Shown here: positions 1 through 4,709 of the stretch, piece by piece
Position numbering within the stretch: position 1 is the stretch's first letter
How the letters are laid out: the number at the start of each line of letters is the position of its first letter
Source of the DNA: a virus
Lineage: Duplodnaviria > Heunggongvirae > Uroviricota > Caudoviricetes
Reading direction: 5' to 3' (one strand)
Length of the DNA stretch: 4,709 bases
Virus record (IMG/VR): IMGVR_UViG_2690316142_000012
Coordinates: 1-4,709 of that record
Program-made: the position numbers and the translations under genes
Notes under the pieces: model-generated
Told to the model about the DNA's origin: nothing
Database searches by the model: none
Seen by the model: the letters and a program-made list of their open reading frames with translations, nothing else

Positions 1-30
1 TCTTAAGTCCAAACGGACAGGAGATTTAAA

Positions 31-324
31 ATGAAATTCACTTCAACCACGAATCATGTTTTCACATTCGAACGAGTAACGCTTTGCACGATTGTTCTTA
101 TTCATAAGGATACGGGACAACAGTATGTTGTCATATTTACGGATAACAATAAAATTCGTGACTATAAGACCGGAATTGTTTCTCAGTTTGGTGAACTTAA
201 GCAGAGTGATATTGATTTAATTCTTTTCTATCGGGACGAATATGAAAAATATTTTGACTCGTTAAATAATGGCGAGGAGTATTTGAGTTTTAAAGAATAT
301 ATCGGATGTATAAGGGGAAAATAA
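31..324 (+). CDS. hypothetical small protein (97 aa), no recognisable domain
   Basis: ATG at 31 preceded by AGGAG at 19..23 (7-nt spacing); uninterrupted 97-codon ORF; AT-rich codon usage typical of horizontally acquired morons; followed by further small ORFs and a terminator at 562..590. Confidence 0.6.
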   Translation: MKFTSTTNHVFTFERVTLCTIVLIHKDTGQQYVVIFTDNNKIRDYKTGIVSQFGELKQSDIDLILFYRDEYEKYFDSLNNGEEYLSFKEYIGCIRGK

Positions 325-327
325 ATT

Positions 328-387
328 ATGAAAGGTGTGTTCAGGTTGCTGGAACAACCTGAACACGTTATCGACAATCAAAACTGA
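328..387 (+). CDS. possible micro-ORF (19 aa, MKGVFRLLEQPEHVIDNQN)
   Basis: ATG at 328 lies 9 nt after AAGGGGA (312..318), 3 nt after the stop of the 97-aa gene; too short for the ORF track; coding status uncertain. Confidence 0.2.
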   Translation: MKGVFRLLEQPEHVIDNQN

Positions 388-400
388 ATGAGGTTTTTAA

Positions 401-538
401 ATGTCAACACGACAGATCGTACAGCTTGCTGACTCCCTTGTCAAAGGCTGGGAAACCAGAATTCCGGCAATGACGTGCACGGAGTGGGATCAATTCCGGT
501 GGTGGTTAAACTACCTGCAAGGGTATGAAATGTTTTAA
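401..538 (+). CDS. possible small protein (45 aa, Trp-rich: MSTRQIVQLADSLVKGWETRIPAMTCTEWDQFRWWLNYLQGYEMF)
   Basis: ATG at 401 preceded by GAGG at 390..393 (about 8-nt spacing); ORF ends at TAA 536..538, 24 nt before an intrinsic terminator hairpin; below the ORF-track size cutoff. Confidence 0.35.
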   Translation: MSTRQIVQLADSLVKGWETRIPAMTCTEWDQFRWWLNYLQGYEMF

Positions 539-561
539 ATAACCGGGATAAATTCATATAT

Positions 562-590
562 GGGGAGAGTGTCATGCTCTCCCTTTCTTA
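562..590 (+). terminator. intrinsic terminator for the plus-strand small-gene operon
   Basis: Stem GGGAGAG (563..569) / CTCTCCC (577..583) with 7-nt loop, followed by TTTCTTATT. Confidence 0.55.
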
Positions 591-608
591 TTGGGTAGCG
601 AGTTGTAT

Positions 609-657
609 TACATATTTAGCTTTACGTTGTAAAGATTTTATTGTCTTTACAGTGTGG
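609..657. repeat. bipartite palindromic element, copy 1 (CTTTAC-GTT-GTAAAG at 620..634, then CTTTACAGTGTGG at 645..657); candidate operator
   Basis: Perfect 6-bp inverted arms with 3-bp spacer; second half-element starts 16 bp after the first element ends; same architecture at copies 2 and 3; shares ATTACATA..AGCTTTAC lead-in with copy 2. Confidence 0.7.
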
Positions 658-735
658 TGCGTTTTCCGGCGGTTGCGCTGCGCTTAGGGGTATGTGGCTT
701 CGATGATCCAGGGTATTTCGACGTAATGCGTTGTA

Positions 736-1179
736 TTACGATGTATACTCTTTAATTGCTTGCAATCTCTTTTCACGTTCGTTGCTTTGTTGGGCCTTTT
801 CCAGTTGGCTGTATATGTACTCTTCATCTTTACCCGTGAGTATTGAGCCGGAGAGCAGACGATTAATAACTATACGTTTAATTTCTGGGTAATCTTTGGT
901 TTTATCGAGTATGGACAATATGTGGTCACTGCTAAGAATTATCCCACTCCATGAGTCTAAATAGCTCTTAAAAATCACAATCATAAACACACCGAAAAGC
1001 ATTATGATGATTGTTACCACATTAATGCTAAACGTTGATATAAAGGTATACGCGGCCACACCAATTATTGCTAAACAGAGACATAAATAAATGAAACCGA
1101 TTTTGTTGCGTTGCTTTTTTTCTGCACGATCATGATCATCTATGATTTCCAGTATCTTTTCTGGGATTAGTTGAGTCAT
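736..1179 (-). CDS. small membrane protein (147 aa), two predicted transmembrane helices, ~77-aa soluble C-terminal domain; function unknown
   Basis: ATG at 1177..1179 (minus) preceded by AAGGAA with ~5-nt spacing; two hydrophobic stretches (IGFIYLCLCLAIIGVAAYTFI and VVTIIIMLFGVFMIVIF) separated by a short loop; charged N- and C-termini. Confidence 0.7.
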   Translation of the reverse strand: MTQLIPEKILEIIDDHDRAEKKQRNKIGFIYLCLCLAIIGVAAYTFISTFSINVVTIIIMLFGVFMIVIFKSYLDSWSGIILSSDHILSILDKTKDYPEIKRIVINRLLSGSILTGKDEEYIYSQLEKAQQSNEREKRLQAIKEYTS

Positions 1180-1211
1180 TTTCTTTCCTTATTTGGGACA
1201 CGGAGTGTTTA

Positions 1212-1260
1212 ATTACATAGCTTTACATTGTAAATCTATGTTTGTCTTTACGATGTAAAT
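1212..1260. repeat. bipartite palindromic element, copy 2 (CTTTAC-ATT-GTAAAT at 1221..1235, CTTTAC-GAT-GTAAAT at 1246..1260); candidate operator over the membrane-gene promoter/leader
   Basis: Same 16-bp spacing between elements as copies 1 and 3; sits between the membrane-protein start codon (1179) and a candidate minus-strand promoter. Confidence 0.7.
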
Positions 1261-1287
1261 GATGAGATGTGCAGTTAAAAGTGTCAA
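1259..1287 (-). promoter_or_regulatory. candidate sigma70 promoter for the membrane-protein gene
   Basis: On the minus strand: perfect -35 TTGACA (plus 1282..1287), 17-bp spacer, -10 CATCAT (plus 1259..1264); the transcript would start inside repeat copy 2. Confidence 0.3.
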
Positions 1288-1359
1288 TCAGATATCATAT
1301 AGTAAAATACTATATTATTTTCTATGTATCACATACACAGCGATAAAACTGGATAAATG

Positions 1360-1397
1360 ACTTACACTGTAAAGATTGAGCTGTCTTTACAGTGTGG
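1360..1397. repeat. bipartite palindromic element, copy 3 (ACTTAC-ACT-GTAAAG at 1360..1374, CTTTACAGTGTGG at 1385..1397); upstream of the hicA promoter
   Basis: Second half identical to that of copy 1 (CTTTACAGTGTGG); same 16-bp spacing. Confidence 0.65.
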
Positions 1398-1423
1398 TTC
1401 ATAAGGCATACGAATGAAATAAT

Positions 1424-1452
1424 TTGCCTTTGTGTGTATGCGTGTGTATAAT
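1424..1452 (+). promoter_or_regulatory. candidate sigma70 promoter of hicAB
   Basis: -35 TTGCCT (1424..1429), 17-bp spacer, consensus -10 TATAAT (1447..1452), about 24 nt upstream of the hicA ATG; spacer is an alternating purine-pyrimidine tract (TGTGTGTATGCGTGTG). Confidence 0.5.
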
Positions 1453-1475
1453 TATCCTCAGGTTAGGGAGGACAT

Positions 1476-1658
1476 ATGAAATCTGCTGACCTGTTGAAAG
1501 AACTGATAGCTGCTGGTTGCGAGTTGAAACGGCATAAGGCAAGCAGTCACCAGATATGGTGGTCGCCAATAACAGGAAAAACTTTTCCTGTTCCTCATCC
1601 TAAAAAGGACTTGCCGCTAGGTACTGTCAGATCGATCAAAAAAATGGCGGGGATTTAA
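1476..1658 (+). CDS. hicA: HicA-family type II toxin (mRNA interferase), 60 aa
   Basis: GGGAGG RBS 4 nt upstream of ATG; protein has HicA hallmarks: small size, a His-containing segment (SSHQIW) and the characteristic C-terminal PHPKKDLPLGTVRSIKKMAG motif; immediately followed by a HicB-like gene. Confidence 0.9.
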   Translation: MKSADLLKELIAAGCELKRHKASSHQIWWSPITGKTFPVPHPKKDLPLGTVRSIKKMAGI

Positions 1659-1666
1659 TCCCCGCC
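1646..1666 (+). other. perfect 9-bp stem hairpin spanning the hicA stop codon (GGCGGGGAT-tta-ATCCCCGCC)
   Basis: Inverted repeat read directly; hicA TAA stop (1656..1658) sits in the loop; no T-run follows, so not a simple terminator; 7 nt upstream of the hicB RBS. Confidence 0.5.
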
Positions 1667-1682
1667 GACTTTGGAGGTAGCC

Positions 1683-2120
1683 ATGTTCTTTTCTGTTGGT
1701 GTCGAAACACCGAAAGATGATCATACAGCATACGGTATCACCGTTCCGGTTTTTGATTGCTTTGATTTTGGATGTGTTTCTGCTGCTGATTCTCAGGCAG
1801 AAATACCCGCAATGGCGCGTGAAGCGATATTGGCAATCGTGGAAGAGATGGTAATAAGCGGTGCTCATTCTGTTGATGATATTCATGATGAAGGGTGTTT
1901 GACTTATTCCGCCAACCCAAATTATAACCACTGTGATAGCTGGTTTGTAATTGATGTTGATTTGTCAGAAATTGAGGGCAAACAACAACGTATTAATATT
2001 TCATTGCCTGATGTATTGATTCGTCGTATTGATGGATATGTGAGAGAAAGTGGTGGCGTATACAAAGATCGTAGCCATTTTCTGGCTCAGGCGGCACGTC
2101 ATGAACTTGCATATAAATAA
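1683..2120 (+). CDS. hicB: HicB-family type II antitoxin (145 aa) with C-terminal ribbon-helix-helix DNA-binding domain
   Basis: ATG at 1683 with GGAGG (1673..1677) 5 nt upstream (ORF track extends to a TTG at 1671); N-terminal HicB-like region and C-terminal RINISLPDVLIRRIDGYV...RSHFLAQAARHEL typical of RHH (CopG-like) domains; directly downstream of hicA. Confidence 0.85.
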   Translation: MFFSVGVETPKDDHTAYGITVPVFDCFDFGCVSAADSQAEIPAMAREAILAIVEEMVISGAHSVDDIHDEGCLTYSANPNYNHCDSWFVIDVDLSEIEGKQQRINISLPDVLIRRIDGYVRESGGVYKDRSHFLAQAARHELAYK

Positions 2121-2124
2121 AACT

Positions 2125-2152
2125 ATCCCCGCGTTGTGCGGGGATTTTTTTT
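2125..2152 (+). terminator. strong intrinsic terminator after hicB, probably bidirectional
   Basis: Perfect 8-bp GC-rich stem ATCCCCGC (2125..2132) / GCGGGGAT (2138..2145), 5-nt loop, then T8 (2145..2152); on the minus strand the same hairpin is followed by AGTTTTATTTAT, so it may also end the convergent minus-strand operon. Confidence 0.8.
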
Positions 2153-2159
2153 GATAGCT

Positions 2160-2221
2160 AACCGCTCGCCGCAGTCCAGCGACCGAGCATAGCGAGCGAG
2201 TGACGAGGAAGCGGAAGATCC
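2160..2221. other. segment resembling ColE1/pMB1-type plasmid backbone sequence (origin-proximal region of pBR322/pUC)
   Basis: From memory of the pUC/pBR322 sequence (ACCGCTCGCCGCAGCCGAACGACCGAGCGCAGCGAGTCAGTGAGCGAGGAAGCGGAAGA): the window has ACCGCTCGCCGCAG..CGACCGAGC..AGCGAG..CGAGGAAGCGGAAGA in the same order; roughly 80-85 percent identity by eye, not computed. Confidence 0.45.
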
Positions 2222-2250
2222 ACCGTTGCCAGGAGAAAAGCAGGTACGCA

Positions 2251-2571
2251 CTATGCGTTCTGCCCTAGTGATGCTTTCACAAACCACGCAGCCTGAACTA
2301 TTACGCCATGAATCCAGCGCAAATCGGCATCACGATTTTCTTTTTTCATTTTTTCGCCACTTAAAGCCTTGCTTACGTGACTTTTTACCAGATTTTCGTG
2401 TAATTCTTTTGCTTCTTCAATTGTGAAACCACCAGGCAAATTTGGCGCTTCTGCTTCCAGCGATGCCAGTGCGATTTCATAAGCCCGACGCTCAATATTG
2501 TCTCGGACGTCCAGGCTGCCTATACGCTCTCTGATTTCTTTAATCAGTTCTTTGTCGGTTAAAGTGGTCAT
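2251..2571 (-). CDS. hypothetical prophage early-region protein (106 aa); N-terminal module shared with the 136-aa protein
   Basis: ATG overlaps the stop of the upstream 171-aa gene (ATGA); AAGGAA RBS 7 nt upstream; shares the motif IALASLEAEA and a 19-nt nucleotide identity with gene 3385..3795. Confidence 0.7.
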   Translation of the reverse strand: MTTLTDKELIKEIRERIGSLDVRDNIERRAYEIALASLEAEAPNLPGGFTIEEAKELHENLVKSHVSKALSGEKMKKENRDADLRWIHGVIVQAAWFVKASLGQNA

Positions 2572-3083
2572 GCTGCGTTTCCTTCTTTCTTATTAACAAT
2601 TACACCGTCATATATTTCATTAAGGTGTCCTCTTAGCTCCATGCGCCTTAATGCAGATAACATGTAATCGCATTCAACCTGCTTATTCCCAGTAAATGGC
2701 TTATCGTCAGGATTACCCCAACAGCAATTACCCCTGGGCCATCCATGTACTTTCCGTACTCTTCCGTTAACAACGTGAAGTAATCCCCAGCCGGGAGGTA
2801 AATCCTCAACTGAAATAATTTCCGGCTCACTAATAAAGAATCGCCAGTCGCCCATGCCAAGTGAGGGATTTTTACGGAAACGCTTTTTTCTATCTGCCAA
2901 CAAGTCAGCACGAGAACACTTCGCCTCTATCAGGCATGATGCTGAATTTCTGAATCCCATAGCATCTGGCTGTTCTCCGGTACTGGTTACAGCAACAAAG
3001 CGGTCATGAAAGCAAACCTTGAACCCGTTGCGCTTAAGGAACTTGTACGCAATCTGACAGAGTTCGTGGTGTGTTAACGCCAT
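2568..3083 (-). CDS. PD-(D/E)xK nuclease-like protein (171 aa), possibly MmcB-like; tentative
   Basis: Start at ATG 3081..3083 (MALTHHELCQ) preceded by GGGAAAGGAAAGTGAT; motif order E...PD(AMGF)...(L)IEAK(CS) matches the PD-(D/E)xK nuclease core; the ORF-track N-terminal extension (MGKESD) is probably not translated. Confidence 0.7.
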   Translation of the reverse strand: MALTHHELCQIAYKFLKRNGFKVCFHDRFVAVTSTGEQPDAMGFRNSASCLIEAKCSRADLLADRKKRFRKNPSLGMGDWRFFISEPEIISVEDLPPGWGLLHVVNGRVRKVHGWPRGNCCWGNPDDKPFTGNKQVECDYMLSALRRMELRGHLNEIYDGVIVNKKEGNAA

Positions 3084-3119
3084 ATCACTTTCCTTTCCCA
3101 TGTTGTCATGTGTTAGTCC

Positions 3120-3383
3120 TTATCCTGCTGTGCTTTCAACTGATGAGGGGAATAAAATCTTTTCATCAAATCCGGCATTCATATCATGGACAGCAACACA
3201 CCAATCCATCGACGAACGATTATCAAGAGCCTCCATGATTTCATCCATGCGGCGCAGGTCATACAGGTAAATGCTTTTATCGCCAATGGTGTAAAAACCA
3301 ATTTTTTTCGGTGATGGGCAGCGATCAAGAACGTCCTGTAATTCGTTCAACCATGCCCGTTCTTTTTTTGTTAAAGTTGCCAT
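3120..3383 (-). CDS. hypothetical prophage early-region protein (87 aa)
   Basis: Start at ATG 3381..3383 (MATLTKKERAW) preceded by AAAGGAGAGTGAT; the upstream gene's stop lies 1 nt before this ATG (TGA-T-ATG); the longer ORF in the track is an out-of-frame read-through of the upstream gene's 3' end. Confidence 0.7.
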   Translation of the reverse strand: MATLTKKERAWLNELQDVLDRCPSPKKIGFYTIGDKSIYLYDLRRMDEIMEALDNRSSMDWCVAVHDMNAGFDEKILFPSSVESTAG

Positions 3384-3396
3384 ATCACTCTCCTTT
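3242..3396. repeat. 155-bp exact direct repeat, copy 1 (identical to 4555..4709)
   Basis: Base-by-base identity read from the sequence; covers the RBS and first 47 codons of the 87-aa gene; left boundary is sharp (3241 T versus 4554 A). Confidence 0.95.
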
Positions 3397-3795
3397 CCCA
3401 TGAAGCATAGCGGCGCGGCAGGCGTTCCAGCCTGTAGCGTATGCAGCCGCTTTGCTGCTGCCTTCAACTGGCGCATCCTGCCAATACATTTCATCCGGCA
3501 CTACCGGCGCTGGCAAGGCTGCGTGATAGTAGAGTGGCATAGTTTTGTACAGTGGTTCGCCAGGACTTCCGTCAACCTGATTCCATTCTTCAACCCAGGC
3601 ATCAACAACCGCTTTGCTGGTTGATACATGTTCTTCTGAATCTACATTTTGTCCTGATATACAGAACATAACTGCCTCTGCTTCCAGCGATGCCAGAGCA
3701 ATTCGTGCCAGTTCCATTTGTTCGCCACGAGTAAGTCCGTTATCAAGCGGATTTTTAATGAATAATTTGATACGTTCTTTGGTTATAGCGTTCAT
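3385..3795 (-). CDS. hypothetical prophage early-region protein (136 aa); N-terminal module shared with the 106-aa protein
   Basis: Start at ATG 3793..3795 (MNAITKERIK) preceded by AAGGAGAGTGAG; the upstream 203-aa gene's stop lies 1 nt before it (TGA-G-ATG); contains ELARIALASLEAEA. Confidence 0.7.
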   Translation of the reverse strand: MNAITKERIKLFIKNPLDNGLTRGEQMELARIALASLEAEAVMFCISGQNVDSEEHVSTSKAVVDAWVEEWNQVDGSPGEPLYKTMPLYYHAALPAPVVPDEMYWQDAPVEGSSKAAAYATGWNACRAAMLHGKGE

Positions 3796-3796
3796 C

Positions 3797-4408
3797 TCAC
3801 TCTCCTTTGATGCGAATGCCAGTAGCGCGGATTGCATCGATGACTTCAGAAACTTTGTATGCCATTACCGTTTGGTAATCATCGTGAAAATCTGTTCGAT
3901 GAAGCATGCTGCTACGTTCCGGGAGCGATATTTCCCGAGCATCCAGTTCCTTAACGCGCTCCTCCAGTTCGTAGACCCTGCATTGTTCTCTATCATCAAT
4001 CAGATATAACCCAAGACATTCGCTTTCTACCCAACCGCCAAAATCATGATCGTAACGCTCACATGAAAACTCACCGTCACCGTCCTTTGTTGGAATGGTG
4101 TAACTATCTAATGGGCCACCATATGTCGGCACATTTCCCAATGTTGGATGCTCAATCCACATGAAAAATGCACGTCCGGTTATTGGGCAAATATCTGGCC
4201 GCCATTGGTTACGAACAGCCTTGGTTTCGGATAATTCTTCAGCGTGTTGTTTTACTTCCTCAAGCTCGTATCGCTTCAGGTTTGCGATATTTGATAAATT
4301 CAGCGCCAGTACAGCCAGGTCATAAACCTCTTCGGCAGTGACATCGCTGTTCAGTCCCATTTCATGGCGATATATGATTTTTTCTACTCGTTGTTTTGTG
4401 ATCGTCAT
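3797..4408 (-). CDS. hypothetical prophage early-region protein (203 aa); possibly ead/Ea22-like, unverified
   Basis: Longest ORF in the operon; preferred start ATG at 4406..4408 (MTITKQRVEK) with GGAG 11 nt upstream; ORF track extends to a TTG at 4432; ends KGE-stop within the RBS of the next gene. Confidence 0.65.
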   Translation of the reverse strand: MTITKQRVEKIIYRHEMGLNSDVTAEEVYDLAVLALNLSNIANLKRYELEEVKQHAEELSETKAVRNQWRPDICPITGRAFFMWIEHPTLGNVPTYGGPLDSYTIPTKDGDGEFSCERYDHDFGGWVESECLGLYLIDDREQCRVYELEERVKELDAREISLPERSSMLHRTDFHDDYQTVMAYKVSEVIDAIRATGIRIKGE

Positions 4409-4516
4409 TTTTCTCTTCACTCCGATATACAAGGATTACCACACCCCCTCTGCTGATTGCGCGAGCTGGATCCCCTGGTTCCATGCCGTCAATTCCGAAG
4501 GCTTCGGAAAACGCAT

Positions 4517-4696
4517 TCATTGCCTTCTGGCGTTCATCCTGCTTACGGCGTTTACATCCATGCGGCGCAGGTCATACAGGTAAATGCTTTTATCGCCAAT
4601 GGTGTAAAAACCAATTTTTTTCGGTGATGGGCAGCGATCAAGAACGTCCTGTAATTCGTTCAACCATGCCCGTTCTTTTTTTGTTAAAGTTGCCAT
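4517..4696 (-). pseudogene. truncated chimeric duplicate of the 87-aa gene (first 47 codons identical, then 12 unrelated codons and a stop; 59 aa)
   Basis: Lies in copy 2 of the 155-bp repeat; translation from ATG 4694..4696 gives MATLTKKERAWLNELQDVLDRCPSPKKIGFYTIGDKSIYLYDLRRMD then VNAVSRMNARRQ-stop; the preceding 4698..4709 encodes a KGE-stop gene end as at 3385 and 3797. Confidence 0.4.
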
Positions 4697-4709
4697 ATCA
4701 CTCTCCTTT
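4555..4709. repeat. 155-bp exact direct repeat, copy 2 (identical to 3242..3396); continues to the window edge
   Basis: Offset of exactly 1313 bp from copy 1; true extent unknown because the window ends. Confidence 0.95.

Follow-up and report, generated by a model that had tools for sequence, protein, structure and literature searches.

According to our analysis, the conserved unit in this stretch of DNA (the window, 4,709 nucleotides long) is probably a gene for a 45-amino-acid protein whose translation start is covered by a predicted cis-encoded antisense RNA. The protein and the RNA are both absent from Pfam, NCBIfam, Rfam and the annotation of nearly all matching records. Early expression in the leading region of plasmids is currently attributed mainly to single-strand promoters, and the unit adds to this region a candidate post-transcriptional switch. 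The relevant features, in coordinates of the window, are the following.

31..324, plus strand: gene of a 97-aa protein (WP_000673428.1, hypothetical), member of an orphan plasmid family of ~99-aa proteins
328..387, plus strand: 19-codon ORF starting 3 nt past the upstream stop, not a conserved gene
337..366, no strand assigned: 12-bp stem with a 6-nt loop, GTGTTCAGGTTG-ctggaa-CAACCTGAACAC, stem-loop 2 of the predicted antisense RNA
390..393, plus strand: Shine-Dalgarno GAGG of the 45-aa ORF, 7 nt before the ATG, complementary to CCUC at the apex of antisense stem-loop 1
401..538, plus strand: gene of the 45-aa protein, not annotated here, the conserved core of the locus
562..590, plus strand: intrinsic terminator, stem-loop 562-584 followed by TTCTTATT, ending the plus-strand unit
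416..444, minus strand: predicted sigma-70 promoter of the antisense RNA, from a promoter scan, within codons 6-15 of the small ORF
325..408, minus strand: predicted cis-antisense RNA of ~80 nt, with a start near 408 (about ±2 nt) assumed from the position of the -10 box
408..370, minus strand: antisense stem-loop 1, spanning the AUG and the Shine-Dalgarno sequence, with CCUC (anti-SD) at its apex
366..337, minus strand: antisense stem-loop 2, the same as the 12-bp hairpin

The 45-codon gene and its neighbouring reading frames

An earlier note on this DNA had described a plus-strand operon of a 97-aa ORF with a good ribosome-binding site, a 19-codon ORF and a Trp-rich 45-codon ORF with its own GAGG, which could form one multi-component module. 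All of these sequence features lie where the note had placed them, and they turned out to be of unequal standing, the 19-codon ORF not being conserved. The comparison of synonymous with nonsynonymous change, suggested there as a check, upholds the 45-codon ORF, whose mean pN is 0.106 and mean pS 0.575 over 15 lineages (ratio 0.18). The 45-codon ORF (four Trp residues) thus reads as a real gene under purifying selection, and close (15 lineages) and distant loci alike retain a GAGG- or GGAG-type motif ahead of it. Its homologues are 43-49 aa long, and the distant ones retain QLA..LV.G...R(I/V)PA(M/L)...W..F.WWL.YL. A tblastn search placed the ORF in about 1,120 of 72,556 plasmids, 93% of them conjugative, and nearly all of these matches have no annotated feature beneath them; the expectation that standard annotation would miss the short ORFs was right for the 45-aa gene. 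In the AlphaFold model (pLDDT 87) the helices are at residues 3-15 and 26-43, and the protein is predicted to be a soluble two-helix hairpin. No significant match to either the 97-aa or the 45-aa protein was found in Pfam, NCBIfam, PADLOC or PDB.

The 97-aa ORF, preceded by AGGAG at 19-23, 7 nt ahead of its ATG, is also borne out as a real gene. Its relatives form a coherent family of ~99-aa proteins (75 cluster representatives, 55-98% identity), and judged against this family the gene is complete and does not represent the end of a longer upstream one, a possibility which had been raised for it. Its likely promoter is found, as anticipated, just outside the window (L001 8032-8060, TTGATA-17-TATTAT). 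Relative to the hairpin and the small ORF the 97-aa gene is a variable upstream cassette, which many related loci do not have, and in IncX4 plasmids it is separated from the hairpin by the insertion of a 116-aa gene that has a terminator of its own. Because of this variability and this insertion, the three ORFs do not make up one fixed module, and it is the hairpin together with the 45-aa ORF that is the invariant unit.

For the 19-codon ORF, codon 1 and the downstream codons were compared in 15 lineages. A start codon occupies the equivalent position in 5 of the 15, the lineages besides that of the window being L004, L009, L016 and L018, while in IncX4 the ATG has become ATT. Early in-frame stops occur in 5 of the 15 lineages (three immediate, two within the hairpin loop), the equivalent frame ranges from 1 to 48 codons, and the substitutions inside it keep base pairing rather than the peptide; no mok-like overlapping reading frame is conserved in these lineages either. 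The earlier note had named disrupted micro-ORFs at homologous loci as the observation that would speak against its proposal, and this is what is seen here, because homologous loci lack the start or carry stops. The 19-codon ORF is best read as a by-product of the conserved hairpin and spacer sequence.

It could still be argued that the 97-, 19- and 45-codon ORFs are all translated as one module and that the hairpin is incidental, since the ORFs, the RBS-like motifs and the terminator are all in the window and the 19-codon start recurs in the four lineages named above. This is very unlikely in view of the missing start in 10 of 15 lineages, the early stops, the retention of pairing at the expense of the peptide and the many loci where hairpin and small ORF stand without the 97-aa gene.

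The terminator which had been proposed as the end of the plus-strand unit was recovered by a scan and folds at -14.8 kcal/mol (z = -2.65). Most of the 15 close lineages likewise have a GC-rich hairpin and T-run, of unrelated sequence, 3' of the small ORF; L005 visibly lacks one. On the upstream side, a scan for sigma-70-type sites, with ssDNA or non-consensus promoters outside its reach, found no conserved plus-strand promoter ahead of the hairpin: any site within 200 nt was present in 5 of 21 lineages, at varying positions.

A predicted antisense RNA across the translation start

The inverted repeat that overlaps the 19-codon ORF has perfect arms (337-348 and 355-366) and folds at -19.7 kcal/mol (z = -5.7). 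In close lineages the stem is nearly invariant, with three compensatory pair changes, and the loop is variable (CUGGAA/UUCCAG in IncI2, UUCCAC/GUGGAA in IncX4); in distant lineages the stems are of wholly different sequence, the loop always has 6 nt and the position is kept. Each locus has one copy, always ahead of the small ORF and never at the promoter of the operon. A double-stranded operator bound by a dimeric regulator could account for an invariant stem with a variable loop and would need no antisense RNA; one candidate regulator is the Xre/MqsA-like HTH protein whose gene is part of the conserved upstream operon. We consider an operator highly improbable in view of the single copy away from the promoter and of the distant stems, unrelated in sequence, that keep their pairing, loop length and position; it also leaves without explanation a second stem with strand-specific G·U pairs, an embedded promoter and U-runs. 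The repeat, as well as the opposite-strand promoter-like site inside the 45-codon ORF and the predicted antisense RNA, had escaped the earlier note.

In L006 and L023 the single imperfect pair of the 12-bp hairpin can form, as G·U, on the plus strand and is mismatched on the other; this hairpin alone does not indicate the strand. The fold as a whole favours the minus strand. Stem-loop 2 of the antisense RNA is the mirror image of the 12-bp hairpin in the 5' leader of the small-ORF mRNA, and in stem-loop 1 the complement of AUG-UCA-AC pairs with an upstream segment. The antisense fold reaches -30 kcal/mol with z = -6.8, whereas the sense strand has a z of -3.7. The same two-hairpin fold is obtained in 15 lineages, in agreement with the RNAalifold consensus, with 97.5% of cells paired, 6 compensatory pairs and none of 500 shuffles equal to it. 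In the outer stem of stem-loop 1, pairing amounts to 96% for the minus strand (29 G·U) and to 70% for the plus strand. With a covariance model derived from the close lineages, full-length minus-strand matches were obtained in all distant loci (20-45 bits, from alignments biased towards the model's own structure), each ending at ATG+7. Three of the four distant RNAs fold alike with different sequence, and stem-loop 1 of L023 was not recovered by energy minimisation. Positions 320-410 of the window had no match in Rfam at E <= 1.

A predicted promoter stands in the right place for such an RNA, with the -35 box TTGACA at 444..439, the -10 box TACGAT at 421..416 and a 17-nt spacer. Synonymous heterozygosity of the codons under the hexamers is 0.075, compared with 0.44 elsewhere (permutation p = 0.0003). 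Erwinia is the only close lineage that alters the hexamers (TTTACA/TATTAT). All 21 lineages have a promoter matching at 9-10 of 12 positions at the corresponding codons, with a one-codon shift where the protein is one residue shorter. Under a null model of random synonymous codons with the protein fixed, the observed promoter score is reached with P = 0.05-0.28 per lineage; each lineage alone is thus weak evidence for a promoter, because random codons reach the score in 5-28% of trials, and the joint null probability over 7 diverged lineages, which are not fully independent, is about 3e-7.

At the other end, the second hairpin is followed on the minus strand by 8-9 U within the next 14 nt in L028, L023 and L024, and in these three distant lineages it has the form of a canonical minus-strand terminator. 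In the lineage of the window the tail is ACCUUUCAUAAU / ACCUUUCAUAAUUU, and the 3' end of the RNA is uncertain there because this tail is not a canonical U-run. Taken together, promoter and structure cover, in silico, the Shine-Dalgarno sequence and the AUG, so that the predicted antisense RNA overlaps the translation-initiation region.

Two other readings of the same structure have to be weighed. It may work in the plus-strand mRNA only, for example to stabilise the intercistronic region or to serve as an RNase III site ahead of the small ORF, and the minus-strand promoter may be a by-product of the protein sequence. It speaks for this that the hairpin pairs perfectly on either strand, that a G·U in two lineages fits the plus strand only, and that the protein sequence by itself yields a promoter-like site in 5-28% of random back-translations. 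The strand difference in stem-loop 1 pairing and in z, the synonymous sites frozen exactly at the hexamers and the canonical minus-strand terminators of three lineages make this quite improbable in our opinion. Alternatively, the minus-strand structure may be a single-stranded DNA feature of the transferred strand, such as a priming or ssDNA-promoter signal at entry into the recipient. The transferred strand is expected to match the minus-strand sequence, and leading regions carry structured ssDNA promoters (PMC11541004), which counts in favour of such a signal. We give it hardly any weight: stem-loop 1 is stable as RNA (-5.5 to -8.9 kcal/mol) and marginal with DNA parameters (-1.2 to -3.2 kcal/mol, no better than shuffles), the 12-bp stem is too short for both a -35 and a -10 box, and neither double-stranded promoter hexamers nor U-runs would be explained. 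An antisense RNA is thus the reading that we prefer.

Several further ideas about the hairpin were tried and rejected. A GATC (Dam site) is present in the stem in most lineages, but has gone from both arms in the window, in Erwinia and in Pantoea. Sequestration of the Shine-Dalgarno sequence by the right arm of the hairpin is not a conserved pairing, and L009, L011 and L006 have no AGGTT. The full YUNR U-turn motif is not conserved in the loop, where only the U at antisense loop position 2 is kept (20 of 21 lineages). The minus-strand ORFs 228..377 and 262..381 were discarded, the sequence past the hairpin not being conserved between lineages.

Plasmid backbone and leading region

The window is a part of an IncI2 resistance-plasmid backbone. 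Its search against a phage collection gave no match, and a phage origin was rejected on this ground. The module of hairpin and 45-codon ORF is also present in IncX4, IncX7, IncK2/Z, MOBC, MOBF and MPF_I plasmids, and altogether the unit is conserved in IncI2, in IncX4 and in about 1,100 further enterobacterial plasmids, most of them conjugative. The colistin-resistance gene mcr-1 is commonly reported from IncI2 and IncX4 plasmids (PMC8053102). In the literature on IncX4/IncI2 antisense RNAs, leading-region regulation and J-domain operons, we found no description of the locus.

The surroundings of the 45-aa ORF are of one kind. In L026 the order is ParB-like, PsiB, PsiA and Hok genes and then the 45-aa ORF, with hok 1 kb upstream; in L028 an antirestriction gene is followed by the 45-aa ORF, mobA and traI; traM lies downstream of the ORF in L006, and ddp1 and a relaxase gene do so in L004. 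With the orientation rule for leading regions taken from PMC11541004, the family appears to sit among typical leading-region genes and to be oriented like psiB, psiA, hok and the antirestriction genes. These four lineages place it directly, and the IncI2 window is assigned by synteny with other plasmids only, because several minus-strand genes separate its 97-aa/45-aa unit from the relaxase gene. The unit is found alongside relaxases of the MOBP, MOBF and MOBC classes and transfer systems of the MPF_T, MPF_I and MPF_F types, and because of this diversity a transfer-specific role is not implied.

Proposed control and its relation to known systems

We propose that a small leading-region protein is under antisense control of the FinP or Sok type. 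The small ORF, having no conserved sigma-70 promoter of its own, would be read from upstream transcription; the small cassette genes that lie upstream vary, and in the window it is the 97-aa gene. The antisense RNA would pair with the leader, the Shine-Dalgarno sequence and the start codon of the small-ORF mRNA, probably starting from a contact between the hairpin loops, which are not the same in all plasmid lineages, and the pairing may block translation, lead to cleavage of the duplex, or both.

The incoming single strand would offer no template for the antisense RNA, and a new transconjugant is therefore likely to experience a burst of the 45-aa protein followed by silencing. Somewhat further goes the tentative idea of an entry timer built on the asymmetry of the two strands in conjugation, which we find possible and rather doubtful: the 45-aa protein would be made only briefly in each new host, act there on a host target during establishment and then be silenced. 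Transcription of the small ORF could use the incoming T-strand, or DNA that has just been replicated, at a time when no antisense RNA is present yet, and the expression window would be short because the antisense RNA is templated by the complementary strand, whose synthesis has to come first. The lineage-specific loop might then serve as an address that prevents cross-silencing between co-resident plasmids.

The closest architectural parallel is FinP/traJ. FinP of F-like plasmids (see also PMC10470590) is an antisense RNA encoded in cis; it measures about 80 nt, has two stem-loops and is complementary to the leader and RBS of a plasmid gene beside oriT. Its pairing probably begins at complementary loops, which are allele-specific. 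The predicted RNA resembles it in size, two-hairpin layout, an anti-SD at the apex of stem-loop 1, lineage-specific loops of stem-loop 2 and a promoter inside the target gene, so that the FinP-type architecture (~80 nt, two stem-loops, anti-RBS first loop, allele-specific loops) is present as architecture only. Homology is a different matter, since there is no sequence or Rfam relationship to FinP, and the target, a 45-aa protein without a Pfam or NCBIfam family, is not a TraJ activator.

A second parallel is offered by hok/sok, SymR and IstR-1, where, as is predicted here, the initiation region of a small plasmid ORF is covered by a short, constitutively promoted antisense RNA. In a special case of the explanation which we prefer, the 45-aa protein would be the toxin and an unstable antisense RNA the antitoxin of a type I system, with post-segregational killing as in hok/sok. 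A small protein whose translation start is overlapped by a predicted antisense RNA conforms to this, and type I systems occur in leading regions, as hok does in L026. The unit also adjoins type II addiction modules (HicAB, ParE/DUF6290, RelE) in several plasmids. We nevertheless hold a toxin-antitoxin function to be unlikely. By hydropathy the protein is not the hydrophobic membrane peptide of hok/sok type I loci (maximum over 19 residues 0.38, GRAVY -0.34, against maxima of 1.7-2.5 for Hok, TisB and LdrD) and is predicted to be soluble; unlike typical type I toxin genes, its gene shows no conserved sigma-70 site of its own within 200 nt upstream, nor does it have a conserved mok-like frame; and PADLOC, Pfam and NCBIfam contain no toxin family that matches it.

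CopA/CopT of R1, the Inc RNA of IncI1 and the repR antisense RNA of the IncI2 plasmid pHNSHP45 (PMC8053102) are similar in that a stem-loop antisense RNA pairs with a plasmid mRNA leader. They differ in locus and target, and no leader-peptide coupling is seen here; the IncI2 copy-control RNA acts on repA, about 8 kb from the present locus in pMTY9757. IncI2 plasmids encode a ProQ/FinO protein, PcnR, and already use one antisense RNA together with it (PMC8053102).

Finally, the locus holds two practical warnings for annotation: a short ORF over a perfect hairpin can be a by-product of RNA structure, and a real 45-codon gene beside such a hairpin escapes gene callers.

Plasmid source and the conserved unit

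IncI2 plasmids, pMTY9757_IncI2 among them, match bases 1-720 of the window at 100% identity. Among 5,426 complete E. coli genomes, 576 carry related sequence, nearly always on a plasmid, and so do 1,041 PLSDB plasmids; no match was found in the phage collection searched. In pMTY9757 the region sits between repA and the nikA-like/relaxase genes, preceded by a plus-strand block of four genes, for a J-domain protein, proteins of 180 aa and 84 aa, and an Xre/MqsA-like HTH protein of 80 aa, and followed by HicAB. Plasmid records, genomes and metagenomes together yielded 21 lineages for comparison: IncI2, IncX4, IncX7 and IncK2/Z plasmids, one MOBC plasmid, Erwinia and Pantoea elements, a Klebsiella MPF_I branch and several metagenomic contigs. 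The three ORFs, with their Shine-Dalgarno-like motifs and the terminator, were recovered where an earlier note had placed them.

31..324, plus strand: 97-aa ORF
328..387, plus strand: 19-codon ORF
337..366: palindrome (hairpin), 12-bp stem and 6-nt loop
401..538, plus strand: 45-codon small ORF
562..590, plus strand: terminator

In existing annotation the 97-aa ORF is a hypothetical protein. That note had allowed that it might be only the tail of a longer gene; its place in a coherent family of proteins of ~99 aa shows it to be complete. Its promoter had been expected outside the window, and a candidate, TTGATA-17-TATTAT, indeed lies just beyond the edge, about 60 nt 5' of the ATG, and is probably the promoter of this gene. 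The protein has no match in Pfam, NCBIfam or PADLOC; its C-terminal half matches a PHROG of unknown function, and its structure model is of low confidence, with weak fold matches only.

The three ORFs do not form a fixed module, although a multi-component one had been thought possible, because the 97-aa gene is variable and, in IncX4 plasmids, an insertion parts it from the hairpin: window 40-310 and window 328-542 both have counterparts there (about 91% identity), but a 116-aa gene and its terminator lie between them. Since the 97-aa family is present in only some of the 21 lineages, and one contig (L020) runs from the HTH gene directly into the hairpin and small ORF, comparison points to the hairpin, the 45-aa ORF and the terminator as the invariant unit, and to the 97-aa gene as one among several interchangeable small cassettes 5' of it.

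Stretches resembling the last ~30 residues of the 97-aa family (…YEKYFD…LS.KEYI.C) stand directly 5' of the hairpin in lineages having no full copy (L016 4805-4891, L017 961-1047, L009 5803-5892, L003 2708-2842), and could be remnants or a C-terminal domain common to other cassette proteins. The four-gene block of J-domain (~171 aa), 180-aa, ~85-aa and ~76-80-aa Xre/MqsA-like HTH proteins is conserved 5' of the small ORF (5901-7552 in the IncI2 locus, L001), with equivalents in L002-L006, L014, L018, L020 and L024, plasmids whose replicons and relaxases are unrelated; in the literature searched, no paper brought J-domain, conjugative plasmid and leading region together. A 465-bp contig labelled Halomonas elongata (L012) shows no difference from IncX4 plasmid sequence across the 116-aa gene, hairpin and small-ORF start, and is probably a contaminant of that assembly. 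The 147-aa predicted membrane protein at 736-1179 (minus strand), with a weak, below-cutoff NCBIfam match to the STM3941 family, is only 71% identical to its pMTY9757 counterpart, whereas bases 1-720 are 100% identical, and the backbone is therefore mosaic at this place.

Coding status of the two short ORFs

Across 15 close lineages the small ORF has mean pS 0.575 and mean pN 0.106, and this ratio of 0.18 marks it as a gene, which the earlier note had thought possible. That standard annotation would miss it was also correct: tblastn matches, found in about 1,120 of 72,556 plasmids (93% of them conjugative), almost never overlie an annotated feature. Full-length homologues are of 43-49 aa, profile searching among 1.8 billion representatives gave only 15 clusters, and distant members retain the motif QLA..LV.G...R(I/V)PA(M/L)...W..F.WWL.YL. 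The protein is not hydrophobic; AlphaFold predicts a two-helix hairpin (pLDDT 87), and no significant fold or sequence match was found among solved structures.

The 19-codon ORF, which the same note had taken for a possible gene, is not one. Compared in a hairpin-fixed frame among the 15 close lineages, its start codon is present in 5, an immediate stop occurs in 3 and a stop within the loop in 2, and the length varies from 1 to 48 codons. Substitutions here keep base pairing and lose the peptide. Stops at homologous loci are the outcome that the note itself had named as refuting this ORF.

A predicted antisense RNA and its promoter

On the opposite strand, a promoter scan and folding gave the following features.

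444..416, minus strand: TTGACA-17-TACGAT, predicted promoter within small-ORF codons 6-15
408..402 with 376..370, minus strand: outer stem of stem-loop 1 (GUUGACA, complement of AUG UCA AC)
366..337, minus strand: stem-loop 2, the 12-bp hairpin

In the codon alignment, 14 of 15 lineages share the same bases at the synonymous sites of ATC GTA and CTT GTC AAA, whereas four-fold sites beside them use 3-4 codons; synonymous heterozygosity in the predicted-promoter codons is 0.075 versus 0.44 elsewhere (permutation p = 0.0003). Erwinia, the sole close lineage differing at the hexamers, has the still promoter-like TTTACA and TATTAT, and distant homologues with other residues at the same codons have TTTACA/TACAAT, TTGCGA/TATAAT, TTGACC/TATGAT and TTTGCA/TAGAAT. 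Where the small protein is one residue shorter, the predicted promoter moves by one codon. It scores 9-10 of 12 in all 21 lineages; within 200 nt 5' of the hairpin, a plus-strand promoter-like site (score >= 9) was found in only 5 of 21, at differing positions and sequences. With the protein fixed and synonymous codons randomised, the observed score is attained in 5-28% of trials per lineage, and multiplied over seven diverged lineages this gives about 3e-7, the lineages being not fully independent.

When the RNA start is set at ATG+7 (relative to the small-ORF start), a place assumed from where the -10 hexamer lies, all 15 close lineages give an identical two-hairpin fold, which RNAalifold predicted independently. 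In the window, stem-loop 1 has an inner stem AAAAC/GUUUU and an apex CCUC, complementary to the Shine-Dalgarno GAGG. Pairs are formed in 97.5% of cells, 6 pairs show compensatory changes and none of 500 shuffles equals this; sliding the partners lowers pairing to 26-50%. Stem-loop 1 keeps 96% pairing in its outer stem on the minus strand, with 29 G·U pairs, but 70% on the plus strand, where these become A·C mismatches. For the window RNA the folding energy is -30 kcal/mol (z = -6.8); the sense strand gives z = -3.7. Stem-loop 1 is marginal under DNA parameters, which argues against a role as single-stranded DNA. A shared DNA operator was also considered for the palindrome, and is disfavoured by its single copy per locus, never at another promoter.

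A covariance model trained solely on the 15 close sequences found a full-length minus-strand match in every distant locus, ending exactly at ATG+7 (L024 45 bits, L028 32, L021 30, L029 29, L026 28, L023 20.5). Their second stem is of wholly different sequence (TGTGGCACTG, GGCGTTAGGTTG, GCCGGATTG and others), yet the loop always has 6 nt and a U as its second base. On the minus strand of L028, L023 and L024, 8-9 U stand in the 14 nt after this stem, which there resembles a canonical intrinsic terminator; in the window lineage the tail is ACCUUUCAUAAU, not a clean U-run, and the predicted 3' end is uncertain. No homology to any Rfam family was found. What comparison shows is thus a protein-coding small ORF with a putative promoter embedded on its opposite strand, and a predicted RNA of two hairpins, conserved in a strand-specific way and complementary to the leader, the Shine-Dalgarno and the first codons.

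Possible regulation, and other repeats in the window

We propose that the antisense RNA would repress translation of the small ORF, destabilise its mRNA, or both, and that pairing probably begins by loop-loop contact at the hairpin, where nearly every lineage has central loop bases of its own. In architecture FinP/traJ is the closest analogue, while copy-number antisense RNAs and Sok/hok work by the same logic. [quoted passage not shown] In the IncI2/IncX literature searched only a repA antisense RNA and relBE, hicAB and hok/sok modules were found, and in that on leading-region regulation nothing on this unit.

Distant small ORFs follow ParB-like, PsiB, PsiA and Hok genes at one locus, lie between an antirestriction gene and an immediately 3' mobA/traI at another, and elsewhere have traM or ddp1 immediately 3'; all match the orientation reported for leading-region genes (PMC11541004). 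The template of the antisense RNA would be the strand needing synthesis in the recipient, and because it must first be made there, it is an attractive reading that the small protein would be expressed transiently when the plasmid enters.

The palindromic element TGTAAAG-N10-TCTTTACA is present in 6 copies in the 17.8 kb IncI2 backbone versus 0.14 expected (L001 4601, 4646, 7596, 8720, 9321, 9460; window 628-651, 1229-1252, 1368-1391). The copies are always intergenic, two immediately 5' of a MipZ/ParA-like gene and others ahead of the 147-aa gene and hicA, and look like a set of sites, operators or centromere-like, at which a plasmid-wide regulator would act; the one at 622-657 is also terminator-like by score. 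A 158-nt direct repeat (3239-3396 and 4552-4709, 99% identity) bears, for two small genes on the minus strand, the RBS and the 5' end, and the junction GCCATATCAC(T/C)TTCCTTTCCCATG recurs between successive minus-strand genes (further coordinates listed with these are 3079-3102, 3379-3402 and 3775-3808), which suggests an array of small genes, coupled in translation and recombining where they join. At 1638-1713 (minus strand) a sub-threshold match to Rfam ncS025 (28 bits, gathering score 46) covers the GGCGGGGATTTAATCCCCGCC hairpin at the hicA/hicB junction and most likely reflects merely a terminator-like hairpin.

Follow-up and report, generated by a model that had tools for sequence, protein, structure and literature searches.

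The window analysed here is a stretch of 4,709 nucleotides deposited as a virus in IMG/VR (record IMGVR_UViG_2690316142_000012, positions 1 to 4,709). Its left-hand part (1-2250) is backbone sequence of conjugative IncI2 plasmids of ~60 kb (pHN1122-1, mcr-1 plasmids). This backbone carries the gene of a small membrane protein, for which only weak family matches were obtained, and a hicAB pair whose products match the Pfam families HicA_toxin (E 1e-15) and HicB_lk_antitox (E 1e-26). Around these genes lie three elements of ~40 bp, each composed of two 15-bp palindromic boxes (CTTTAC-N3-GTAAAG) with a centre-to-centre distance of 25 bp (Table 1). The first-pass annotation had presumed a prophage setting, which is rejected here, as phage-database matches are confined to the right-hand ead/Ea22-like genes and a search with 1-2250 returned no match beyond a 58-bp vector-like stretch and a distant hicB. 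The annotation context of the hicAB region is thereby corrected from prophage to plasmid backbone. An Rfam search for known RNA families gave no relevant match.

Table 1. Repeat elements, genes and predicted promoters in the window
Feature	Position	Strand	Description
Copy 1	620..659	.	Two 15-bp boxes; sequence and repeat search
Copy 1, left box	620-634		CTTTACGTTGTAAAG; perfect: CTTTAC (620-625), GTT, GTAAAG (629-634)
Copy 1, right box	645-659		CTTTACAGTGTGGTG; degenerate outer half: CTTTAC (645-650), AGT, GTGGTG (654-659)
GC-rich repeat remnant	660..722	+	Diverged 3' part of a ~330-bp repeat; alignment
Small membrane-protein gene	736..1179	-	147 aa; leader contains copy 2; annotated as hypothetical protein WP_000192626.1
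Copy 2	1221..1260	.	Two complete boxes; pattern matched on either strand
Copy 2, left box	1221-1235		CTTTACATTGTAAAT; CTTTAC (1221-1226), ATT, GTAAAT (1230-1235)
Copy 2, right box	1246-1260		CTTTACGATGTAAAT; CTTTAC (1246-1251), GAT, GTAAAT (1255-1260)
Predicted sigma-70 promoter, membrane-protein gene	1259..1287	-	TTGACA (1287-1282), N17, CATCAT (1264-1259); 10/12 consensus
Weaker promoter-like site	1275..1303	+	TTAAAA-N17-TATAGT; 9/12 matches; between copies 2 and 3
Copy 3	1360..1399	.	Two boxes; sequence and pattern scan
Copy 3, left box	1360-1374		ACTTACACTGTAAAG; ACTTAC (1360-1365), ACT, GTAAAG (1369-1374)
Copy 3, right box	1385-1399		CTTTACAGTGTGGTT; CTTTAC (1385-1390), AGT, GTGGTT (1394-1399)
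Predicted hicA promoter	1424..1452	+	TTGCCT (1424-1429)-N17-TATAAT; consensus scan
hicA and hicB	1476..2120	+	Toxin-antitoxin pair downstream of copy 3; hicA 1476-1658, hicB 1683-2120

The inner half-sites (GTAAAG-N10-CTTTAC) are near perfect in all copies, the sole departure being the GTAAAT that copy 2 has in the window. Degeneracy of the outer half-sites is seen in copies 1 and 3, so that these elements extend ~2 bp further to the right than was annotated at first. The spacing of 16 bp previously described between the two halves is correct as the distance from the start of GTAAAG to the start of CTTTAC, but not as a gap, which measures 10 bp in copies 1, 2 and 3. A repeat search groups the elements as one three-copy family. 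The pattern CTTTAC-N3-GTAAAG-N10-CTTTAC with ≤ 2 mismatches was found at 620, 1221 (also at 1230 on the opposite strand) and 1360, whereas none of 200 dinucleotide-preserving shuffles of the window contained a match. Sequence, repeat family and shuffles together bear out the three bipartite palindromes and the positions that the first-pass annotation had given them. Resemblance to the TyrR box (TGTAAA-N6-TTTACA), which that annotation had already judged to fail on spacing, is likewise rejected, since the spacers here are N10 (GTAAAG to CTTTAC) and N3 (CTTTAC to GTAAAG).

All promoters discussed here are predictions from consensus scans. Copy 2 overlaps the leader of the membrane-protein gene, as had been noted, and its right box additionally covers the -10 and the start site of the predicted promoter of this gene. 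Copy 3, previously placed just upstream of the hicA -35, is indeed upstream, but its end is 25 bp away from the -35 and it occupies roughly -100 to -60, which is no classical overlap. The spacer and -10 of the predicted hicA promoter hold a direct repeat (GTGTGTAT at 1432-1439 and 1442-1449) that is a better candidate for the HicB operator than the boxes. The weaker site on the plus strand could, speculatively, drive transcription across copy 3; it is the sole candidate promoter for the orphan hicB of plasmid pMCR_J9_7, in which copy 3 directly precedes this gene. No gene lies downstream of copy 1 in the window. The adjoining GC-rich remnant (664-722) corresponds in alignment to the final ~60 bp of two repeats, at L001 17340-17700 and 19560-19900, and elsewhere on the plasmid the full-length ~330-bp repeat follows box arrays.

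The elements are conserved in orthologous regions of IncI2 plasmids. Copy 1 is kept in 12 distinct variants, with changes limited to the N3 centre, the spacer and the flanks, and copy 3 is also kept in 12 variants. For copy 2, seven of nine distinct variants have GTAAAG at 1230-1235, which makes the T in the window the minority form. Variable positions amount to 5/54 in the hexamers versus 13/30 in the spacers (p 5.5e-4) and 37/120 in the flanks (p 0.002); as the variants are related sequences, these p-values are indicative only. Gene content next to the elements varies. Depending on the IncI2 lineage, the slot after copy 1 contains a second hicAB, an orphan hicB or nothing, and in the lineages with a cassette, copy 1 precedes a promoter and the second hicAB or hicB. 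Two unrelated hicAB types occupy box-flanked slots of IncI2 plasmids. In pMcp0221, copy 3 has shrunk to one hybrid box through the loss of 25 bp by recombination between its boxes. The earlier idea that the elements mark the ends of a cassette thus has some basis in the variable slot and in this recombination loss, although our preferred reading is a different one.

A search beyond the window, as the first-pass annotation had proposed, located the boxes together with a partition gene pair. On the full 62-kb pHN1122-1, boxes with ≤ 2 mismatches cluster within a 9.5-kb stretch (4164-13601) at six places, namely before a gene for a predicted ribbon-helix-helix (RHH) protein, in an array upstream of parA, as a pair at 10969 and as the three copies of the window; outside this cluster only two isolated 2-mismatch matches occur. 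The inner motif GTAAAG-N10-CTTTAC has 6 matches in pHN1122-1 versus 0.25 expected. The pair outside the window precedes a GC-rich repeat. The parA upstream array consists of five boxes of the same type (L001 17231-17340) that enclose a candidate promoter, TTTACA-N16-TACAAT, itself composed of box halves, and a single box stands before the RHH (CopG-like) gene downstream of parA. Boxes thus overlap a predicted core promoter at parA and at copy 2, whereas 25 to ~400 bp separate copies 1 and 3 and the pair at L001 19496 from the closest good sigma-70 promoter downstream. Simple steric repression would therefore account for copy 2 and parA only.

The parA gene, located outside the window, encodes a 221-aa protein with the motif KGGVGKS, a small deviant-Walker-A ParA without N-terminal DNA-binding domain. 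It has CbiA, MipZ and ParA matches in Pfam and an NCBIfam ParA_partition match of E 3e-29, which is below the cut-off of that model. The 94-aa protein encoded after parA (WP_001162371/WP_001542021) scores below the gathering cut-off of Pfam RHH_1 (E 0.02). The same family is matched by five of six homologues (best 2e-4, sub-threshold or marginal), and NCBI labels homologues 'CopG family'. A low-confidence AF2 monomer model from a shallow alignment shows an N-terminal tail (residues 1-19) that looks disordered, with pLDDT < 50, and confident helices at 44-59 and 63-76 with pLDDT 73-89. Within the predicted β-strand of the family, an Asn and an Arg are invariant. PDB sequence searches with the 94-aa protein gave no significant match, Foldseek with the monomer model returned nothing significant (CopG at E ~9), and a literature search retrieved no paper on the protein or its boxes. 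Its gene lies to the left of the first base of the window, at ~3.5 kb in pL9-3 and ~7.3 kb in pHN1122-1, so that the likely regulator, unlike the HicB named in the first-pass annotation, is not local.

Because a word-index search gave close relatives only, homologues of the RHH protein were collected by tblastn on plasmids and a pattern-based genome scan. The parA/RHH pair occurs at 50-56% protein identity in eight other plasmid lineages, including IncX3, Erwinia, Apirhabdus, Serratia, Rahnella, Morganella and Symbiopectobacterium plasmids. All eight carry 4-16 RTAAAG hexamers immediately upstream of parA, likewise with spacings of 9, 11 or 16 bp, and in IncX-type arrays the hexamer appears as direct repeats 11 bp apart. 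Erwinia, IncX3, Apirhabdus and Serratia fonticola plasmids have boxes also in the interval from parA to the RHH gene. A scattered box was found at the promoter of a DnaJ-domain gene in IncX3 and in an S. fonticola plasmid; IncI2, IncX3 and Serratia plasmids have such a gene along with the boxes, and none is annotated in IncX1. The motif is not restricted to hicAB promoters, as the main arrays are at parA and the IncX3 plasmid has the motif without an annotated hicAB. IncX1 plasmids encode a homologue of the RHH protein (44-47% identity, same Asn/Arg strand) together with parF/parG and ACTC repeats, and no RTAAAG boxes were found when they were searched throughout; the link between protein and motif is consequently not one-to-one. 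An exact match to the pattern was present in 72 metagenomic contigs, of which 30 were IncI2-like and ~15 IncX-like. In the IncX-like contigs the match lies inside a dense hexamer array, with parA and the RHH gene in 13 contigs and parA only in one, while one contig was too short. The only exact match among 2.9 million viral contigs is isolated, without hexamer array and without parA/RHH gene. Two further candidates were rejected. In IncX3 and Erwinia plasmids the array is flanked by a resolvase gene and parA, but a resolvase res site does not fit, since IncX1 has the same resolvase arrangement without boxes and IncI2 has boxes without adjacent resolvase. VirBR, a published IncX3 regulator, is another protein, and its AT-rich site differs from the boxes.

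We consider it most probable, at roughly two chances in three, that the three elements are secondary operator/centromere-like sites of the RHH protein of the IncI2 type Ib partition cassette. Through the scattered copies, the small partition protein most likely governs neighbouring accessory genes as well. The earlier proposal of operators for one regulator, which would link several accessory modules, agrees with the conserved hexamers and with the same boxes in the parA promoter. The binders proposed with it, HicB and phage repressors, fit poorly, as the densest arrays lie upstream of parA in IncI2 and in IncX3/Erwinia/Serratia-type plasmids, and the IncX3 plasmid has no annotated hicAB; the likely regulator is instead the 94-aa RHH protein. 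In the mechanism that we propose, the cassette would comprise the small Walker ParA and this CopG-like protein, dimers of which would bind cooperatively to the hexamer GTAAAG/CTTTAC at spacings of 9 bp (CTTTAC-N3-GTAAAG) and 16 bp (GTAAAG-N10-CTTTAC). The primary site would be the five-box array containing the parA promoter, where binding would both silence parA, as autoregulation, and build the partition complex. Via the scattered box pairs, the protein would also bind accessory and leading-region modules. At copy 2 it would repress the membrane-protein gene by covering the -10 and start site. A divergent promoter region of ~100 bp is enclosed by copies 2 and 3, which may jointly affect transcription towards hicAB, and copy 1 would serve as control box upstream of a cassette slot left unoccupied in the present lineage. 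As a newly transferred plasmid would arrive without repressor, the accessory genes may be expressed in a burst after transfer and then be silenced as the partition protein accumulates.

The scattered pairs could instead be extra centromere sites only, without a role in transcription, that add to the size or number of partition complexes or bring plasmids into pairs. Such extra sites are exemplified by parC1/parC2 of pB171 and the dispersed sopC sites of N15. In favour of this reading are the lack of overlap between most pairs and any good promoter, the absence of a gene behind copy 1 in the window, and the four half-sites of each pair, in line with the ≥ 4 contiguous repeats needed for ParA activation in the pSM19035 system (PMC9499535). 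We nevertheless regard this explanation as unlikely, because copy 2 is positioned on the -10/+1 of a predicted promoter, a box stands beside the promoter of the DnaJ-like gene in three plasmid groups, and all pairs fall within one 9.5-kb stretch by the main array, where they would add little to partition. Moreover, centromere and operator roles of RHH proteins usually coincide (PMC9499535), which makes it compatible with the preferred reading. Control by another regulator, namely HicB, the upstream Xre-like antitoxin or the DnaJ-domain protein, is hardly probable. In its favour, the C-terminal domain of HicB is of RHH type, hicAB follows copy 3, a box pair directly precedes the orphan hicB of pMCR_J9_7, and the DnaJ-domain gene often accompanies the boxes. 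Against this stand the largest arrays, which are at parA in every lineage, the unrelated hicAB types that fill the box-flanked slots, the direct repeat that the hicA promoter has of its own, and the J-domain protein, which has no known sequence-specific DNA-binding fold here.

Equally improbable in our judgement are single-stranded DNA hairpins on the transferred strand, contributing to leading-region signals for single-strand initiation or promoter activity or acting as recombination hot spots that delimit cassettes. Each element is an imperfect palindrome of ~40 bp that folds better than its shuffles (z -2.7 to -4.9), the pairs adjoin the 330-bp GC-rich repeat with a folding z of -3.5 on the minus strand versus -1.5 on the plus strand, and both the variable cassette content after copy 1 and the 25-bp deletion in copy 3 would suit a recombination site. 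The stems are weak, however (-5 to -11 kcal/mol), the three copies adopt different folds, and conservation tracks the hexamers and not the pairing. The direct repeats of the IncX-type arrays are incapable of forming hairpins, and neighbouring palindromic operators automatically make an inverted repeat. Chance similarity or a non-functional duplication relic might explain the lack of an evident target for copy 1 in this lineage and the partial deletion of copy 3 in one lineage, but it is extremely improbable given the absence of matches in the shuffles, the conserved hexamers amid variable spacers and the same grammar in plasmid groups whose proteins are only ~50% identical.

IncI2 and IncX3-type plasmids are the main vehicles of mcr-1 and blaNDM-5 and count among the most successful plasmids carrying resistance to colistin (mcr-1) and carbapenems (NDM-5), while their partition system is only called 'putative' in the literature searched. 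If one protein both segregates the plasmid and gates toxin-antitoxin and early-entry genes, the boxes would form a testable map of the circuit and provide a single target, the titration (by cloned boxes) or loss of which should destabilise the plasmid and deregulate accessory genes. A bolder extension, which we rate as a rather long shot, sees the RHH protein common to IncI2 and IncX3-type plasmids as an undescribed master 'establishment switch'. Boxes would then be wired to each leading-region module, beside a GC-rich element, itself conserved and folding on the strand that is transferred, and toxin-antitoxin, DnaJ-like and other early genes would fire once on entry before being locked by the partition complex. 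Since adjacent boxes can pair with each other to give a single duplex box, the protein might also be able to recognise the plasmid strand as it enters in single-stranded form.

The proposed system shares traits with several known ones. KorB of IncP plasmids is a partition protein whose palindromic sites (OB) are scattered over the plasmid, at promoters or distant from them, and which coordinates maintenance and transfer genes; KorB is, however, a large ParB of HTH type able to spread or slide along DNA, whereas the protein considered here has 94 aa and is of predicted RHH type. Type Ib cassettes suited for comparison are ParG/parH of TP228 and par2 of pB171. With ParG/parH the present system shares the gene order of a small ParA followed by a small protein, here predicted to be of RHH type and to have a flexible N-terminal tail, but ParG recognises ACTC-type tetramer boxes, IncX1 has both a ParG system and the RHH homologue, and a dispersed regulon is not described for ParG. 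StbA of the IncW plasmid R388, reportedly an HTH-type protein with 9-bp direct repeats, belongs to a different family than the 94-aa protein. In type Ib (ParG/parH) systems, as in the parA array described above, the centromere/operator repeats upstream of parA include the promoter, which leads to autoregulation in those systems (PMC3130281). StbA, with ArdK, is a segregation protein that represses its own operon as well as the establishment/leading-region promoters PardC, Porf7, Porf12 and Porf14, giving a burst after transfer (PMC3937220; PMC3098194), and a preprint presents StbA as the central protein of a segregation system that lacks a plasmid-encoded NTPase partner (bioRxiv 10.1101/2022.04.29.490116). 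Omega (ParB, RHH) of pSM19035 differs in its repeat (WATCACW versus GTAAAG) and in its contiguous 7-bp arrangement versus hexamer spacings of 9, 11 and 16 bp, and the present system has a Gram-negative host and secondary sites that are box pairs, often off promoter. The likeness to omega is one of organisation, not of detectable sequence relationship: a small protein, of RHH type in omega and predicted to be so here, is encoded beside a small Walker ParA and the short (6-7 bp) repeats occur in direct and inverted orientation. Several arrays of pSM19035 overlap promoters, where they combine the roles of centromere and operator; a toxin-antitoxin operon is among those controlled (PMC9499535).

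The three repeated elements reported by the first-pass annotation were confirmed by the window sequence, a repeat search and a shuffle control. They form a single three-copy family, a pattern search of the window for CTTTAC-N3-GTAAAG-N10-CTTTAC (≤ 2 mismatches) matched exactly these three copies, and the pattern had no match in 200 dinucleotide-preserving shuffles. The best description of an element is a pair of 15-bp palindromic boxes (CTTTAC-N3-GTAAAG) with a centre-to-centre distance of 25 bp. Among 15 boxes tabulated from one plasmid, T4, A5, C6, G10 and T11 are invariant, T precedes GT in 14, and strong inner half-sites contrast with weaker outer ones.

Coordinates of the elements, predicted promoters, IncI2 cassettes and plasmid box sites
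Feature	Position	Strand	Description	Source
Copy 1	620-634, 645-659		CTTTAC GTT GTAAAG, 10 bp, CTTTAC AGT GTGGTG	Window sequence
Copy 2	1221-1235, 1246-1260		CTTTAC ATT GTAAAT, 10 bp, CTTTAC GAT GTAAAT	Window sequence
Copy 3	1360-1374, 1385-1399		ACTTAC ACT GTAAAG, 10 bp, CTTTAC AGT GTGGTT	Window sequence
Membrane-gene promoter, best candidate	1287-1259	minus	TTGACA-N17-CATCAT	Predicted
Weaker promoter-like site	1275-1303	plus	Would read through copy 3	
Cassettes after copy 1, other IncI2 lineages	L008 1660-2370; L006 1660-1985		Strong promoter and second, unrelated hicAB, or orphan HicB-like ORF	Fetched loci
pHN1122-1 site	between parA stop and small-gene start		One box and an extra GTAAAG	
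pHN1122-1 site	directly upstream of parA		Box array	
pHN1122-1 site	10969		Box pair	
pHN1122-1 site	within 4164-13601		Three window copies	

The elements were initially placed in a prophage, yet positions 1-2250 of the window belong to a plasmid backbone. This region is almost exclusively plasmid-borne in complete E. coli genomes (1038 plasmid places versus 9 chromosomal ones, ≥ 80% of the query being present in 63 genomes) and matched nothing relevant among phage records, the matches to which are confined to the right part (2255-4709, ead/Ea22-like genes). The PLSDB plasmids to which the whole window aligns are ~60 kb long and typed as IncI2, MOBP and MPF_T, pHN1122-1 being one example. The annotation of the IncI2 plasmid pL9-3 starts with repA, hok and a ProQ/FinO gene, followed by two minus-strand genes, a small hypothetical one and parA (labelled 'MipZ'). 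Next come a J-domain gene, an Xre-type antitoxin pair, then the small ORFs, the membrane gene, hicA and hicB of the window, traL-like genes and finally relaxosome and relaxase genes. In RP4 and R64, the oriT side opposite the relaxase operon is the first to enter the recipient, and by analogy the window would therefore lie in the maintenance/leading region.

Positions 2251-4709 carry minus-strand phage genes of the ead/Ea22-like and DUF551 types, 94-97% identical to sequences of Stx-converting phages and phage P7 and located within the IncI2 backbone between hicB and the traL-like genes. This part varies among IncI2 lineages, and the best PLSDB matches, broken into 3-4 pieces, account for just 81% of the window. 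Two minus-strand ead/Ea22-like genes share a 158-bp direct repeat (99% identical; 3239-3396 and 4552-4709) that spans their start and upstream region; its second copy contains the window end, and a related 34-bp motif is found at 3775-3808. Directly past the hicB terminator lies a 58-bp segment (2161-2218) to which many vector-contaminated 'phage' records contain a counterpart with 85-90% identity. It presumably resembles the primosome assembly (n'/PriA) site CCGCTCGCCGCAGCCGAACGACCGAGCGCAGCGAGTCAGTGAGCGAGGAAGCGGAAGA of ColE1/pBR322, and a signal for single-strand initiation at this position would fit a leading region.

On the full pHN1122-1 sequence (62,196 bp), boxes with ≤ 2 mismatches fall within 4164-13601, outside of which only two isolated 2-mismatch matches occur. 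The inner unit GTAAAG-N10-CTTTAC is present six times versus 0.25 times in shuffles. The array upstream of parA in pL9-3 consists of five boxes with centre spacings of 25, 20, 25 and 25 bp, and the best parA promoter candidate (TTTACA-N16-TACAAT) is composed of box halves. The window elements are almost certainly members of this parA-array family. The operator proposal depended on conservation of the motif in orthologous regions, and such conservation is observed: across five diverged IncI2 lineages (85-92% identity) the hexamers are kept, and the N3 centres and 10-bp spacers vary. Over all fetched loci (9-12 distinct variants per copy, search-anchor hexamer left out), 5 of 54 hexamer positions are variable, compared to 13 of 30 in the spacers (Fisher p = 5.5e-4) and 37 of 120 in the flanks (p = 0.002), p-values that are indicative only, given the relatedness of the variants.

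Box arrays in IncI2 are followed by a ~330-bp GC-rich repeat (pL9-3 17340-17700 and 19560-19900; remnant at window 660-722), and on an IncX3 plasmid (45760-46000) and a Serratia plasmid (13950-14090) a related element stands before the boxes of the DnaJ-like gene. As single-stranded DNA, the minus strand of the repeat folds better than shuffles (z -3.5), unlike its plus strand (z -1.5). No family matches were obtained for the 77-aa ORFs annotated within the repeat. The repeat may act on the transferred strand as a single-strand promoter or as an initiation element.

The gene following parA, outside the window, encodes a 94-residue candidate ribbon-helix-helix (RHH) protein. Its match to Pfam RHH_1 is weak (E 0.02); five of six members of the family hit this profile, the best value being 2e-4, and several homologues are annotated in NCBI as 'CopG family transcriptional regulator'. 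Its AlphaFold monomer displays a disordered N-terminal tail and two confident helices past the presumed strand; PDB sequence searches gave no match, and Foldseek with the model returned only an insignificant CopG match. Throughout the family, the predicted DNA-reading strand has an invariant Asn and an invariant Arg. ParA is a 221-aa deviant-Walker-A ATPase. In gene order, sizes and promoter-embedded repeats, the locus corresponds to a type Ib partition cassette.

A check for a regulator gene that co-occurs with the motif, as the first-pass annotation had suggested, points to this pair in plasmids, genomes and metagenomes. Homologues of the RHH protein were detected with tblastn on IncX3 plasmids (~55% identity) and an Erwinia plasmid (51%). 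IncX3 has 16 RTAAAG/CTTTAY hexamers in the 250 bp upstream of parA (spacings of 9, 11, 16 and 25 bp) and a further group between parA and the RHH gene; the Erwinia plasmid shares this layout, with 16 hexamers lying upstream and 5 in the intergenic part. Five further homologues (50-56% identical; Apirhabdus, Serratia fonticola, Rahnella, Morganella and Symbiopectobacterium) were found by scanning species-representative genomes; each has 4-15 hexamers arrayed upstream of parA, and the Apirhabdus and S. fonticola plasmids carry an extra box just before the RHH gene. GTAAAG-N10-CTTTAC recurs within the homologous arrays, some instances being nearly identical to the window copies (e.g. IncX3 GTAAAGATACTTTTGTCTTTACAGTG). 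An exact-match scan of public metagenomes yielded 72 contigs: 30 are IncI2-like, about 15 are IncX-like with the match within a dense hexamer array (13 with both parA and RHH gene, one with parA only, one too short for either), and 27 contain isolated matches with no enrichment of hexamers, as chance would produce in a collection of this size. The same scan of a viral collection gave one isolated match. Since the arrays recur with the homologues in plasmids and metagenome contigs, the motif travels with the parA/RHH pair. A res site as the identity of the boxes is excluded by the IncX1 and IncI2 comparisons.

Boxes also adjoin the DnaJ-domain gene. An IncX3 bipartite site (45680-45721) lies just upstream of its promoter, preceded by a GC-rich element similar to that of IncI2; this order recurs on the S. 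fonticola plasmid (GC-rich element, boxes, TTGATA with extended-10 TATAAT, DnaJ-domain gene), and in IncI2 this gene is divergent from parA, the main array being common to both. A second candidate target beside parA is thus conserved across plasmid groups, which argues for regulation rather than a centromere role only.

Within the window, copy 2 overlaps the -10 and start site of the best predicted membrane-gene promoter, the classical location for repression. Copies 2 and 3 start 139 bp apart and flank a divergent promoter region, copy 3 ending 25 bp upstream of the predicted hicA -35. An orphan hicB directly follows copy 3 on pMCR_J9_7; on pMcp0221, copy 3 has collapsed into one hybrid box, which points to weaker constraint on this copy. 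After copy 1 comes a remnant of the GC-rich repeat, its diverged 3' end, which leads into TTGACA-N17-TATAAT and a second, unrelated hicAB on pMCR_J9_7 and into an orphan hicB-like ORF on pSLy21. The segment between copy 1 and the membrane gene (~660-735) is a cassette hot spot, its slot being empty in the window lineage. Because slot contents differ between IncI2 lineages, box pairs head exchangeable modules, which lends partial support to the earlier suggestion of cassette ends. A terminator-like hairpin (562-584; GGGGAGAGTGTCATGCTCTCCCT and a T-rich tail) just before copy 1 ends the small plus-strand ORFs 31-324 and 401-538.

The proposal of operators for one regulator stands insofar as the family is operator-like; the replicon and the candidate proteins were wrong. 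HicB, one of these candidates, is unlikely to bind the boxes, as the arrays sit at parA and also occur on an IncX3 plasmid without annotated hicAB. For HicB, a plausible operator is a direct repeat with a 10-bp period (GTGTGTAT-GC-GTGTGTAT, 1432-1449) that covers the spacer of the predicted hicA promoter and part of its -10. The elements could alternatively act as single-stranded DNA hairpins, but these hairpins are weak and differ between copies, and in IncX arrays the hexamer is also used in direct repeat. The IncX1 plasmids bear most directly on the RHH protein as binder. They encode parF/parG with ACTC repeats upstream, directly followed by a third gene, an RHH-protein homologue (44-47% identical, N-terminus different), and a complete IncX1 plasmid has no RTAAAG boxes anywhere. 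Either the target of this homologue is a different one or a protein other than the RHH protein binds the boxes; the third gene may be a leftover of a replaced partition cassette or a regulator of another target. Mainly for this reason, we set the probability that the RHH protein binds the elements and that at least copy 2 is regulatory no higher than 0.65-0.7.

The IncI2 system has been termed a 'putative parA partitioning system' (PMC8053102). No publication was found on the IncI2/IncX RHH protein or on the boxes. The closest functional analogues would be StbA of R388 and omega of pSM19035. In addition to its role in segregation, StbA represses establishment-region promoters, which makes expression overshoot after transfer (PMC3937220). 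Omega, an RHH ParB, has heptad arrays overlapping the copS, delta and omega promoters (PMC9499535).

Follow-up and report, generated by a model that had tools for sequence, protein, structure and literature searches.

A hicAB toxin–antitoxin cassette with an internal hairpin on a probable IncI2 plasmid backbone

Genes at the locus

The DNA analysed here (the window) is a stretch of 4,709 nt, positions 1–4,709 of the Caudoviricetes record IMGVR_UViG_2690316142_000012. It contains a toxin–antitoxin gene pair, hicA followed by hicB, with a promoter in front, a hairpin at the junction of the two genes and a terminator behind them (Table 1). A first-pass annotation of this DNA had placed a toxin-first hicAB module at 1424–2152 and had proposed profile alignment as a check; strong Pfam matches were obtained for both proteins.

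Table 1. Features of the hicAB cassette and its surroundings, in window coordinates
Feature	Position	Strand	Description
Paired CTTTAC-N3-GTAAAG-type palindromic boxes	1357..1402		context outside the cassette, upstream of its promoter; specific to the IncI2 backbone
Sigma-70 promoter, cassette-internal	1424..1452	+	TTGCCT (1424–1429), 17 nt, TATAAT (1447–1452); 10 of 12 consensus matches
Direct repeat, GTGTGTAT twice	1432–1439 and 1442–1449		overlaps spacer and -10; read from the sequence
hicA ribosome-binding site (RBS)	1465..1471	+	AGGGAGG; invariant in the alignment of plasmid copies
hicA	1476..1658	+	60-aa HicA toxin, ORF; protein ends ...PHPKKDLPLGTVRSIKKMAGI; dsRBD-like mRNA interferase family
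'hicA-specific' hairpin	1646..1666	+	GGCGGGGAT-TTA-ATCCCCGCC; spans the stop codon of hicA; GACTTT and then the hicB RBS come next
hicB RBS	1673..1677	+	GGAGG; 6 nt past the hairpin; conserved among plasmid copies and homologues
hicB	1683..2120	+	145-aa antitoxin from ATG; N-terminal HicA-binding HicB fold and C-terminal ribbon-helix-helix DNA-binding domain
Operon-end intrinsic terminator	2125..2152	both	stem 2125–2145, 9 bp, 6 GC; T7 run to 2152 (+); weaker AGTTTTATTT tail (-)
Convergent gene string, ead/Ea22-like and unknown function	2251..4432	-	context; common to IncI2 plasmids and lambdoid prophages

HicA matches the Pfam family HicA_toxin (PF07927) with E=1.1e-15 and 58 bits, against a cut-off of 27 (residues 4–60 on profile positions 2–58 of 58). 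Residues 1–60 align to the solved structures 4C26 and 6G26 (E~1e-8) and to 4P78. The C-terminal signature noted in the first-pass annotation, in a HicA of 60 aa, is borne out – the ORF has that length, and the HicA of B. pseudomallei, of the same 60-aa class, has a matching ...VPHPKKDLP.GTV.SI.K.AG. C-terminus.

Proteins of the HicA family cleave mRNA independently of the ribosome and have a dsRBD-like fold with a catalytic histidine (His24 in B. pseudomallei HicA, His28 in Y. pestis HicA3). His25 of HicA aligns with the histidine of the S-H motif of HicA3 and fits the GGSH motif seen in close homologues on chromosomes; it is the putative catalytic residue. Cleavage of mRNA by the HicA encoded here is predicted from knowledge of the family. 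In B. pseudomallei HicA both His24 and Gly22 are required for toxicity. The HicA encoded here has ...KASSHQ... at this point: Gly22 faces Ala22 in the phmmer register or Ser23 in the GGSH register, in neither case a glycine. Gly22 is important in one member and is not family-defining; a protein identical to this HicA is toxic.

HicB matches HicB_lk_antitox (PF15919) with E=1.3e-26 and 93.6 bits, again against a cut-off of 27 (residues 7–138 on profile positions 5–123 of 123). Residues 8–140 align to B. pseudomallei HicB (6G1N, E=1.1e-11) and residues 29–142 to Y. pestis HicB3 (4P78), the ribbon-helix-helix (RHH) segment being included in both cases. This bears out the C-terminal RHH domain proposed earlier. 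The RHH region, residues 103–140 (RINISLPDVLIRRIDGYV...RSHFLAQAARH), corresponds in these alignments to the C-terminal segment of both structures, and COG0864 RHH was assigned to the C-terminal region of an identical HicB (PMC11878559). Neither HicA nor HicB matched NCBIfam at E<=0.01, so the naming of the two proteins rests on Pfam and PDB.

Regulatory sites and cassette boundaries

The consensus -10 promoter that the first-pass annotation had described is present (Table 1). The window shows no overall excess of promoter-like sites (12 found, 11.2 expected). The core of this one, TTGTGTGTATGYGTGTGTATAAT, is kept in the IncI2, IncX4, IncF and Klebsiella plasmid copies in an alignment in which the sequence upstream diverges. 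By our own assignment it is probably P2, the short-leader promoter of Lin et al. An extended -10 element was considered and rejected, its TG being one base out of register. The GTGTGTAT repeat block (1432..1449) is also kept across plasmid types in the alignment, and is a candidate operator for the RHH domain of HicB. An identical HicB is reported to repress its own promoter, and both hicA and hicB have a strong GGAGG ribosome-binding site (PMC11878559).

The strong terminator predicted at the end of the module is likewise present, with a folding energy of -16 kcal/mol (z=-3.85). A terminator scan flags it on both strands, and it probably ends both of the transcription units that converge on it. 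Its hairpin (2125–2145) is also retained in pHAB-6-type plasmids. The block of homology common with IncX4 plasmids is 1423–2151 of the window, and the 1424–2152 interval of the first-pass annotation thus coincides with the boundaries of a mobile cassette. With its own promoter and terminator, hicAB is a self-contained cassette, and it moves as a unit among IncI2, IncX4 and IncF plasmids. Minus-strand ORFs within the module (e.g. 1617–1931, 104 aa) were rejected as spurious, as they are unsupported and lie across two genes with good support.

A hairpin between hicA and hicB

The two ORFs do not overlap. They are separated by a 24-bp spacer (1659–1682) with TTT at 1670–1672, directly before the GGAGG of hicB, and the hairpin that extends into this spacer folds with -18.1 kcal/mol (z=-4.84). 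A 24-bp spacer, a GC-rich hairpin and a short U tract before the hicB RBS match the description of the HicA^T^B subfamily (PMC11878559). The hairpin is the noncanonical terminator that is the defining feature of this subfamily. The first-pass annotation had overlooked this internal terminator at 1646–1666.

The hairpin is unchanged in the IncX4, IncF and Klebsiella copies of the cassette, which are 72–88% identical overall, and is found with compensatory changes in homologues from Vibrio, Xenorhabdus, Yersinia and Spirabiliibacterium. In a MAFFT alignment of 22 distinct homologous intergenic regions, paired cells made up 83.8% and 4 pairs had changed on both sides. These counts underestimate the pairing, as the register is shifted in the Vibrio, Buttiauxella and Spirabiliibacterium homologues. 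On four of five measures, 0–3 of 500 shuffles reached values as high. Folding of each sequence separately gave a hairpin 3' of hicA in nearly all homologues.

Published experiments on the hicAB of plasmid pHNSHP45 show what this terminator does: hicA mRNA is ~10-fold more abundant than hicB mRNA, with a sharp drop in sense-strand RNA-seq past hicA, and a 13-bp deletion of the terminator equalises the two mRNAs and abolishes the competitive advantage described below (PMC11878559). Lowered translation of HicB has also been reported for hairpin-bearing hicAB (PMC11878559).

The hairpin could act mainly in some way other than sense termination – as a 3' stem-loop shielding processed hicA mRNA from exonucleases, or as a canonical antisense terminator for transcripts from the convergent operon – and either role would likewise give more hicA than hicB. 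A T7 run comes after the stem on the minus strand, making a textbook terminator there, while the plus strand offers only TTT, and the terminator scan flags the hairpin as canonical on the minus strand only. The corresponding A7 tract is conserved in most homologues, although the conserved Lys-Lys codons of ...SIKKMAGI would explain this as well. The hairpin also abuts the hicB RBS, in keeping with the reported reduction in HicB translation (PMC11878559). However, the sense-strand RNA-seq signal falls after hicA and is equalised by deletion of the hairpin (PMC11878559), the scan found no minus-strand promoter-like site within 1667–2250, and the bidirectional terminator at 2125–2145 already shields the module. 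A main role other than sense termination is therefore quite improbable, and sense termination is the reading followed below.

Carrier replicon

Positions 1–3396 of the window are 99.94% identical to the IncI2 plasmid pEc42_3. Relatives are typed IncI2/MOBP/MPF_T, a typing given for pHN1122-1 and pHNSHP45, and have repA, nikAB, virB, pil and a shufflon. Complete E. coli genomes contain this hicAB DNA in 385 places, 384 of them on plasmids and one chromosomal. At least 80% of the cassette is present on 535 PLSDB plasmids; 710 match it to any extent, of which 665 are conjugative. Among 50,697 phage records none matched the cassette closely, the only hit being a partial one, at 72%, in a Pasteurella phage.

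The first-pass annotation described the module as convergent with a prophage early operon. The convergence holds, as minus-strand ORFs occupy 2251–4432, but the identification as a prophage operon does not. Genes of the ead/Ea22-like type adjoin hicAB in IncI2 plasmids and also occur in the ea regions of lambdoid prophages, and all PHROG matches of the genes in this string are of unknown function. In the right-hand part of the window, 3102–4554 is 99–100% identical to a lambdoid prophage ea region, and 3397–4550, which is 99–100% identical to a chromosomal lambdoid prophage, is absent from every IncI2 plasmid in PLSDB. The best coverage of the whole window by any match is 81%, all on ~60-kb plasmids. 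A reading in which a prophage captured hicAB and makes up the entire window was rejected, as hicAB is linked to the prophage-like part in no chromosomal or phage record.

Judged by these matches, the carrier of hicAB is an IncI2 conjugative plasmid backbone and not a prophage. The replicon from which the contig as a whole originates is less sure, because 3397–4550 matches prophage and not IncI2 plasmids. For annotation pipelines, this locus is a case in which ead/Ea22-like neighbours can make a plasmid region resemble a prophage.

The module had been interpreted as a prophage moron; in a defence role of this kind it would be borne by a temperate phage, and its HicA would mediate abortive infection on attack by another phage. 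The anatomy is moron-like, since hicAB, like the morons of lambdoid prophages, is a self-contained promoter–gene–terminator cassette between backbone genes, and this part of the interpretation stands. PHROGs places the HicA and HicB families in 'moron, auxiliary metabolic gene and host takeover', the converging genes are ead/Ea22-like, with the near-identity of 3102–4554 to a prophage ea region, and the title of 10.1101/2023.12.08.570793 puts forward HicA domains generally as anti-phage effectors. The location within a phage or prophage fails. Unlike a prophage moron, the cassette is carried by a conjugative plasmid; its left flank belongs with it to the IncI2 backbone (99.94%), and the chromosomal and phage counts given above (1 of 385 places; no close match in the 50,697 records) point the same way. 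Nor did a defence role fare better, as no PADLOC-DB 2.0 model matches HicA or HicB at E<=0.01 and deletion of the identical module from pHNSHP45 left resistance to the lytic E. coli phages tested unchanged (PMC11878559). The prophage-moron interpretation is already largely refuted as to carrier, and with its abortive-infection function is extremely improbable.

Comparison with pHNSHP45 and proposed function

The closest characterised relative is the HicA^T^B module of pHNSHP45, an IncI2 plasmid with mcr-1 (NZ_KP347127.1). HicA and HicB are each 100% identical to the pHNSHP45 proteins (WP_000833470 and WP_000466318), and the coding DNA, the 24-bp spacer with its hairpin and the end terminator are all identical too. 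The divergent neighbour encoding a 147-aa membrane protein (~94% DNA identity) and the position of the cassette relative to nikA and oriT are also the same. Rightward of the module the gene content differs, the window having more ead/Ea22-like genes, part of which match prophages and not IncI2 plasmids. Within 1400–2160 there are 6 differences from pHNSHP45, all upstream of the start codon. Five are in or beside the promoter (1428, 1434, 1454, 1456 and 1457) and the sixth is at 1406; one of the six changes the -35 hexamer and another the candidate operator, and the level of expression could therefore differ. Despite these differences, the present copy would be expected from its identity in sequence to behave as the pHNSHP45 module does.

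The pHNSHP45 pair has been studied experimentally (PMC11878559, Lin et al., Nucleic Acids Res 2025). In these experiments HicA acted as a bacteriostatic toxin, its effect was relieved by HicB, and the interaction of the two proteins was demonstrated by pull-down and two-hybrid assays (PMC11878559). In plasmid–plasmid competition within cells, wild-type pHNSHP45 outcompetes a hicAB deletion by >1500:1 by generation 80 (PMC11878559). The exact protein pair and its role in plasmid competition are thus already known, and the present copy adds no new biology.

The module is very probably a HicA^T^B type II toxin–antitoxin cassette of IncI2 conjugative plasmids. In the proposed mechanism, the promoter at 1424–1452 would transcribe hicA and then hicB. 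HicA would act as a small bacteriostatic toxin of its family, predicted by analogy to cleave mRNA by means of His25. The N-terminal domain of HicB would bind and neutralise HicA, and its C-terminal RHH domain would repress the promoter. The hairpin would stop most transcripts past hicA and dampen the translation of hicB, so that toxin mRNA would exceed antitoxin mRNA by ~10-fold. Loss of the source of HicB, for example by segregation to a competing plasmid without the module, would lead to growth arrest of the cell or lineage, and by this means the carrier would displace rivals of the same incompatibility group that lack hicAB.

The first-pass annotation had also offered element stabilisation as a role, and classical post-segregational killing, in which the main benefit is vertical stability of the IncI2 plasmid and not plasmid competition, is the textbook role of plasmid toxin–antitoxin pairs. 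The module did stabilise a heterologous vector, the unstable high-copy pCA24N, for 480 generations (PMC11878559). The vertical stability of the native plasmid does not depend on the module: pHNSHP45 without hicAB, without stbDE, or without both plus oriT is still stably kept at ~1 copy (PMC11878559). Classical killing also calls for a labile antitoxin, whereas HicB persisted in lysate for up to 12 h (PMC11878559). Vertical stability as the main benefit is unlikely, though not negligibly so, and plasmid competition is preferred. The identical module lets such a plasmid displace its rivals and persist without antibiotic selection, and its presence therefore marks the contig as belonging to the backbone of a persistent resistance plasmid.

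Other hicAB systems

The B. pseudomallei HicAB (4C26, 6G26, 6G1N; E=1.7e-8 and 1.1e-11) has the same two-protein architecture, with a HicB N-terminal domain and a C-terminal RHH, but it is chromosomal, has been studied for persister formation, and requires a Gly22 that is not Gly in the window HicA. To our knowledge, an internal terminator has not been reported there. The Y. pestis HicA3–HicB3 pair (4P78, 4P7D) also has an RHH-type HicB and the S-H histidine that aligns with His25, but is chromosomal and more distant (E=4.5e-5 and 5.3e-5).

HicAB of E. coli K-12 has the same toxin-first order but no intergenic terminator, and its HicB has a helix-turn-helix in place of the RHH. Amino-acid identity is ~20% (PMC11878559). 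K-12 hicAB has two promoters, of which the short-leader one favours hicB translation, consistent with the findings for the IncI2 hicAB (PMC11878559).

A second plasmid-borne type, HicA^O^B of IncX4 plasmids (pJIE143, p14EC007a), is likewise a hicAB pair on mcr-1 plasmids. It differs in having overlapping ORFs, no internal terminator, protein identity of <26% and an advantage of only ~3:1 (PMC11878559). It is also found in 145 pHAB-6-type PLSDB plasmids, on the far side of the same 147-aa gene; pHAB-6 itself is typed IncI2.

Plasmid context and a HicB fragment

Three further points concern the placement of the cassette, its upstream region and a fragment of its antitoxin; none was found in the parts of the 2025 paper available to this analysis (PMC11878559). 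As a joint reading they are tentative and on balance unlikely. By analogy with the IncI1 plasmid R64, the module would lie 2.4–4.6 kb from oriT, on the opposite side to nikAB and pointing toward oriT. So placed, hicAB may belong to the leading region, with early expression in transconjugants. No literature linking HicA with plasmid leading regions was found.

In IncI2 plasmids, the cassette lies downstream of a divergent promoter-like region (1259–1308) flanked by the paired CTTTAC-N3-GTAAAG boxes. These boxes are absent upstream of hicAB in the aligned IncX4, IncF and Klebsiella plasmids, and are also stacked upstream of the plasmid's ParA-like gene. Their presence at both sites suggests that a plasmid-wide regulator may set toxin output through the upstream P1. 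Nothing specific on IncI2 partition or on the boxes was found in the literature, and the box regulon, like the leading-region placement, therefore remains conjectural.

The same 145 pHAB-6-type plasmids in PLSDB have lost hicA^T and keep a 99-aa fragment of HicB that contains the toxin-binding domain without the RHH. The fragment could be an anti-addiction gene, immunising these plasmids against displacement by HicA^T^B plasmids. It has a dN/dS of 0.22 relative to the intact allele, and the plasmids that encode it also carry a second, unrelated hicAB.

The hicAB pair and its boundaries

The two ORFs that the first-pass annotation read as a hicAB toxin-antitoxin pair do belong to these families. 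The 60-aa ORF matched the Pfam HicA_toxin profile (E=1.1e-15, 58 bits; cut-off 27), and the 145-aa ORF matched HicB_lk_antitox (E=1.3e-26, 93.6 bits; cut-off 27). Among solved structures, HicA aligned over its whole length with B. pseudomallei HicA (4C26 and 6G26, E ~1e-8) and with Y. pestis HicA3 (4P78). HicB residues 8–140 aligned with B. pseudomallei HicB (6G1N, E=1.1e-11), and residues 29–142 with Y. pestis HicB3. The C-terminal strand-helix-helix of HicB (RINISLPDVLIRRIDGYV...RSHFLAQAARH) is inside both alignments, which bears out its description as a ribbon-helix-helix (RHH) domain. The mechanical ORF list starts hicB at TTG 1671 instead of the ATG used here (Table).

HicA His25 lies opposite the S-H motif histidine of HicA3 and also matches the GGSH motif of close homologues. 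B. pseudomallei HicA requires both His24 and Gly22 for toxicity; by alignment register, the Gly22-equivalent position here is Ser or Ala. Because the identical protein is toxic, the glycine is probably dispensable in this clade.

Features of the hicAB region (window positions unless a plasmid is named)
Feature	Position	Strand	Detail
CTTTAC boxes, window	620–659, 1221–1260, 1360–1399		
CTTTAC boxes, pEc42_3 (L001)	3677, 4405–4500, 7399–7440		positions in L001
Promoter-like TTGACA-17-CATCAT	1287->1259	-	consensus scan
Promoter-like TTAAAA-17-TATAGT	1275–1303	+	consensus scan
Promoter-like GTGTCA-16-TAAAAT	1281–1308	+	consensus scan
Promoter TTGCCT-17-TATAAT	1424–1452	+	consensus scan, 10/12 matches
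hicA ORF	1476–1658	+	60 aa; ORF list
Internal hairpin GGCGGGGAT-TTA-ATCCCCGCC	1646–1666	+	9 bp, GC-rich, across hicA stop codon
hicB RBS GGAGG	1673–1677	+	after GACTTT directly 3' of the hairpin
hicB ORF	1683–2120	+	145 aa, counted from ATG at 1683; ORF list
End terminator	2125–2145, T7 run to 2152		9-bp stem; consensus scan

The promoter and the end terminator (-16 kcal/mol, z=-3.85) were likewise found as described, so every element of the original observation is real. Across plasmid types, the promoter core TTGTGTGTATGYGTGTGTATAAT is kept together with the RBS block, while the sequence upstream of ~1423 is unrelated between them – this delimits a mobile unit of ~1423–2151, essentially the interval 1424–2152 first proposed. 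A direct repeat GTGTGTAT (1432–1439 and 1442–1449) within the promoter core is a candidate HicB operator.

Relation to the HicA^T^B system of pHNSHP45

The module is already known and experimentally characterised. HicA and HicB are 100% identical to WP_000833470 and WP_000466318 of the IncI2 mcr-1 plasmid pHNSHP45 (Lin et al., Nucleic Acids Res 2025, PMC11878559), and the six nucleotide differences in window 1400–2160 (1406, 1428, 1434, 1454, 1456 and 1457) are all 5' of the start codon. For these identical proteins and DNA, that study showed that HicA is toxic and bacteriostatic and is neutralised by HicB, with which it forms a complex in pull-down and two-hybrid assays, and that HicB, which persists for hours in lysate, represses its own promoter. 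The genes are cotranscribed, but hicA mRNA is ~10-fold higher, with a sharp fall after hicA; a 13-bp deletion in the hairpin equalised the two mRNAs and abolished the phenotype. This phenotype is within-cell competition between plasmids, in which wild type outnumbered a hicAB deletion by >1500:1 at generation 80 (PMC11878559). The phage-defence role first suggested is wrong or unsupported – deletion of the identical module left resistance to the lytic E. coli phages tested, and also conjugation frequency, unchanged (PMC11878559). The pair occurs on about three quarters of IncI2 plasmids and is named the HicA^T^B subfamily, as opposed to the HicA^O^B pairs of IncX4 plasmids, which have overlapping ORFs and no terminator (PMC11878559). 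From family knowledge, HicA would cleave mRNA via His25, and the N-terminal domain of HicB would bind the toxin.

We infer that the promoter in the Table is the short-leader promoter of that study; transcription is expected to start at ~1459–1460, some 5–6 nt 5' of the RBS. The study also speaks of 'distinct transcriptional start sites' for hicAB (PMC11878559). Divergent promoter-like sites, bracketed by CTTTAC-type box pairs, occupy 1259–1308 between a 147-aa gene and hicAB, and a plus-strand site among them could be an upstream hicAB promoter, P1.

The internal hairpin

Overlooked in the first reading, a hairpin (-18.1 kcal/mol, z=-4.84, with 0 shuffles equally stable) reaches into the 24 bp that separate hicA from hicB. 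It is base-for-base identical in plasmid copies of the cassette from IncX4 (88% overall identity), IncF (76%) and Klebsiella (72%); a Vibrio plasmid copy has a different stem that is still complementary (CGCGGGC/GCCCGCG). A scan of representative genomes found relatives encoded at 25 loci in Yersinia, Xenorhabdus, Proteus, Serratia, Buttiauxella, Salmonella diarizonae and Spirabiliibacterium, mostly on contigs far above plasmid size and in one case on a complete chromosome. Nearly all of these have a hairpin over the hicA stop (-12 to -22 kcal/mol), that of Buttiauxella being weaker, with a 6-bp stem.

When 22 distinct intergenic regions were aligned, 83.8% of cells were paired and 4 of 9 pairs had changed on both sides. 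Shuffled alignments reached the observed values 0–3 times in 500 on four of five measures; the exception was further pair types, where 125 of 500 did so. The 5' arm codes for the conserved ...AGI-stop; its synonymous changes are followed by the 3' arm, which is non-coding.

The consensus scan calls the hairpin a terminator on the minus strand only, where a T7 run comes next. Read in this direction (1638–1666), the 9-bp stem followed directly by T7 is a canonical intrinsic terminator; its T7 derives from the Lys-Lys codons of hicA, whereas the plus strand has TTT only. The hairpin could also halt antisense transcription before it enters hicA.

An IncI2 plasmid carrier

The module had been taken for a moron carried by a prophage, and this carrier does not hold. 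Window 1–3396 is 99.94% identical to plasmid pEc42_3, which with its relatives carries repA, hok, a ProQ/FinO gene, nikA, a large relaxase, virB-type transfer genes, a type IV pilus cluster and a PilV shufflon; pHN1122-1 and pHNSHP45 are typed in PLSDB as IncI2, MOBP, MPF_T and conjugative. Complete E. coli genomes contain the cassette (1400–2160) in 380 records, at 385 places, 384 of them on plasmids and one on a chromosome. It matched 710 PLSDB plasmids (665 conjugative), 535 of which carry at least 80% of it. In a collection of 50,697 phage records, the sole match was a 72% partial one in a Pasteurella phage. The plasmid locations and near-absence from phage records make this a gene pair of plasmids and not a prophage moron.

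A terminator-bearing HicA^T^B of 88% identity lies at 1554–2198 of the IncX4 plasmid pCFSAN000111_01 (L009), one of a group of 33–40 kb, so the T-type is not restricted to IncI2. Here too the cassette converges on a hypothetical gene and a TraL-like gene, and its place near the transfer origin side is equivalent. Two contigs (L013 and L037) contain HicB copies that are 99–100% identical over the matched stretch: one of 21 kb, binned as a 'Bacillota bacterium' MAG, and one of 584 bp, from Haemophilus sputorum CCUG 13788. Both are probably enterobacterial plasmid sequence that was mis-binned or came in as contamination.

The prophage-like right side

Of the proposed convergent prophage early operon, the convergence stands. 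The minus-strand genes facing hicB (2251–4432) match phage families of unknown function (PHROG), and their DNA matches the ead/Ea22-like region of lambdoid phages, Stx phages among them, and of P7. Their assignment to a prophage is not supported, as IncI2 plasmids also have ead/Ea22-like genes beside hicAB; pHN1122-1 matches window 337–3703.

Further right, a chromosomal lambdoid prophage shares 3102–4267 and 4260–4554 at 99.1% and 100% identity; there the counterpart sits between an excisionase gene and a LexA-family repressor gene; 3704–4550 is in no IncI2 plasmid of PLSDB. The last 159 bases (4551–4709) repeat 3239–3396 at 99.4% identity. The repeat falls within a 264-bp gene; annotation places its product, WP_000224227, in IncI2 plasmids as well as in this prophage. 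Between the copies, 3397–4550 is 99–100% identical to the prophage ea region and absent from PLSDB IncI2 plasmids. Either the window is a true mosaic of plasmid and prophage, or the assembly was joined through the shared repeat; under both readings, hicAB and everything to its left are IncI2 backbone.

The ORF at 4517–4696 is a hybrid, its first 47 residues matching the 87-aa protein. The 171-aa ORF at 2568–3083 (minus strand) is intact and has strong matches to phage families (phrog_9263, E=1e-120); the annotations of pEc42_3 and pC21-1 give its counterpart a frameshift, and the pHN1122-1 version is shorter.

The IncI2 neighbourhood

The side observations are modest leads. The origin of transfer is in the nikA-proximal intergenic region (PMC11878559). 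In pEc42_3 and pHNSHP45 the module lies 2.4–4.6 kb from this region, on the side away from nikAB, and is transcribed toward it. By analogy with IncI1 R64 and ColIb-P9, this would be the leading side; a literature search found no link between HicA and the leading region.

In 145 pHAB-6-type PLSDB plasmids (at least 99% identical, ~60 kb; pHAB-6 typed IncI2), hicA^T is absent and a 99-aa truncated hicB is retained, with the N-terminal domain only and no RHH. The locus (1163–2826 of pHAB-6, L007; also L008) corresponds to window ~540–1965. The fragment has ~90% DNA identity to the intact allele (dN/dS 0.22 over 94 codons), with CTTTAC boxes directly 5' and the hairpin 5' arm gone. A second hicAB with overlapping ORFs (HicA 82 aa, HicB 115 aa), which shares ~88% DNA identity with the IncX4 pair, sits on the far side of the 147-aa membrane gene. 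The fragment is possibly an anti-addiction remnant; the terms 'truncated' and 'orphan' do not occur in PMC11878559.

The 147-aa predicted membrane protein (736–1179, minus strand), divergent from hicAB and always adjoining it in IncI2 plasmids, had no Pfam, PHROG or PADLOC match and a sub-threshold NCBIfam STM3941-family score (19 bits; cut-off 40). Its gene is 83–94% identical in DNA between plasmid variants.

Boxes of 15 bp (palindromic, CTTTAC-N3-GTAAAG), intergenic and paired or stacked ~25 bp apart, stand on both sides of this gene and upstream of the cassette; at least three lie directly 5' of a ParA/MipZ-like gene, whose downstream neighbour, of 94 aa, has no Pfam match. Ten of 13 matches in the 58.8-kb pEc42_3 fall within 3.6–9.3 kb, with 3.3 expected per whole shuffled plasmid. 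The context comparison found none around the cassette in IncX4 and IncF plasmids, and a literature search found no description of them. They resemble a centromere or an operator regulon.

At window 1–36, a stretch of 35–36 bases that runs up to and includes the start of a 97-aa ORF (tcttaagtccaaacggacaggagatttaaaATGAAA) recurs exactly at 4952–4987 and 5682–5716 of pEc42_3, before two other plus-strand genes of the same IncI2 region. The copies make up a common 5' leader with RBS in front of small genes that are unrelated to one another.

Follow-up and report, generated by a model that had tools for sequence, protein, structure and literature searches.

The window, by which we mean the whole stretch of 4,709 nucleotides that was analysed, is, as judged from its sequence, an IncI2-type plasmid, and the toxin-antitoxin operon on it is the HicA(T)B operon of this plasmid group. 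Positions 1458-2200 are base-for-base identical to pHNSHP45, and the 7 mismatches that separate the two over 861 nt are confined to 1406-1457 and 2201. The toxin gene hicA is the first gene of the operon, before the antitoxin gene hicB, and the two open reading frames do not overlap, a 24-nt spacer lying between them (1658 -> 1683). According to the ORF list, the genes at 2251-4432 converge on hicB. The features of the locus are as follows:

1424-1429 and 1447-1452, plus strand: hicAB promoter, -35 TTGCCT and -10 TATAAT (promoter scan 10/12)
1432-1439 and 1442-1449, plus strand: tandem GTGTGTAT boxes, putative HicB operator
1476..1658, plus strand: hicA toxin gene with its stop TAA at 1656-1658 (ORF list; 60 aa, C-terminus ...KKMAGI)
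1638..1644, plus strand: run of seven A from Lys-Lys codons (from the sequence), just 5' of H1 and forming a U7 tail for H1 on the minus strand
1646..1666, plus strand: hairpin H1 across the hicA stop, 9-bp G/C-rich stem and 3-nt loop; known from the literature as a hicA-specific 'noncanonical intrinsic terminator'
1670..1677, plus strand: U tract TTT (1670-1672), then the hicB Shine-Dalgarno GGAGG (1673-1677) (from the sequence)
1683..2120, plus strand: hicB antitoxin gene, ATG at 1683 (145 aa; HicB-like N-domain)
2125..2145, plus strand: hairpin H2, 8-bp stem and 5-nt loop, with the arms of H1 in the opposite order; terminator scan matches on both strands
2146..2152, plus strand: T-run of H2 (from the sequence), 8 T's when T2145, the last stem base, is counted

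The hicA product matches Pfam PF07927 HicA_toxin (E 1e-15) and is annotated as WP_000833470.1 on pL9-3 and pHNSHP45, and the hicB product, annotated as WP_000466318.1 on the same two plasmids, matches PF15919 (E 1e-26). Its C-terminal domain was assigned as ribbon-helix-helix by Lin et al. (NAR 2025, PMC11878559). The tandem GTGTGTAT boxes are probably the HicB operator, and the box pair plus the -10 is kept in 73/87 homologous loci. The E. coli K-12 hicAB operon has promoters P1 and P2 and is autoregulated by HicB (cited in PMC11878559); the present locus resembles it in its toxin-first order, in HicB repression at the promoter, where a conserved tandem GTGTGTAT box overlaps the -10 here, and in its very short leader. 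In K-12, however, the HicA:HicB ratio is set by promoter choice and favours HicB, whereas in the subfamily with H1 it is set by an internal hairpin and favours HicA; the proteins are only ~20% identical to those of K-12 (PMC11878559). Downstream of the operon, a ColE1-like segment at 2161-2218 is probably vector sequence and was the source of short matches to the phage collection, which held no hicAB relative of use.

H1 lies at the hicA-hicB junction and consists of GGCGGGGAT (1646-1654), the loop tta (1655-1657) and ATCCCCGCC (1658-1666). The hicA stop is indeed enclosed by this hairpin, as the earlier note had claimed, with two bases of the TAA in the loop and the third as the first base of the 3' arm. 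The 5' arm corresponds to the last four hicA codons (M-A-G-I) and most of the 3' arm to the first 8 nt of the spacer. The RNA folds at -18.1 kcal/mol (z -4.8), and no shuffle folds as well. On the plus strand, the tail GACUUUGG holds GAC and then a UUU of 3 nt only; the 7-8-nt U tract of a canonical terminator is absent. Lin et al. described a 24-bp spacer, a G/C hairpin with a 'UUU tract (n = 3)' behind it, and GGAGG as a strong RBS, all of which match the window, and as in that paper a GGAGG RBS precedes both hicA and hicB. A search of Rfam gave three matches, all below threshold (the best at 28.3 bits, where the gathering score is 46).

H2 consists of ATCCCCGC (2125-2132), the loop gttgt and GCGGGGAT (2138-2145), followed by T's up to 2152; it folds at -15.6 kcal/mol (z -4.2), again better than any shuffle. 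It is an ordinary Rho-independent terminator that ends the hicAB operon. Its identification as a terminator stem was borne out by the plus-strand match in the terminator scan, by the T-run and by Lin et al., who presented it (PMC11878559) as the canonical operon terminator with a U-rich tract of n = 8. It shares with canonical terminators the G/C-rich 8-bp stem, the 5-nt loop, the 7-8 U's that follow the stem at once and the A-rich stretch before it, a layout that H1 also has when read on the minus strand. On the coding strand H1 departs from them in its 3-nt spacer, in having only three U's before the Shine-Dalgarno, and in a stem that overlaps a translated stop. The terminator scan matches H2 on both strands, so that it looks bidirectional, and transcripts of the convergent minus-strand genes probably end there as well. 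The length of its T-run varies among metagenome copies, in one of which the run is interrupted.

The two hairpins around hicB do have the same arms in swapped order, as had been noticed before. GCGGGGATTT is found as a direct repeat at 1647-1656 and 2138-2147, and ATCCCCGC at 1658-1665 and 2125-2132; the inverted repeats are AATCCCCGC / GCGGGGATT and ATCAAAAAAA (1635-1644) / TTTTTTTGAT (2146-2155). The 8-mer GCGGGGAT occurs 4 times in the window on both strands together, against 0.07 expected (0/200 shuffles above 1), and in 50 kb of pHNSHP45 only at H1 and H2. At a single locus, chance is unlikely to place the same 8-mer in two hairpins separated by 470 nt, and pure coincidence is not a comfortable explanation. 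One arm-sharing clade in a family-wide survey is nevertheless not extraordinary, because the arm has at its core a hexamer of G and C alone with A/T on either side, a composition found in many terminators. Among ~90 homologous hicAB lineages, H2 with the arms of H1 is restricted to the IncI2 and pNE92-2 clade, and a match of at least 10 nt between H1 and the downstream region (longest common substring) was found only in the window, in locus L010 and in pNE92-2. Relatives at 76%, 72%, 68% and 49% HicB identity have unrelated terminators, and outside the clade no hairpin built from at least 7 nt of an H1 arm was seen in the distinct hicB downstream regions (0/89). The 7-nt GCGGGGA downstream of a Klebsiella hicB was considered as a second case of arm sharing and set aside, being a lone copy without a partner. 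The IncI2 and pNE92-2 classes have the same H1 arms and the same H2 arms although their flanks differ by 12%; these unchanged arms do not discriminate between explanations, because selection on each stem alone would give the same result.

Published work on pHNSHP45 bears directly on what H1 does. Lin et al. (PMC11878559) reported that the RNA-seq signal falls sharply just past hicA and that hicA and hicB mRNA stand at ~10:1, a ratio equalised by a 13-bp deletion (RNA-seq and qRT-PCR). Without the hairpin more HicB protein was seen by western blot, and the deletion mutant lost its competitive advantage; the deletion also lowered overall hicAB mRNA, for which the authors invoke HicB autorepression. 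By these published experiments, H1 at the junction holds hicB mRNA ~10-fold below hicA, lowers HicB and is needed for the plasmid-competition phenotype. Their HicA(T)B system is the same DNA over 1458-2200, with the same spacer, hairpin-UUU, GGAGG and canonical U8 terminator, and the element shows no difference from ours; H1 and H2 of the IncI2 hicAB operon are, as elements, already known. The main text of PMC11878559 contains neither 'identical' nor 'palindrom', and arm sharing is not mentioned in the sections consulted. The suggestion of the earlier note that the hairpins set differential hicA and hicB expression holds for H1, on published data from an identical sequence (PMC11878559), and is not supported for a pairing between the two hairpins.

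H1 is not confined to IncI2 plasmids. A similarity-guided search, used to locate the hicA genes of homologues, recognised hicA in 79/86 loci, which gave 69 distinct junctions. A hairpin across the stop that folds at -8 kcal/mol or lower is present in 49 of these 69, and ~8 more have a 5-bp version. Most relatives from Enterobacterales, Orbaceae and Vibrionaceae, whether the locus is chromosomal or on a plasmid, have kept an H1-type hairpin through compensatory changes, and many chromosomal homologues retain it in quite different gene contexts. Variants include GCGGGC/GCCCGC (Vibrio), GCAGG/CCTGC, GGCAGGC/GCCTGTC, GGGAAT/ATTCCC and a 14-bp version in Photobacterium, and a scan of viral contigs added three relatives, all with H1 and with unrelated terminators. 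Covariation was assessed with a covariance model and with an alignment-free chimera permutation test; the model was used because MAFFT on 42-nt junctions gave an ungapped alignment in which shorter-loop variants were out of register. In the permutation test, a 3' arm matched the 5' arm of its own locus better than a swapped one (0/20000 permutations overall, 111/20000 in minority classes), and by pair counting 80.2% of cells are paired, against 42-58% with the partners slid. The covariation score lies above all 500 shuffles, with 16 double-change cells against 4.1; these double changes fall in only 4/9 H1 pairs, a number that 71/500 shuffles reach, and the alignment was fitted to the model and the sequences are related. 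The element of Lin et al. is the same as H1, and its conservation, which PMC11878559 reports among IncI2 plasmids only, is here far wider.

Taken with these data, we consider it likely that H1 is the published internal attenuator and H2 an ordinary terminator, that both fold locally, and that the identity of their arms is a peculiarity of one clade. This identity is a quirk of the IncI2-type and pNE92-2-type plasmids for which no role was detectable, and it is presumably functionless. It may have come from local copying or template switching off H1, or from coincidence between two G/C-rich stems.

The first of these origins deserves closer attention, and we regard it as quite plausible, if somewhat short of probable: the shared arms would be a historical scar, H1 having given rise to H2 through local duplication, gene conversion or template switching. 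The new H2 would then have been retained simply as a good terminator, so that such an event explains the origin of the arms and not a function. Two tandem H1 units would read ATCCCCGC-x-GCGGGGATTT at their junction, and the match outreaches the stem in the 10-nt direct repeat GCGGGGATTT. In pNE92-2 the 10-nt pair AAATCCCCGC / GCGGGGATTT is perfect, and the inverted repeat ATCAAAAAAA / TTTTTTTGAT flanks the two hairpins. The absence of the 8-mer elsewhere in the 50 kb of pHNSHP45 and of arm sharing outside the clade (0/89) also points this way. Moreover, palindrome-associated rearrangements are seen at H1: in plasmids with hicA deleted the homology breakpoint lies mid-H1, and one metagenome contig shows a precise 20-nt excision of H1. 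On the other hand, an intermediate form was not found among the homologues, and at 76% identity the terminator of the relatives is already another one. The matches in ATTT and in the A-run are expected (from an Ile codon plus the stop and from Lys codons on one side, from a terminator tail on the other), which leaves the G/C hexamer as the real coincidence, and present sequences do not allow the mechanism to be reconstructed.

A further alternative concerns the mechanism of H1 rather than its identity. H1 might be mainly a translation-gated or post-transcriptional element rather than a transcription terminator: a processed hicA 3' hairpin would block 3'-exonucleases, and the stem would act as a barrier beside the hicB RBS that is melted by a ribosome at the hicA stop. 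Conservation across the family extends to the hairpin and to a stop placed in or beside its loop but not to the U tract, the T's after the stem numbering 0-4 in 8 nt (with the exception of one misplaced hairpin call) and falling to zero in Dryocola (L057) and Buttiauxella (L080). The hicB Shine-Dalgarno follows 5-7 nt past the stem in most homologues, and in the window itself the GAC and the short UUU after the plus-strand stem also count in favour of this reading.

Intercistronic stabilising hairpins, such as the REP elements in malEFG and the hairpins of the puf operon, set unequal mRNA levels within an operon. H1 is like them a stable stem-loop at the 3' end of a more abundant upstream cistron, a place where a U tract is unneeded; unlike them, H1 is not a REP sequence, overlaps a stop and abuts the next RBS. 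The lower hicAB mRNA and higher HicB of the deletion mutant would be expected also from the loss of a stabiliser or of a translational barrier. The label of terminator given to H1 rests on steady-state RNA, and the methods section of PMC11878559 includes neither in-vitro termination nor 3'-end mapping. Furthermore, when a terminator lies only a few bp behind a translated gene, its activity in vivo is almost completely repressed by the ribosome (Li et al., NAR 2016, PMC4824070). Against this stands the RNA-seq drop together with the ~10-fold ratio that the 13-bp deletion abolished (PMC11878559), for which termination is the simplest reading, and in some relatives (Pectobacterium) UUUUC comes straight after the stem. 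We therefore hold a mainly post-transcriptional action to be rather unlikely, although because the U tract is not conserved and the stem overlaps a translated stop, the mechanism of H1 may be termination, RNA stability or translational gating.

The geometry of H1 suggests a related and still more tentative idea, which we put forward as doubtful: H1 might be a family-wide ribosome-gated switch that forms, and cuts hicB expression, only when no ribosome is finishing hicA. Gating by the ribosome is suggested because the stop codon is in the loop and the 5' arm is coding, a geometry in which a ribosome finishing hicA would have to melt or occlude H1. In this respect H1 resembles the stop-adjacent terminators that are repressed by a terminating ribosome (PMC4824070) and classical ribosome-mediated attenuation; it differs in having neither a leader peptide nor an alternative antiterminator hairpin. 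Expression of hicB could then be cut by termination, by stabilisation of a hicA-only RNA or by a block of the hicB RBS.

H1 might also act on the other strand, where the hairpin with its U7 tail would make a canonical terminator that halts antisense transcripts of the convergent gene array leaking through H2 before they reach hicA and the promoter. Read on the minus strand, H1 is GGCGGGGAT-taa-ATCCCCGCC-ATTTTTTTGA, with a terminator scan match at 1666..1646 (9 pairs, 7 of them G-C) and a fold of -18.3 kcal/mol; the layout scores as a terminator with the tail ATTTTTTTGA, the genes at 2251-4432 converge on hicB, and the stretch 5' of H1 is A-rich in most homologues (6-7 A in 9 nt). The A-run, however, encodes the Lys-Lys of a HicA motif that is conserved, and it becomes shorter where the residues are R-K; H2 already looks bidirectional, and the many chromosomal homologues that retain H1 do so among quite different neighbouring genes. 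Wobble pairs also favour the plus strand (16 G-U against 5 A-C), an excess that the coding constraint on the 5' arm alone could explain. On balance a minus-strand role seems improbable.

The least probable of the alternatives, and in our view a very improbable one, is the regulated long-range pairing proposed in the earlier note, in which the 5' end of the hicB mRNA (H1 arms) would pair with its 3' end (H2 arms) and so set the HicA:HicB ratio. In its favour, each arm at one site has an exact complement at the other, both sets are unchanged between two plasmid classes 12% apart elsewhere, and a ribosome at the hicA stop would briefly free the 3' arm of H1. RNA folding nevertheless did not support such a pairing. 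Relative to the minimum free energy structure with both local hairpins, forcing 1658-1665:2138-2145 costs +9.2 kcal/mol (pair probability 4e-8) and forcing 1647-1654:2125-2132 costs +17.5 kcal/mol (2e-13), whereas the local H1 and H2 stems have pair probabilities >0.9999. The two long-range helices cross as a pseudoknot, and therefore only one could form. The minimum free energy structure of the whole transcript retains both hairpins, and its only long-range helix joins the A-run with the U-tail. During transcription, moreover, the 5' arm of H2 adjoins its own partner, H1 having closed ~470 nt earlier.

Nor do homologues show the two hairpins changing together, an outcome that the earlier note had itself named as refuting its proposal. 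In all other lineages H1 is kept with unrelated downstream hairpins, and where its arms change, in Vibrio, Cedecea, Rahnella, Gilliamella and Photobacterium, the terminators do not follow. Plasmids with hicA deleted have an intact H2 and a decayed remnant of H1, and one metagenome copy carries a T>C change in the 3' arm of H1 with H2 unchanged.

The other suggestion of the earlier note, that the hairpins are the footprint of a palindromic insertion, was rejected: hicA, H1 and hicB follow one another in 79/86 loci whatever lies after hicB, H1 occurs without H2 in all other lineages, and plasmids that lost hicA still have H2, so that the bracketed segment was not gained or lost as a unit. Hairpin ends of IS200/IS605 or REP type were discarded as hicB is never mobile relative to hicA in the 86 loci, and so was binding of HicB or another protein to both palindromes as operators, since the half-sites meet head-to-head in one hairpin but tail-to-tail in the second, and other lineages lack H2.

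To conclude, the hicAB operon helps IncI2 mcr-1 plasmids persist, and its internal hairpin is the published lever for a high toxin:antitoxin ratio. The arms that this hairpin shares with the operon terminator are neither conserved nor energetically plausible as a regulatory device. Our results add a modest extension, namely that the stop-codon-spanning hairpin is old and widely conserved in this HicAB subfamily and is not a speciality of IncI2 plasmids. If the ribosome-gated switch considered above were true, the hicAB operons of many Gammaproteobacteria, on chromosomes and plasmids alike, would couple antitoxin output to translation of the toxin.

An 861-nt segment carrying hicAB matched 384 E. 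coli records, and 414 of the 419 places matched lay on plasmids some 55-65 kb in size; the annotations name HicA/HicB, on replicons of IncI2 type, and the Pfam matches were HicA_toxin and HicB_lk_antitox. Positions 1458-2200 of the window are identical to the IncI2 reference plasmid pHNSHP45, and the seven mismatches to it within 1400-2260 fall in the promoter region and at position 2201. The operon has been dissected on this mcr-1 plasmid by Lin et al. (Nucleic Acids Res 2025; PMC11878559). According to the sections of that paper on the operon, hicA mRNA exceeds hicB mRNA about 10-fold, the two are equal after a 13-bp deletion in the hairpin at the hicA-hicB junction (H1), H1 reduces HicB protein, the H1 deletion mutant loses the plasmid-competition advantage, and the operon ends in a canonical terminator with eight U's, which is the hairpin downstream of hicB (H2). 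Since positions 1458-2200 have the published sequence and these elements are described there, both hairpins and the functional effect of H1 were already known and characterised by experiment; the earlier observation on them is itself correct. The features concerned are:

1476-1658, + strand: hicA, 60 aa, end codons ATG GCG GGG ATT TAA
1646-1666, + strand: H1, GGCGGGGAT-tta-ATCCCCGCC, read from the sequence
1683, + strand: hicB start codon ATG, with GGAGG upstream at 1673-1677
2125-2145, + strand: H2, ATCCCCGC-gttgt-GCGGGGAT, then T's up to 2152

The 5' arm of H1 is formed by the last four hicA codons. The earlier note had placed the hicA stop codon (1656-1658) in the H1 loop, which holds for two of its bases, the third being base 1 of the 3' arm. 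The arms common to both hairpins were confirmed by a repeat search of the window, with exact direct repeats of GCGGGGATTT at 1647 and 2138 and of ATCCCCGC at 1658 and 2125, cross-complementary 8-9-mers between the two sites, and an inverted pair ATCAAAAAAA/TTTTTTTGAT at 1635-1644 and 2146-2155. The arm 8-mer occurs four times in the window (0.07 expected) and, outside the two hairpins, is absent elsewhere in 50 kb of pHNSHP45. These common arms go unmentioned in the operon sections of PMC11878559, the main text of which contains neither "identical" nor "palindrom". RNA folds gave -18.1 kcal/mol for H1 and -15.6 kcal/mol for H2, each better than 200 of 200 shuffles. A terminator scan flagged H2 on both strands and, together with the T tract and the canonical terminator of the paper's operon sections, agrees with the reading of H2 as a terminator stem; H1 was flagged on the minus strand, its U7 tail being supplied by Lys-Lys codons.

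It had been proposed that the hicB mRNA could pair its 5' end with its 3' end through these arms, which might set differential hicA and hicB expression. In the whole-transcript fold both local hairpins were retained, their stems having pair probabilities >0.9999. Forced pairing of 1658-1665 with 2138-2145 cost 9.2 kcal/mol (pair probability 4e-8), and that of 1647-1654 with 2125-2132 cost 17.5 kcal/mol (2e-13). These helices cross each other and therefore could not coexist without a pseudoknot; moreover, during transcription H1 closes some 470 nt before the 3' arm of H2 emerges beside its own partner. The sole long-range helix in the MFE structure joins the A-run 5' of H1 to the terminator U-tail, a weak A-U helix whose 5' half is translated coding sequence. 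Long-range pairing is thus not supported; differential expression stands through the effect of H1 published in PMC11878559.

Homologous hicAB loci were taken from PLSDB plasmids, 80 species genomes, and metagenome and viral contigs, with HicB identity to the window of 51%-100% in genome loci and down to 43% in the most distant plasmid copy. Only the window, its twin L010 and the pNE92-2 class (88% HicB identity) had a match of at least 10 nt joining the H1 region to sequence downstream of hicB, and the pattern ATCCCCGC-N3-8-GCGGGGAT was confined to IncI2-type loci and pNE92-2. The downstream terminators of other relatives are unrelated to H2:

L125 and L126 (HicB identity 76%): AAAAAACGCCCCTCTACAGGGGCTTTTTTT
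Salmonella p48k (72%): unrelated terminator
Klebsiella (68%): unrelated terminator
Vibrio (49%): ATGGCGAAGTG...CATTTCGCCATTTTTT

Outside the clade of IncI2-type and pNE92-2 loci, none of 89 distinct downstream regions held a hairpin built from at least 7 nt of the H1 arm, arm sharing being absent in every other lineage. This is the outcome that the earlier note had named as refuting its reading, and it speaks against arm covariation between the two hairpins. Within the clade both arm sets are constant and the H2 loop and flanks vary, as expected if purifying selection acted on each stem on its own. The arm identity is a clade-specific curiosity.

Because the ATT-TAA end of hicA and the A/T closure and U tail of a terminator both give ATTT beside a G/C core, the real coincidence amounts to about a G/C hexamer. 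From the sequence, H2 may plausibly have been copied from H1, as two H1 units in tandem would have exactly ATCCCCGC-x-GCGGGGATTT where they meet; the match is up to 10 nt long, and the pNE92-2 arms AAATCCCCGC/GCGGGGATTT form a perfect pair. In Rahnella sp. PCH160 (L044), hicB is followed by an unrelated terminator, CGGGCGGGGAG-aaat-CTCCGCCCG-TTTTTTT, which has the 9-mer TCCCCGCCC (complementary strand) in common with the H1 region of loci L024 and L029, and shares with the main-class H1 arm the 8-nt core GGCGGGGA; the H1 of L044 itself differs, and the case shows chance recurrence of such G/C cores in terminators. Palindrome-associated rearrangements occur at the site, hicA-deleted IncI2 variants losing homology mid-H1. 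In metagenome contig ODYN01016730.1 (L127), exactly 20 nt comprising H1, and with them the hicA stop codon, are missing at the junction equivalent to window 1645-1670 (..AAAAAAATGG|ACTTTGGAGG..), which is either palindrome excision or an assembly artefact. Contig L107 carries T>C in the 3' arm of H1, with H2 unaltered.

The effect of H1 reported in the operon sections of PMC11878559 is a decrease of hicB RNA and protein relative to hicA, and the published description of H1, as a hicA-specific noncanonical intrinsic terminator, remains the best one and is retained. The methods section comprises primer extension, qRT-PCR, western blots and lacZ fusions; in-vitro termination, mapping of 3' ends and measurement of half-lives are absent from it. 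A mechanism that is mainly post-transcriptional or gated by translation is rather unlikely, and is left open because of the non-canonical tract, the stop codon inside the hairpin and the lower total hicAB mRNA in the deletion. The tract 3' of the stem is never canonical in homologues (0-4 T in 8 nt, bar one misplaced hairpin call; no T in L057 and L080), and what is conserved is the stem and its spacing of 5-7 nt from the hicB SD. In E. coli, the ribosome represses almost fully a terminator that lies a few bp 3' of a translated gene (PMC4824070); with the hicA stop codon inside the hairpin, H1 should therefore act mainly on transcripts without a ribosome finishing hicA. The lower total mRNA was explained by the authors, in the same sections, by stronger HicB autorepression, and loss of a 3' stabiliser would equally account for it. 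A minus-strand terminator role for H1 is possible, if weakly suggested by the scan, but the A-run is simply Lys-Lys codons and H2 already looks bidirectional.

Several other elements were observed around the operon. In the region 1432-1452, the hicAB promoter has its -10 TATAAT overlapped by tandem GTGTGTAT boxes, probably the HicB operator; the arrangement leaves a very short leader ahead of the hicA SD and is kept in homologous loci as distant as those of Shewanella and Orbaceae (73 of 87 loci). A 48-nt repeat family (608-655, 1209-1256, 1348-1395) contains the palindromic box CTTTACA-N-TGTAAAG, which, with up to 2 mismatches, gave 15 strand hits at 8 sites in pHNSHP45 (L090) versus 0.84 expected. 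All 8 sites are between 7.07 and 13.0 kb (7072-12999), four flanking a ParA/MipZ-like gene and four upstream of hicAB, and the 48-nt repeats also border rearranged segments in hicA-deleted plasmids (L002); they look like operator or centromere-like sites, or module-junction repeats. In IncI2 plasmids that lack this hicA and whose hicB is reduced to a truncated pseudogene, another hicAB pair, different from this one and with overlapping ORFs, lies about 0.8 kb upstream (L002, pLR-62-2_4; 1663-2255 and 3027-3311 of that locus); this second pair may fall in the overlapping-ORF class named in PMC11878559.

A 158-nt duplication (3239-3396 and 4552-4709, 99% identity) comprises the upstream region and 5' portion of a small gene on the minus strand (product MATLTKKERAWLNELQDVL...), and the window stops within copy two. 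Related start regions (GCCATATCACT(C/T)TCCTTTCCCATG) at 3079 and 3379, and more diverged ones at 3775-3808, suggest that small genes sharing a translation-initiation cassette have been shuffled within an array; a Pfam scan of six ORFs other than hicAB gave no match. Directly after H2, positions 2161-2218 are 85-90% identical to a sequence of small mobilisable ColE1-type plasmids, thousands of which carry it (at least 5000 PLSDB records, most at 80-90% identity), and resemble the pBR322 primosome-assembly (single-strand initiation) site. Phage matches to this segment, including a phiX174 record, are probably vector sequence, and one E. coli chromosome has only this piece (window 2148-2224).

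A recognisable hicA was present in 79 of 86 loci. Among 69 distinct junctions, a stop-spanning hairpin at least as stable as -8 kcal/mol was present in 49 and a 5-bp version in about 8 others; about a dozen had no hairpin, including Erwinia L032, Limnobaculum L085/L086, Alishewanella L088 and Rosenbergiella (C-terminally extended HicA). The conserved A-G-I C-terminus puts a constraint on the H1 5' arm, yet the arm's synonymous changes are mirrored in the non-coding arm, with the following variants:

Vibrio: GCG GGC with GCCCGC
Rahnella, Cedecea and Enterobacteriaceae RIT693: GCA GGG with CCTGC
Enterobacter TMH.L2: GGCAGGC with GCCTGTC
Buttiauxella: GGGAAT with ATTCCC
Gilliamella: own form, HicA ending AGLL
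Photobacterium: 14-bp form

When 3' arms were swapped among loci, cognate pairs averaged -10.9 kcal/mol versus -9.0 ± 0.4 kcal/mol for permuted ones, which equalled the cognate mean in 0 of 20000 permutations (111 of 20000 with minority classes only). In the covariance-model alignment, 80.2% of cells were paired versus 42-58% with partners slid 1-3 columns, and covariation score and double-change cell count exceeded 500 of 500 shuffles, for an alignment fitted to the model, with related sequences and double changes in only 4 of 9 pairs. Besides plasmids, the hairpin is found on the chromosomes of Photorhabdus, Xenorhabdus, Pectobacterium, Yersinia, Rahnella and others. Since it is conserved family-wide with compensatory changes, H1 is old, and the footprint of a palindromic insertion, which the earlier note had alternatively suggested, is not supported. 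The useful residue of this analysis is a stop-spanning hairpin conserved across the family, an old structural feature of this HicAB subfamily.

What the first reader, a model, noticed from the sequence alone, without database searches (positions are those of the whole stretch)
2160..2221. Segment resembling the origin-proximal backbone of ColE1/pMB1 plasmids
From memory of the pBR322/pUC sequence (ACCGCTCGCCGCAGCCGAACGACCGAGCGCAGCGAGTCAGTGAGCGAGGAAGCGGAAGA), the window carries the same blocks in the same order, with identical runs of 14, 9, 6 and 15 nt. In those plasmids this region lies just downstream of the replication origin, where single-strand initiation (primosome assembly) sites were mapped. 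A diverged copy in a prophage suggests either past plasmid-phage exchange or a conserved functional single-strand DNA structure. The identity estimate is by eye and the plasmid sequence is recalled, not looked up.
Basis: partly seen in the sequence, partly recalled or inferred. Interest (0 to 1): 0.55.

Follow-up and report, generated by a model that had tools for sequence, protein, structure and literature searches.

The report
Primosome assembly site in IncI2 plasmid
The segment is a real copy of a well-known plasmid DNA signal that lets the host start DNA synthesis on single-stranded DNA, but it lies in the backbone of an IncI2 conjugative resistance plasmid, not in a prophage, so it is an unannotated new member of a known kind.

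Summary
Window 2161-2219 aligns to the pMB1/pBR322 sequence with the stated identical runs of 14, 9, 6 and 15 nt. BLASTN finds more than 4,300 small ColE1-type plasmids at 84-91% identity (E 1e-8 to 1e-12).

In ColE1 the homolog lies 115-175 nt downstream of ori, on the RNA II-sense strand. That is the mapped ssiA / n'-pas primosome assembly site.

The context is not a prophage. The window is backbone of IncI2 conjugative plasmids (R721, mcr-1/CTX-M plasmids; 98-100% identity). No genuine phage record carries the element.

The same roughly 95-nt element (window 2161-2256, two conserved blocks) occurs with unrelated flanks in ColE1/pMB1/p15A, IncX1/X3/X4, F (RepFIA) and FIB-like replicons. A profile built without IncI2 members hits the window once (E 2.7e-17). 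Compensatory changes support a folded strand.

In IncI2 the element is single-copy. It sits 8 nt after the hicAB terminator, about 3.8 kb from oriT in the leading region, and about 10-13 kb from repA.

The active (+) strand is inferred to be the strand retained in the donor. It would also be the lagging-strand template for forks coming from oriV.

Verdict: an ssiA-family, probably PriA-dependent, primosome assembly site. It is a new member of a known kind, and its activity is untested.

The parts
2161..2256 (+). Whole ssiA-family element (block 1, variable spacer, block 2), as delimited by a profile of 25 non-IncI2 family members
   Evidence: nhmmer gives 54.8 bits and E 2.7e-17, the only hit in the window on either strand. 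The R721 homology break lies just after about 2256.
2162..2174 (+). 5' arm CCGCTCGCCGCAG. Positions GCTCGCCGCA are invariant across the family. CCGCT (2162-2166) is the 5' half of family stem I.
   Evidence: Alignments A2/A3; pair counts.
2175..2202 (+). Variable centre, with the mini-hairpin G2187-C2193 / C2188-G2192 (loop ATA). The segment CCGAGCATAGCGAGCGA is identical to the sop-side copy in an F-type RepFIA plasmid (p1303_109, locus L128). T2201 is C in other IncI2 plasmids.
   Evidence: The central pair covaries (GC to AT in 3 sequences), and the centre is replaced by other hairpins in L030, L113 and IncX3.
2204..2217 (+). 3' arm CGAGGAAGCGGAAG. CGAGGAAGC is invariant. AGCGG (2210-2214) is the 3' half of stem I. 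It contains GAAGCGG (2208-2214), which is also present in the phiX174 F-G intergenic region.
2236..2258 (+). Block 2 (AAGCAGGTACGCAC) with the small hairpin ACGCA-cta-TGCGT (2246-2258). It overlaps the stop codon of the 106-aa ORF on the - strand. On the - strand it scores as a weak terminator-like hairpin.
   Evidence: A conserved ...GCAC[TG][TG]ACGC motif lies 20-25 nt after block 1 in all natural family members. Terminator scan.
2125..2153 (.). Bidirectional intrinsic terminator of hicAB (9-bp G/C hairpin plus T8). The element starts 8 nt after it, so it lies outside the hicAB transcript.
   Evidence: PMC11878559 describes a canonical terminator with a U8 tract at the end of the IncI2 hicAB operon.
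1476..2120 (+). hicA (1476-1658) and hicB (1683-2120) toxin-antitoxin genes. Flanking context, transcribed towards oriT.
   Evidence: Pfam HicA_toxin 1.1e-15 and HicB_lk_antitox 1.3e-26; plasmid annotations.
2251..4432 (-). Convergent block of ea22-like / phage-shared genes of unknown function (2251-2571, 2568-3101, 3120-3383, 3385-3795, 3797-4432). Flanking context; part of the IncI2 leading region.
   Evidence: PHROG hits of unknown function; Stx phage and P7 matches; IncI2 matches.

Best explanation
Window 2161-2256 (+ strand) is a member of the ssiA family of phiX174-type primosome assembly sites (n'-pas). This is the signal mapped just downstream of the ColE1/pBR322 origin.

Proposed mechanism (inferred, not shown). 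When the + strand is exposed as single-stranded, SSB-coated DNA, it folds. The arms CCGCT and AGCGG pair, CG and CG pair next to them, and a small central hairpin forms. PriA recognises the fold and recruits PriB, DnaT, DnaC-DnaB and DnaG, which then lay primers.

In this IncI2 plasmid the + strand would be single-stranded in two situations. (i) It is the lagging-strand template of forks that leave the IncFII-type oriV next to repA and travel towards oriT. This is the same ori -> pas -> nic -> relaxase order as in ColE1. (ii) It is the strand retained in the donor while the T strand (the window's - strand) is peeled off from oriT, about 3.8 kb away.

What is shown: the homology, the family-wide conservation as a discrete module, the covarying stems, and the position and orientation in the plasmid. 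What is inferred: PriA dependence, the fork direction, which strand is transferred, and whether the IncI2 copy is still active.
For: Homology.
- BLASTN to more than 4,300 ColE1-type plasmids, E down to 3e-12.
- ColE1 alignment at 89.5% over 57 nt.
- A non-IncI2 profile hits the window once, E 2.7e-17, across both blocks.

Identity of the ColE1 homolog.
- RNAI lies at L003 645-749(-), ori at about 1195, and the homolog at 1309-1372 on the RNA II-sense strand.
- PMC3167613 states that pol I extension exposes ssiA / n'-pas, which recruits PriA for lagging-strand synthesis.

Discrete functional module. The same core occurs with unrelated upstream flanks in several replicon types:
- ColE1, pMB1 and p15A.
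- IncX1, IncX3 and IncX4, 380-730 bp upstream of pir.
- F (RepFIA), on both sides of repE.
- FIB-like replicons, between parA/sopA and rep.
- In complete E. coli genomes, 7,403 of 7,608 places are on plasmids.

Structure.
- 97.3% of cells are paired.
- Three pairs show double-sided changes. Stem I changes from CCGCT:AGCGG to GTGCT:AGCAC or GTGCT:AGCGC. The central pair changes from GC to AT.
- The covariation score is 0.142, against 0.066 +/- 0.011 in shuffles (0 of 500 reach it) and at most 0.036 in the slid controls.
- In L030, L113 and IncX3 the centre is replaced by other hairpins while the arms are kept.
- Two G-T wobbles fit the + strand only.

Strand polarity. GAAGCGG is on the + strand, as it is on the packaged phiX174 strand and on the ColE1 RNA II-sense strand.

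Context.
- The element is single-copy in a complete IncI2 plasmid.
- No primase is annotated, and no primase domain was found in the relaxase.
- RepA is of the IncFII type.
- The stb side of oriT is the leading region in R721-type plasmids (PMC3098194).
- A second plasmid lineage (L127) keeps a copy next to hicAB in the same orientation, although at a different position.
Against: - No activity assay exists for the IncI2 copy.
- It lies 10-13 kb from repA, not beside the origin as in every other family context seen here.
- IncFII-type replicons load DnaB through RepA/DnaA and do not need PriA to initiate (my knowledge of R1/R100).
- The IncI2 copy has A where 19 of 22 members have G at alignment column 47. 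This breaks one stem II pair.
- Its predicted minimum-energy fold pairs the 5' arm with the central GCGAGCG instead of forming stem I; the probability of stem I is 0.05-0.22, against 0.7-1.0 in ColE1-type members. The RepFIA (F-type) sop-side copies behave the same way.
- Folding energy is not better than shuffled sequence (z = -1.06).
- Within IncI2 the element is no more conserved than the surrounding backbone.
- The number of independent covariation events is small.
- T-strand identity and fork direction are inferred, not measured.
Confidence: 0.6

Rival explanations
1. Inactive relic. The element was acquired once by recombination with a ColE1-, F- or IncX-type plasmid, perhaps together with the hicAB module. 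It persists in the recently expanded IncI2 lineage without doing anything.
For: Its position is unusual, 10-13 kb from repA. It has a G-to-A change at a position otherwise G in 19 of 22 members and low predicted occupancy of family stem I. It is no more conserved than the IncI2 backbone around it. Chromosomal relics of the family exist among IS remnants (L133). IncI2 plasmids are so similar to each other that conservation within the group says little.
Against: All 21 family-invariant positions are intact, and both blocks plus the spacing are retained. The centre matches the sop-side copy in the RepFIA (F-type) plasmid p1303_109. The R721 versus mcr-type backbones recombine just outside the element and keep it whole. 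A polymorphism inside IncI2 (T2201C) turns a G-T into a G-C in both candidate pairings. L127 keeps a copy beside hicAB in the same orientation.
Confidence: 0.25
2. RNA-level or terminator role. The complement of the element forms the 3' untranslated tail of the leftward ea22-like operon. That tail runs from the stop codon at 2251 to the bidirectional terminator at 2125-2145. It could act as an RNA stabiliser or terminator.
For: The - strand hairpin 2258-2246 followed by a T-rich run scores as terminator-like. The whole 130-nt gap folds better than shuffles on the - strand (z = -2.36), mostly because of the hicAB terminator.
Against: The same element is conserved in replicons where it is not in any comparable 3' UTR: downstream of ColE1 ori, upstream of pir, and between par and rep genes. 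There is no Rfam hit. It lies outside the hicAB transcript.
Confidence: 0.07
3. Priming site for complementary-strand synthesis on the transferred strand in the recipient. This is the role proposed for single-strand initiation signals in leading regions.
For: The element lies in the leading region about 3.8 kb from oriT. IncI2 shows no primase gene. In IncX and F plasmids, family copies appear to lie on the strand inferred to be transferred (inference).
Against: The ssiA-sense strand is the coding strand of the leading-region genes, so it is the complement of the strand inferred to be transferred. Three lines support this: relaxase genes enter last, the stb side is the leading region, and an inverted repeat plus a nic-like GTGCCTG|TG lie on the - strand. 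Known sites of this kind are orientation-specific (my knowledge). There are no promoter-like hexamers for an Frpo-type signal.
Confidence: 0.05
4. Trace of plasmid-phage exchange inside a prophage.
For: Genes at 2251-4709 are about 95-97% identical to ea22-region genes of Stx phages and P7.
Against: Phage matches start at 2255 or later, to the right of almost the whole element (2161-2256), overlapping at most its last two bases. No genuine phage record carries the element. Window 1-3703 is contiguous IncI2 plasmid backbone at up to 99.8%.
Confidence: 0.03

Closest known systems
ColE1 / pBR322 ssiA (n'-pas on the L strand; called pas-BL or rriA in the 1980s literature, names from memory)
   Same: 85-90% identity over 57-59 nt, with both arms and GAAGCGG identical. 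A second downstream block is shared. The active-sense strand has the same polarity relative to nic and the relaxase genes, and relative to the inferred fork direction (inference).
   Different: In ColE1 it lies 115-175 nt from ori and is the entry point for DnaB, because the replicon has no initiator protein. Here it lies 10-13 kb from an IncFII-type RepA origin, after the hicAB terminator in the conjugative leading region. The centre of the element is of the F type. One stem II pair is broken, and the predicted fold prefers an alternative pairing.
Family copies in F-type RepFIA plasmids (repE/incC-sopA intergenic and ori2 side). A primosome assembly site near ori2 of mini-F was reported by Imber, Low and Ray in 1983 (recalled, not read here).
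   Same: The central segment CCGAGCATAGCGAGCGA is identical to the sop-side copy. The predicted alternative pairing CGCTCGC:GCGAGCG is the same.
   Different: The RepFIA (F-type) copies lie within a few hundred bases of repE, and there are two of them on opposite strands. The sop-side copy in this F-type plasmid lacks the GCGG needed for stem I, whereas the IncI2 copy keeps the ColE1-type 3' arm.
IncX1 / X3 / X4 copies upstream of pir
   Same: 82-88% identity with the same two-block layout.
   Different: They lie 380-730 bp upstream of the initiator gene and, by inference, on the transferred strand. The IncI2 copy is far from repA and on the retained strand.
phiX174 n' (PriA) recognition site in the F-G intergenic region
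   Same: GAAGCGG is on the packaged strand. A stem is formed by AGCGG and CCGCT. There is a GCGAAGC-type mini-hairpin comparable to the central GC-NNN-GC hairpin.
   Different: There is no alignable homology beyond these motifs, and the stem partners are in the opposite 5'-3' order. Functional equivalence is assumed from the literature on ColE1 ssiA, not tested here.
Frpo / ssi single-stranded promoters of conjugative leading regions (F, ColIb-P9)
   Same: Location in a leading region, and presumed action as folded single-stranded DNA (PMC11541004).
   Different: Those lie on the transferred strand, are about 300 nt long, mimic -35/-10 promoters and drive leading genes. This element is about 95 nt, lies on the other strand, has no promoter-like hexamers and sits between two convergent transcription units.

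Membership tests
ssiA-family phiX174-type primosome assembly site (n'-pas) | Significant sequence homology to the mapped ColE1/pBR322 site | tested here: met
   BLASTN E 1e-8 to 3e-12 to more than 4,300 ColE1-type plasmids. ColE1 at 89.5% over 57 nt. Non-IncI2 profile at 54.8 bits, E 2.7e-17.
ssiA-family phiX174-type primosome assembly site (n'-pas) | Conserved arms (GCTCGCCGCA ... CGAGGAAGC) and the GAAGCGG motif on the active-sense strand | tested here: met
   All 21 columns invariant across 22 distinct members are present in the window copy. GAAGCGG is also on the phiX174 packaged strand.
ssiA-family phiX174-type primosome assembly site (n'-pas) | Second conserved block (...GCAC[TG][TG]ACGC) 20-25 nt downstream | tested here: met
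   Window 2236-2251 aligns to it.
ssiA-family phiX174-type primosome assembly site (n'-pas) | Strand can adopt the family's consensus fold (stem I CCGCT:AGCGG, stem II, central mini-hairpin) | tested here: inconclusive
   Stem I and the mini-hairpin can form. Stem II has a C-A mismatch. The predicted probability of stem I is only 0.05-0.22 because CGCTCGC:GCGAGCG competes, as it does in the RepFIA (F-type) copies. The fold itself rests on few covariation events.
ssiA-family phiX174-type primosome assembly site (n'-pas) | Location beside a vegetative origin, on the lagging-strand template | tested here: not met
   It lies 12.8 kb from repA in pCTXM64_C0967 and 10.5 kb in pRHB42-C20_3. Its orientation is compatible with the lagging-strand template only by inference from IncFII-type unidirectional replication. 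This feature describes where known members sit rather than defining their biochemistry.
ssiA-family phiX174-type primosome assembly site (n'-pas) | Orientation-specific, rifampicin-resistant, PriA/PriB/DnaT/DnaB/DnaC/DnaG-dependent conversion of single-stranded to duplex DNA; stimulation of PriA ATPase | not testable with these tools
   Needs the M13 origin-deficient plaque or in vitro assay.
ColE1/pMB1 replicon backbone | RNAI/RNAII origin next to the segment | tested here: not met
   No RNAI hit in the window even at E of 1 or less. Flanks are unrelated to ColE1.
Prophage / phage genome | Element and both flanks found in phage records | tested here: not met
   The phage collection gives only ColE1-type or vector-like hits for the element. 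Phage matches to the window begin at 2255 or later. Both flanks match IncI2 plasmids.
Frpo-type single-stranded promoter of leading regions | On the transferred strand, with -35/-10-like hexamers in a long hairpin, upstream of a leading gene | tested here: not met
   No promoter-like site at 2121-2260 on either strand. The ssiA-sense strand is the complement of the inferred T strand. The element lies between two convergent gene ends.

The most novel reading that the evidence does not exclude
The site is kept on the non-transferred strand of the leading region for a reason. Both IncI2 and ColE1 have the order pas - nic - relaxase. When a MOBP relaxase that lacks a helicase domain nicks oriT and the T strand is peeled away, the exposed retained strand would assemble a PriA primosome at this site. 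That primosome would prime replacement-strand synthesis in the donor. PriA/DnaB loaded there might also help drive unwinding. This would give a host restart pathway a dedicated role in conjugative DNA processing.
Probability: 0.1. Interest if true: 0.65.

Novelty: new member of a known kind. Interest (0 to 1): 0.3.

Why it matters
IncI2 plasmids are the main vehicles of mcr-1 and also carry CTX-M and KPC genes. Their hicAB region has been studied closely (PMC11878559), yet I found no paper that mentions a primosome assembly signal 8 nt beyond the hicAB terminator.

Recognising it has three consequences:
- It corrects a likely mis-reading of this region as phage DNA or vector contamination.
- It shows that the ssiA element is a portable, roughly 95-nt two-block module shared by ColE1, p15A, IncX, F, FIB-like and IncI2 replicons.
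- It offers a concrete test of whether PriA-dependent priming matters for the replication, stability or donor-side transfer of a plasmid that appears to lack its own primase.

If the copy turns out to be inactive, the finding is only an annotation note.

Tried and rejected
- Gapped pattern scan of genome contigs (CGCTCGCCGCAG N25-45 GAAGCGG). The pattern was too loose. Most of the 120 loci are chance matches in GC-rich genomes. Only about 20 were true family members, several of them vector contamination. My first profile HMM was contaminated by these and had to be rebuilt.
- Rfam scan of the window at E of 1 or less. Only three sub-threshold hits, none at the element.
- Folding energy against shuffles. 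Not distinctive for either strand, so energy alone neither supports nor refutes a structure.
- Alternative central pairings seen in single-sequence minimum-energy folds (for example ColE1 A19-T30, or GAC:GTC). These were rejected because the partner columns vary without compensation.
- Literature. I found no open-access text giving the mapped limits or the published secondary structure of pas-BL/ssiA. PMC3167613 has no supplement held. The IncI2 conjugation paper PMC11873049 gives no oriT or nic details. No paper links IncI2 or R721 with a primosome assembly site.
- Comparing the IncI2 oriT with other plasmids to find a mapped nic site. Only IncI2-like, Pseudomonas, Edwardsiella and small Salmonella plasmids matched. 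The assignment of the T strand therefore rests on gene order, on PMC3098194, and on a nic-like motif that I recognise from memory of R64 and RP4.
- Prophage origin: rejected.
- Frpo-type promoter: rejected.

Full report
**1. The observation**

The finding covers window 2160-2221, which reads AACCGCTCGCCGCAGTCCAGCGACCGAGCATAGCGAGCGAGTGACGAGGAAGCGGAAGATCC. The recalled string is correct: it occurs exactly in pMB1-type loci fetched later (L040, L116, L120).

- About 530 records are at 95% identity or more.
- About 4,300 are at 80-90%. The rows listed are mostly plasmids of 1.5-8 kb, and 3,488 of the 5,000 records are typed mobilizable.
- These weaker matches cover window 2161-2220 at 84-91%, with E 1e-8 to 3e-12.

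**2. What the ColE1 counterpart is**

In ColE1 (NC_001371.1, L003) Rfam places RNAI at 645-749 on the - strand. RNA II therefore runs on the + strand, and the RNA/DNA switch is near 1195. The homolog is at 1309-1372 on the RNA II-sense strand, 115-175 nt downstream.

The displaced strand has the sequence of the nascent leading strand, so the active strand is the one carrying GAAGCGG. The phiX174 F-G intergenic region carries the classical PriA recognition site (my knowledge). It has GAAGCGG on the packaged strand, a stem formed by AGCGG and CCGCT, and a GCGAAGC mini-hairpin.

**3. Where the window comes from**

It is not a prophage.
- Window 2100-2300 is 100% identical to R721 and to many other IncI2 plasmids of about 57-78 kb from Escherichia, Shigella, Salmonella and Klebsiella.
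- The whole window matches IncI2 plasmids at 98.3-99.9% over 70-81% of its length. The shortfall comes from a 158-nt internal direct repeat and from variable ea22-like genes.
- Phage records match only from 2255 rightwards.
- For the element itself, the phage collection returns only small ColE1-like or vector-like records.
- The genes at 2251-4432 belong to PHROG families of unknown function.

**4. Position in the plasmid**

In pCTXM64_C0967 (L002 and L134) the layout is as follows:

| Feature | Coordinates |
|---|---|
| repA | 496-1524 (+) |
| Run of + strand genes | 5097-14329, ending with hicA and hicB |
| The element | about 14370-14465 |
| Genes on the - strand, including the stb operon | 14460-17913 |
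| oriT gap | 17913-18282 |
| mobC | 18282-18623 (+) |
| Relaxase (1401 aa) | 18620-22825 (+) |

In the window, hicB ends at 2120. The canonical hicAB terminator is at 2125-2145 plus T8 (described in PMC11878559). The element starts 8 nt later and ends across the stop codon (2251-2253) of the leftward 106-aa ORF.

The element is single-copy in the complete plasmid. No primase is annotated, and the relaxase shows only Relaxase and LPD7 domains. RepA belongs to the IncFII_repA family.

**5. Which strand is transferred (inference)**

- Relaxase operons enter last (established for MOBP plasmids).
- PMC3098194 places the stb operon 'at the leading region' for MOBP6/IncI2 plasmids and uses R721 as its IncI2/MOBP6 example in the synteny figure.
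- On the - strand of the oriT gap there is an inverted repeat, CGATTGTAACA...TGTGTACAATCG. It is followed 12 nt later by GTGCCTG|TG, which resembles the R64/RP4 nic motif ATCCTG|Y as I recall it.
- The genes at 5097-14329 are oriented so that the - strand is their template, the pattern reported for leading regions (PMC11541004).

The T strand is therefore the window's - strand. The ssiA-sense + strand is retained in the donor. This argues against a role in priming the incoming strand in recipients.

By the same rule, ColE1 has the same order: ori, ssiA (+), nic, mob genes (+).

If IncI2 replicates unidirectionally away from repA, as R1 and R100 do (my knowledge), the + strand is also the lagging-strand template.

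**6. The element is a portable module**

Alignment of copies from different replicons shows an invariant 5' arm (GCTCGCCGCA), a variable centre and an invariant 3' arm (CGAGGAAGC). A second block (...GCAC[TG][TG]ACGC) follows 20-25 nt later. Upstream flanks are unrelated.

| Context | Position |
|---|---|
| ColE1, pMB1, p15A and other RNAI replicons | downstream of ori |
| IncX1, IncX3, IncX4 | 380-730 bp upstream of pir |
| F-type RepFIA | between repE/incC and sopA; a second copy on the other strand about 300 bp upstream of repE |
| FIB-like replicons | between parA/sopA and rep |
| Chromosome | a relic among IS fragments |

In 5,426 complete E. coli genomes there are 7,608 places, 7,403 of them on plasmids.

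A profile built from 25 non-IncI2 members hits the window once: + strand 2161-2256, E 2.7e-17. The IncI2 copy is a mosaic. Its centre, CCGAGCATAGCGAGCGA, equals the sop-side copy in an F-type RepFIA plasmid, and its 3' arm is of the ColE1 type.

**7. Structure**

A consensus fold pairs CCGCT with AGCGG (stem I), pairs CGC with GCG (stem II), and forms a two-pair central mini-hairpin. On 22 distinct sequences:
- 97.3% of cells are paired.
- Three pairs have double-sided changes.
- The covariation score is 0.142, against 0.066 +/- 0.011 in shuffles (0 of 500 reach it) and at most 0.036 when partners are slid.
- Stem I becomes GTGCT:AGCAC in the RepFIA ori-side copies and GTGCT:AGCGC in L132.
- The central pair becomes AT in three sequences.

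IncX3 and the RepFIA ori-side copies have GGGC-GAA-GCCC in the centre. L030 and L113 keep both arms around unrelated hairpins.

The independent events are few, so this is supportive rather than conclusive.

The IncI2 copy departs in two ways. It has A2203 where 19 of 22 members have G, which breaks one stem II pair. Its predicted minimum-energy fold pairs CGCTCGC (2163-2169) with GCGAGCG (2192-2198) instead of forming stem I. The RepFIA (F-type) sop-side copies do the same. Folding energy is not better than shuffled sequence.

**8. Interpretation**

Homology to the ssiA family is secure. The most likely function is the family's function: PriA-dependent primosome assembly on the + strand whenever that strand is single-stranded.

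The location is atypical. The element lies far from oriV, in the leading region, on the retained strand. Activity of this copy is therefore uncertain, and I give 0.6 to 'functional ssiA-type site' and 0.25 to 'inactive relic'.

One further lineage is relevant. L127 has an IncX4 replicon with an IncI2-like transfer backbone. It keeps one copy next to hicAB in the same orientation, but upstream of hicA, and a second copy upstream of its rep gene. This hints that the hicAB-side position is not accidental.

The most novel reading still allowed is a donor-side role: priming replacement-strand synthesis, or loading a helicase. I give it a probability of about 0.1.

**9. Novelty**

The kind of element has been known since about 1980, and copies in small plasmids are routinely annotated by similarity (for example pColZ, PMC6668396). 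I found no paper that notes a copy in IncI2 plasmids. That includes the detailed study of the adjacent hicAB operon.

It is a new member of a known kind, of modest interest.

Noticed in passing
window 608-655, 1209-1256, 1348-1395: Three copies of a 48-nt repeat (60-75% identity) that contain palindromes of the form CTTTACnnTGTAAAG. Copy 3 forms a 19-nt inverted repeat just upstream of the predicted hicA promoter (1424-1452). Copy 2 lies upstream of the 147-aa membrane-like ORF on the - strand. They may be operators for a shared regulator.
   Followed up: no
window 3239-3396 and 4552-4709: A 158-nt direct repeat at 99% identity covers the start of an 87-aa ORF and its upstream region. The window ends exactly inside the second copy. 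This suggests a contig break or recombination between paralogous ea22-like cassettes, and it explains why no single plasmid record covers more than 81% of the window.
   Followed up: partly
window 1646-1666: A G/C-rich hairpin GGCGGGGAT-TTA-ATCCCCGCC lies between hicA and hicB. It corresponds to the 'noncanonical intrinsic terminator' reported for IncI2 hicAB in PMC11878559. The scan flags it on the - strand only, because the + strand T tract is just 3 nt.
   Followed up: partly
L128 (p1303_109) 4001-4051 (+) and about 5380-5443 (-); L129 3001-3065 (+) and about 4700-4764 (-): F-type RepFIA regions and a related replicon carry two copies of the family on opposite strands, flanking the initiator gene. 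The ori-side copies have outer stem GTGCT:AGCAC, fully compensatory relative to CCGCT:AGCGG, and centre GGGC-GAA-GCCC.
   Followed up: partly
L127 (NZ_CP056167.1) 41426-41483 (-) and 45275-45333 (+): This plasmid has an IncX4 replicon but an IncI2-like relaxase, oriT, stb and hicAB backbone. It holds two copies of the element. One is upstream of hicA, of the IncX1 sequence type, in the same orientation relative to oriT as in IncI2. The other is about 730 bp upstream of the rep gene. Here hicB is only 29 nt from the stb operon, so the downstream position used in IncI2 is empty.
   Followed up: partly
L030 1568-1621 (Geobacteraceae MAG contig); L113 2504-2555 (Phytobacter contig): These family members keep both arms, and L030 also keeps block 2. 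Their central 25-27 nt are replaced by unrelated hairpins (ATGCGC...GCGCAT and GTTGA...TCAAC). This suggests the arms plus 'any hairpin' are what is conserved. The Geobacteraceae assignment may be a binning artefact.
   Followed up: no
L133 (E. coli strain 131 chromosome, NZ_CP093011.1) 4001-4058: A chromosomal copy of the element lies among IS1/IS3 fragments next to papI/papX. It shares the ACGAGG variant (A at alignment column 47) with IncI2. In all, 205 of 7,608 places in complete E. coli genomes are chromosomal.
   Followed up: no
window 2447-2476 and 3674-3703: The 106-aa and 136-aa ORFs share a 30-nt stretch at 90% identity that encodes the same ALASLEAEA motif, and both hit PHROG 5117/660/60. 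These ea22-like genes are modular, with a common N-terminal module.
   Followed up: no
L039, L040, L061, L076, L116, L119, L120 (genome contigs): Contigs labelled as Lacinutrix, Runella, Moritella, Paracoccus, Bacillus, Actinoallomurus and Pollutibacter carry exact pMB1/pUC-type sequence around the element. This is very likely cloning-vector contamination in those assemblies.
   Followed up: no

What the first reader, a model, noticed from the sequence alone, without database searches (positions are those of the whole stretch)
2568..3083. PD-(D/E)xK nuclease-like gene embedded in the early operon
The 171-aa product has the motif order of a PD-(D/E)xK restriction-endonuclease-like fold (an early Glu, then PD in EQPDAMGF, then IEAK), plus a Cys/Trp/Gly-rich C-terminal half of unknown function. 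Its stop overlaps the next gene's start (ATGA), implying co-expression. Small nucleases of this fold in phage early regions may serve recombination or repair, anti-defence, or act as a defence effector. The family call rests on motif reading only.
Basis: partly seen in the sequence, partly recalled or inferred. Interest (0 to 1): 0.5.

Follow-up and report, generated by a model that had tools for sequence, protein, structure and literature searches.

The report
MmcB-like nuclease gene on plasmid
The gene is real and encodes a small DNA-cutting enzyme related to the bacterial repair protein MmcB; it sits in the part of a conjugative plasmid inferred to enter a new cell first, is shared with many phages, and has never been studied experimentally.

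Summary

Two points need correction. The C-terminal half is part of the MmcB-like fold, not a separate Cys-rich module, and its cysteines are not conserved. The window is an IncI2 conjugative plasmid, not a phage: the gene lies in an operon that runs away from the relaxase/oriT region.

The same gene is P7 upf89.0. It also occurs in Stx phage ea22 regions, after psiB-psiA in IncF leading regions, and next to ssb, rdgC, ninB/ninG, rusA or primase genes elsewhere. Samuel et al. 2024 list the family as an unknown family enriched in leading regions (FDR 7.7e-97).

Most likely it is a stand-alone Mg-dependent endonuclease that acts on the element's own DNA intermediates early after entry. Substrate and role are untested. 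It is a new, Pfam-invisible branch of a known kind, of moderate interest.

The parts
2568..3083 (-). Gene for a 171-aa MmcB-like PD-(D/E)xK nuclease, the orthologue of phage P7 upf89.0
2964..2975 (-). Codons for E37-Q-P39-D40. D40 is the first catalytic acidic residue, placed just before strand 2.
   Evidence: D40 63/63, P39 61/63, E37 62/63 in alignment A2. D40 invariant in 10 very diverse members including a true MmcB. Strand 2 spans residues 41-45. Coordinates.
2919..2927 (-). Codons for E53-A54-K55, the (D/E)xK motif at the end of strand 3
   Evidence: E53 62/63 and K55 62/63. Both invariant in A4. Strand 3 spans residues 48-54.
2883..2915 (-). Codons for S57-R58-x-D60-(F/L)-x-x-D64-x-x-K67, the helix-2 signature shared with MmcB proteins (SRADFxxD)
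   Evidence: S57 58/63, R58 56/63, D60 63/63, D64 62/63, K67 62/63. Aligned to ECKSSRADFQAD of 3dnx.
2643..2789 (-). C-terminal half: W99-G-L-L strand, variable loop 114-133 (holds the non-conserved CC), and helix 134-150 with E137 and R146-R147. It is part of the same fold, not an extra domain.
   Evidence: Secondary structure. hhalign aligns residues up to 150 with MmcB. W99 62/63, G100 60/63, L101 62/63, E137 62/63, R146 58/63, R147 57/63; C120, C121 and C138 variable.
3079..3099 (-). Conserved junction and ribosome-binding sequence GGGAAAGGAAAGTGATATGGC that carries the start codon. The same sequence precedes the upstream gene at 3379-3399.
   Evidence: Two exact or near-exact copies against 0 expected. 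Read.
3120..3383 (-). Upstream gene of the same operon (87 aa, PHROG 1714, unknown function), 36 nt before the nuclease start
   Evidence: Annotated as WP_000224227.1 in pEc42_3.
2251..2571 (-). Downstream gene (106 aa, Ea22-like N-terminal module), start overlapping the nuclease stop (ATGA)
   Evidence: This partner is not conserved in other contexts.
2125..2145 (.). Bidirectional terminator-like hairpin that ends the minus-strand operon and the convergent hicAB genes
   Evidence: No minus-strand promoter-like site was found in 2000-4709.

Best explanation
The gene encodes a stand-alone, metal-dependent DNA endonuclease. It belongs to a mobile-element branch of the MmcB-like family (PD-(D/E)xK fold; catalytic D40, E53, K55, probably helped by E37, the acidic residue at position 27, and H5).

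In this window it is one cistron of a tightly packed operon of an IncI2 conjugative plasmid. That operon is transcribed away from the mobC/relaxase-oriT region, like the leader operon of RP4. It is therefore inferred to lie in the DNA that enters a recipient first and to be expressed early.

By analogy with MmcB (an SOS-induced nuclease needed to survive DNA cross-links), and from its recurrent neighbours in plasmids and phages (ssb, psiB-psiA, rdgC, ninB/ninG, rusA, primase/helicase, orphan methyltransferases), the most likely role is to cut a particular DNA structure or lesion in the element's own incoming or replicating DNA. Candidates are a single-strand/double-strand junction, a fork, a D-loop or flap, or a damaged site. 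Cutting would let replication, recombination or repair proceed and the element establish itself.

Shown: the ORF, purifying selection, the fold, homology to MmcB, conservation of the active site, and the genomic contexts. Inferred: nuclease activity, early expression after transfer, the DNA substrate, and the benefit to establishment.
For: Fold and family:
- No Pfam or NCBIfam hit for the protein itself.
- AF2 model pLDDT 95.2.
- 3dnx is the only significant Foldseek PDB hit, E 5.3e-6.
- 3dnx is DUF1052/PF06319 (PMC3424549).
- Family profile against PDB sequences: 3dnx E 5.5e-5.
- hhalign against 24 PF06319-annotated MmcB proteins: probability 98.3%, E 2.6e-14, residues 8-150.
- Viral structure hits are named 'MmcB family DNA repair protein'.

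Active site: D40 63/63, E53 62/63, K55 62/63. These residues are invariant across IncF, Pseudomonas plasmid, Vibrio phage, Vi01, prophage and true MmcB sequences.

Selection: dN/dS 0.08-0.09.

Context:
- IncI2 plasmid with MOBP relaxase. The operon starts next to mobC/relaxase with a TraL gene.
- IncF homologue directly after psiB-psiA, between ssb and hok, in the classical leading region.
- Pseudomonas plasmid copy with rdgC, a C5-methyltransferase and ssb.
- Prophage copies next to SSB, RdgC, NinB/NinG and Dam/Lar/RusA.
- Virulent phage copies next to primase or helicases.
- P7 copy in a C1-operator-controlled operon.
- Published statistics: family 165 ('YraN family; Upf89.0'), 325 members, enriched in leading regions, FDR 7.7e-97, strand 1 (PMC11541004 supplementary table).

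MmcB is described as a PD-(D/E)XK endonuclease that protects against mitomycin C and cisplatin (PMC9578287).
Against: - No biochemical or genetic data exist for any member of this branch (literature searches).
- Even MmcB's substrate is only hypothesised.
- The window protein does not reach the Pfam PF06319 model at all, so transfer of function from MmcB is distant (25-30% identity).
- Neighbour association is qualitative, from about 15 loci inspected by hand.
- The same neighbourhoods are also rich in anti-restriction and anti-SOS genes, so context does not separate a DNA-processing helper from an anti-defence factor.
- In the IncI2 context the gene points away from oriT, so it is probably not transcribed from the incoming single strand as the classical F leading genes are.
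- oriT and nic were not mapped here.
Confidence: 0.55

Rival explanations
1. Anti-defence nuclease. The enzyme is made early after entry and destroys or disables a host immune component made of nucleic acid, for example defence-generated DNA such as retron or reverse-transcriptase products, a guide or signal, or host DNA ends that trigger immunity. This would protect the incoming plasmid or phage.
For: The family is statistically enriched in plasmid leading regions, where anti-defence genes cluster, and has the same strand bias as those genes. It sits beside orphan methyltransferases, Lar, psiB/psiA and toxin-antitoxin genes. It also lies in phage early accessory regions such as ea22 and the P7 C1-controlled operon. 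It behaves as a mobile cassette with conserved junction sequences.
Against: Samuel et al. found no sequence or structure match to known anti-CRISPR or anti-restriction proteins (325 of 325 'NA'). In virulent phages and many prophages the gene lies inside replication or recombination modules rather than accessory islands. Its closest characterised relative is a repair protein. I know of no precedent for an MmcB-like anti-defence enzyme (own knowledge; none found).
Confidence: 0.2
2. Holliday-junction or branched-DNA resolvase of the Hjc type. It would act as a dimer that resolves recombination or replication intermediates, as RusA, Rap (NinG), T7 endonuclease I and archaeal Hjc do.
For: 36 of 63 relatives give weak Pfam Hjc hits (best E 1.3e-4). 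Hjc chains appear as weak profile and fold hits. The 13-residue spacing between D40 and E53 is as I recall for Hjc (own knowledge, not checked here). The gene lies in the nin region between replication genes and Q in several prophages.
Confidence: 0.12
3. Defence or exclusion effector. The nuclease would attack competing incoming DNA (superinfecting phages or plasmids) or the host chromosome, as an abortive-infection or exclusion toxin.
For: PD-(D/E)xK domains are common defence effectors (Cap4, Can2, restriction enzymes; fold hits). The gene lies among variable cassettes and next to hicAB.
Against: There is no PADLOC hit for it or its neighbours at a meaningful score. No sensor, regulator or immunity partner is conserved: the upstream and downstream genes differ in every context. 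It is present in virulent phage replication modules. Such a small single-domain protein has no obvious way to tell self from non-self DNA.
Confidence: 0.05
4. Catalytically inactive DNA-binding protein that has kept the nuclease fold.
For: Inactive PD-(D/E)xK homologues are known in the superfamily (PMC3424549).
Against: All three catalytic positions are kept in 62-63 of 63 diverse relatives and across very distant members. That is not expected for an inactivated scaffold.
Confidence: 0.03

Closest known systems
MmcB / DUF1052 family (Pfam PF06319, COG5321; structure 3dnx, SPO1766 of Ruegeria pomeroyi; founding member Caulobacter crescentus MmcB)
   Different: Only 25-30% identity, and the Pfam model does not detect the window protein at all. 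This branch has its own conserved features: H5, E37, and a basic insertion K66-K67-x-F-R-x-x-P-x-x-G-M-G that MmcB lacks. MmcB proteins are chromosomal and mostly alphaproteobacterial, and the Caulobacter founding member is SOS-regulated. This branch is carried by plasmids, phages and prophages, mainly of Gammaproteobacteria.
Phage P7 Upf89.0 and 'family 165' of Samuel et al. 2024 (unknown families enriched in plasmid leading regions)
   Same: Orthologue: 171 aa, about 97% identical, with the same neighbours of Ead/Ea22 type. Family 165 is named 'YraN family / Upf89.0 / adenylosuccinate synthase', the same labels that databases give to this protein's relatives.
   Different: Nothing functional is known for either. 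P7 expresses it from a C1-repressed operon of a phage-plasmid, whereas here it sits in the oriT-proximal operon of a conjugative plasmid.
Archaeal Hjc, and phage junction or structure-specific nucleases of the nin region (RusA, Rap/NinG)
   Same: Hjc shares the superfamily, and by my recollection the D-13-ExK spacing (own knowledge, not checked here); relatives give weak Hjc profile hits. The gene shares the genomic niche of RusA and NinG in lambdoid prophages.
   Different: Structural similarity to Hjc is weak. RusA and NinG have different folds (own knowledge). The gene co-occurs with them rather than replacing them.
YraN / UPF0102 (the name UniRef gives some members)
   Same: Small PD-(D/E)xK proteins of the Hjc-like group.
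   Different: The NCBIfam YraN models hit 5 of 63 relatives only weakly and do not hit the window protein. Pfam UPF0102 hits 2 of 63. The label is a weak automatic transfer.

Membership tests
PD-(D/E)xK nuclease superfamily | Core alpha-beta-beta-beta-alpha-beta fold | tested here: met
PD-(D/E)xK nuclease superfamily | Acidic residue at the start of strand 2 and (D/E)xK in strand 3, conserved among homologues | tested here: met
   D40 63/63, E53 62/63, K55 62/63. Invariant in A4.
PD-(D/E)xK nuclease superfamily | Metal-dependent phosphodiester cleavage | not testable with these tools
   Needs biochemistry.
MmcB-like (Pfam PF06319 / DUF1052) | Scores above the Pfam gathering threshold of PF06319 | tested here: not met
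   No Pfam hit even at E<=1. Only 20 of 63 relatives give weak hits, best E 2.9e-4.
MmcB-like (Pfam PF06319 / DUF1052) | Full-length homology to bona fide family members by profile-profile comparison | tested here: met
   hhalign A2 vs A3 (24 PF06319-annotated proteins): probability 98.3%, E 2.6e-14, 124 columns, residues 8-150.
MmcB-like (Pfam PF06319 / DUF1052) | Closest solved structure is the family representative 3dnx | tested here: met
MmcB-like (Pfam PF06319 / DUF1052) | Signature ExK-S-R-x-D-F-x-x-D after strand 3 | tested here: met
   IEAKCSRADLLAD aligns with IECKSSRADFQAD.
MmcB-like (Pfam PF06319 / DUF1052) | Role of the founding member: SOS-induced chromosomal gene giving resistance to cross-linking agents | not testable with these tools
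   Known only from Caulobacter genetics. Here the gene is on mobile elements.
Hjc-type Holliday junction resolvase (Pfam PF01870) | Significant sequence or structure match to Hjc | tested here: not met
Hjc-type Holliday junction resolvase (Pfam PF01870) | Acts as the element's junction resolvase, and so should be an alternative to RusA/NinG | tested here: not met
   Lies adjacent to RusA and to NinG in the same prophage operons.
YraN / UPF0102 | Match to the NCBIfam YraN or Pfam UPF0102 models | tested here: not met
   Window protein: none. 5 of 63 and 2 of 63 relatives hit weakly.
Plasmid leading-region (early establishment / anti-defence island) genes | Located in the DNA next to oriT on the side away from the relaxase | tested here: inconclusive
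   In pEc42_3 the gene lies 2.6-3.2 kb from the mobC-relaxase upstream intergenic region, on the side away from the relaxase, in an operon that starts with TraL-type genes. That intergenic region has repeats and inverted repeats. oriT, nic and the direction of transfer were not determined here; they are inferred from RP4 and R64.
Plasmid leading-region (early establishment / anti-defence island) genes | Family statistically enriched in leading regions | tested here: met
   Taken from the published table, not recomputed here: family 165, 325 members, p 3.3e-97, FDR 7.7e-97, strand 1, identified by the names Upf89.0 / YraN family. Checked by hand in two plasmids carrying the IncF-type leading region and one Pseudomonas plasmid.
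Plasmid leading-region (early establishment / anti-defence island) genes | Demonstrated anti-defence or establishment activity | not testable with these tools
   Needs conjugation assays.
Known anti-phage defence systems (PADLOC) | Match to a defence-system protein model | tested here: not met
   No hit at E<=0.1 for the nuclease. Neighbours give only chance-level hits.

The most novel reading that the evidence does not exclude
The family is a new class of counter-defence enzyme shared by conjugative plasmids and phages. It would be a small MmcB-like nuclease made immediately after DNA entry that specifically destroys a host immune nucleic acid, or an immune-triggering DNA structure on the invading element. 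This would explain why it is enriched in leading regions and phage early operons, next to anti-restriction and anti-SOS genes.
Probability: 0.15. Interest if true: 0.75.

Novelty: new member of a known kind. Interest (0 to 1): 0.4.

Why it matters
The family is large: 2553 clusters at 50% identity, 864 plasmid records and 642 phage records. No Pfam or NCBIfam model detects it, and RefSeq often mis-annotates it. It sits in the early-acting regions of clinically important plasmids: IncI2 (here seen carrying blaCTX-M-55; from my own knowledge also the mcr-1 backbone) and IncF leading regions right after psiB-psiA. It is also found in Stx-converting phages and P1/P7-like phage-plasmids. Assigning it to the MmcB-like nucleases, with named catalytic residues, turns an 'unknown leading-region family' into a directly testable enzyme. 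It could also give MmcB-type nucleases their first tractable biochemical model. If it aids plasmid establishment, it would be a target for limiting the spread of resistance plasmids.

Tried and rejected
- Direct Pfam, NCBIfam and PDB sequence searches with the single protein gave nothing useful. Only profiles and structure revealed the family.
- A separate Cys-rich or zinc-binding C-terminal domain is rejected: the cysteines are not conserved, and the region aligns with the MmcB fold.
- 'Phage early operon' as the source of this window is rejected. The left 2.2 kb (hicAB and a membrane protein gene) matched no phage record, and the best full-length matches are IncI2 plasmids.
- The RefSeq labels 'frameshifted pseudogene' (pEc42_3) and a 111-aa truncated CDS (pHN1122-1) are rejected. 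Both plasmids encode the intact 171-aa protein at 100% identity.
- The idea that the gene replaces RusA/NinG as a junction resolvase is weakened by direct co-occurrence with both.
- The defence-effector idea has no PADLOC support and no conserved partner (and the context calls).
- A two-gene system with the ATGA-coupled downstream gene is rejected, because that neighbour changes in every context.
- The afdb50 fold library was not available.
- The second homology search with the family profile listed only close family members, none with Pfam domains, so it added no link to other families.
- Literature searches for MmcB-like, YraN or leading-region functional data on this family found nothing.

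Full report
**Observation**

The window carries an ORF on the minus strand from ATG 3083 to TGA 2568, encoding 171 aa. An alternative in-frame ATG lies at 3101. Homologues begin at the MALTH position, and AGGA lies 9 nt upstream of 3083, so the 171-aa reading is preferred.

The stop overlaps the start of the next gene (2251-2571) as ATGA.

The ORF is a real gene:
- The exact sequence is in a 1363-member 90% cluster seen on more than 1000 contigs.
- 2553 cluster representatives at 50% identity match at E<=1e-3.
- dN/dS against the P7 and phage EC.W1-9 copies is 0.08-0.09.

**What the protein is**

Direct searches with the single sequence give no Pfam or NCBIfam family and no solved relative. 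They give only PHROGs of unknown function, plus one weak 'DNA repair protein' PHROG.

An alignment of 63 diverse relatives (A2) changes this:
- Its profile finds 3dnx_A (SPO1766) at E 5.5e-5 and Hjc chains weakly.
- Individual members give weak Pfam hits to Hjc (36 of 63) and MmcB-like PF06319 (20 of 63).

AlphaFold2 with this alignment gives a confident model (pLDDT 95.2, pTM 0.88) with the order helix, three strands, helix, strand.
- Foldseek finds 3dnx as the only significant PDB hit (E 5.3e-6).
- Among viral models, Foldseek finds several proteins named MmcB family DNA repair protein.
- 3dnx is the structure listed for DUF1052/PF06319/COG5321 (PMC3424549).

I then collected 24 PF06319-annotated MmcB proteins and compared the two family profiles. 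hhalign gives 98.3% probability, E 2.6e-14, over residues 8-150. The family is therefore a divergent branch of the MmcB-like nucleases that the Pfam model does not reach.

**Active site and the C-terminal half**

Conservation in A2:

| Position | Conservation |
|---|---|
| D40 | 63/63 |
| E53 | 62/63 |
| K55 | 62/63 |
| E37 | 62/63 |
| Position 27 (acidic) | 61/63 |
| H5 | 61/63 |
| E7, the 'early Glu' (acidic) | 46/63 |

D40, E53, K55, S57, R58, D60, D64, G76, R81, P96 and G100-L-L are invariant in ten very distant members. These include IncF, Pseudomonas plasmid, Vibrio phage MAR10, Vi01, three prophage proteins and a true MmcB.

The C-terminal half is not a separate module. It comprises strand 4, two further strands, a variable loop (114-133) and a helix (134-150). 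It aligns with MmcB and 3dnx up to the A-x-R-R helix. The cysteines (C9, C50, C56, C120, C121, C138) are not conserved, so there is no evidence for a metal-binding Cys cluster.

Features specific to this branch are H5, E37 and a basic insertion K66-K67-x-F-R-x-x-P that MmcB lacks.

**Where the window comes from**

Bases 1-3396 are 99.94% identical to E. coli plasmid pEc42_3. The best full-length matches are 57-65 kb plasmids. The two inspected, pEc42_3 and pHN1122-1, are typed IncI2, MOBP, MPF_T and conjugative. Phage records match only from about 2255 onward.

In pEc42_3 the gene lies in a minus-strand block that starts next to the mobC/relaxase genes. The order is: a 132-aa gene, a TraL-type NTPase, a 235-aa gene, Ea22-like cassettes, the nuclease, and a 106-aa gene. 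The block ends at a bidirectional terminator shared with the convergent hicAB genes.

No minus-strand promoter-like site lies within 2000-4709. Together with the overlapping or closely spaced cistrons, this fits co-transcription.

The layout resembles the leader operon of RP4, which diverges from oriT and enters first. That comparison, and therefore the 'leading region' status in IncI2, rests on established knowledge of MOBP plasmids. I did not map oriT or nic; the intergenic region has repeats and inverted repeats.

RefSeq annotates the gene wrongly as a 'frameshifted' fragment or as a 111-aa C-terminal piece. Both plasmids in fact encode the intact protein.

**Distribution and neighbours**

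The protein matches 864 plasmid records (411 conjugative; 407 non-mobilisable, several of about 90-100 kb, a size typical of P1/P7-like phage-plasmids) and 642 phage records.

| Element | Position of the gene |
|---|---|
| Phage P7 | upf89.0 (171 aa), in an operon with a C1 operator, with a primase-like gene and an Ead/Ea22-like gene |
| Lambdoid phage EC.W1-9 | After the replication genes, next to ea22 (Stx-converting phages carry 96-97% identical copies; their records are unannotated) |
| IncF-type leading regions (2 plasmids) | 67%-identical homologue starts at the stop of psiA, in the series ssb, parB-like, psiB, psiA, X, hok; followed in pESBL3153-IncF by oriT/traM |
| Pseudomonas MPF_I plasmid | With rdgC, a C5-methyltransferase, ssb and toxin-antitoxin genes |
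| Salmonella plasmid | After a Dam-type methylase |
| Prophages | After the replication genes |
| Lonsdalea prophage | Between NinB and NinG |
| Providencia prophage | Between Dam/Lar and RusA |
| Kushneria prophage | Close to RdgC (one gene between) |
| Cronobacter prophage | Next to an SSB fragment |
| Vibrio phage MAR10 | Next to helicases and polymerase |
| Salmonella phage Vi01 | Directly upstream of the gp61 primase |

The immediate partners differ in every context. The gene is therefore a self-contained cassette without a conserved partner.

Samuel et al. 2024 list a family named 'YraN family; Upf89.0; adenylosuccinate synthase' (family 165, 325 members) among 'other unknown leading families'. 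It has strand 1 and an enrichment FDR of 7.7e-97, and no match to known anti-CRISPR or anti-restriction proteins. These are the same labels that databases attach to this protein's relatives.

**Mechanism**

Shown: an intact, selected gene; an MmcB-like PD-(D/E)xK fold; a fully conserved catalytic triad; and recurrent placement in early-expressed DNA-handling regions of plasmids and phages.

Inferred: the protein is a metal-dependent DNA endonuclease. It is made soon after the element enters or starts replicating. It cuts a DNA structure or lesion on the element's own DNA so that replication, recombination or repair can proceed.

The analogy is to MmcB. MmcB is described as a PD-(D/E)XK endonuclease that protects Caulobacter from mitomycin C and cisplatin, and is thought to prepare cross-linked DNA for translesion synthesis (PMC9578287).

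The consistent company of proteins that handle single-stranded DNA and RecA (SSB, PsiB/PsiA, RdgC, NinB) fits a role at single-strand/double-strand junctions, forks or D-loops.

**Rivals**
- Anti-defence role: not excluded, because the same neighbourhoods are rich in anti-restriction and anti-SOS genes. There is no positive evidence for it, and the gene also lies inside the replication modules of virulent phages.
- Hjc-like junction resolvase: weakened by direct co-occurrence with RusA and NinG and by weak similarity to Hjc.
- Defence or exclusion effector: unlikely, with no PADLOC match and no conserved partner.
- Inactive scaffold: unlikely, given the conserved triad.

**Novelty and verdict**

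The gene has been in databases since the P7 genome as a protein of unknown function. Its family has been flagged as enriched in leading regions but left unannotated. I found no functional study.

What is added here:
- a firm assignment to the MmcB-like nucleases, with named catalytic residues;
- correction of the C-terminal-domain idea;
- correction of the element type, from phage to IncI2 plasmid;
- a cross-element context picture.

This is a new, Pfam-invisible branch of a known kind. It is of moderate interest as a testable early-function gene of resistance plasmids and phages.

Noticed in passing
window 620-634, 1221-1235, 1246-1260, 1360-1374: Four copies of a palindrome CTTTAC-N3-GTAAAG (8 strand-matches against 0.14 expected). 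They flank the 147-aa membrane-protein gene (736-1179, minus strand) and lie upstream of hicA. They look like operator sites for an unidentified regulator.
   Followed up: partly
window 3079-3099 and 3379-3399 (minus strand); cut copy at 4692-4709: The same 21-nt junction GGGAAAGGA(A/G)AGTGATATGGC, carrying the ribosome-binding site and start codon, precedes successive cassettes. It may be a recombination point for shuffling cassettes between plasmids and phages.
   Followed up: partly
window 3238-3396 and 4551-4709: A 159-bp direct repeat. The second copy gives a truncated duplicate (ORF 4517-4696) of the N-terminus of the 87-aa gene. The segment 3397-4550 between the repeats is absent from pEc42_3, so this window carries an extra cassette insertion.
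   Followed up: partly
window 1476-1658 and 1683-2120 (+): A hicA/hicB toxin-antitoxin pair, convergent with the nuclease operon and sharing its bidirectional terminator at 2125-2145. A HicB family is also among the leading-region families of Samuel et al. (family 311).
   Followed up: partly
window 2251-2571, 3385-3837, 3797-4432 (minus strand): Three neighbouring ORFs share an N-terminal module of about 50 residues, with different C-termini (PHROG 3323 hits all three; PHROGs 5117, 660 and 60 hit two). These are mosaic Ea22-like proteins of unknown function.
   Followed up: no
window 1-36; L001 4952-4987, 5682-5716, 7904-7939: A 35-36 nt sequence (TCTTAAGTCCAAACGGACAGGAGATTTAAAATGAAA) is repeated exactly in front of three different plus-strand genes of the plasmid. 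It may be a shared translation-initiation or regulatory element.
   Followed up: no
L001 10808-10986; L004 9306-9641; L013 4141-4656; hits H51, H126, H127: Public annotation of this gene is inconsistent or wrong. Labels include 'frameshifted' pseudogene, a 111-aa truncated CDS, 'minor tail protein' (P7 RefSeq), and 'adenylosuccinate synthase'. In hit H51 a 'valyl-tRNA synthetase' label lies under the match alongside a hypothetical protein.
   Followed up: yes
L001 13635-14002 (outside the window): The intergenic region between the operon and mobC holds a run of TGTGGG(T/C) repeats and two short inverted repeats. It is likely the oriT region of the IncI2 plasmid.
   Followed up: partly
L007 4980-5597 (Salmonella phage Vi01) and related Ackermannviridae: These virulent phages carry a version in which only the N-terminal part (about 110 residues) matches well and the C-terminal part is much more divergent. 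Its stop meets the start of the gp61 primase gene.
   Followed up: partly

Follow-up and report, generated by a model that had tools for sequence, protein, structure and literature searches.

How two small genes come to have one short stretch of DNA in common, at the same place in both proteins, with no alignable DNA on either side of it, is the question raised by this locus. The initial annotation read it as a paralogous domain swap, in which a common N-terminal module of about 40 residues had been fused to unrelated C-termini. We refer to the whole stretch of DNA analysed (4,709 nucleotides) as the window, and to the parts of each protein before and after the common peptide as head and body. 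The features concerned are:

2251..2571, minus strand: gene A, 106 residues; head of subtype 'A' (MTTLTDKELIKEIRERIGSLDVRDNIERRAYE), then IALASLEAEA, then body PNLPGGFTIEEAKELHENLV...ASLGQNA
2447..2476, minus strand: joint block of gene A, 30 nt, containing the exact 20-mer (2450-2469) and encoding IALASLEAEA
2568..3083, minus strand: gene B, 171 residues, a cassette without a head between the joint-bearing genes A and D; matches phrog_9263 (E=1e-120)
3120..3383, minus strand: gene C, 87 residues, likewise a headless cassette between genes A and D; matches phrog_1714 (E=1e-50)
3379..3402, minus strand: conserved 3' gene boundary, ...HGKGE-stop, which repeats; similar boundaries lie at 3079-3102 and 3775-3808
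3385..3795, minus strand: gene D, 136 residues; head of subtype 'D' (MNAITKERIKLFIKNPLDNGLTRGEQMELAR), then IALASLEAEA, then body VMFCISGQNVD...PAPVVPDE...GWNACRAAMLHGKGE
3674..3703, minus strand: joint block of gene D, 30 nt, containing the exact 20-mer (3677-3696)
3797..4408, minus strand: gene E, 203 residues; a third, diverged head (MTITKQRVEKIIYRHEMGLNSDVTAEEVYDLAV-LALNLSNIAN) on an Ead/Ea22-like body ending IKGE

The exact 20-mer TCTGCTTCCAGCGATGCCAG has two copies in the window, at 2450-2469 and 3677-3696; none of 200 dinucleotide-preserving shuffles contained a chance match, and none is expected. The initial annotation had reported a common 19-nt run, which is borne out, with one copy at 2451-2469 as it described and the other at 3678-3696, one base from where it had been placed. 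Once the flanks were added, a repeat search aligned 2447-2476 with 3674-3703 (27 of 30 nucleotides identical), and beyond this 30-nt block the DNA of genes A and D could not be aligned. Read on the minus strand, the 20-nt run encodes L-A-S-L-E-A-E within the peptide IALASLEAEA, which occupies residues 33-42 of the 106-residue product and residues 32-41 of the 136-residue product. The start of gene D was placed at 3795, and not at that of a longer open reading frame from 3837, because an identical 136-residue protein (P0121) is found on at least 1000 contigs and because the sequence AAAGGAGAGTGAGATG reads as a ribosome-binding context. BLASTP of the two products aligned the ten motif residues only (10/10, E=0.004). 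The residues before the motif gave a local score of 18 against a shuffle mean of 18.4 (p=0.53), and those after it a score of 19 against a shuffle mean of 22.9 (p=0.89), confirming that the C-termini are unrelated.

Comparison with profiles gave a different picture of the heads. The first ~47 residues of both proteins match the same PHROG profiles (phrog_5117, 660, 60 and 3323; E 1e-11 to 1e-22), gene A over residues 1-47 with E-values from 3e-19 to 3e-11 and gene D over its N-terminal ~47 residues with E-values from 5e-22 to 7e-13. Moreover, the gene A head scored 13.9 bits against a profile of non-A head types, a value reached by 0 of 5000 shuffled decoys. On the strength of these profile matches, A and D are different head subtypes of one ~40-residue head family, related only at profile level. 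The proposed N-terminal module therefore survives as a profile-level relationship, whereas in pairwise comparison the similarity is limited to the run and its peptide; and since the heads are unlike pairwise and kin only through profiles, A and D are not recent local paralogues. The diverged head of gene E (residues 1-55) found only weak PHROG matches (phrog_3323, 2.4e-4; phrog_60, 9e-3), and its pre-motif segment resembles that of gene D (p=0.0017).

AlphaFold2 predicted, at low confidence, that the ~40-residue heads are helix-loop-helix structures. In the models of gene A (pLDDT 67.7) and gene D (pLDDT 53.5) the second helix spans residues 26-39 and 23-37, respectively, and in each case it enters the motif and stops before the last motif residues. 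These pLDDT values were too weak for a fold assignment, which was dropped; Foldseek of the gene A model against PDB and BFVD returned nothing with E below about 1, and no solved structure matched the sequence of A or D below E=0.3.

Other proteins with the same head, for which the initial annotation had suggested a search, proved to be many and to carry many different bodies. Family members are 55-330 residues long and follow one layout, in which ~31 variable head residues lead into a nearly invariant IALASLEAE[A/P] and then, in frame, into an interchangeable body; the 20-30 nt block is the sole DNA common to otherwise unalignable heads and bodies. A natural chimera of an A head and a D body is provided by a 146-residue 'Ea22 protein' of phage vB_EcoS-689R5, whose DNA follows gene A at about 91% identity as far as the block and gene D at about 100% identity from there on. 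The reciprocal combination, a D-type head on an A-type body, also exists (P0264, 105 residues). A Salmonella IncI2-like plasmid (L088) has the order gene C, D-head/A-body chimera, HicBA, and here the BLAST segments that match the window up to 2475 and from 3674 overlap exactly on the 30-nt block.

The same joint could be followed between closely related plasmids. Homology of the IncI2 plasmids pHN1122-1, E28 p5 and pE200177_59 to the window stops at 3703, and past this breakpoint all three resemble the gene A head (window 2447-2571, 88-94% identity). Just upstream of gene C, closely related plasmids of the IncI2 group have three different alleles: the window joins a D head to a D body, pHN1122-1 an A head to a D body, and pEc42_3 another head to another body. 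In sister plasmids the flanks are 98-99.9% identical and the exchanges end exactly on the block, as would fit recent homologous events. A prophage-like contig has the segment with the gene D head at 99-100% identity, and pEc42_3 lacks this segment; this indicates that the head came by exchange and not by local duplication. As judged from these sequence junctions, the block is the point where heads and bodies were reassorted.

The extent of this reassortment was surveyed with classes defined by the sequence immediately flanking the joint; these replaced a single-linkage clustering of bodies, which had merged most of them because further linkers and DUF551 are common to many. The 184 exact occurrences of the 20-mer fell into 12 upstream and 25 downstream classes, forming 60 combinations. 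In the protein set, A-type and D-type heads have at least 13 body types in common, the D body stands behind at least 10 head types and the A body behind at least 7. These head/body samples were gathered with the A and D sequences as bait, so that the counts establish the existence of combinations and say nothing about their frequency. An exhaustive search used a profile that reached 122 positions because columns of the gene A body were included; it separates head-only, body-only and combined matches and is not a clean count of heads. A homologue search with a profile of 47 head residues yielded nothing but short and mostly partial proteins. The head and the A body were each found alone in other proteins within the 591 cluster representatives, the A body at internal positions. 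Of 103 head-bearing genes that were found, 31 encode the head by itself, as a protein of 55 residues (the 'EaA' form).

Relatives of A and D carry extra DUF551, DUF550 or Ead/Ea22 parts, attached at other conserved linkers. Recurring linkers of this kind are PLYxAPPxPVVP[D/E], GWNACRAAML, the GN[S/Y]PVTPDGW start of DUF551, and the boundary of KGE-stop and ribosome-binding site. Thus a 184-residue relative of gene A (P0241, 99% identical) continues into an added DUF551 tail, a 233-residue relative of gene D (P0123, 97% identical) extends into DUF551, and the DUF550 enzyme domain is one of the body types found behind a D-type head. In P0183 and P0157 an Ead_Ea22 domain takes the place of the gene D head, and such heads meet the gene D body at the same point, between LEAEA and VMFCIS; the PF13935-bearing relatives P0140, P0143 and P0183 have only the body in common with gene D.

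We consider it highly probable that the overall explanation is a large combinatorial mosaic family whose heads and bodies swap in frame at the IALASLEAE[A/P] block. Of the domain swap that had been proposed, the swapping itself is upheld, the same heads being found on many bodies and vice versa, and the paralogy is not. Duplication within the operon, with the ~40-residue N-terminal domain kept and the C-termini replaced, would agree with the common operon and orientation of A and D, with the like length and position of their heads and with their common PHROG matches; it is nevertheless very improbable, because each head subtype occurs elsewhere on many bodies, the DNA is unalignable outside 30 nt, and the pairwise similarity beyond the ten-residue motif that tandem paralogues should have was not found, the pre-motif residues scoring no better than shuffles. 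We give least credence to the idea that the 20-nt run is mainly a nucleic-acid signal acting in cis (a recombinase target, an RNA regulatory element or a nuclease site) and not a protein motif. The exact 20-mer does occur in at least 119 viral contigs, in contexts otherwise unrelated, as such a signal might; yet the motif never changes its position in the protein or its reading frame, and synonymous change in the DNA (GCG/GCA/GCT, TCG/TCA, GAA/GAG and CCG/CCT/CCA across the family) leaves the peptide intact. The run had no Rfam match, a repeat search found no inverted repeat of the recombinase-site kind within or around the block, and no Chi sequence could be read in it.

A rather unlikely alternative, though one with more in its favour, is that selection alone is at work: the motif would be kept as the functional end of the head, illegitimate joints would form at random with only in-frame survivors retained (a Hendrix-type model), and the identity of the DNA would have no mechanistic part. 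Since synonymous variants are common within the motif, there is no sign of a constraint on the DNA beyond what the protein needs, and a DNA-level constraint on the 20-nt run was rejected; the joint also coincides with the end predicted for helix 2, which is a natural domain boundary. The coincidence of breakpoints with the block is equally expected from random joints followed by selection at a domain boundary, and an identity of 20-30 nt is short for efficient recombination by RecA, both of which count against the mosaic explanation. However, random joints should bring insertions and deletions, whereas more than 25 body classes begin in the same phase right after EAE[A/P] with a joint of constant length, and the exchanges between sister plasmids stop exactly on the block.

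The reassortment of heads and bodies at the block would proceed by homologous recombination across this short identical sequence, with RecA, or Red/RecET-type functions encoded beside the region in lambdoid phages, as likely agents. As direct repeats with a spacing of 1227 nt, the two window copies might also give rise to deletions. The head would supply a function common to different bodies, for example self-association or docking on a shared partner, and the bodies different activities, such as those of DUF551, of a MazG-like dATP/dGTP pyrophosphohydrolase (DUF550) or of Ea22-type parts. A more far-reaching reading, to which we assign a low probability, is that the head, the joint and the other linkers make up a dedicated scheme of in-frame cassette exchange in temperate phages and conjugative plasmids, which would diversify a pool of entry-phase effectors (e.g. 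for counter-defence or host takeover), the head being a common adaptor to one host target. Such a scheme would resemble the C-terminal swapping of polymorphic toxins.

In polymorphic toxins, the motifs VENN (CdiA) and PxxxxDPxGL (Rhs) border constant N-terminal and variable C-terminal parts and coincide with breakpoints. By analogy, the window has a short invariant peptide and DNA motif at such a border and at recombination breakpoints; unlike these toxins, it has no evident secretion apparatus, toxin or immunity pair, and both flanks of the motif vary, heads included. Lambdoid phages reportedly evolve in a modular manner through short conserved boundary or 'linker' sequences, a model ascribed to Susskind and Botstein. 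Such boundary sequences have been described for HK620/HK97-type phages, with exchange between co-infecting phages or with resident prophages. Here too short conserved stretches flank interchangeable modules, but the linker of the window is located within a gene, where it is read as a conserved peptide; the modules are domains of proteins and not whole genes, and the exchange extends to conjugative plasmids.

Another parallel is formed by the Ea22 and Ead/Ea22-like proteins (PF13935/IPR025153), small early-region proteins that phage lambda and the Stx phages encode in their exo-xis region. Their variants have a published mosaic block structure, with an N-terminal part in common and unrelated C-terminal domains (PMC10834534), and Ea22 proteins have a K/RGE ending (PMC7093339). 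Genes D and E end in KGE, gene A lacking a K/RGE ending; the D body occurs behind Ead_Ea22 heads, and the E body, compared over 3793-4267, shows 98.7% identity to P7 upf88.3, which is annotated 'ead/Ea22-like'. The head of the window proteins differs in being another, shorter module, which is not in Pfam or NCBIfam, and the window is most likely plasmid and not phage DNA. Genes A, D and E had no match to PF13935 even at E<0.1. Of 22 representatives of the family at related loci, 12 have DUF551 (PF04448), a domain that matched no protein of the window, whose copies of A and D stop before the point where their near-identical relatives run into it; DUF550 (PF04447) stands behind D-type heads elsewhere, and the window copies are without any Pfam domain.

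The window genes are a clear example of known gene mosaicism and no new system. What the locus offers is an example at the nucleotide level of small early genes rebuilt from domain-sized cassettes at short in-frame joints, from one pool of cassettes common to lambdoid prophages, P1/P7-type phages and IncI2 resistance plasmids. The ~40-residue head with its joint is a recognisable annotation unit that Pfam and NCBIfam lack, and the record names 'phage tail protein', 'minor tail protein' and 'dTDP-6-deoxy-L-hexose 3-O-methyltransferase' have no Pfam/NCBIfam match behind them. Should the head be a common adaptor, the functions of dozens of uncharacterised proteins of exo-xis/ea regions might become approachable through a single interaction.

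The description of the genes as an early operon holds for the phage relatives: elsewhere the family is at home in lambdoid prophages, in their early exo-xis/ea region, and relatives occur in P7 as well as in Stx and lambdoid prophages. The window's own matches are to IncI2 plasmids, and judging from these it most likely derives from an IncI2 conjugative plasmid, beside a putative oriT/relaxase region. In pHN1122-1 (IncI2, MOBP) the array lies 1.8-3.5 kb from a divergent mobC-relaxase operon, and in the Salmonella plasmid the same genes come after a NikA-like/MobC gene. A leading region in the sense of Samuel et al. 2024 (PMC11541004) lies on the opposite side of oriT from the relaxase, and its genes are so oriented that the transferred strand is the template for early transcription from single-stranded DNA. 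If the relaxase gene enters the recipient last, the transferred strand would be the minus strand of the window, on which genes A to E have their sense sequence; these genes would be transcribed away from the putative oriT and would not have the leading-region orientation. HicAB, on the plus strand, would have the orientation expected of a leading-region gene. A literature search on the IncI2 leading region gave no title on the topic.

A Pfam/NCBIfam scan of all window proteins recognised only HicA, HicB and a DUF4752 remnant, and nothing in genes A, B, C, D or E. The region downstream of gene A (2146-2255), in which we presumed a resemblance to ColE1-type sequence, had been considered as a single-strand initiation or primosome site and was rejected, the fold of the single-stranded DNA having a z of about -1 on both strands and no Rfam match. 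Gene B is frameshifted or partly deleted in sister plasmids. At the boundary between genes D and C, AAAGGAGAGTGA has a double role: gene D ends its coding sequence in it, and gene C uses it as its ribosome-binding site. The start of gene E (4260-4408) matches the head of a 104-residue protein in two other loci (L003 and L008), and a repeat search showed that the first 158 nt of gene C recur at 4552-4709.

A 20-mer, TCTGCTTCCAGCGATGCCAG, occurs exactly twice in the window, at 2450-2469 in gene A and at 3677-3696 in gene D, a repeat of which none is expected by chance (200 shuffles); the initial annotation had placed this run correctly to within one base. Both genes belong to a closely packed gene array on the minus strand (2251-4709).

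The minus-strand array in transcription order, with the features beyond its end
4517-4696, minus: truncated second copy of gene C, first in transcription order
4362-4520, minus: DUF4752 remnant, the C-terminal part of a DUF4752 protein (PF15944, E=6e-11)
3797-4408, minus: gene E, 203 aa
3385-3795, minus: gene D, 136 aa
3120-3383, minus: gene C, 87 aa
2568-3083, minus: gene B, 171 aa (phrog_9263)
2251-2571, minus: gene A, 106 aa, last of the array
2125-2145: bidirectional terminator-like hairpin at the array end, common to the convergent hicA-hicB
1476-2120, convergent with the array: hicA-hicB, a complete HicA toxin/HicB antitoxin pair

The two copies lie within a 30-nt block (2447-2476 and 3674-3703) that is identical at 27 of 30 positions. 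The run encodes the joint peptide IALASLEAEA (residues 33-42 in A, 32-41 in D), and the BLASTP alignment of A with D is limited to these ten residues. Given how frequent synonymous variants are within the motif, we found no evidence of selection at the DNA level beyond that on the protein. Below, the N-terminal part of about 40 residues that includes the joint is termed the head and the remainder the body.

The shared run and the swap of heads and bodies are genuine. Among loci fetched with a head profile, a near-identical D-type head joins more than 12 unrelated continuations directly after IALASLEAE[A/P], and both reciprocal chimeras of A and D were found, bearing out the domain swap originally proposed. 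The 146-aa 'Ea22 protein' of phage vB_EcoS-689R5 is gene A-like up to the block (~91% DNA identity) and then gene D (~100%), and P0264, a 105-aa relative, carries the body of A behind a D-type head. In a Salmonella IncI2-like plasmid the order is gene C, the P0264 chimera and HicBA, and the BLAST segments matching the window up to 2475 and from 3674 overlap precisely on the 30-nt block. This is the kind of structure that would be expected from a deletion between the two directly repeated block copies in a suitable ancestor; the ancestral order implied, gene C directly before a D-headed gene, was found in phage L002.

Sister IncI2 plasmids with flanks 98-99.9% identical hold three different alleles directly upstream of gene C: D head with D body in the window, an A-type head with D body in pHN1122-1, E28 p5 and pE200177_59, and another head with another body in pEc42_3. 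Homology of pHN1122-1, E28 p5 and pE200177_59 to the window stops at 3703, where the block starts. At least 119 IMG/VR contigs contain the exact 20-mer. When its 184 occurrences in the loci gathered for this analysis were clustered by flanking sequence (93 nt upstream, 90 nt downstream), they formed 12 classes on the upstream side and 25 on the downstream side, in 60 combinations, with 15 body classes following the D-type head and 10 the A-type. At the protein level at least 13 body types are common to A and D heads, at least 10 head types precede D's body and at least 7 precede A's. Ead_Ea22 (PF13935) N-terminal domains meet D's body at the same point, between ...LEAEA and VMFCIS. Sister plasmids carry more cassettes at the same position (L088, 3234-3725; L001, 11288-11737; L083, 9123-9545); one is a 163-aa protein ending in TGIRIKGE, as gene E ends, and the remainder have head/body combinations unlike those of the window.

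Apart from the block, different heads have no homology to one another, nor do different bodies, and the breakpoints of natural exchanges fall on the block. We propose that the exchanges arise by homologous recombination across this short identical block, that the joint peptide is conserved as part of the head, and that the head would supply a function common to the different bodies. The main rival, in which joints form at random and are filtered by selection at a domain boundary, is a less likely possibility: it agrees less well with the single phase kept by over 25 body classes and with recent exchange between plasmids that are almost identical.

The idea of one 40-residue module common to both proteins requires qualification. 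Pairwise, the 31-32 residues that precede the motif in A and D reach only the average score of shuffled sequences (p=0.53), and the DNA is unalignable outside the block; relatedness of the heads emerges only at the profile level. Residues 1-47 of both proteins match the same PHROG families, and the pre-motif segment of A scores 13.9 bits against a profile built solely from other head subtypes, a value reached by 0 of 5000 shuffled decoys (mean 1.1 ± 1.8 bits). Conserved across the heads are an N-terminal helix, M-T-T-[ILF]-T-[KD]-[EK]-x-[LI]..., a variable loop with a second helix, and the joint peptide. Low-confidence AlphaFold2 models (pLDDT 53.5 for D, 67.7 for A) put helix 1 near residues 6-14/19 and helix 2, which extends into the motif, near 23/26-37/39; searching for similar folds with the A model gave no useful information. 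Gene E has a third, more diverged head, with pre-motif similarity to D (p=0.0017) and weak PHROG matches. The C-termini of A and D are unrelated, as first described, the parts after the motif scoring at the shuffle mean (p=0.89).

What the window shows is mosaicism of a known kind, in a well-documented case, rather than a new system. Ea22 variants show block mosaicism, in which the N-terminal part is common, the C-terminal domains are unrelated and DUF551 is portable (PMC10834534), and Ea22 proteins share a K/RGE ending (PMC7093339). A Pfam scan placed the window proteins in neither the Ead_Ea22 nor the DUF551 family; they exchange parts with members of both. The head with its IALASLEAE[A/P] joint has no Pfam or NCBIfam entry, and a limited literature look-up found no description of the head, the joint or their occurrence on IncI2 plasmids. 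Relatives bear the public names 'phage tail protein', 'minor tail protein' and 'dTDP-6-deoxy-L-hexose 3-O-methyltransferase', which no Pfam or NCBIfam match of the window proteins backs.

Bodies are themselves segments joined at further recurring linkers: PLYxAPPxPVVP[D/E], GWNACRAAML, GN[S/Y]PVTPDGWISCSERMP (the start of DUF551) and a terminal KGE-stop. The KGE-stop codons (AAAGGAGAGTGA) also form the ribosome-binding site of the next gene, at conserved boundaries 3079-3102, 3379-3402, 3775-3808 and 4676-4709. P0241 and P0123, near-identical relatives of A and D, respectively, extend into DUF551, and a DUF550 dATP/dGTP pyrophosphohydrolase domain makes up one of the body types. An exhaustive search (591 cluster representatives, E≤1e-3), whose profile unintentionally spanned the head and A's body, found each alone in other proteins. 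Gene E is chimeric: its head (4260-4408) matches the one on a 104-aa protein found in both L003 and L008, and its body (3793-4267) shares 98.7% identity with upf88.3 of P7, which is annotated ead/Ea22-like; the joint is near ...LKRYEL. An orphan boundary copy upstream of gene B (...HGKGK-stop in another frame) looks like a remnant of a deleted D-like gene. Gene B itself has a faint match to phrog_5429, annotated 'DNA repair protein' (E=0.005), and is frameshifted or partially deleted in several sister IncI2 plasmids (L001, L084, L085).

The best DNA matches are ~60-kb IncI2 conjugative plasmids of E. coli, Shigella, Salmonella and Klebsiella; pHN1122-1 types as IncI2/MOBP/MPF_T. Coverage of the window by any single record is 81% at most, and phage P7 as well as lambdoid prophages, Stx prophages among them, also contain parts of the array. 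Plasmid pEc42_3 is 99.9% identical across 1-3396, relative to which the window has 1155 additional bases (3397-4551), bounded by a 158-nt direct repeat (3239-3396 and 4552-4709, 99% identical). L003, a prophage-like IMG/VR contig, is 99% identical to 3102-4267 and 100% to 4260-4554. From the absence of the insert in pEc42_3 and the near-identity to L003 it follows that the D-type head, gene E and the remnant of DUF4752 entered the plasmid through exchange with prophage-type DNA and are not products of a local gene A duplication. The upstream copy of the 158-nt repeat is the 5' part of the second gene C, joined outside its usual context to the DUF4752 C-terminal part.

In pHN1122-1 and L088 the array lies within a minus-strand gene row divergent from the operon of mobC and a NikA-like relaxase. 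The side of oriT opposite the relaxase is usually named the leading region (PMC11541004), and gene order predicts that the array lies on that side. Should the relaxase be the last to enter the recipient, genes A-E would be sense on the transferred strand, so that they would not be transcribed from incoming single-stranded DNA; the orientation of hicAB would fit such transcription.

Outside the array, the non-coding 2146-2255 after gene A has some resemblance to ColE1-type sequence near a primosome assembly site. Such a site is not supported: the fold of the single-stranded DNA does not stand out (z about -1 for either strand), and the segment has no Rfam match. Upstream of hicA, on both sides of a 147-aa membrane-protein gene (736-1179, minus strand), a ~48-nt element is present in three copies (608-655, 1209-1256 and 1348-1395; 60-75% identical) containing CTTTACA/TGTAAAG inverted repeats, which could be operators or other binding sites.

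Follow-up and report, generated by a model that had tools for sequence, protein, structure and literature searches.

A KGE-stop-N-ATG junction of ead/Ea22-like genes in an IncI2 plasmid array and in lambdoid phages as a probable recombination linker

Translational coupling by termination-reinitiation is known from gene pairs in which few nucleotides separate stop and start, textbook cases being trpE-trpD and, in the nin region of lambda, genes with ATGA overlaps. The junction described here resembles such pairs in that its arrangement is TGA-N-ATG, in that the final codons of the upstream ORF include a Shine-Dalgarno sequence and in its predicted location in a single transcription unit, but it differs in having a strong, unstructured ribosome-binding site, so that dependence on upstream translation is not implied. 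Short conserved boundary sequences have also been described as mediators of mosaicism (Susskind and Botstein 1978; Clark 2001; both as cited in PMC3029335). The lambdoid linker sequences treated there (Susskind and Botstein 1978; Clark et al. 2001, on HK620) are alike in that a short boundary sequence lies between unrelated flanks, that mosaic joints coincide with it and that it is located in the non-essential early-left region, and HK620 itself has this exact junction between hkaG and hkaF. The junction described here differs from them because it is mostly coding sequence, namely the C-terminal tail of the upstream protein, and because IncI2 conjugative plasmids, and probably also P7, a phage-plasmid of the P1 type, have it. 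Rad52-like recombinases drive mosaicism by relaxed recombination on short diverged homology, and the exchanges among prophages, defective prophages and phages that they catalyze are flanked by short homology, as here (De Paepe et al. 2014, PMC3945230). That homology extends over hundreds of bp with 67-98% identity, whereas here a single island of 16-30 nt is known from sequence. The gene cassettes of integrons are alike in having single small genes set between copies of a recurring sequence, in many orders, but unlike attC the repeat here is only 16-30 nt long and is part of coding sequence and ribosome-binding site. An attC boundary was rejected because there is no imperfect palindrome or hairpin, folding is no better than in shuffles and there is no integrase in the plasmid neighbourhood. 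The junction fits the model of conserved boundary sequences put forward for lambdoid phages and is one example of it, a recombination linker of an already understood kind, and it reveals no new mechanism. Its value is that it gives a clean and countable case for the old dispute on phage mosaicism, namely, homology-guided exchange at short linkers versus random joining followed by selection.

Junction copies and their gene neighbours in the window

The window, that is, the whole stretch of 4,709 nt that was analysed, is part of an IncI2 conjugative plasmid with an array of lambda exo-xis-type (ead/Ea22-like) genes. A prophage origin, as assumed in the initial annotation, was not borne out because the array sits on this plasmid. 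The genes and junctions with which we are mainly concerned are as follows.

2568..3083, minus strand: 171-aa gene (phrog_9263/631), like P7 upf89.0 in length and position
3120..3383, minus strand: 87-aa gene (phrog_1714)
3385..3795, minus strand: 136-aa ead/Ea22-like gene, C-terminal end MLHGKGE-stop
3797..4408, minus strand: 203-aa gene, N-terminus Ea22-like, C-terminal end GIRIKGE-stop
3793..3822, minus strand: junction 1, end of the 203-aa gene (...GGC ATT CGC ATC AAA GGA GAG TGA), spacer G, ATG of the 136-aa Ea22-like gene
3381..3402, minus strand: junction 2, end of the 136-aa gene (...CAT GGG AAA GGA GAG TGA), spacer T, ATG of the 87-aa gene
4694..4709, minus strand: junction 4, incomplete at the window edge; last codons of a 149-aa Ea22-like gene (...NIRIKGE-TGA-T), then the start of the 87-aa gene in a truncated copy (ATG)

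The genes in question all lie on the minus strand, where AAAGGARAGTGA-N-ATG occurs four times in the window (at 3081, 3381, 3793 and 4694) against 0.04 occurrences expected. Exact matches to AAAGGARAGTGANATG are at 3081-3096, 3381-3396, 3793-3808 and 4694-4709, and four copies were reached in none of 200 shuffles. The initial annotation had placed these four copies correctly. At three of the sites an upstream gene ends in ...KGE-TGA and is followed by one base and the next ATG. The 203-aa gene ends ...GIRIKGE-TGA (3799-3797) and the ATG of the 136-aa gene is at 3795-3793, while the 136-aa gene ends ...MLHGKGE-TGA (3387-3385) and the ATG of the 87-aa gene is at 3383-3381. The site at 4694-4709 is a real junction as well, because in full-length IncI2 contigs (L207-L210) the 149-aa gene ends ...NIRIKGE-TGA there. 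The 171-aa gene ends at a boundary of a different type, where its stop and the start that follows form a shared ATGA (2568-2571).

Alignment of the three copies other than that at 4694 showed that they have only 16-24 nt in common and that their flanks are unrelated. Of the 16 positions in the core, 12 are under functional constraint (ribosome-binding site, stop and start) and selection could therefore maintain part of the identity. The repeat is best explained as a conserved 3' terminus that ead/Ea22-like early genes have in lambdoid phages, (GGC ATT CGC ATC or CAT GGG) AAA GGA GAG TGA, one base, ATG(GC). The likeness between the starts of the 87-aa and 171-aa genes (MATLT and MALT) that had been pointed out does exist (ATGGCAACTTTAACA against ATGGCG and, after a gap of three positions, TTAACA) but only ATGGC is general, and about 12 of the 20 downstream classes have an M-A start.

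The upstream genes belong to the ead/Ea22-like family and have their terminal sequence in common with lambda ea22. The 136-aa and 106-aa proteins and the N-terminus of the 203-aa protein match phrog_5117/60/660/3323, and homologous loci carry the ead/Ea22-like annotation. The PHROGs matches of the minus-strand genes are to families of unknown function only; the five minus-strand genes have no Pfam, NCBIfam or PADLOC match, and PDB sequence searches gave no match. The single-sequence AlphaFold model of the 171-aa protein was unusable (pLDDT 44).

AAGGAG lies 6 nt 5' of the ATG, and at both complete junctions the stop is 1 nt from the start (TGA-N-ATG at 3385-3387/3381-3383 and 3797-3799/3793-3795), a proximity typical of termination-reinitiation gene pairs. 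A consensus scan of the minus strand from 2572 to 4709 gave no promoter-like or terminator-like sites between the genes. A repeat search of the window showed no inverted repeat at the junctions, and no known RNA was found in the window with Rfam. Folding of RNA around three junctions was no more stable than that of shuffles (z 0.2-1.4), and coupling by unmasking of a structured ribosome-binding site was dropped for this reason. Since no structure hides the ribosome-binding site, ribosomes could equally well initiate there independently. As read from the DNA, the anatomy is consistent with translational coupling of the gene pairs at the junctions.

A relic copy and a terminal duplication

The two remaining copies, at 3081 and at 4694, lie among the following features.

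3081..3101, minus strand: relic junction, ATGGGAAAGGAAAGTGAT, final five codons plus stop from a deleted gene of the ...HGKGE-stop type, then ATG of the 171-aa gene
3102..3119, minus strand: scar of the deleted gene, GGACTAACAC, spacer and ribosome-binding site, with ATGACAAC (3109-3102) as its first 2.7 codons
3074..3109, minus strand: 11-codon mini-ORF MTTWERKVIWR-stop, read directly from the sequence
4552..4709, minus strand: direct duplicate of 3239-3396, 158 nt, 99% identity

The region 3081-3102, 5' of the 171-aa gene, is a 24-nt near-copy of the junction with one mismatch, and the ribosome-binding site of the relic has a G>A change. In the list of ORFs in the window no long ORF ends at this copy. 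The initial annotation had regarded it as an orphan, which is right in that no gene ends there, but homologous loci show that the copy is the scar of a deleted Ea22-like gene. In four loci the 171-aa gene comes after a 146-aa Ea22-like gene ending ...HGKGE-stop. Among 80 homologues of the 171-aa gene, 76 are preceded by a gene ending in the junction, only 3 have the relic and 1 is ambiguous. ATGACAAC is the start of the Ea22-like gene that is found 3' of the 87-aa gene in other loci, where the same TAAGGACTAACACATGACAAC runs on as TTTCACCGACAAAGAA... (MTTFTDKELIKEI), and this places the deletion joint between 3102 and 3101. By this comparison the copy at 3081 is a relic, left by a deletion that took the Ea22-like gene from codon 3 as far as its last five codons. 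The mini-ORF starts at the ATG of the deleted gene, crosses the relic in a different frame and terminates 7 nt into the 171-aa gene.

As part of the 158-nt duplication, the copy at 4694 cannot be counted as independent. The duplicate contains the junction plus codons 1-47 of the 87-aa gene, and it is fused to the 3' remnant of a DUF4752 gene (59-aa ORF, 4517-4696). This arrangement is present in five independent assemblies, and an assembly artefact was ruled out because four longer contigs of other assemblies (13-62 kb, three being about 60 kb) have the same arrangement in their interior. The partial copy recorded earlier at 4694 is thus a true junction but one that belongs to a duplication of 3239-3396. 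For annotation, the junction explains the ORF calls that are over-extended at the N-terminus, the ORFs of 124, 150 and 177 aa being really 87, 136 and 171 aa, and also the orphan ribosome-binding-site-like relics and the truncated duplicates in the region.

Gene partners, breakpoints and carriers

A motif-based survey of about 430 related loci gave 160 distinct contexts in which 27 upstream and 20 downstream sequence classes form 64 combinations, and 15 upstream classes have at least two downstream partners; the loci were gathered through the genes of this window and therefore these partner counts are biased towards those genes. Spacing and register are exactly alike in the 64 combinations, and copies whose downstream genes are unrelated frequently show 99-100% identity over the 150 nt on the upstream side. 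One tract of 16-30 nt joins at least 64 different gene pairs with flanks that are identical up to the tract; the related phages and plasmids concerned are those of E. coli. When the last 12 residues of the upstream proteins were removed, the 48 C-terminal residues that were left formed 18 unrelated families; the downstream proteins formed 19 families. Of 603 pairs from different classes, 390 have a common tract of exactly 16 nt, and in others it is as long as 55 nt.

Samples were also drawn by gene and not by motif, namely, 80 homologues each of the 87-aa and 171-aa genes (protein identity at least 98%) and 78 homologues of the 203-aa gene. The junction is 5' of about 52 of the 80 homologues of the 87-aa gene, as it is in the 76 homologues of the 171-aa gene, and the upstream 3' ends in front of these two genes are many and unrelated (...GIRIKGE, ...MLHGKGE, ...HLRTKGE). 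Exactly the upstream tail of junction 2 precedes 25 of the 80 homologues of the 87-aa gene, and others are joined through the same core to unrelated upstream genes. About 47 of the 78 homologues of the 203-aa gene end in the junction, which is followed by about 10 different downstream gene starts.

BLAST segment ends fall within junctions in 34% of cases, while junctions occupy 4.1% of the region, and recurrent segment ends are at 3096, 3102/3105, 3401 and 3822. Together with flanks that are 99-100% identical up to the junction, this bears out the proposal that module breakpoints in relatives coincide with the junctions. As with lambdoid linkers, a short boundary sequence is conserved while the flanks on one or both sides are unrelated. 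Breakpoints occur inside genes as well (3703, 2438-2450 and 4260-4267). A second recurrent breakpoint is the conserved intragenic segment of Ea22-like genes given here.

3674..3703, minus strand: conserved intragenic segment of Ea22-like genes coding for ...LASLEAEA, with a second copy at 2447-2476

There are also illegitimate joints in the window, namely, the relic at 3101/3102 and the fusion of the 87-aa gene to DUF4752 at about 4552. The spacer base (T or G) was compared with flank class for placement of the crossover, and the two conditional entropies were nearly equal (H(N|D) 0.41, H(N|U) 0.45).

The junction is conserved outside this locus, as the initial annotation had presumed. Lambda ea22 ends GGCATTCGCATCAAAGGAGAGTGA, which is the same 24-30-nt tail and is identical at synonymous sites, and the tail of hkaG, which the same junction links to hkaF in HK620, is likewise identical at synonymous sites. 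Hundreds of records of Stx and other lambdoid phages and prophages contain it. P7 upf88.3 and upf89.0 have the same 1-nt spacing and, judged from this spacing, are probably linked by the same sequence. The location is the lambdoid early, non-essential region (the 3' end of lambda ea22, hkaG/hkaF of HK620 and the prophage array between int/xis and the repressor gene), and the array in the window is a plasmid copy of such an early-region array. Prophages, IncI2 conjugative plasmids and probably phage-plasmids thus have pools of accessory genes that are connected through one and the same linker.

Proposed explanation and alternatives

We consider it likely that the junction is the 3' end of ead/Ea22-like genes doing double duty, carrying expression signals and serving as a recombination linker between gene pairs. 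One stretch of DNA provides three signals, namely, the K-G-E codons with the Shine-Dalgarno sequence AAGGAG, the TGA stop and the next start one base further on. If the genes are in one leftward transcription unit, a terminating ribosome would be positioned to reinitiate, and the accessible ribosome-binding site would also allow fresh initiation. Recombination within the 16-30-nt tract among co-resident prophages, phage-plasmids and plasmids would swap neighbours in perfect register, and both reading frames and the ribosome-binding site would therefore be kept in every recombinant. The likely agents are phage single-strand-annealing recombinases, and the tract, being copied at each exchange, would stay uniform. 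The reading of the junction as a recombination linker is well supported. The sequences show the anatomy of the junction, its conservation, its numerous partner combinations and the breakpoints that coincide with it; we infer homology-guided exchange, as against illegitimate joining with selection, and coupled translation.

The minimal pairing length is 23-27 bp for Red-beta and 31-34 bp for RecA (PMC3945230). The identical tract is often only 16-18 nt, which is less than the minimum for either, and only the 24-30-nt version, ...GGCATTCGCATCAAAGGAGAGTGATATGGC or ...GGCATTCGCATC..., attains a published minimum, that of Red-beta (PMC3945230). The idea that the junction acts as microhomology for exchange of modules holds in that breakpoints coincide with it, but its core is often below these published lengths.

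A bolder reading, which we regard as doubtful, is that the KGE-TGA-N-ATG tract is a self-propagating universal cassette linker, integron-like but without a dedicated integrase, that moves single small accessory genes in register among lambdoid prophages, P1/P7-type phage-plasmids and IncI2 plasmids. Some genes, namely, a 64-95-aa ...HLRTKGE gene and a 73-aa ...AAGKGD gene, have the linker at both ends. The plasmid array sits divergent from nikA/relaxase and its position may be the plasmid leading region. Anti-defence genes are known to cluster in plasmid leading regions.

Convergence together with illegitimate recombination (the Hendrix model) would have genes joined at random and selection retain the joints at boundaries, a 16-nt ribosome-binding site, stop and start having few good solutions. 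The illegitimate scars in the window and a core that is below the minimal pairing length (PMC3945230) are in keeping with this, and distant homologues of the 136-aa gene use other tails in which a ribosome-binding site and a stop/start overlap are embedded (CAGGAGGTGAATCAATGA, GGAGGCGAAATGATG and GGAGGTGAGTAATG). An identical 18-mer is found at 58 sites in species-representative genomes, mostly 5' of an ORF and mostly in unrelated phyla (about 50), and only about 8 are members of the family (Escherichia, Enterobacter, and contaminant contigs labelled Segatella, Collinsella and Xanthomonas); since most of these matches are chance or convergent ribosome-binding sites, the scan says little on taxonomic range. 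We nevertheless think convergence unlikely. The 24-30-nt tail (GGCATTCGCATC...) is identical past the constrained positions, and its choice among synonymous codons does not differ between more than 10 C-terminal domains that are unrelated to one another, when by our own count about 3,456 codings are possible for GIRIKGE. The exact spacing and register in the 64 combinations and the flank identity of 99-100% up to the junction argue against it too, as does the dominance of one sequence type, to which about 60 of the 82 stop-N-ATG boundaries in related loci belong.

It is very improbable that the nucleotide repeat is a by-product of protein homology, with a functional C-terminal peptide (...AGIRIKGE or ...MLxGKGE) under selection. 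Many of the upstream proteins are in one mosaic superfamily (ead/Ea22-like), full-length single-linkage clustering gives only 3 groups, the C-terminal region of lambda Ea22 is a stable dimeric domain (PMC8614690) and, as read from the alignment, the two upstream tails in the window are weakly alike beyond the junction (A-x-R-A......KGE). Against this, the 48 residues that precede the tail are of 18 unrelated families, the tail is conserved at synonymous sites, and conservation runs beyond the stop codon into the spacer and ATGGC. In addition, the tail is present on small proteins that are not Ea22-like (the 64-95-aa ...HLRTKGE and 73-aa ...AAGKGD proteins), and the relic at 3081 retains the sequence though it is no longer translated in that frame. 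That the repeats are a mere local duplication without wider meaning is a reading already refuted and has next to no probability, because only the copy at 4694 is part of the 158-nt duplication of 3239-3396 while the other three share 16-24 nt between unrelated flanks and the junction is found with other partners in hundreds of other genomes.

The IncI2 backbone in which this array is located carries blaCTX-M-55. This backbone is also a carrier of mcr-1.

Copies of the junction in the gene array

Every gene relevant to the junction is on the minus strand, and in the 5' to 3' order of that strand the array reads as follows.

4517-4696, minus strand: truncated ORF, 59 aa, first in the array
3797-4408, minus strand: 203-aa gene, second
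3385-3795, minus strand: ead/Ea22-like gene, 136 aa, third
3120-3383, minus strand: 87-aa gene, fourth
2568-3083, minus strand: 171-aa gene, fifth
2251-2571, minus strand: Ea22-like gene, 106 aa, sixth

The gene starts were set by comparison with related loci and from the gene calls in longer contigs; the automatic ORF list over-extends three of the genes, to 150, 124 and 177 aa. The array is closed by a bidirectional terminator (2125-2145) that it has in common with the convergent hicA-hicB pair on the plus strand.

Exact matches to AAAGGARAGTGANATG were found on the minus strand at 3081, 3381, 3793 and 4694, against an expectation of 0.04, and four matches were reached in none of 200 shuffles. 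This confirms the observation in the initial annotation that one junction is reused at successive gene boundaries, and its coordinates and description are right with two qualifications, namely, that the copy at 4694 is duplicated and that the copy at 3081 is a scar. The 203-aa gene terminates in ...GIRIKGE-TGA at 3793 and the 136-aa gene in ...MLHGKGE-TGA at 3381; in both cases the next ATG is set off from the stop by a single base, with AAGGAG 6 nt ahead of it. The copies in the window have 16-24 nt in common and their flanks are unrelated.

The copy at 4694 is not an independent occurrence because it is inside a 158-nt direct duplication (4552-4709 = 3239-3396), in which the junction and codons 1-47 of the 87-aa gene are fused to a remnant of a DUF4752 gene. 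The truncated 87-aa gene copy and the 3' DUF4752 remnant together make up the 59-aa ORF, and the same fusion was seen in five independent assemblies of IncI2-type plasmids. An assembly artefact was ruled out, since four longer contigs (13-62 kb) of other assemblies have the arrangement in their interior. This copy still looks like a functional junction, because a 149-aa Ea22-like gene terminates in ...NIRIKGE-TGA there in full-length contigs.

At 3081 the copy is present as had been described, without a gene ending there, and comparison with other loci identifies it as a deletion scar. In those loci TAAGGACTAACAC-ATGACAACTTTCACCGAC... comes directly after the 87-aa gene and begins an Ea22-like gene (MTTFTDKELIKEI...). 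In the window this start is broken off after ATGACAAC and fused straight to ATGGGAAAGGAAAGTGAT, the final five codons and stop of a ...HGKGE*-type gene. Among 80 homologues of the 171-aa gene, an intact upstream gene terminates in the junction in 76, just 3 have this relic, and one is ambiguous. An 11-codon mini-ORF, MTTWERKVIWR* (3109-3074, minus strand), is a product of the deletion and crosses the relic in another frame. It begins at the ATG and RBS of the deleted Ea22-like gene and ends 7 nt into the 171-aa gene, to whose start it could still bring ribosomes.

Partners and breakpoints at the junction

The junction was sampled by downstream gene, which is independent of the motif, by upstream gene, and by the motif itself. 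For the 87-aa gene, 80 homologues from viral contigs (at least 99% protein identity) were compared: about 52 have AAAGGAGAGTGA-N-ATG directly upstream and 27 have the alternative junction TATAAGGAAAACTGATATG; the upstream 3' ends at the junction are unrelated (...MLHGKGE, several ...GIRIKGE classes, and ...HLRTKGE). All 80 homologues of the 171-aa gene have the junction core, and at the 76 gene-ending junctions there are at least 8 unrelated upstream sequences. About 47 of 78 homologues of the 203-aa gene terminate in ...GIRIKGE-TGA-N-ATG, after which come the starts of about 10 different genes, and 27 have a variant, ...IRIKGGE, with a TAATG overlap. With the 136-aa gene, whose 78 homologues are mostly distant, the KGE junction was found in about 21, the others having different tails with an embedded RBS and a stop-start overlap.

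The motif survey covered about 430 loci with 160 distinct 316-nt contexts, and these fall into 27 upstream and 20 downstream sequence classes joined in 64 combinations; 15 upstream and 9 downstream classes have two or more partners. Copies with unrelated downstream genes often agree at 99-100% over the upstream 150 nt. At the protein level, the C-terminal 48 residues of the upstream proteins (last 12 trimmed) belong to 18 unrelated families and the downstream proteins to 19. In 390 of 603 pairs of different classes the common tract is no longer than the 16-nt core, in others it is up to 55 nt long, and on the downstream side it usually extends through ATGGC, giving 18 nt. Breakpoints do coincide with the junctions: 34% of local BLAST segment ends lie within 6 nt of the three junctions, which make up 4.1% of the region. 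About 60 of the 82 distinct stop-N-ATG boundaries in the first locus set are of this type.

Other boundaries also recur in the region (related loci L046-L124 and L351-L430): a GCRGC-ATGA overlap from the 171-aa gene to the next (window 2568-2571), TAAGGA(G/C)TAACAC-ATGAC from the 87-aa gene to an Ea22-like gene, TATAAGGAAAAC-TGA-T-ATG, and AAAGGAGGTGAG-TAATG (...IRIKGGE*).

An ea22-family tail as a probable exchange linker

Conservation of the junction extends well outside this locus. The ea22 gene of lambda terminates in the identical tail, GCTGGCATTCGCATCAAAGGAGAGTGAGATCGG, coding for ...AGIRIKGE*. The junction after it reads AAAGGAGAGTGAGATCGG (1020-1060 of the lambda locus L271; lambda 29,820-29,870), the downstream start is now ATC, and ea8.5 lies beyond about 190 nt of non-coding DNA, which suggests that lambda once had a gene there that was lost or decayed. 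In HK620 the junction joins hkaG, which is ead/Ea22-like, to hkaF. It is probably present in P7 too, judged by the equal one-base spacing between upf88.3 (ead/Ea22-like) and upf89.0 (171 aa). Most upstream partners are mosaic ead/Ea22-like proteins with a conserved 5' end (MTTxTxKE...LASLEAEA), variable bodies and a common 3' tail, and a few small genes that are not Ea22-like have the junction at both ends.

We consider it likely that the junction is the tail of the ea22 family serving as a linker for homology-guided exchange, by which one tract would be copied again and again. The exchange-linker part is strongly supported. Homology-guided exchange is favoured because the register is identical in all 64 combinations, the flanks are identical right to the edge of the tract, the synonymous sites of the 7-codon tail are identical on more than 10 unrelated domains, and conservation extends beyond the stop codon. 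Its main weakness is length. Red-beta needs a pairing segment of at least 23-27 bp and RecA one of at least 31-34 bp, and exchange on short diverged homology is mostly the work of Rad52-like recombinases of phages (PMC3945230). The 24-30-nt ...GGCATTCGCATCAAAGGAGAGTGATATGGC version satisfies the Red-beta minimum whereas the bare 16-18-nt core falls short, and this leaves room for illegitimate joining followed by selection for an optimal arrangement of RBS, stop and start. The identical 18-mer occurs convergently about 50 times in unrelated phyla, and this, together with the illegitimate scars within the window itself, lends that alternative some support. Selection on a functional C-terminal peptide, which would explain the tail at the protein level alone, is unlikely: the residues ahead of the tail belong to unrelated families, its synonymous sites are conserved too, and the conservation runs past the stop codon.

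An established proposal holds that lambdoid phages exchange modules homologously through short conserved boundary sequences (Susskind & Botstein 1978; Clark et al. 2001, both as cited in PMC3029335), and HK620, the phage of Clark et al., has this exact junction. Four points of quantity or context may be new: how many partners the junction has, that the element is the 3' tail of the ea22 family, that it occurs in IncI2 conjugative plasmids and probably P7, and that the orphan copy at 3081 is explained as a deletion scar.

The RBS, spacing, stop and start of the junction have the layout known from classical gene pairs with tight coupling. The coding strand has no promoter-like or terminator-like site between array genes, and 101-nt windows around the junctions do not fold more stably than shuffles (z 0.2 to 1.4), the RBS being unpaired. 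Given this layout and the unpaired RBS, reinitiation is possible and independent initiation is equally plausible; translational coupling is a plausible reading of the anatomy.

Genomic setting

The reading in the initial annotation is partly supported: the breakpoints and the conservation strongly support the exchange linker, coupling is plausible, and the source is a plasmid and not a prophage. The window is the 4,709-bp NCBI contig CXBN01000221.1, reversed, and the backbone is that of an IncI2 conjugative plasmid (MOBP relaxase, MPF_T, pHN1122-1-like). The array, made up of ea22-like genes of the lambda exo-xis type, is divergent from nikA and the relaxase gene and comes after a ParA/CbiA-like gene (3650-8446 of the full-length IncI2 contig L207, equal to window 2251-4709 plus upstream DNA; also the related loci L205 and L270), a site that may be the leading region. 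Of 5,426 complete E. coli genomes, 2,757 contain homologous DNA, for the most part within prophages, as do 310 phage records (Stx phages and P7 among them) and 919 plasmid records; none of these genomes or records covers 80% or more of 2200-4709. Prophages have the array between int/xis and the immunity region, the site of the exo-xis region of lambda, which is variable and mosaic downstream of ea22 (PMC8614690).

The long form in the window has 1,428 nt in place of 85 nt in the common short IncI2 form, and some of the additional sequence matches an E. coli chromosomal prophage at 99-100% identity. The replacement ends 16 nt inside an Ea22-like ORF and at the LASLEAEA-coding segment at 3703; both ends fall in conserved 5' parts of Ea22-like genes, and this segment is a second recurrent breakpoint.

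The junction is also present in short contigs labelled Segatella copri MAG, Collinsella sp. MAG and Xanthomonas pisi (L215, L224, L261, L262). Their flanks are E. coli-prophage-type sequences as found at the junction in viral-contig loci, and they are probably binning or assembly contaminants.

The 171-aa protein (phrog_9263/631), which matches P7 upf89.0 in length and position, has no matches in Pfam, NCBIfam, PADLOC or PDB, and its single-sequence AlphaFold model is unusable (pLDDT 44). A PD...(D/E)xK-like motif (EQPDAMGF...LIEAKCS) suggests a nuclease of the restriction-endonuclease fold. A 48-nt operator-like repeat occurs three times (608-655, 1209-1256 and 1348-1395), with an inverted repeat at 1357-1375/1384-1402 and the internal palindromes CTTTAC-N3-GTAAAG and ACACTGTAAAGA...TCTTTACAGTGT. 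These repeats flank a 147-aa membrane-protein gene (736-1179, minus strand), sit upstream of hicA (1476), and could serve divergent promoters as shared operators for a repressor or HicB.

Follow-up and report, generated by a model that had tools for sequence, protein, structure and literature searches.

In lambdoid phages, the genes of the early-left region shuffle as mosaics at conserved gene-boundary sequences. Integration by a single crossover, also referred to as Campbell-type integration, leaves direct repeats of the segment of homology. The IncI2 plasmid lineage spreads blaCTX-M-55 among other resistance genes. Finally, the integration of foreign DNA by homology at one end and an illegitimate join at the other is documented in E. 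coli during conjugation (PMC3240628). The locus described in the following has an exact 155-bp direct repeat that is very probably the scar of a prophage block inserted into an IncI2 plasmid, most likely by a homologous crossover combined with an illegitimate join. It is a case of ordinary phage–plasmid mosaicism in a highly mosaic phage-like array; the allele is undescribed, and the type of event is well known.

The window, i.e. the whole stretch of 4,709 nt that was analyzed, is the reverse complement of the complete 4709-bp short-read draft contig CXBN01000221.1 of assembly GCA_001251235.1, which was identified by an exact-sequence look-up with the 59-aa open reading frame (ORF) described below. 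Window positions 1–3396 match the closed 58.8-kb E. coli plasmid pEc42_3 at 99.94% identity with 2 mismatches and no gaps, and this match terminates precisely at position 3396. The left part of the window is matched at 98.3–99.9% identity by a family of conjugative plasmids of about 60 kb, whose gene content includes hicAB, a TraL-like gene, a NikA/MobC-like gene, and an LPD7 relaxase. One collinear relative of the window, pHN1122-1, is typed as IncI2 / MOBP / MPF_T, and NikA-like, relaxase, and TraL-like genes are also present in the sibling contigs of 60–61 kb that are considered below. Judged by the backbone synteny and the near-identity to typed IncI2 plasmids, the window, whose 4.7 kb include no rep gene, is part of an IncI2-type conjugative plasmid. 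The first-pass annotation had taken the element for a prophage, which does not agree with the match to pEc42_3 and its IncI2 relatives.

The IncI2 plasmids pHN1122-1 and pC21-1 (blaCTX-M-55) and pEc42_3 have a backbone order like that of the window, with hicAB, the 106-aa, 177-aa, 87-aa, and 235-aa genes, the TraL-like gene, NikA/MobC, and the relaxase. What these closed plasmids lack is an insertion that consists of a 136-aa gene, a 203-aa gene, a DUF4752 fragment, and a remnant of the 87-aa gene, and they have a 149-aa gene or hybrid genes at the position where the window has this insertion. In pEc42_3, which represents the empty arrangement, the 87-aa gene is located directly downstream of the 149-aa gene. 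The repeat and the gene to which it belongs have the following positions in the window:

3120 to 3383, minus strand: intact 87-aa gene (WP_000224227.1, PHROG 1714), a cassette common to plasmid and prophage and the homology anchor
3242 to 3396: repeat copy 1, which covers 142 nt at the 5' end of the intact 87-aa gene, or 47 codons and 1 nt, together with the 13 nt that precede its start codon and hold the SD and the stop of the preceding gene
4555 to 4709: repeat copy 2, read as the original plasmid copy of the 5' end of the 87-aa gene, still joined to the backbone 149-aa gene in sibling contigs; the contig ends at its last base
3381 to 3396, minus strand: gene-boundary motif CATATCACTCTCCTTT (reverse complement AAAGGAGAGTGATATG; '..KGE', stop, SD, next ATG), which forms the right end of the repeat

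String identity confirmed that positions 3242–3396 and 4555–4709 are an exact direct repeat of 155 nt with a spacing of 1313, and a repeat search extended the pair to 3239–3396 and 4552–4709 (158 nt, 99%), with 3241T/4554A as the sole mismatch. An exact 155-mer that occurs twice within 4.7 kb cannot be due to chance. The identity of the two segments had already been recognized in the first-pass annotation and was borne out by both types of comparison. The same holds for its left boundary in codon 48 of the 87-aa gene, as the gene resumes at exactly this codon after position 4554, and for its extension up to the window edge, the window being a complete contig that ends there.

At its right end, the repeat has CTCTCCTTT, which is the conserved boundary motif AAAGGAGAGTGA(T/G)ATG. 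This motif closes every gene of the array and is found further at positions 3081–3096, 3793–3808, and 4694–4709. Both contexts of the 87-aa gene have the motif in common and diverge immediately past it. In this respect, the array resembles the early-left (ea / ead / Ea22) region of lambdoid phages, which likewise contains ead/Ea22-type ORFs and a stop/SD/start motif that closes each gene, and the likeness extends to the neighboring alleles, which are intragenic mosaics. The locus differs from early-left shuffling in that the recipient is a conjugative IncI2 plasmid and in that one join lies mid-codon rather than at a boundary motif.

It had been proposed that the zero divergence of the two repeat copies suggests a recent event. 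This conclusion is unsafe, because the same 155-mer is identical across plasmids and prophages generally, and because graph assemblers tend to render repeat copies identical. One of the sibling contigs, L009, has an identical C>T change at the positions equivalent to 3255 and 4568, i.e. in both repeat copies, which is due either to gene conversion or to a collapse of both copies by the assembler.

The DNA between the repeat copies is of prophage origin, with these features:

3397 to 4554, minus strand: unique inserted DNA of lambdoid-prophage type, 1158 bp, matching prophage L004 and absent from pEc42_3
3385 to 3795, minus strand: 136-aa gene; its N-terminal ~55 aa are common with the 106-aa and 149-aa genes; PHROGs 5117, 3323, and 660
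3797 to 4408, minus strand: 203-aa chimeric gene, which encodes ~49 aa from the N-terminus of a 104-aa prophage protein and ~157 aa from the C-terminus of an ead/Ea22-like protein
4260 to 4267, no strand: 8-bp microhomology TCAAGCTC, located at a deletion of ~497 bp as compared with the prophage
4362 to 4520, minus strand: 3' fragment of a DUF4752 gene (52-aa ORF; PF15944, E 5.7e-11, profile positions 48–84 of 84)
4517 to 4696, minus strand: 59-aa remnant ORF, encoding residues 1–47 of the 87-aa protein and 12 unrelated out-of-frame residues (VNAVSRMNARRQ)

The 136-aa gene, the 203-aa Ea22-like chimera, and the DUF4752 fragment thus make up the content of the insert. Its donor-type relative, L004, is a chromosomal lambdoid prophage in CP173570 that adjoins cmoA/yecN. 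Window positions 3102–4267 correspond to L004 4864–6029, and window positions 4260–4554 correspond to L004 6527–6821. The gene order in L004 is the 87-aa gene, two fragments annotated as incomplete, which jointly match the 136-aa gene of the window, a 271-aa ead/Ea22-like gene, a 104-aa gene, and a DUF4752 pseudogene. Apart from the internal deletion and a private SNP at position 3520, at which the window differs from every relative, positions 3211–4554 are identical to L004.

By the ~497-bp deletion between two copies of TCAAGCTC, ~49 codons from the start of the 104-aa gene were fused to the ~157 codons at the end of the Ea22-like gene, which generated the 203-aa chimera. In the closed genomes and phages among the matches listed, the two halves of the 203-aa gene are found ~636 bp apart, which is the undeleted state, and the exact 203-aa protein had an IncI2 context in 10 of 10 cases among the matches listed (17 carrying contigs). 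The internal 497-bp microhomology deletion is an event separate from the insertion.

The two ends of the insert are of different nature, as is evident from two further features:

3102 to 3210, no strand: plasmid-type stretch of the 87-aa cassette, which contains all 9 differences from the prophage and is identical to the plasmid
4554 to 4555, no strand: illegitimate junction, with 4554 as the last base of prophage DNA and codon 48 as the point from which the 87-aa gene continues

Plasmid and prophage have only the 87-aa cassette in common (3102–3396, 295 bp). As the 9 differences are confined to positions 3102–3210, the crossover from plasmid to prophage is located within 3211–3396, and the switch in this segment is, by the distribution of the SNPs, a homologous crossover within the common 87-aa gene. 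The other end is of a different kind. With the join marked by a slash, the prophage reads GGCGTTTA/TTCTATT, the gene reads CATGATTT/CATCCATG, and the window reads GGCGTTTA/CATCCATG; a comparison of these sequences revealed no microhomology at 4554/4555, with no base in common at the join. In L004 coordinates, the junction links position 6821 to position 5004 and thus the end of a unit to its start, a type of join that is common to tandem duplication and duplication-insertion.

Two known classes of mobile elements were considered and rejected. A transposon or insertion sequence with target-site duplication does not fit, as the repeat has 155 bp instead of 2–14 bp, no inverted repeats are present at the insert ends, and no transposase domain was found. 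An integron or another site-specific insertion is likewise rejected, as there is no recombinase, there are no terminal inverted repeats, and the duplication has 155 bp.

The allele with the insert (filled), the empty site, the donor-type sequence, the SNP switch, and both junction types can be read directly from the aligned sequences, and they suggest the following order of events and pathway. The ancestor would have been an empty IncI2 plasmid with the 87-aa gene directly after the 149-aa gene, as in pEc42_3. DNA of a lambdoid prophage with the same 87-aa cassette would then have recombined with this plasmid. In the prophage, the DNA continues upstream of the cassette through the 136-aa, Ea22-like, and DUF4752 genes. 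One end would have been resolved by a homologous crossover in the 87-aa cassette, somewhere in 3211–3396. The other end, inside the DUF4752 gene, would have been linked in the absence of homology to codon 48 of the 87-aa gene that the plasmid already had. In the product, the intact 87-aa gene would be followed by 1158 bp of prophage DNA, then by the 155-bp 5' remnant of the 87-aa gene, and finally by the 149-aa gene. With such a product, the right end of the repeat would correspond to the stop/SD/start motif of both contexts, and its left end to the illegitimate join. The empty site predicted by this pathway was found, as the filled allele of the sibling contig L007 minus 1313 bp is the pEc42_3 allele. 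We favor an insertion into the empty allele over the opposite polarity, with the empty allele as the product of a repeat-mediated deletion, because the truncated copy retains the backbone-type junction with the 149-aa gene. Among the explanations offered in the first-pass annotation, a recombination between paralogous modules came closest; what has to be changed are the partners, which are a plasmid and a prophage with a common 87-aa cassette.

The same structure could also have arisen by other pathways. The illegitimate join may have occurred first, either in a donor phage or plasmid, as a tandem duplication, or by formation of a 1313-bp circle, and the DNA would then have entered the IncI2 plasmid by homologous recombination alone, in the 155-bp segment and the 87-aa cassette, through Campbell-type integration of the circle or a double crossover with the duplicated donor. 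All three routes predict the exact product that is observed, and the SNPs place the left crossover only within 3211–3396, where the identical 155-mer makes an exchange traceless. We nevertheless regard a join that preceded entry as rather unlikely, as it requires one more step than a single one-ended event, and as 5,426 complete E. coli genomes, PLSDB, the INPHARED phages, and three contig collections yielded no donor that bears the junction.

The one-ended event that we prefer can be compared with the two described modes of integration. As in homology-facilitated illegitimate recombination (PMC3240628), one end lies in a common stretch, the other end is homology-free, and foreign DNA is gained beside the anchor; the empty site is known in the present case. 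In contrast to that system, only the product is known here, the join is located inside the anchor gene of the recipient, and 155 bp were duplicated instead of recipient DNA being deleted. As in Campbell-type integration, identical direct copies lie on both sides of the insert, and their recombination would restore the empty allele, which exists in pEc42_3. Unlike the proposed event, Campbell-type integration would depend on a circular intermediate of 1313 bp, of which no evidence exists, and the locus has no site-specific recombinase or att site.

Sibling draft assemblies were found by exact protein-sequence look-ups with the chimeric ORFs of 59 aa and 203 aa. Both repeat copies are present in at least 10 other assemblies with contigs of up to 61 kb, and several contigs of 60–61 kb read through both copies. 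The exact 155-mer occurs twice at a distance of 1313 bp in nine contigs (L007, L008 (= L015), L010, L011, L012, L014, L017, L019, and L020). In all nine, the sequence after copy 1 is CCCATGAAGC, which belongs to the 136-aa gene, and copy 2 runs into GATGCGAATG, where the backbone 149-aa gene has its 3' end; the single copy in pEc42_3 has exactly this second flank. The two-copy arrangement of L009 (= L016) is the same, with one SNP per copy. When L007 was aligned directly with pEc42_3, exactly 1313 extra bp separated a left flank of 8.9 kb (99.92% identity) from a right flank of 4.2 kb (99.71% identity). Two further contigs, L018 and L021, contain only part of the structure and stop at window position 4553, on the other side of copy 2.

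A tandem duplication or amplification, in which a 1313-bp unit would be present at least twice head to tail in the source genome and the sequence from 3397 onwards would be repeated after 4709, is very unlikely in view of these contigs. The end-to-start join at 4554/4555 does have the look of a tandem duplication junction, a de Bruijn graph is blind to whether such a loop is traversed once or several times, and the source contig ends right at the fork. However, ten other contigs have just one unit, with copy 2 leading into the 149-aa gene, the filled allele is the empty allele plus exactly one unit, and a contig break at a 155-bp repeat is to be expected with a single unit as well, as exemplified by L018 and L021, which break at the same repeat. 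The tandem duplication that had been proposed at first, with a unit of 1313 bp or more, is hence not what the siblings contain, since the 149-aa gene and not a second unit follows copy 2 in the ten sibling contigs. Where the longer siblings continue past the window, the two copies cease to be identical at the base that corresponds to 4709 and have unrelated flanks, an outcome that the first-pass annotation had itself listed as counting against its proposal.

The end of the contig at 4709 is explained by the presence of two different continuations after the repeat, between which the assembler could not choose. Each of these continuations is found separately in closed plasmids, with 46 records for the 136-aa context (CCCATG...) and up to 11 records for the 149-aa context (GATGCG...). 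A graph assembly from reads shorter than the repeat is expected to halt at such a fork. In this sense, the extension of the repeat up to the window edge is an assembly effect, and the repeat itself is real.

An assembly artefact had also been considered in the first-pass annotation. In that case, an IncI2 plasmid of the empty type and a prophage of the same cell would have been fused via the 87-aa cassette into a chimeric contig, and the plasmid would have no second copy. We consider this to be highly improbable, although some aspects are compatible with it. Plasmid and prophage have 295 bp in common, and the identical part, 3211–3396, exceeds typical k-mers. Moreover, the filled allele is present in no closed genome: its junction was found in 0 of 5,426 complete E. 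coli genomes (BLAST, at least 80% query coverage), and the sole PLSDB record that covered at least 80% of positions 3380–4709 was a misassigned piece of chromosome with the undeleted prophage arrangement. The exact 41-nt junction had 0 matches in GTDB representative, IMG/VR, and JGI metagenome contigs, which are collections that do not include the relevant drafts. All evidence for the filled allele thus comes from draft assemblies, in which the connectivity over the 155-bp repeat and the copy number of the loop are assembler-inferred. Against an artefact, 4554/4555 offers no common sequence from which a graph could build the join, which hence must exist in the reads. The filled-allele assemblies in which the junction recurs come from several submitters and accession series, comprise at least 4 SNP haplotypes, and differ in the length of their relaxase genes, and 60–61 kb contigs cross both repeat copies unbroken. 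In addition, the junction is found in no closed prophage, and the deletion at 4260–4267 is found in none among the matches listed. With the two-copy structure in 10 other assemblies and part of it in two more, only the contig end has to be ascribed to assembly.

The ORF list agrees with the gene picture given in the first-pass annotation, which comprised the 87-aa, 136-aa, and 203-aa genes and the chimera of 47 + 12 residues. The in-frame ATG of the DUF4752 fragment overlaps the stop codon of the 59-aa ORF (ATGA), and its end overlaps the start of the 203-aa gene by 47 nt, as in the prophage. The translational linkage of the operon is probably retained. As the remnant of the 87-aa gene retains its ribosome site and start codon, the 59-aa peptide is probably made, and it is most likely a functionless by-product. 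With the exception of the DUF4752 fragment, the ORFs had no Pfam match (9 of 10), and the PHROG matches of the ORFs in and around the insert were restricted to phage families of unknown function. For the 203-aa protein, these were PHROG 3126 on residues 1–50 and PHROGs 250 and 1667 on the C-terminal part, whose 157 aa derive from the gene that RefSeq names ead/Ea22-like. Searches of PDB sequences with the 87-aa, 177-aa, and 203-aa proteins gave no significant result, and the single-sequence AlphaFold model of the 87-aa protein had a pLDDT of 48.9, which is too low to be used.

By its gene order, the array would be transcribed away from the intergenic region upstream of NikA, the expected oriT site in this plasmid type, and it may therefore be positioned in the plasmid's leading region. 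In many plasmids, the leading region is enriched for anti-defence genes (PMC11541004). There is a small chance that the repeats make the 1.16-kb phage-derived cassette reversible, by RecA-dependent excision as a 1313-bp circle that restores the pEc42_3-type allele, and that the exchanged early genes have establishment or anti-defence functions. If so, plasmid populations could switch between filled and empty states. Should the cassette genes act in plasmid establishment, the exchange between phage and plasmid would gain in interest; otherwise, it would carry little weight beyond book-keeping. In any case, with the empty site, donor-type DNA, and both junctions identified, the locus is a clean and in principle datable example of the capture of a cassette from a prophage early region by an IncI2 plasmid. 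It also holds a practical warning: when an exact repeat extends as far as a contig end, this tells more about where the assembler stopped than about biology.

An Rfam search of the whole window detected no family. A minor aspect concerns the left end of the window. Positions 1–36 are the end of an element that is present three times in the plasmid. When this repeated element was checked as an Frpo-like single-strand promoter, local hairpins with z-scores of -4.7 and -3.7 were found and no single long hairpin. With positions 1–36 being repeated too, both ends of the contig sit at repeat boundaries.

The open reading frames (ORFs) of the minus-strand array all terminate in '...KGE*' within one common 16-nt motif, AAAGGAGAGTGA(T/G)ATG, which unites the stop codon with a Shine-Dalgarno site and with the start codon that comes next. 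The motif is found at four places in the window, the first of which carries the variant AAAGGAAAGTGATATG:
3081-3096, minus strand, 16-nt boundary motif
3381-3396, minus strand, 16-nt boundary motif
3793-3808, minus strand, 16-nt boundary motif
4694-4709, minus strand, 16-nt boundary motif
This 16-nt motif is a conserved module boundary, and it could also serve as a short-homology recombination site.

A 30-nt repeat with 90% identity between its copies encodes the motif 'ALASLEAEA', which is common to the 106-aa, 136-aa, and 149-aa proteins:
2447-2476, first copy of the 30-nt repeat
3674-3703, second copy of the 30-nt repeat
In other IncI2 plasmids, intragenic mosaicism is seen in the neighbor of the 87-aa gene (compared in the regions 9600-10080 of L001 and 8100-8600 of L003, two of the compared sequences). 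The mosaic gene of pC21-1 has a 106-like N-terminus and is 136-like in the remainder, and that of pE200177_59 is 106-like at the N-terminus, 136-like in the middle, and 149-like at the C-terminus. Both hybrid genes are intact ORFs when read, yet they are labelled as incomplete genes in RefSeq.

The neighboring 177-aa ORF is annotated in different ways:
2568-3101, minus strand, intact 177-aa ORF
It matches PHROG 9263 (E = 7e-121), and other gene callers give a 171-aa product at this locus, whereas in closed plasmids whose DNA is identical in this region RefSeq lists no more than a pseudogene fragment of 179 bp, marked 'frameshifted'. These conflicting calls are probably an annotation inconsistency. 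L005, a compared 393-kb sequence deposited in PLSDB as 'plasmid pF17EC0245-1' (CP088875.1), contains cmoA, cmoB, and yecN together with an integrated lambdoid prophage whose layout is identical to that of a chromosomal locus; this record is probably a chromosome fragment wrongly labelled as a plasmid.

The sibling contig with the same two-copy arrangement (L009 / L016, CXCA01000005.1) shows the same C>T exchange in both repeat copies, at positions equivalent to 3255 and 4568 of the window, a pattern that reflects either gene conversion from one copy to the other or an assembler that collapsed the two. Position 3520 of the window is T, whereas all compared relatives (plasmids, prophage, and sibling contigs) have A, or C in the case of L014, and this T is either a sequencing error or a substitution in the 136-aa gene that is private to the window.

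An intact toxin-antitoxin pair, followed by a terminator with a typical hairpin and T-run, is convergent with the minus-strand phage-like gene array:
1476-1658 and 1683-2120, plus strand, hicA/hicB
2121-2155, terminator after hicA/hicB
Palindromes of the type CTTTAC-N3-GTAAAG occur three times in the window, with 0.01 expected. They are contained in three repeats of about 48 nt (family D2) that lie on both sides of a membrane-protein ORF and upstream of hicA (1476):
620-634, 1221-1235, and 1246-1260, CTTTAC-N3-GTAAAG palindromes
1357-1402, inverted repeat listed with these palindromes
736-1179, minus strand, 147-aa membrane-protein ORF
The palindromes are probably operators to which a regulator binds.

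At the left contig end, positions 1-36 form the terminal part of an element of 222-534 bp that is present in three copies in the plasmid, located in the compared sequence L002 at:
3084-3305, first copy
3814-4035, second copy
6036-6257, third copy
Every copy directly precedes an ORF on the plus strand (these ORFs are one of 109 aa, one for a J-domain protein, and one of 97 aa). When folded as single-stranded DNA, the element formed several local hairpins (z = -4.7 and -3.7) but no single long hairpin of the Frpo-like kind. The element could be a repeated promoter, or a leading-region element for single-strand initiation.
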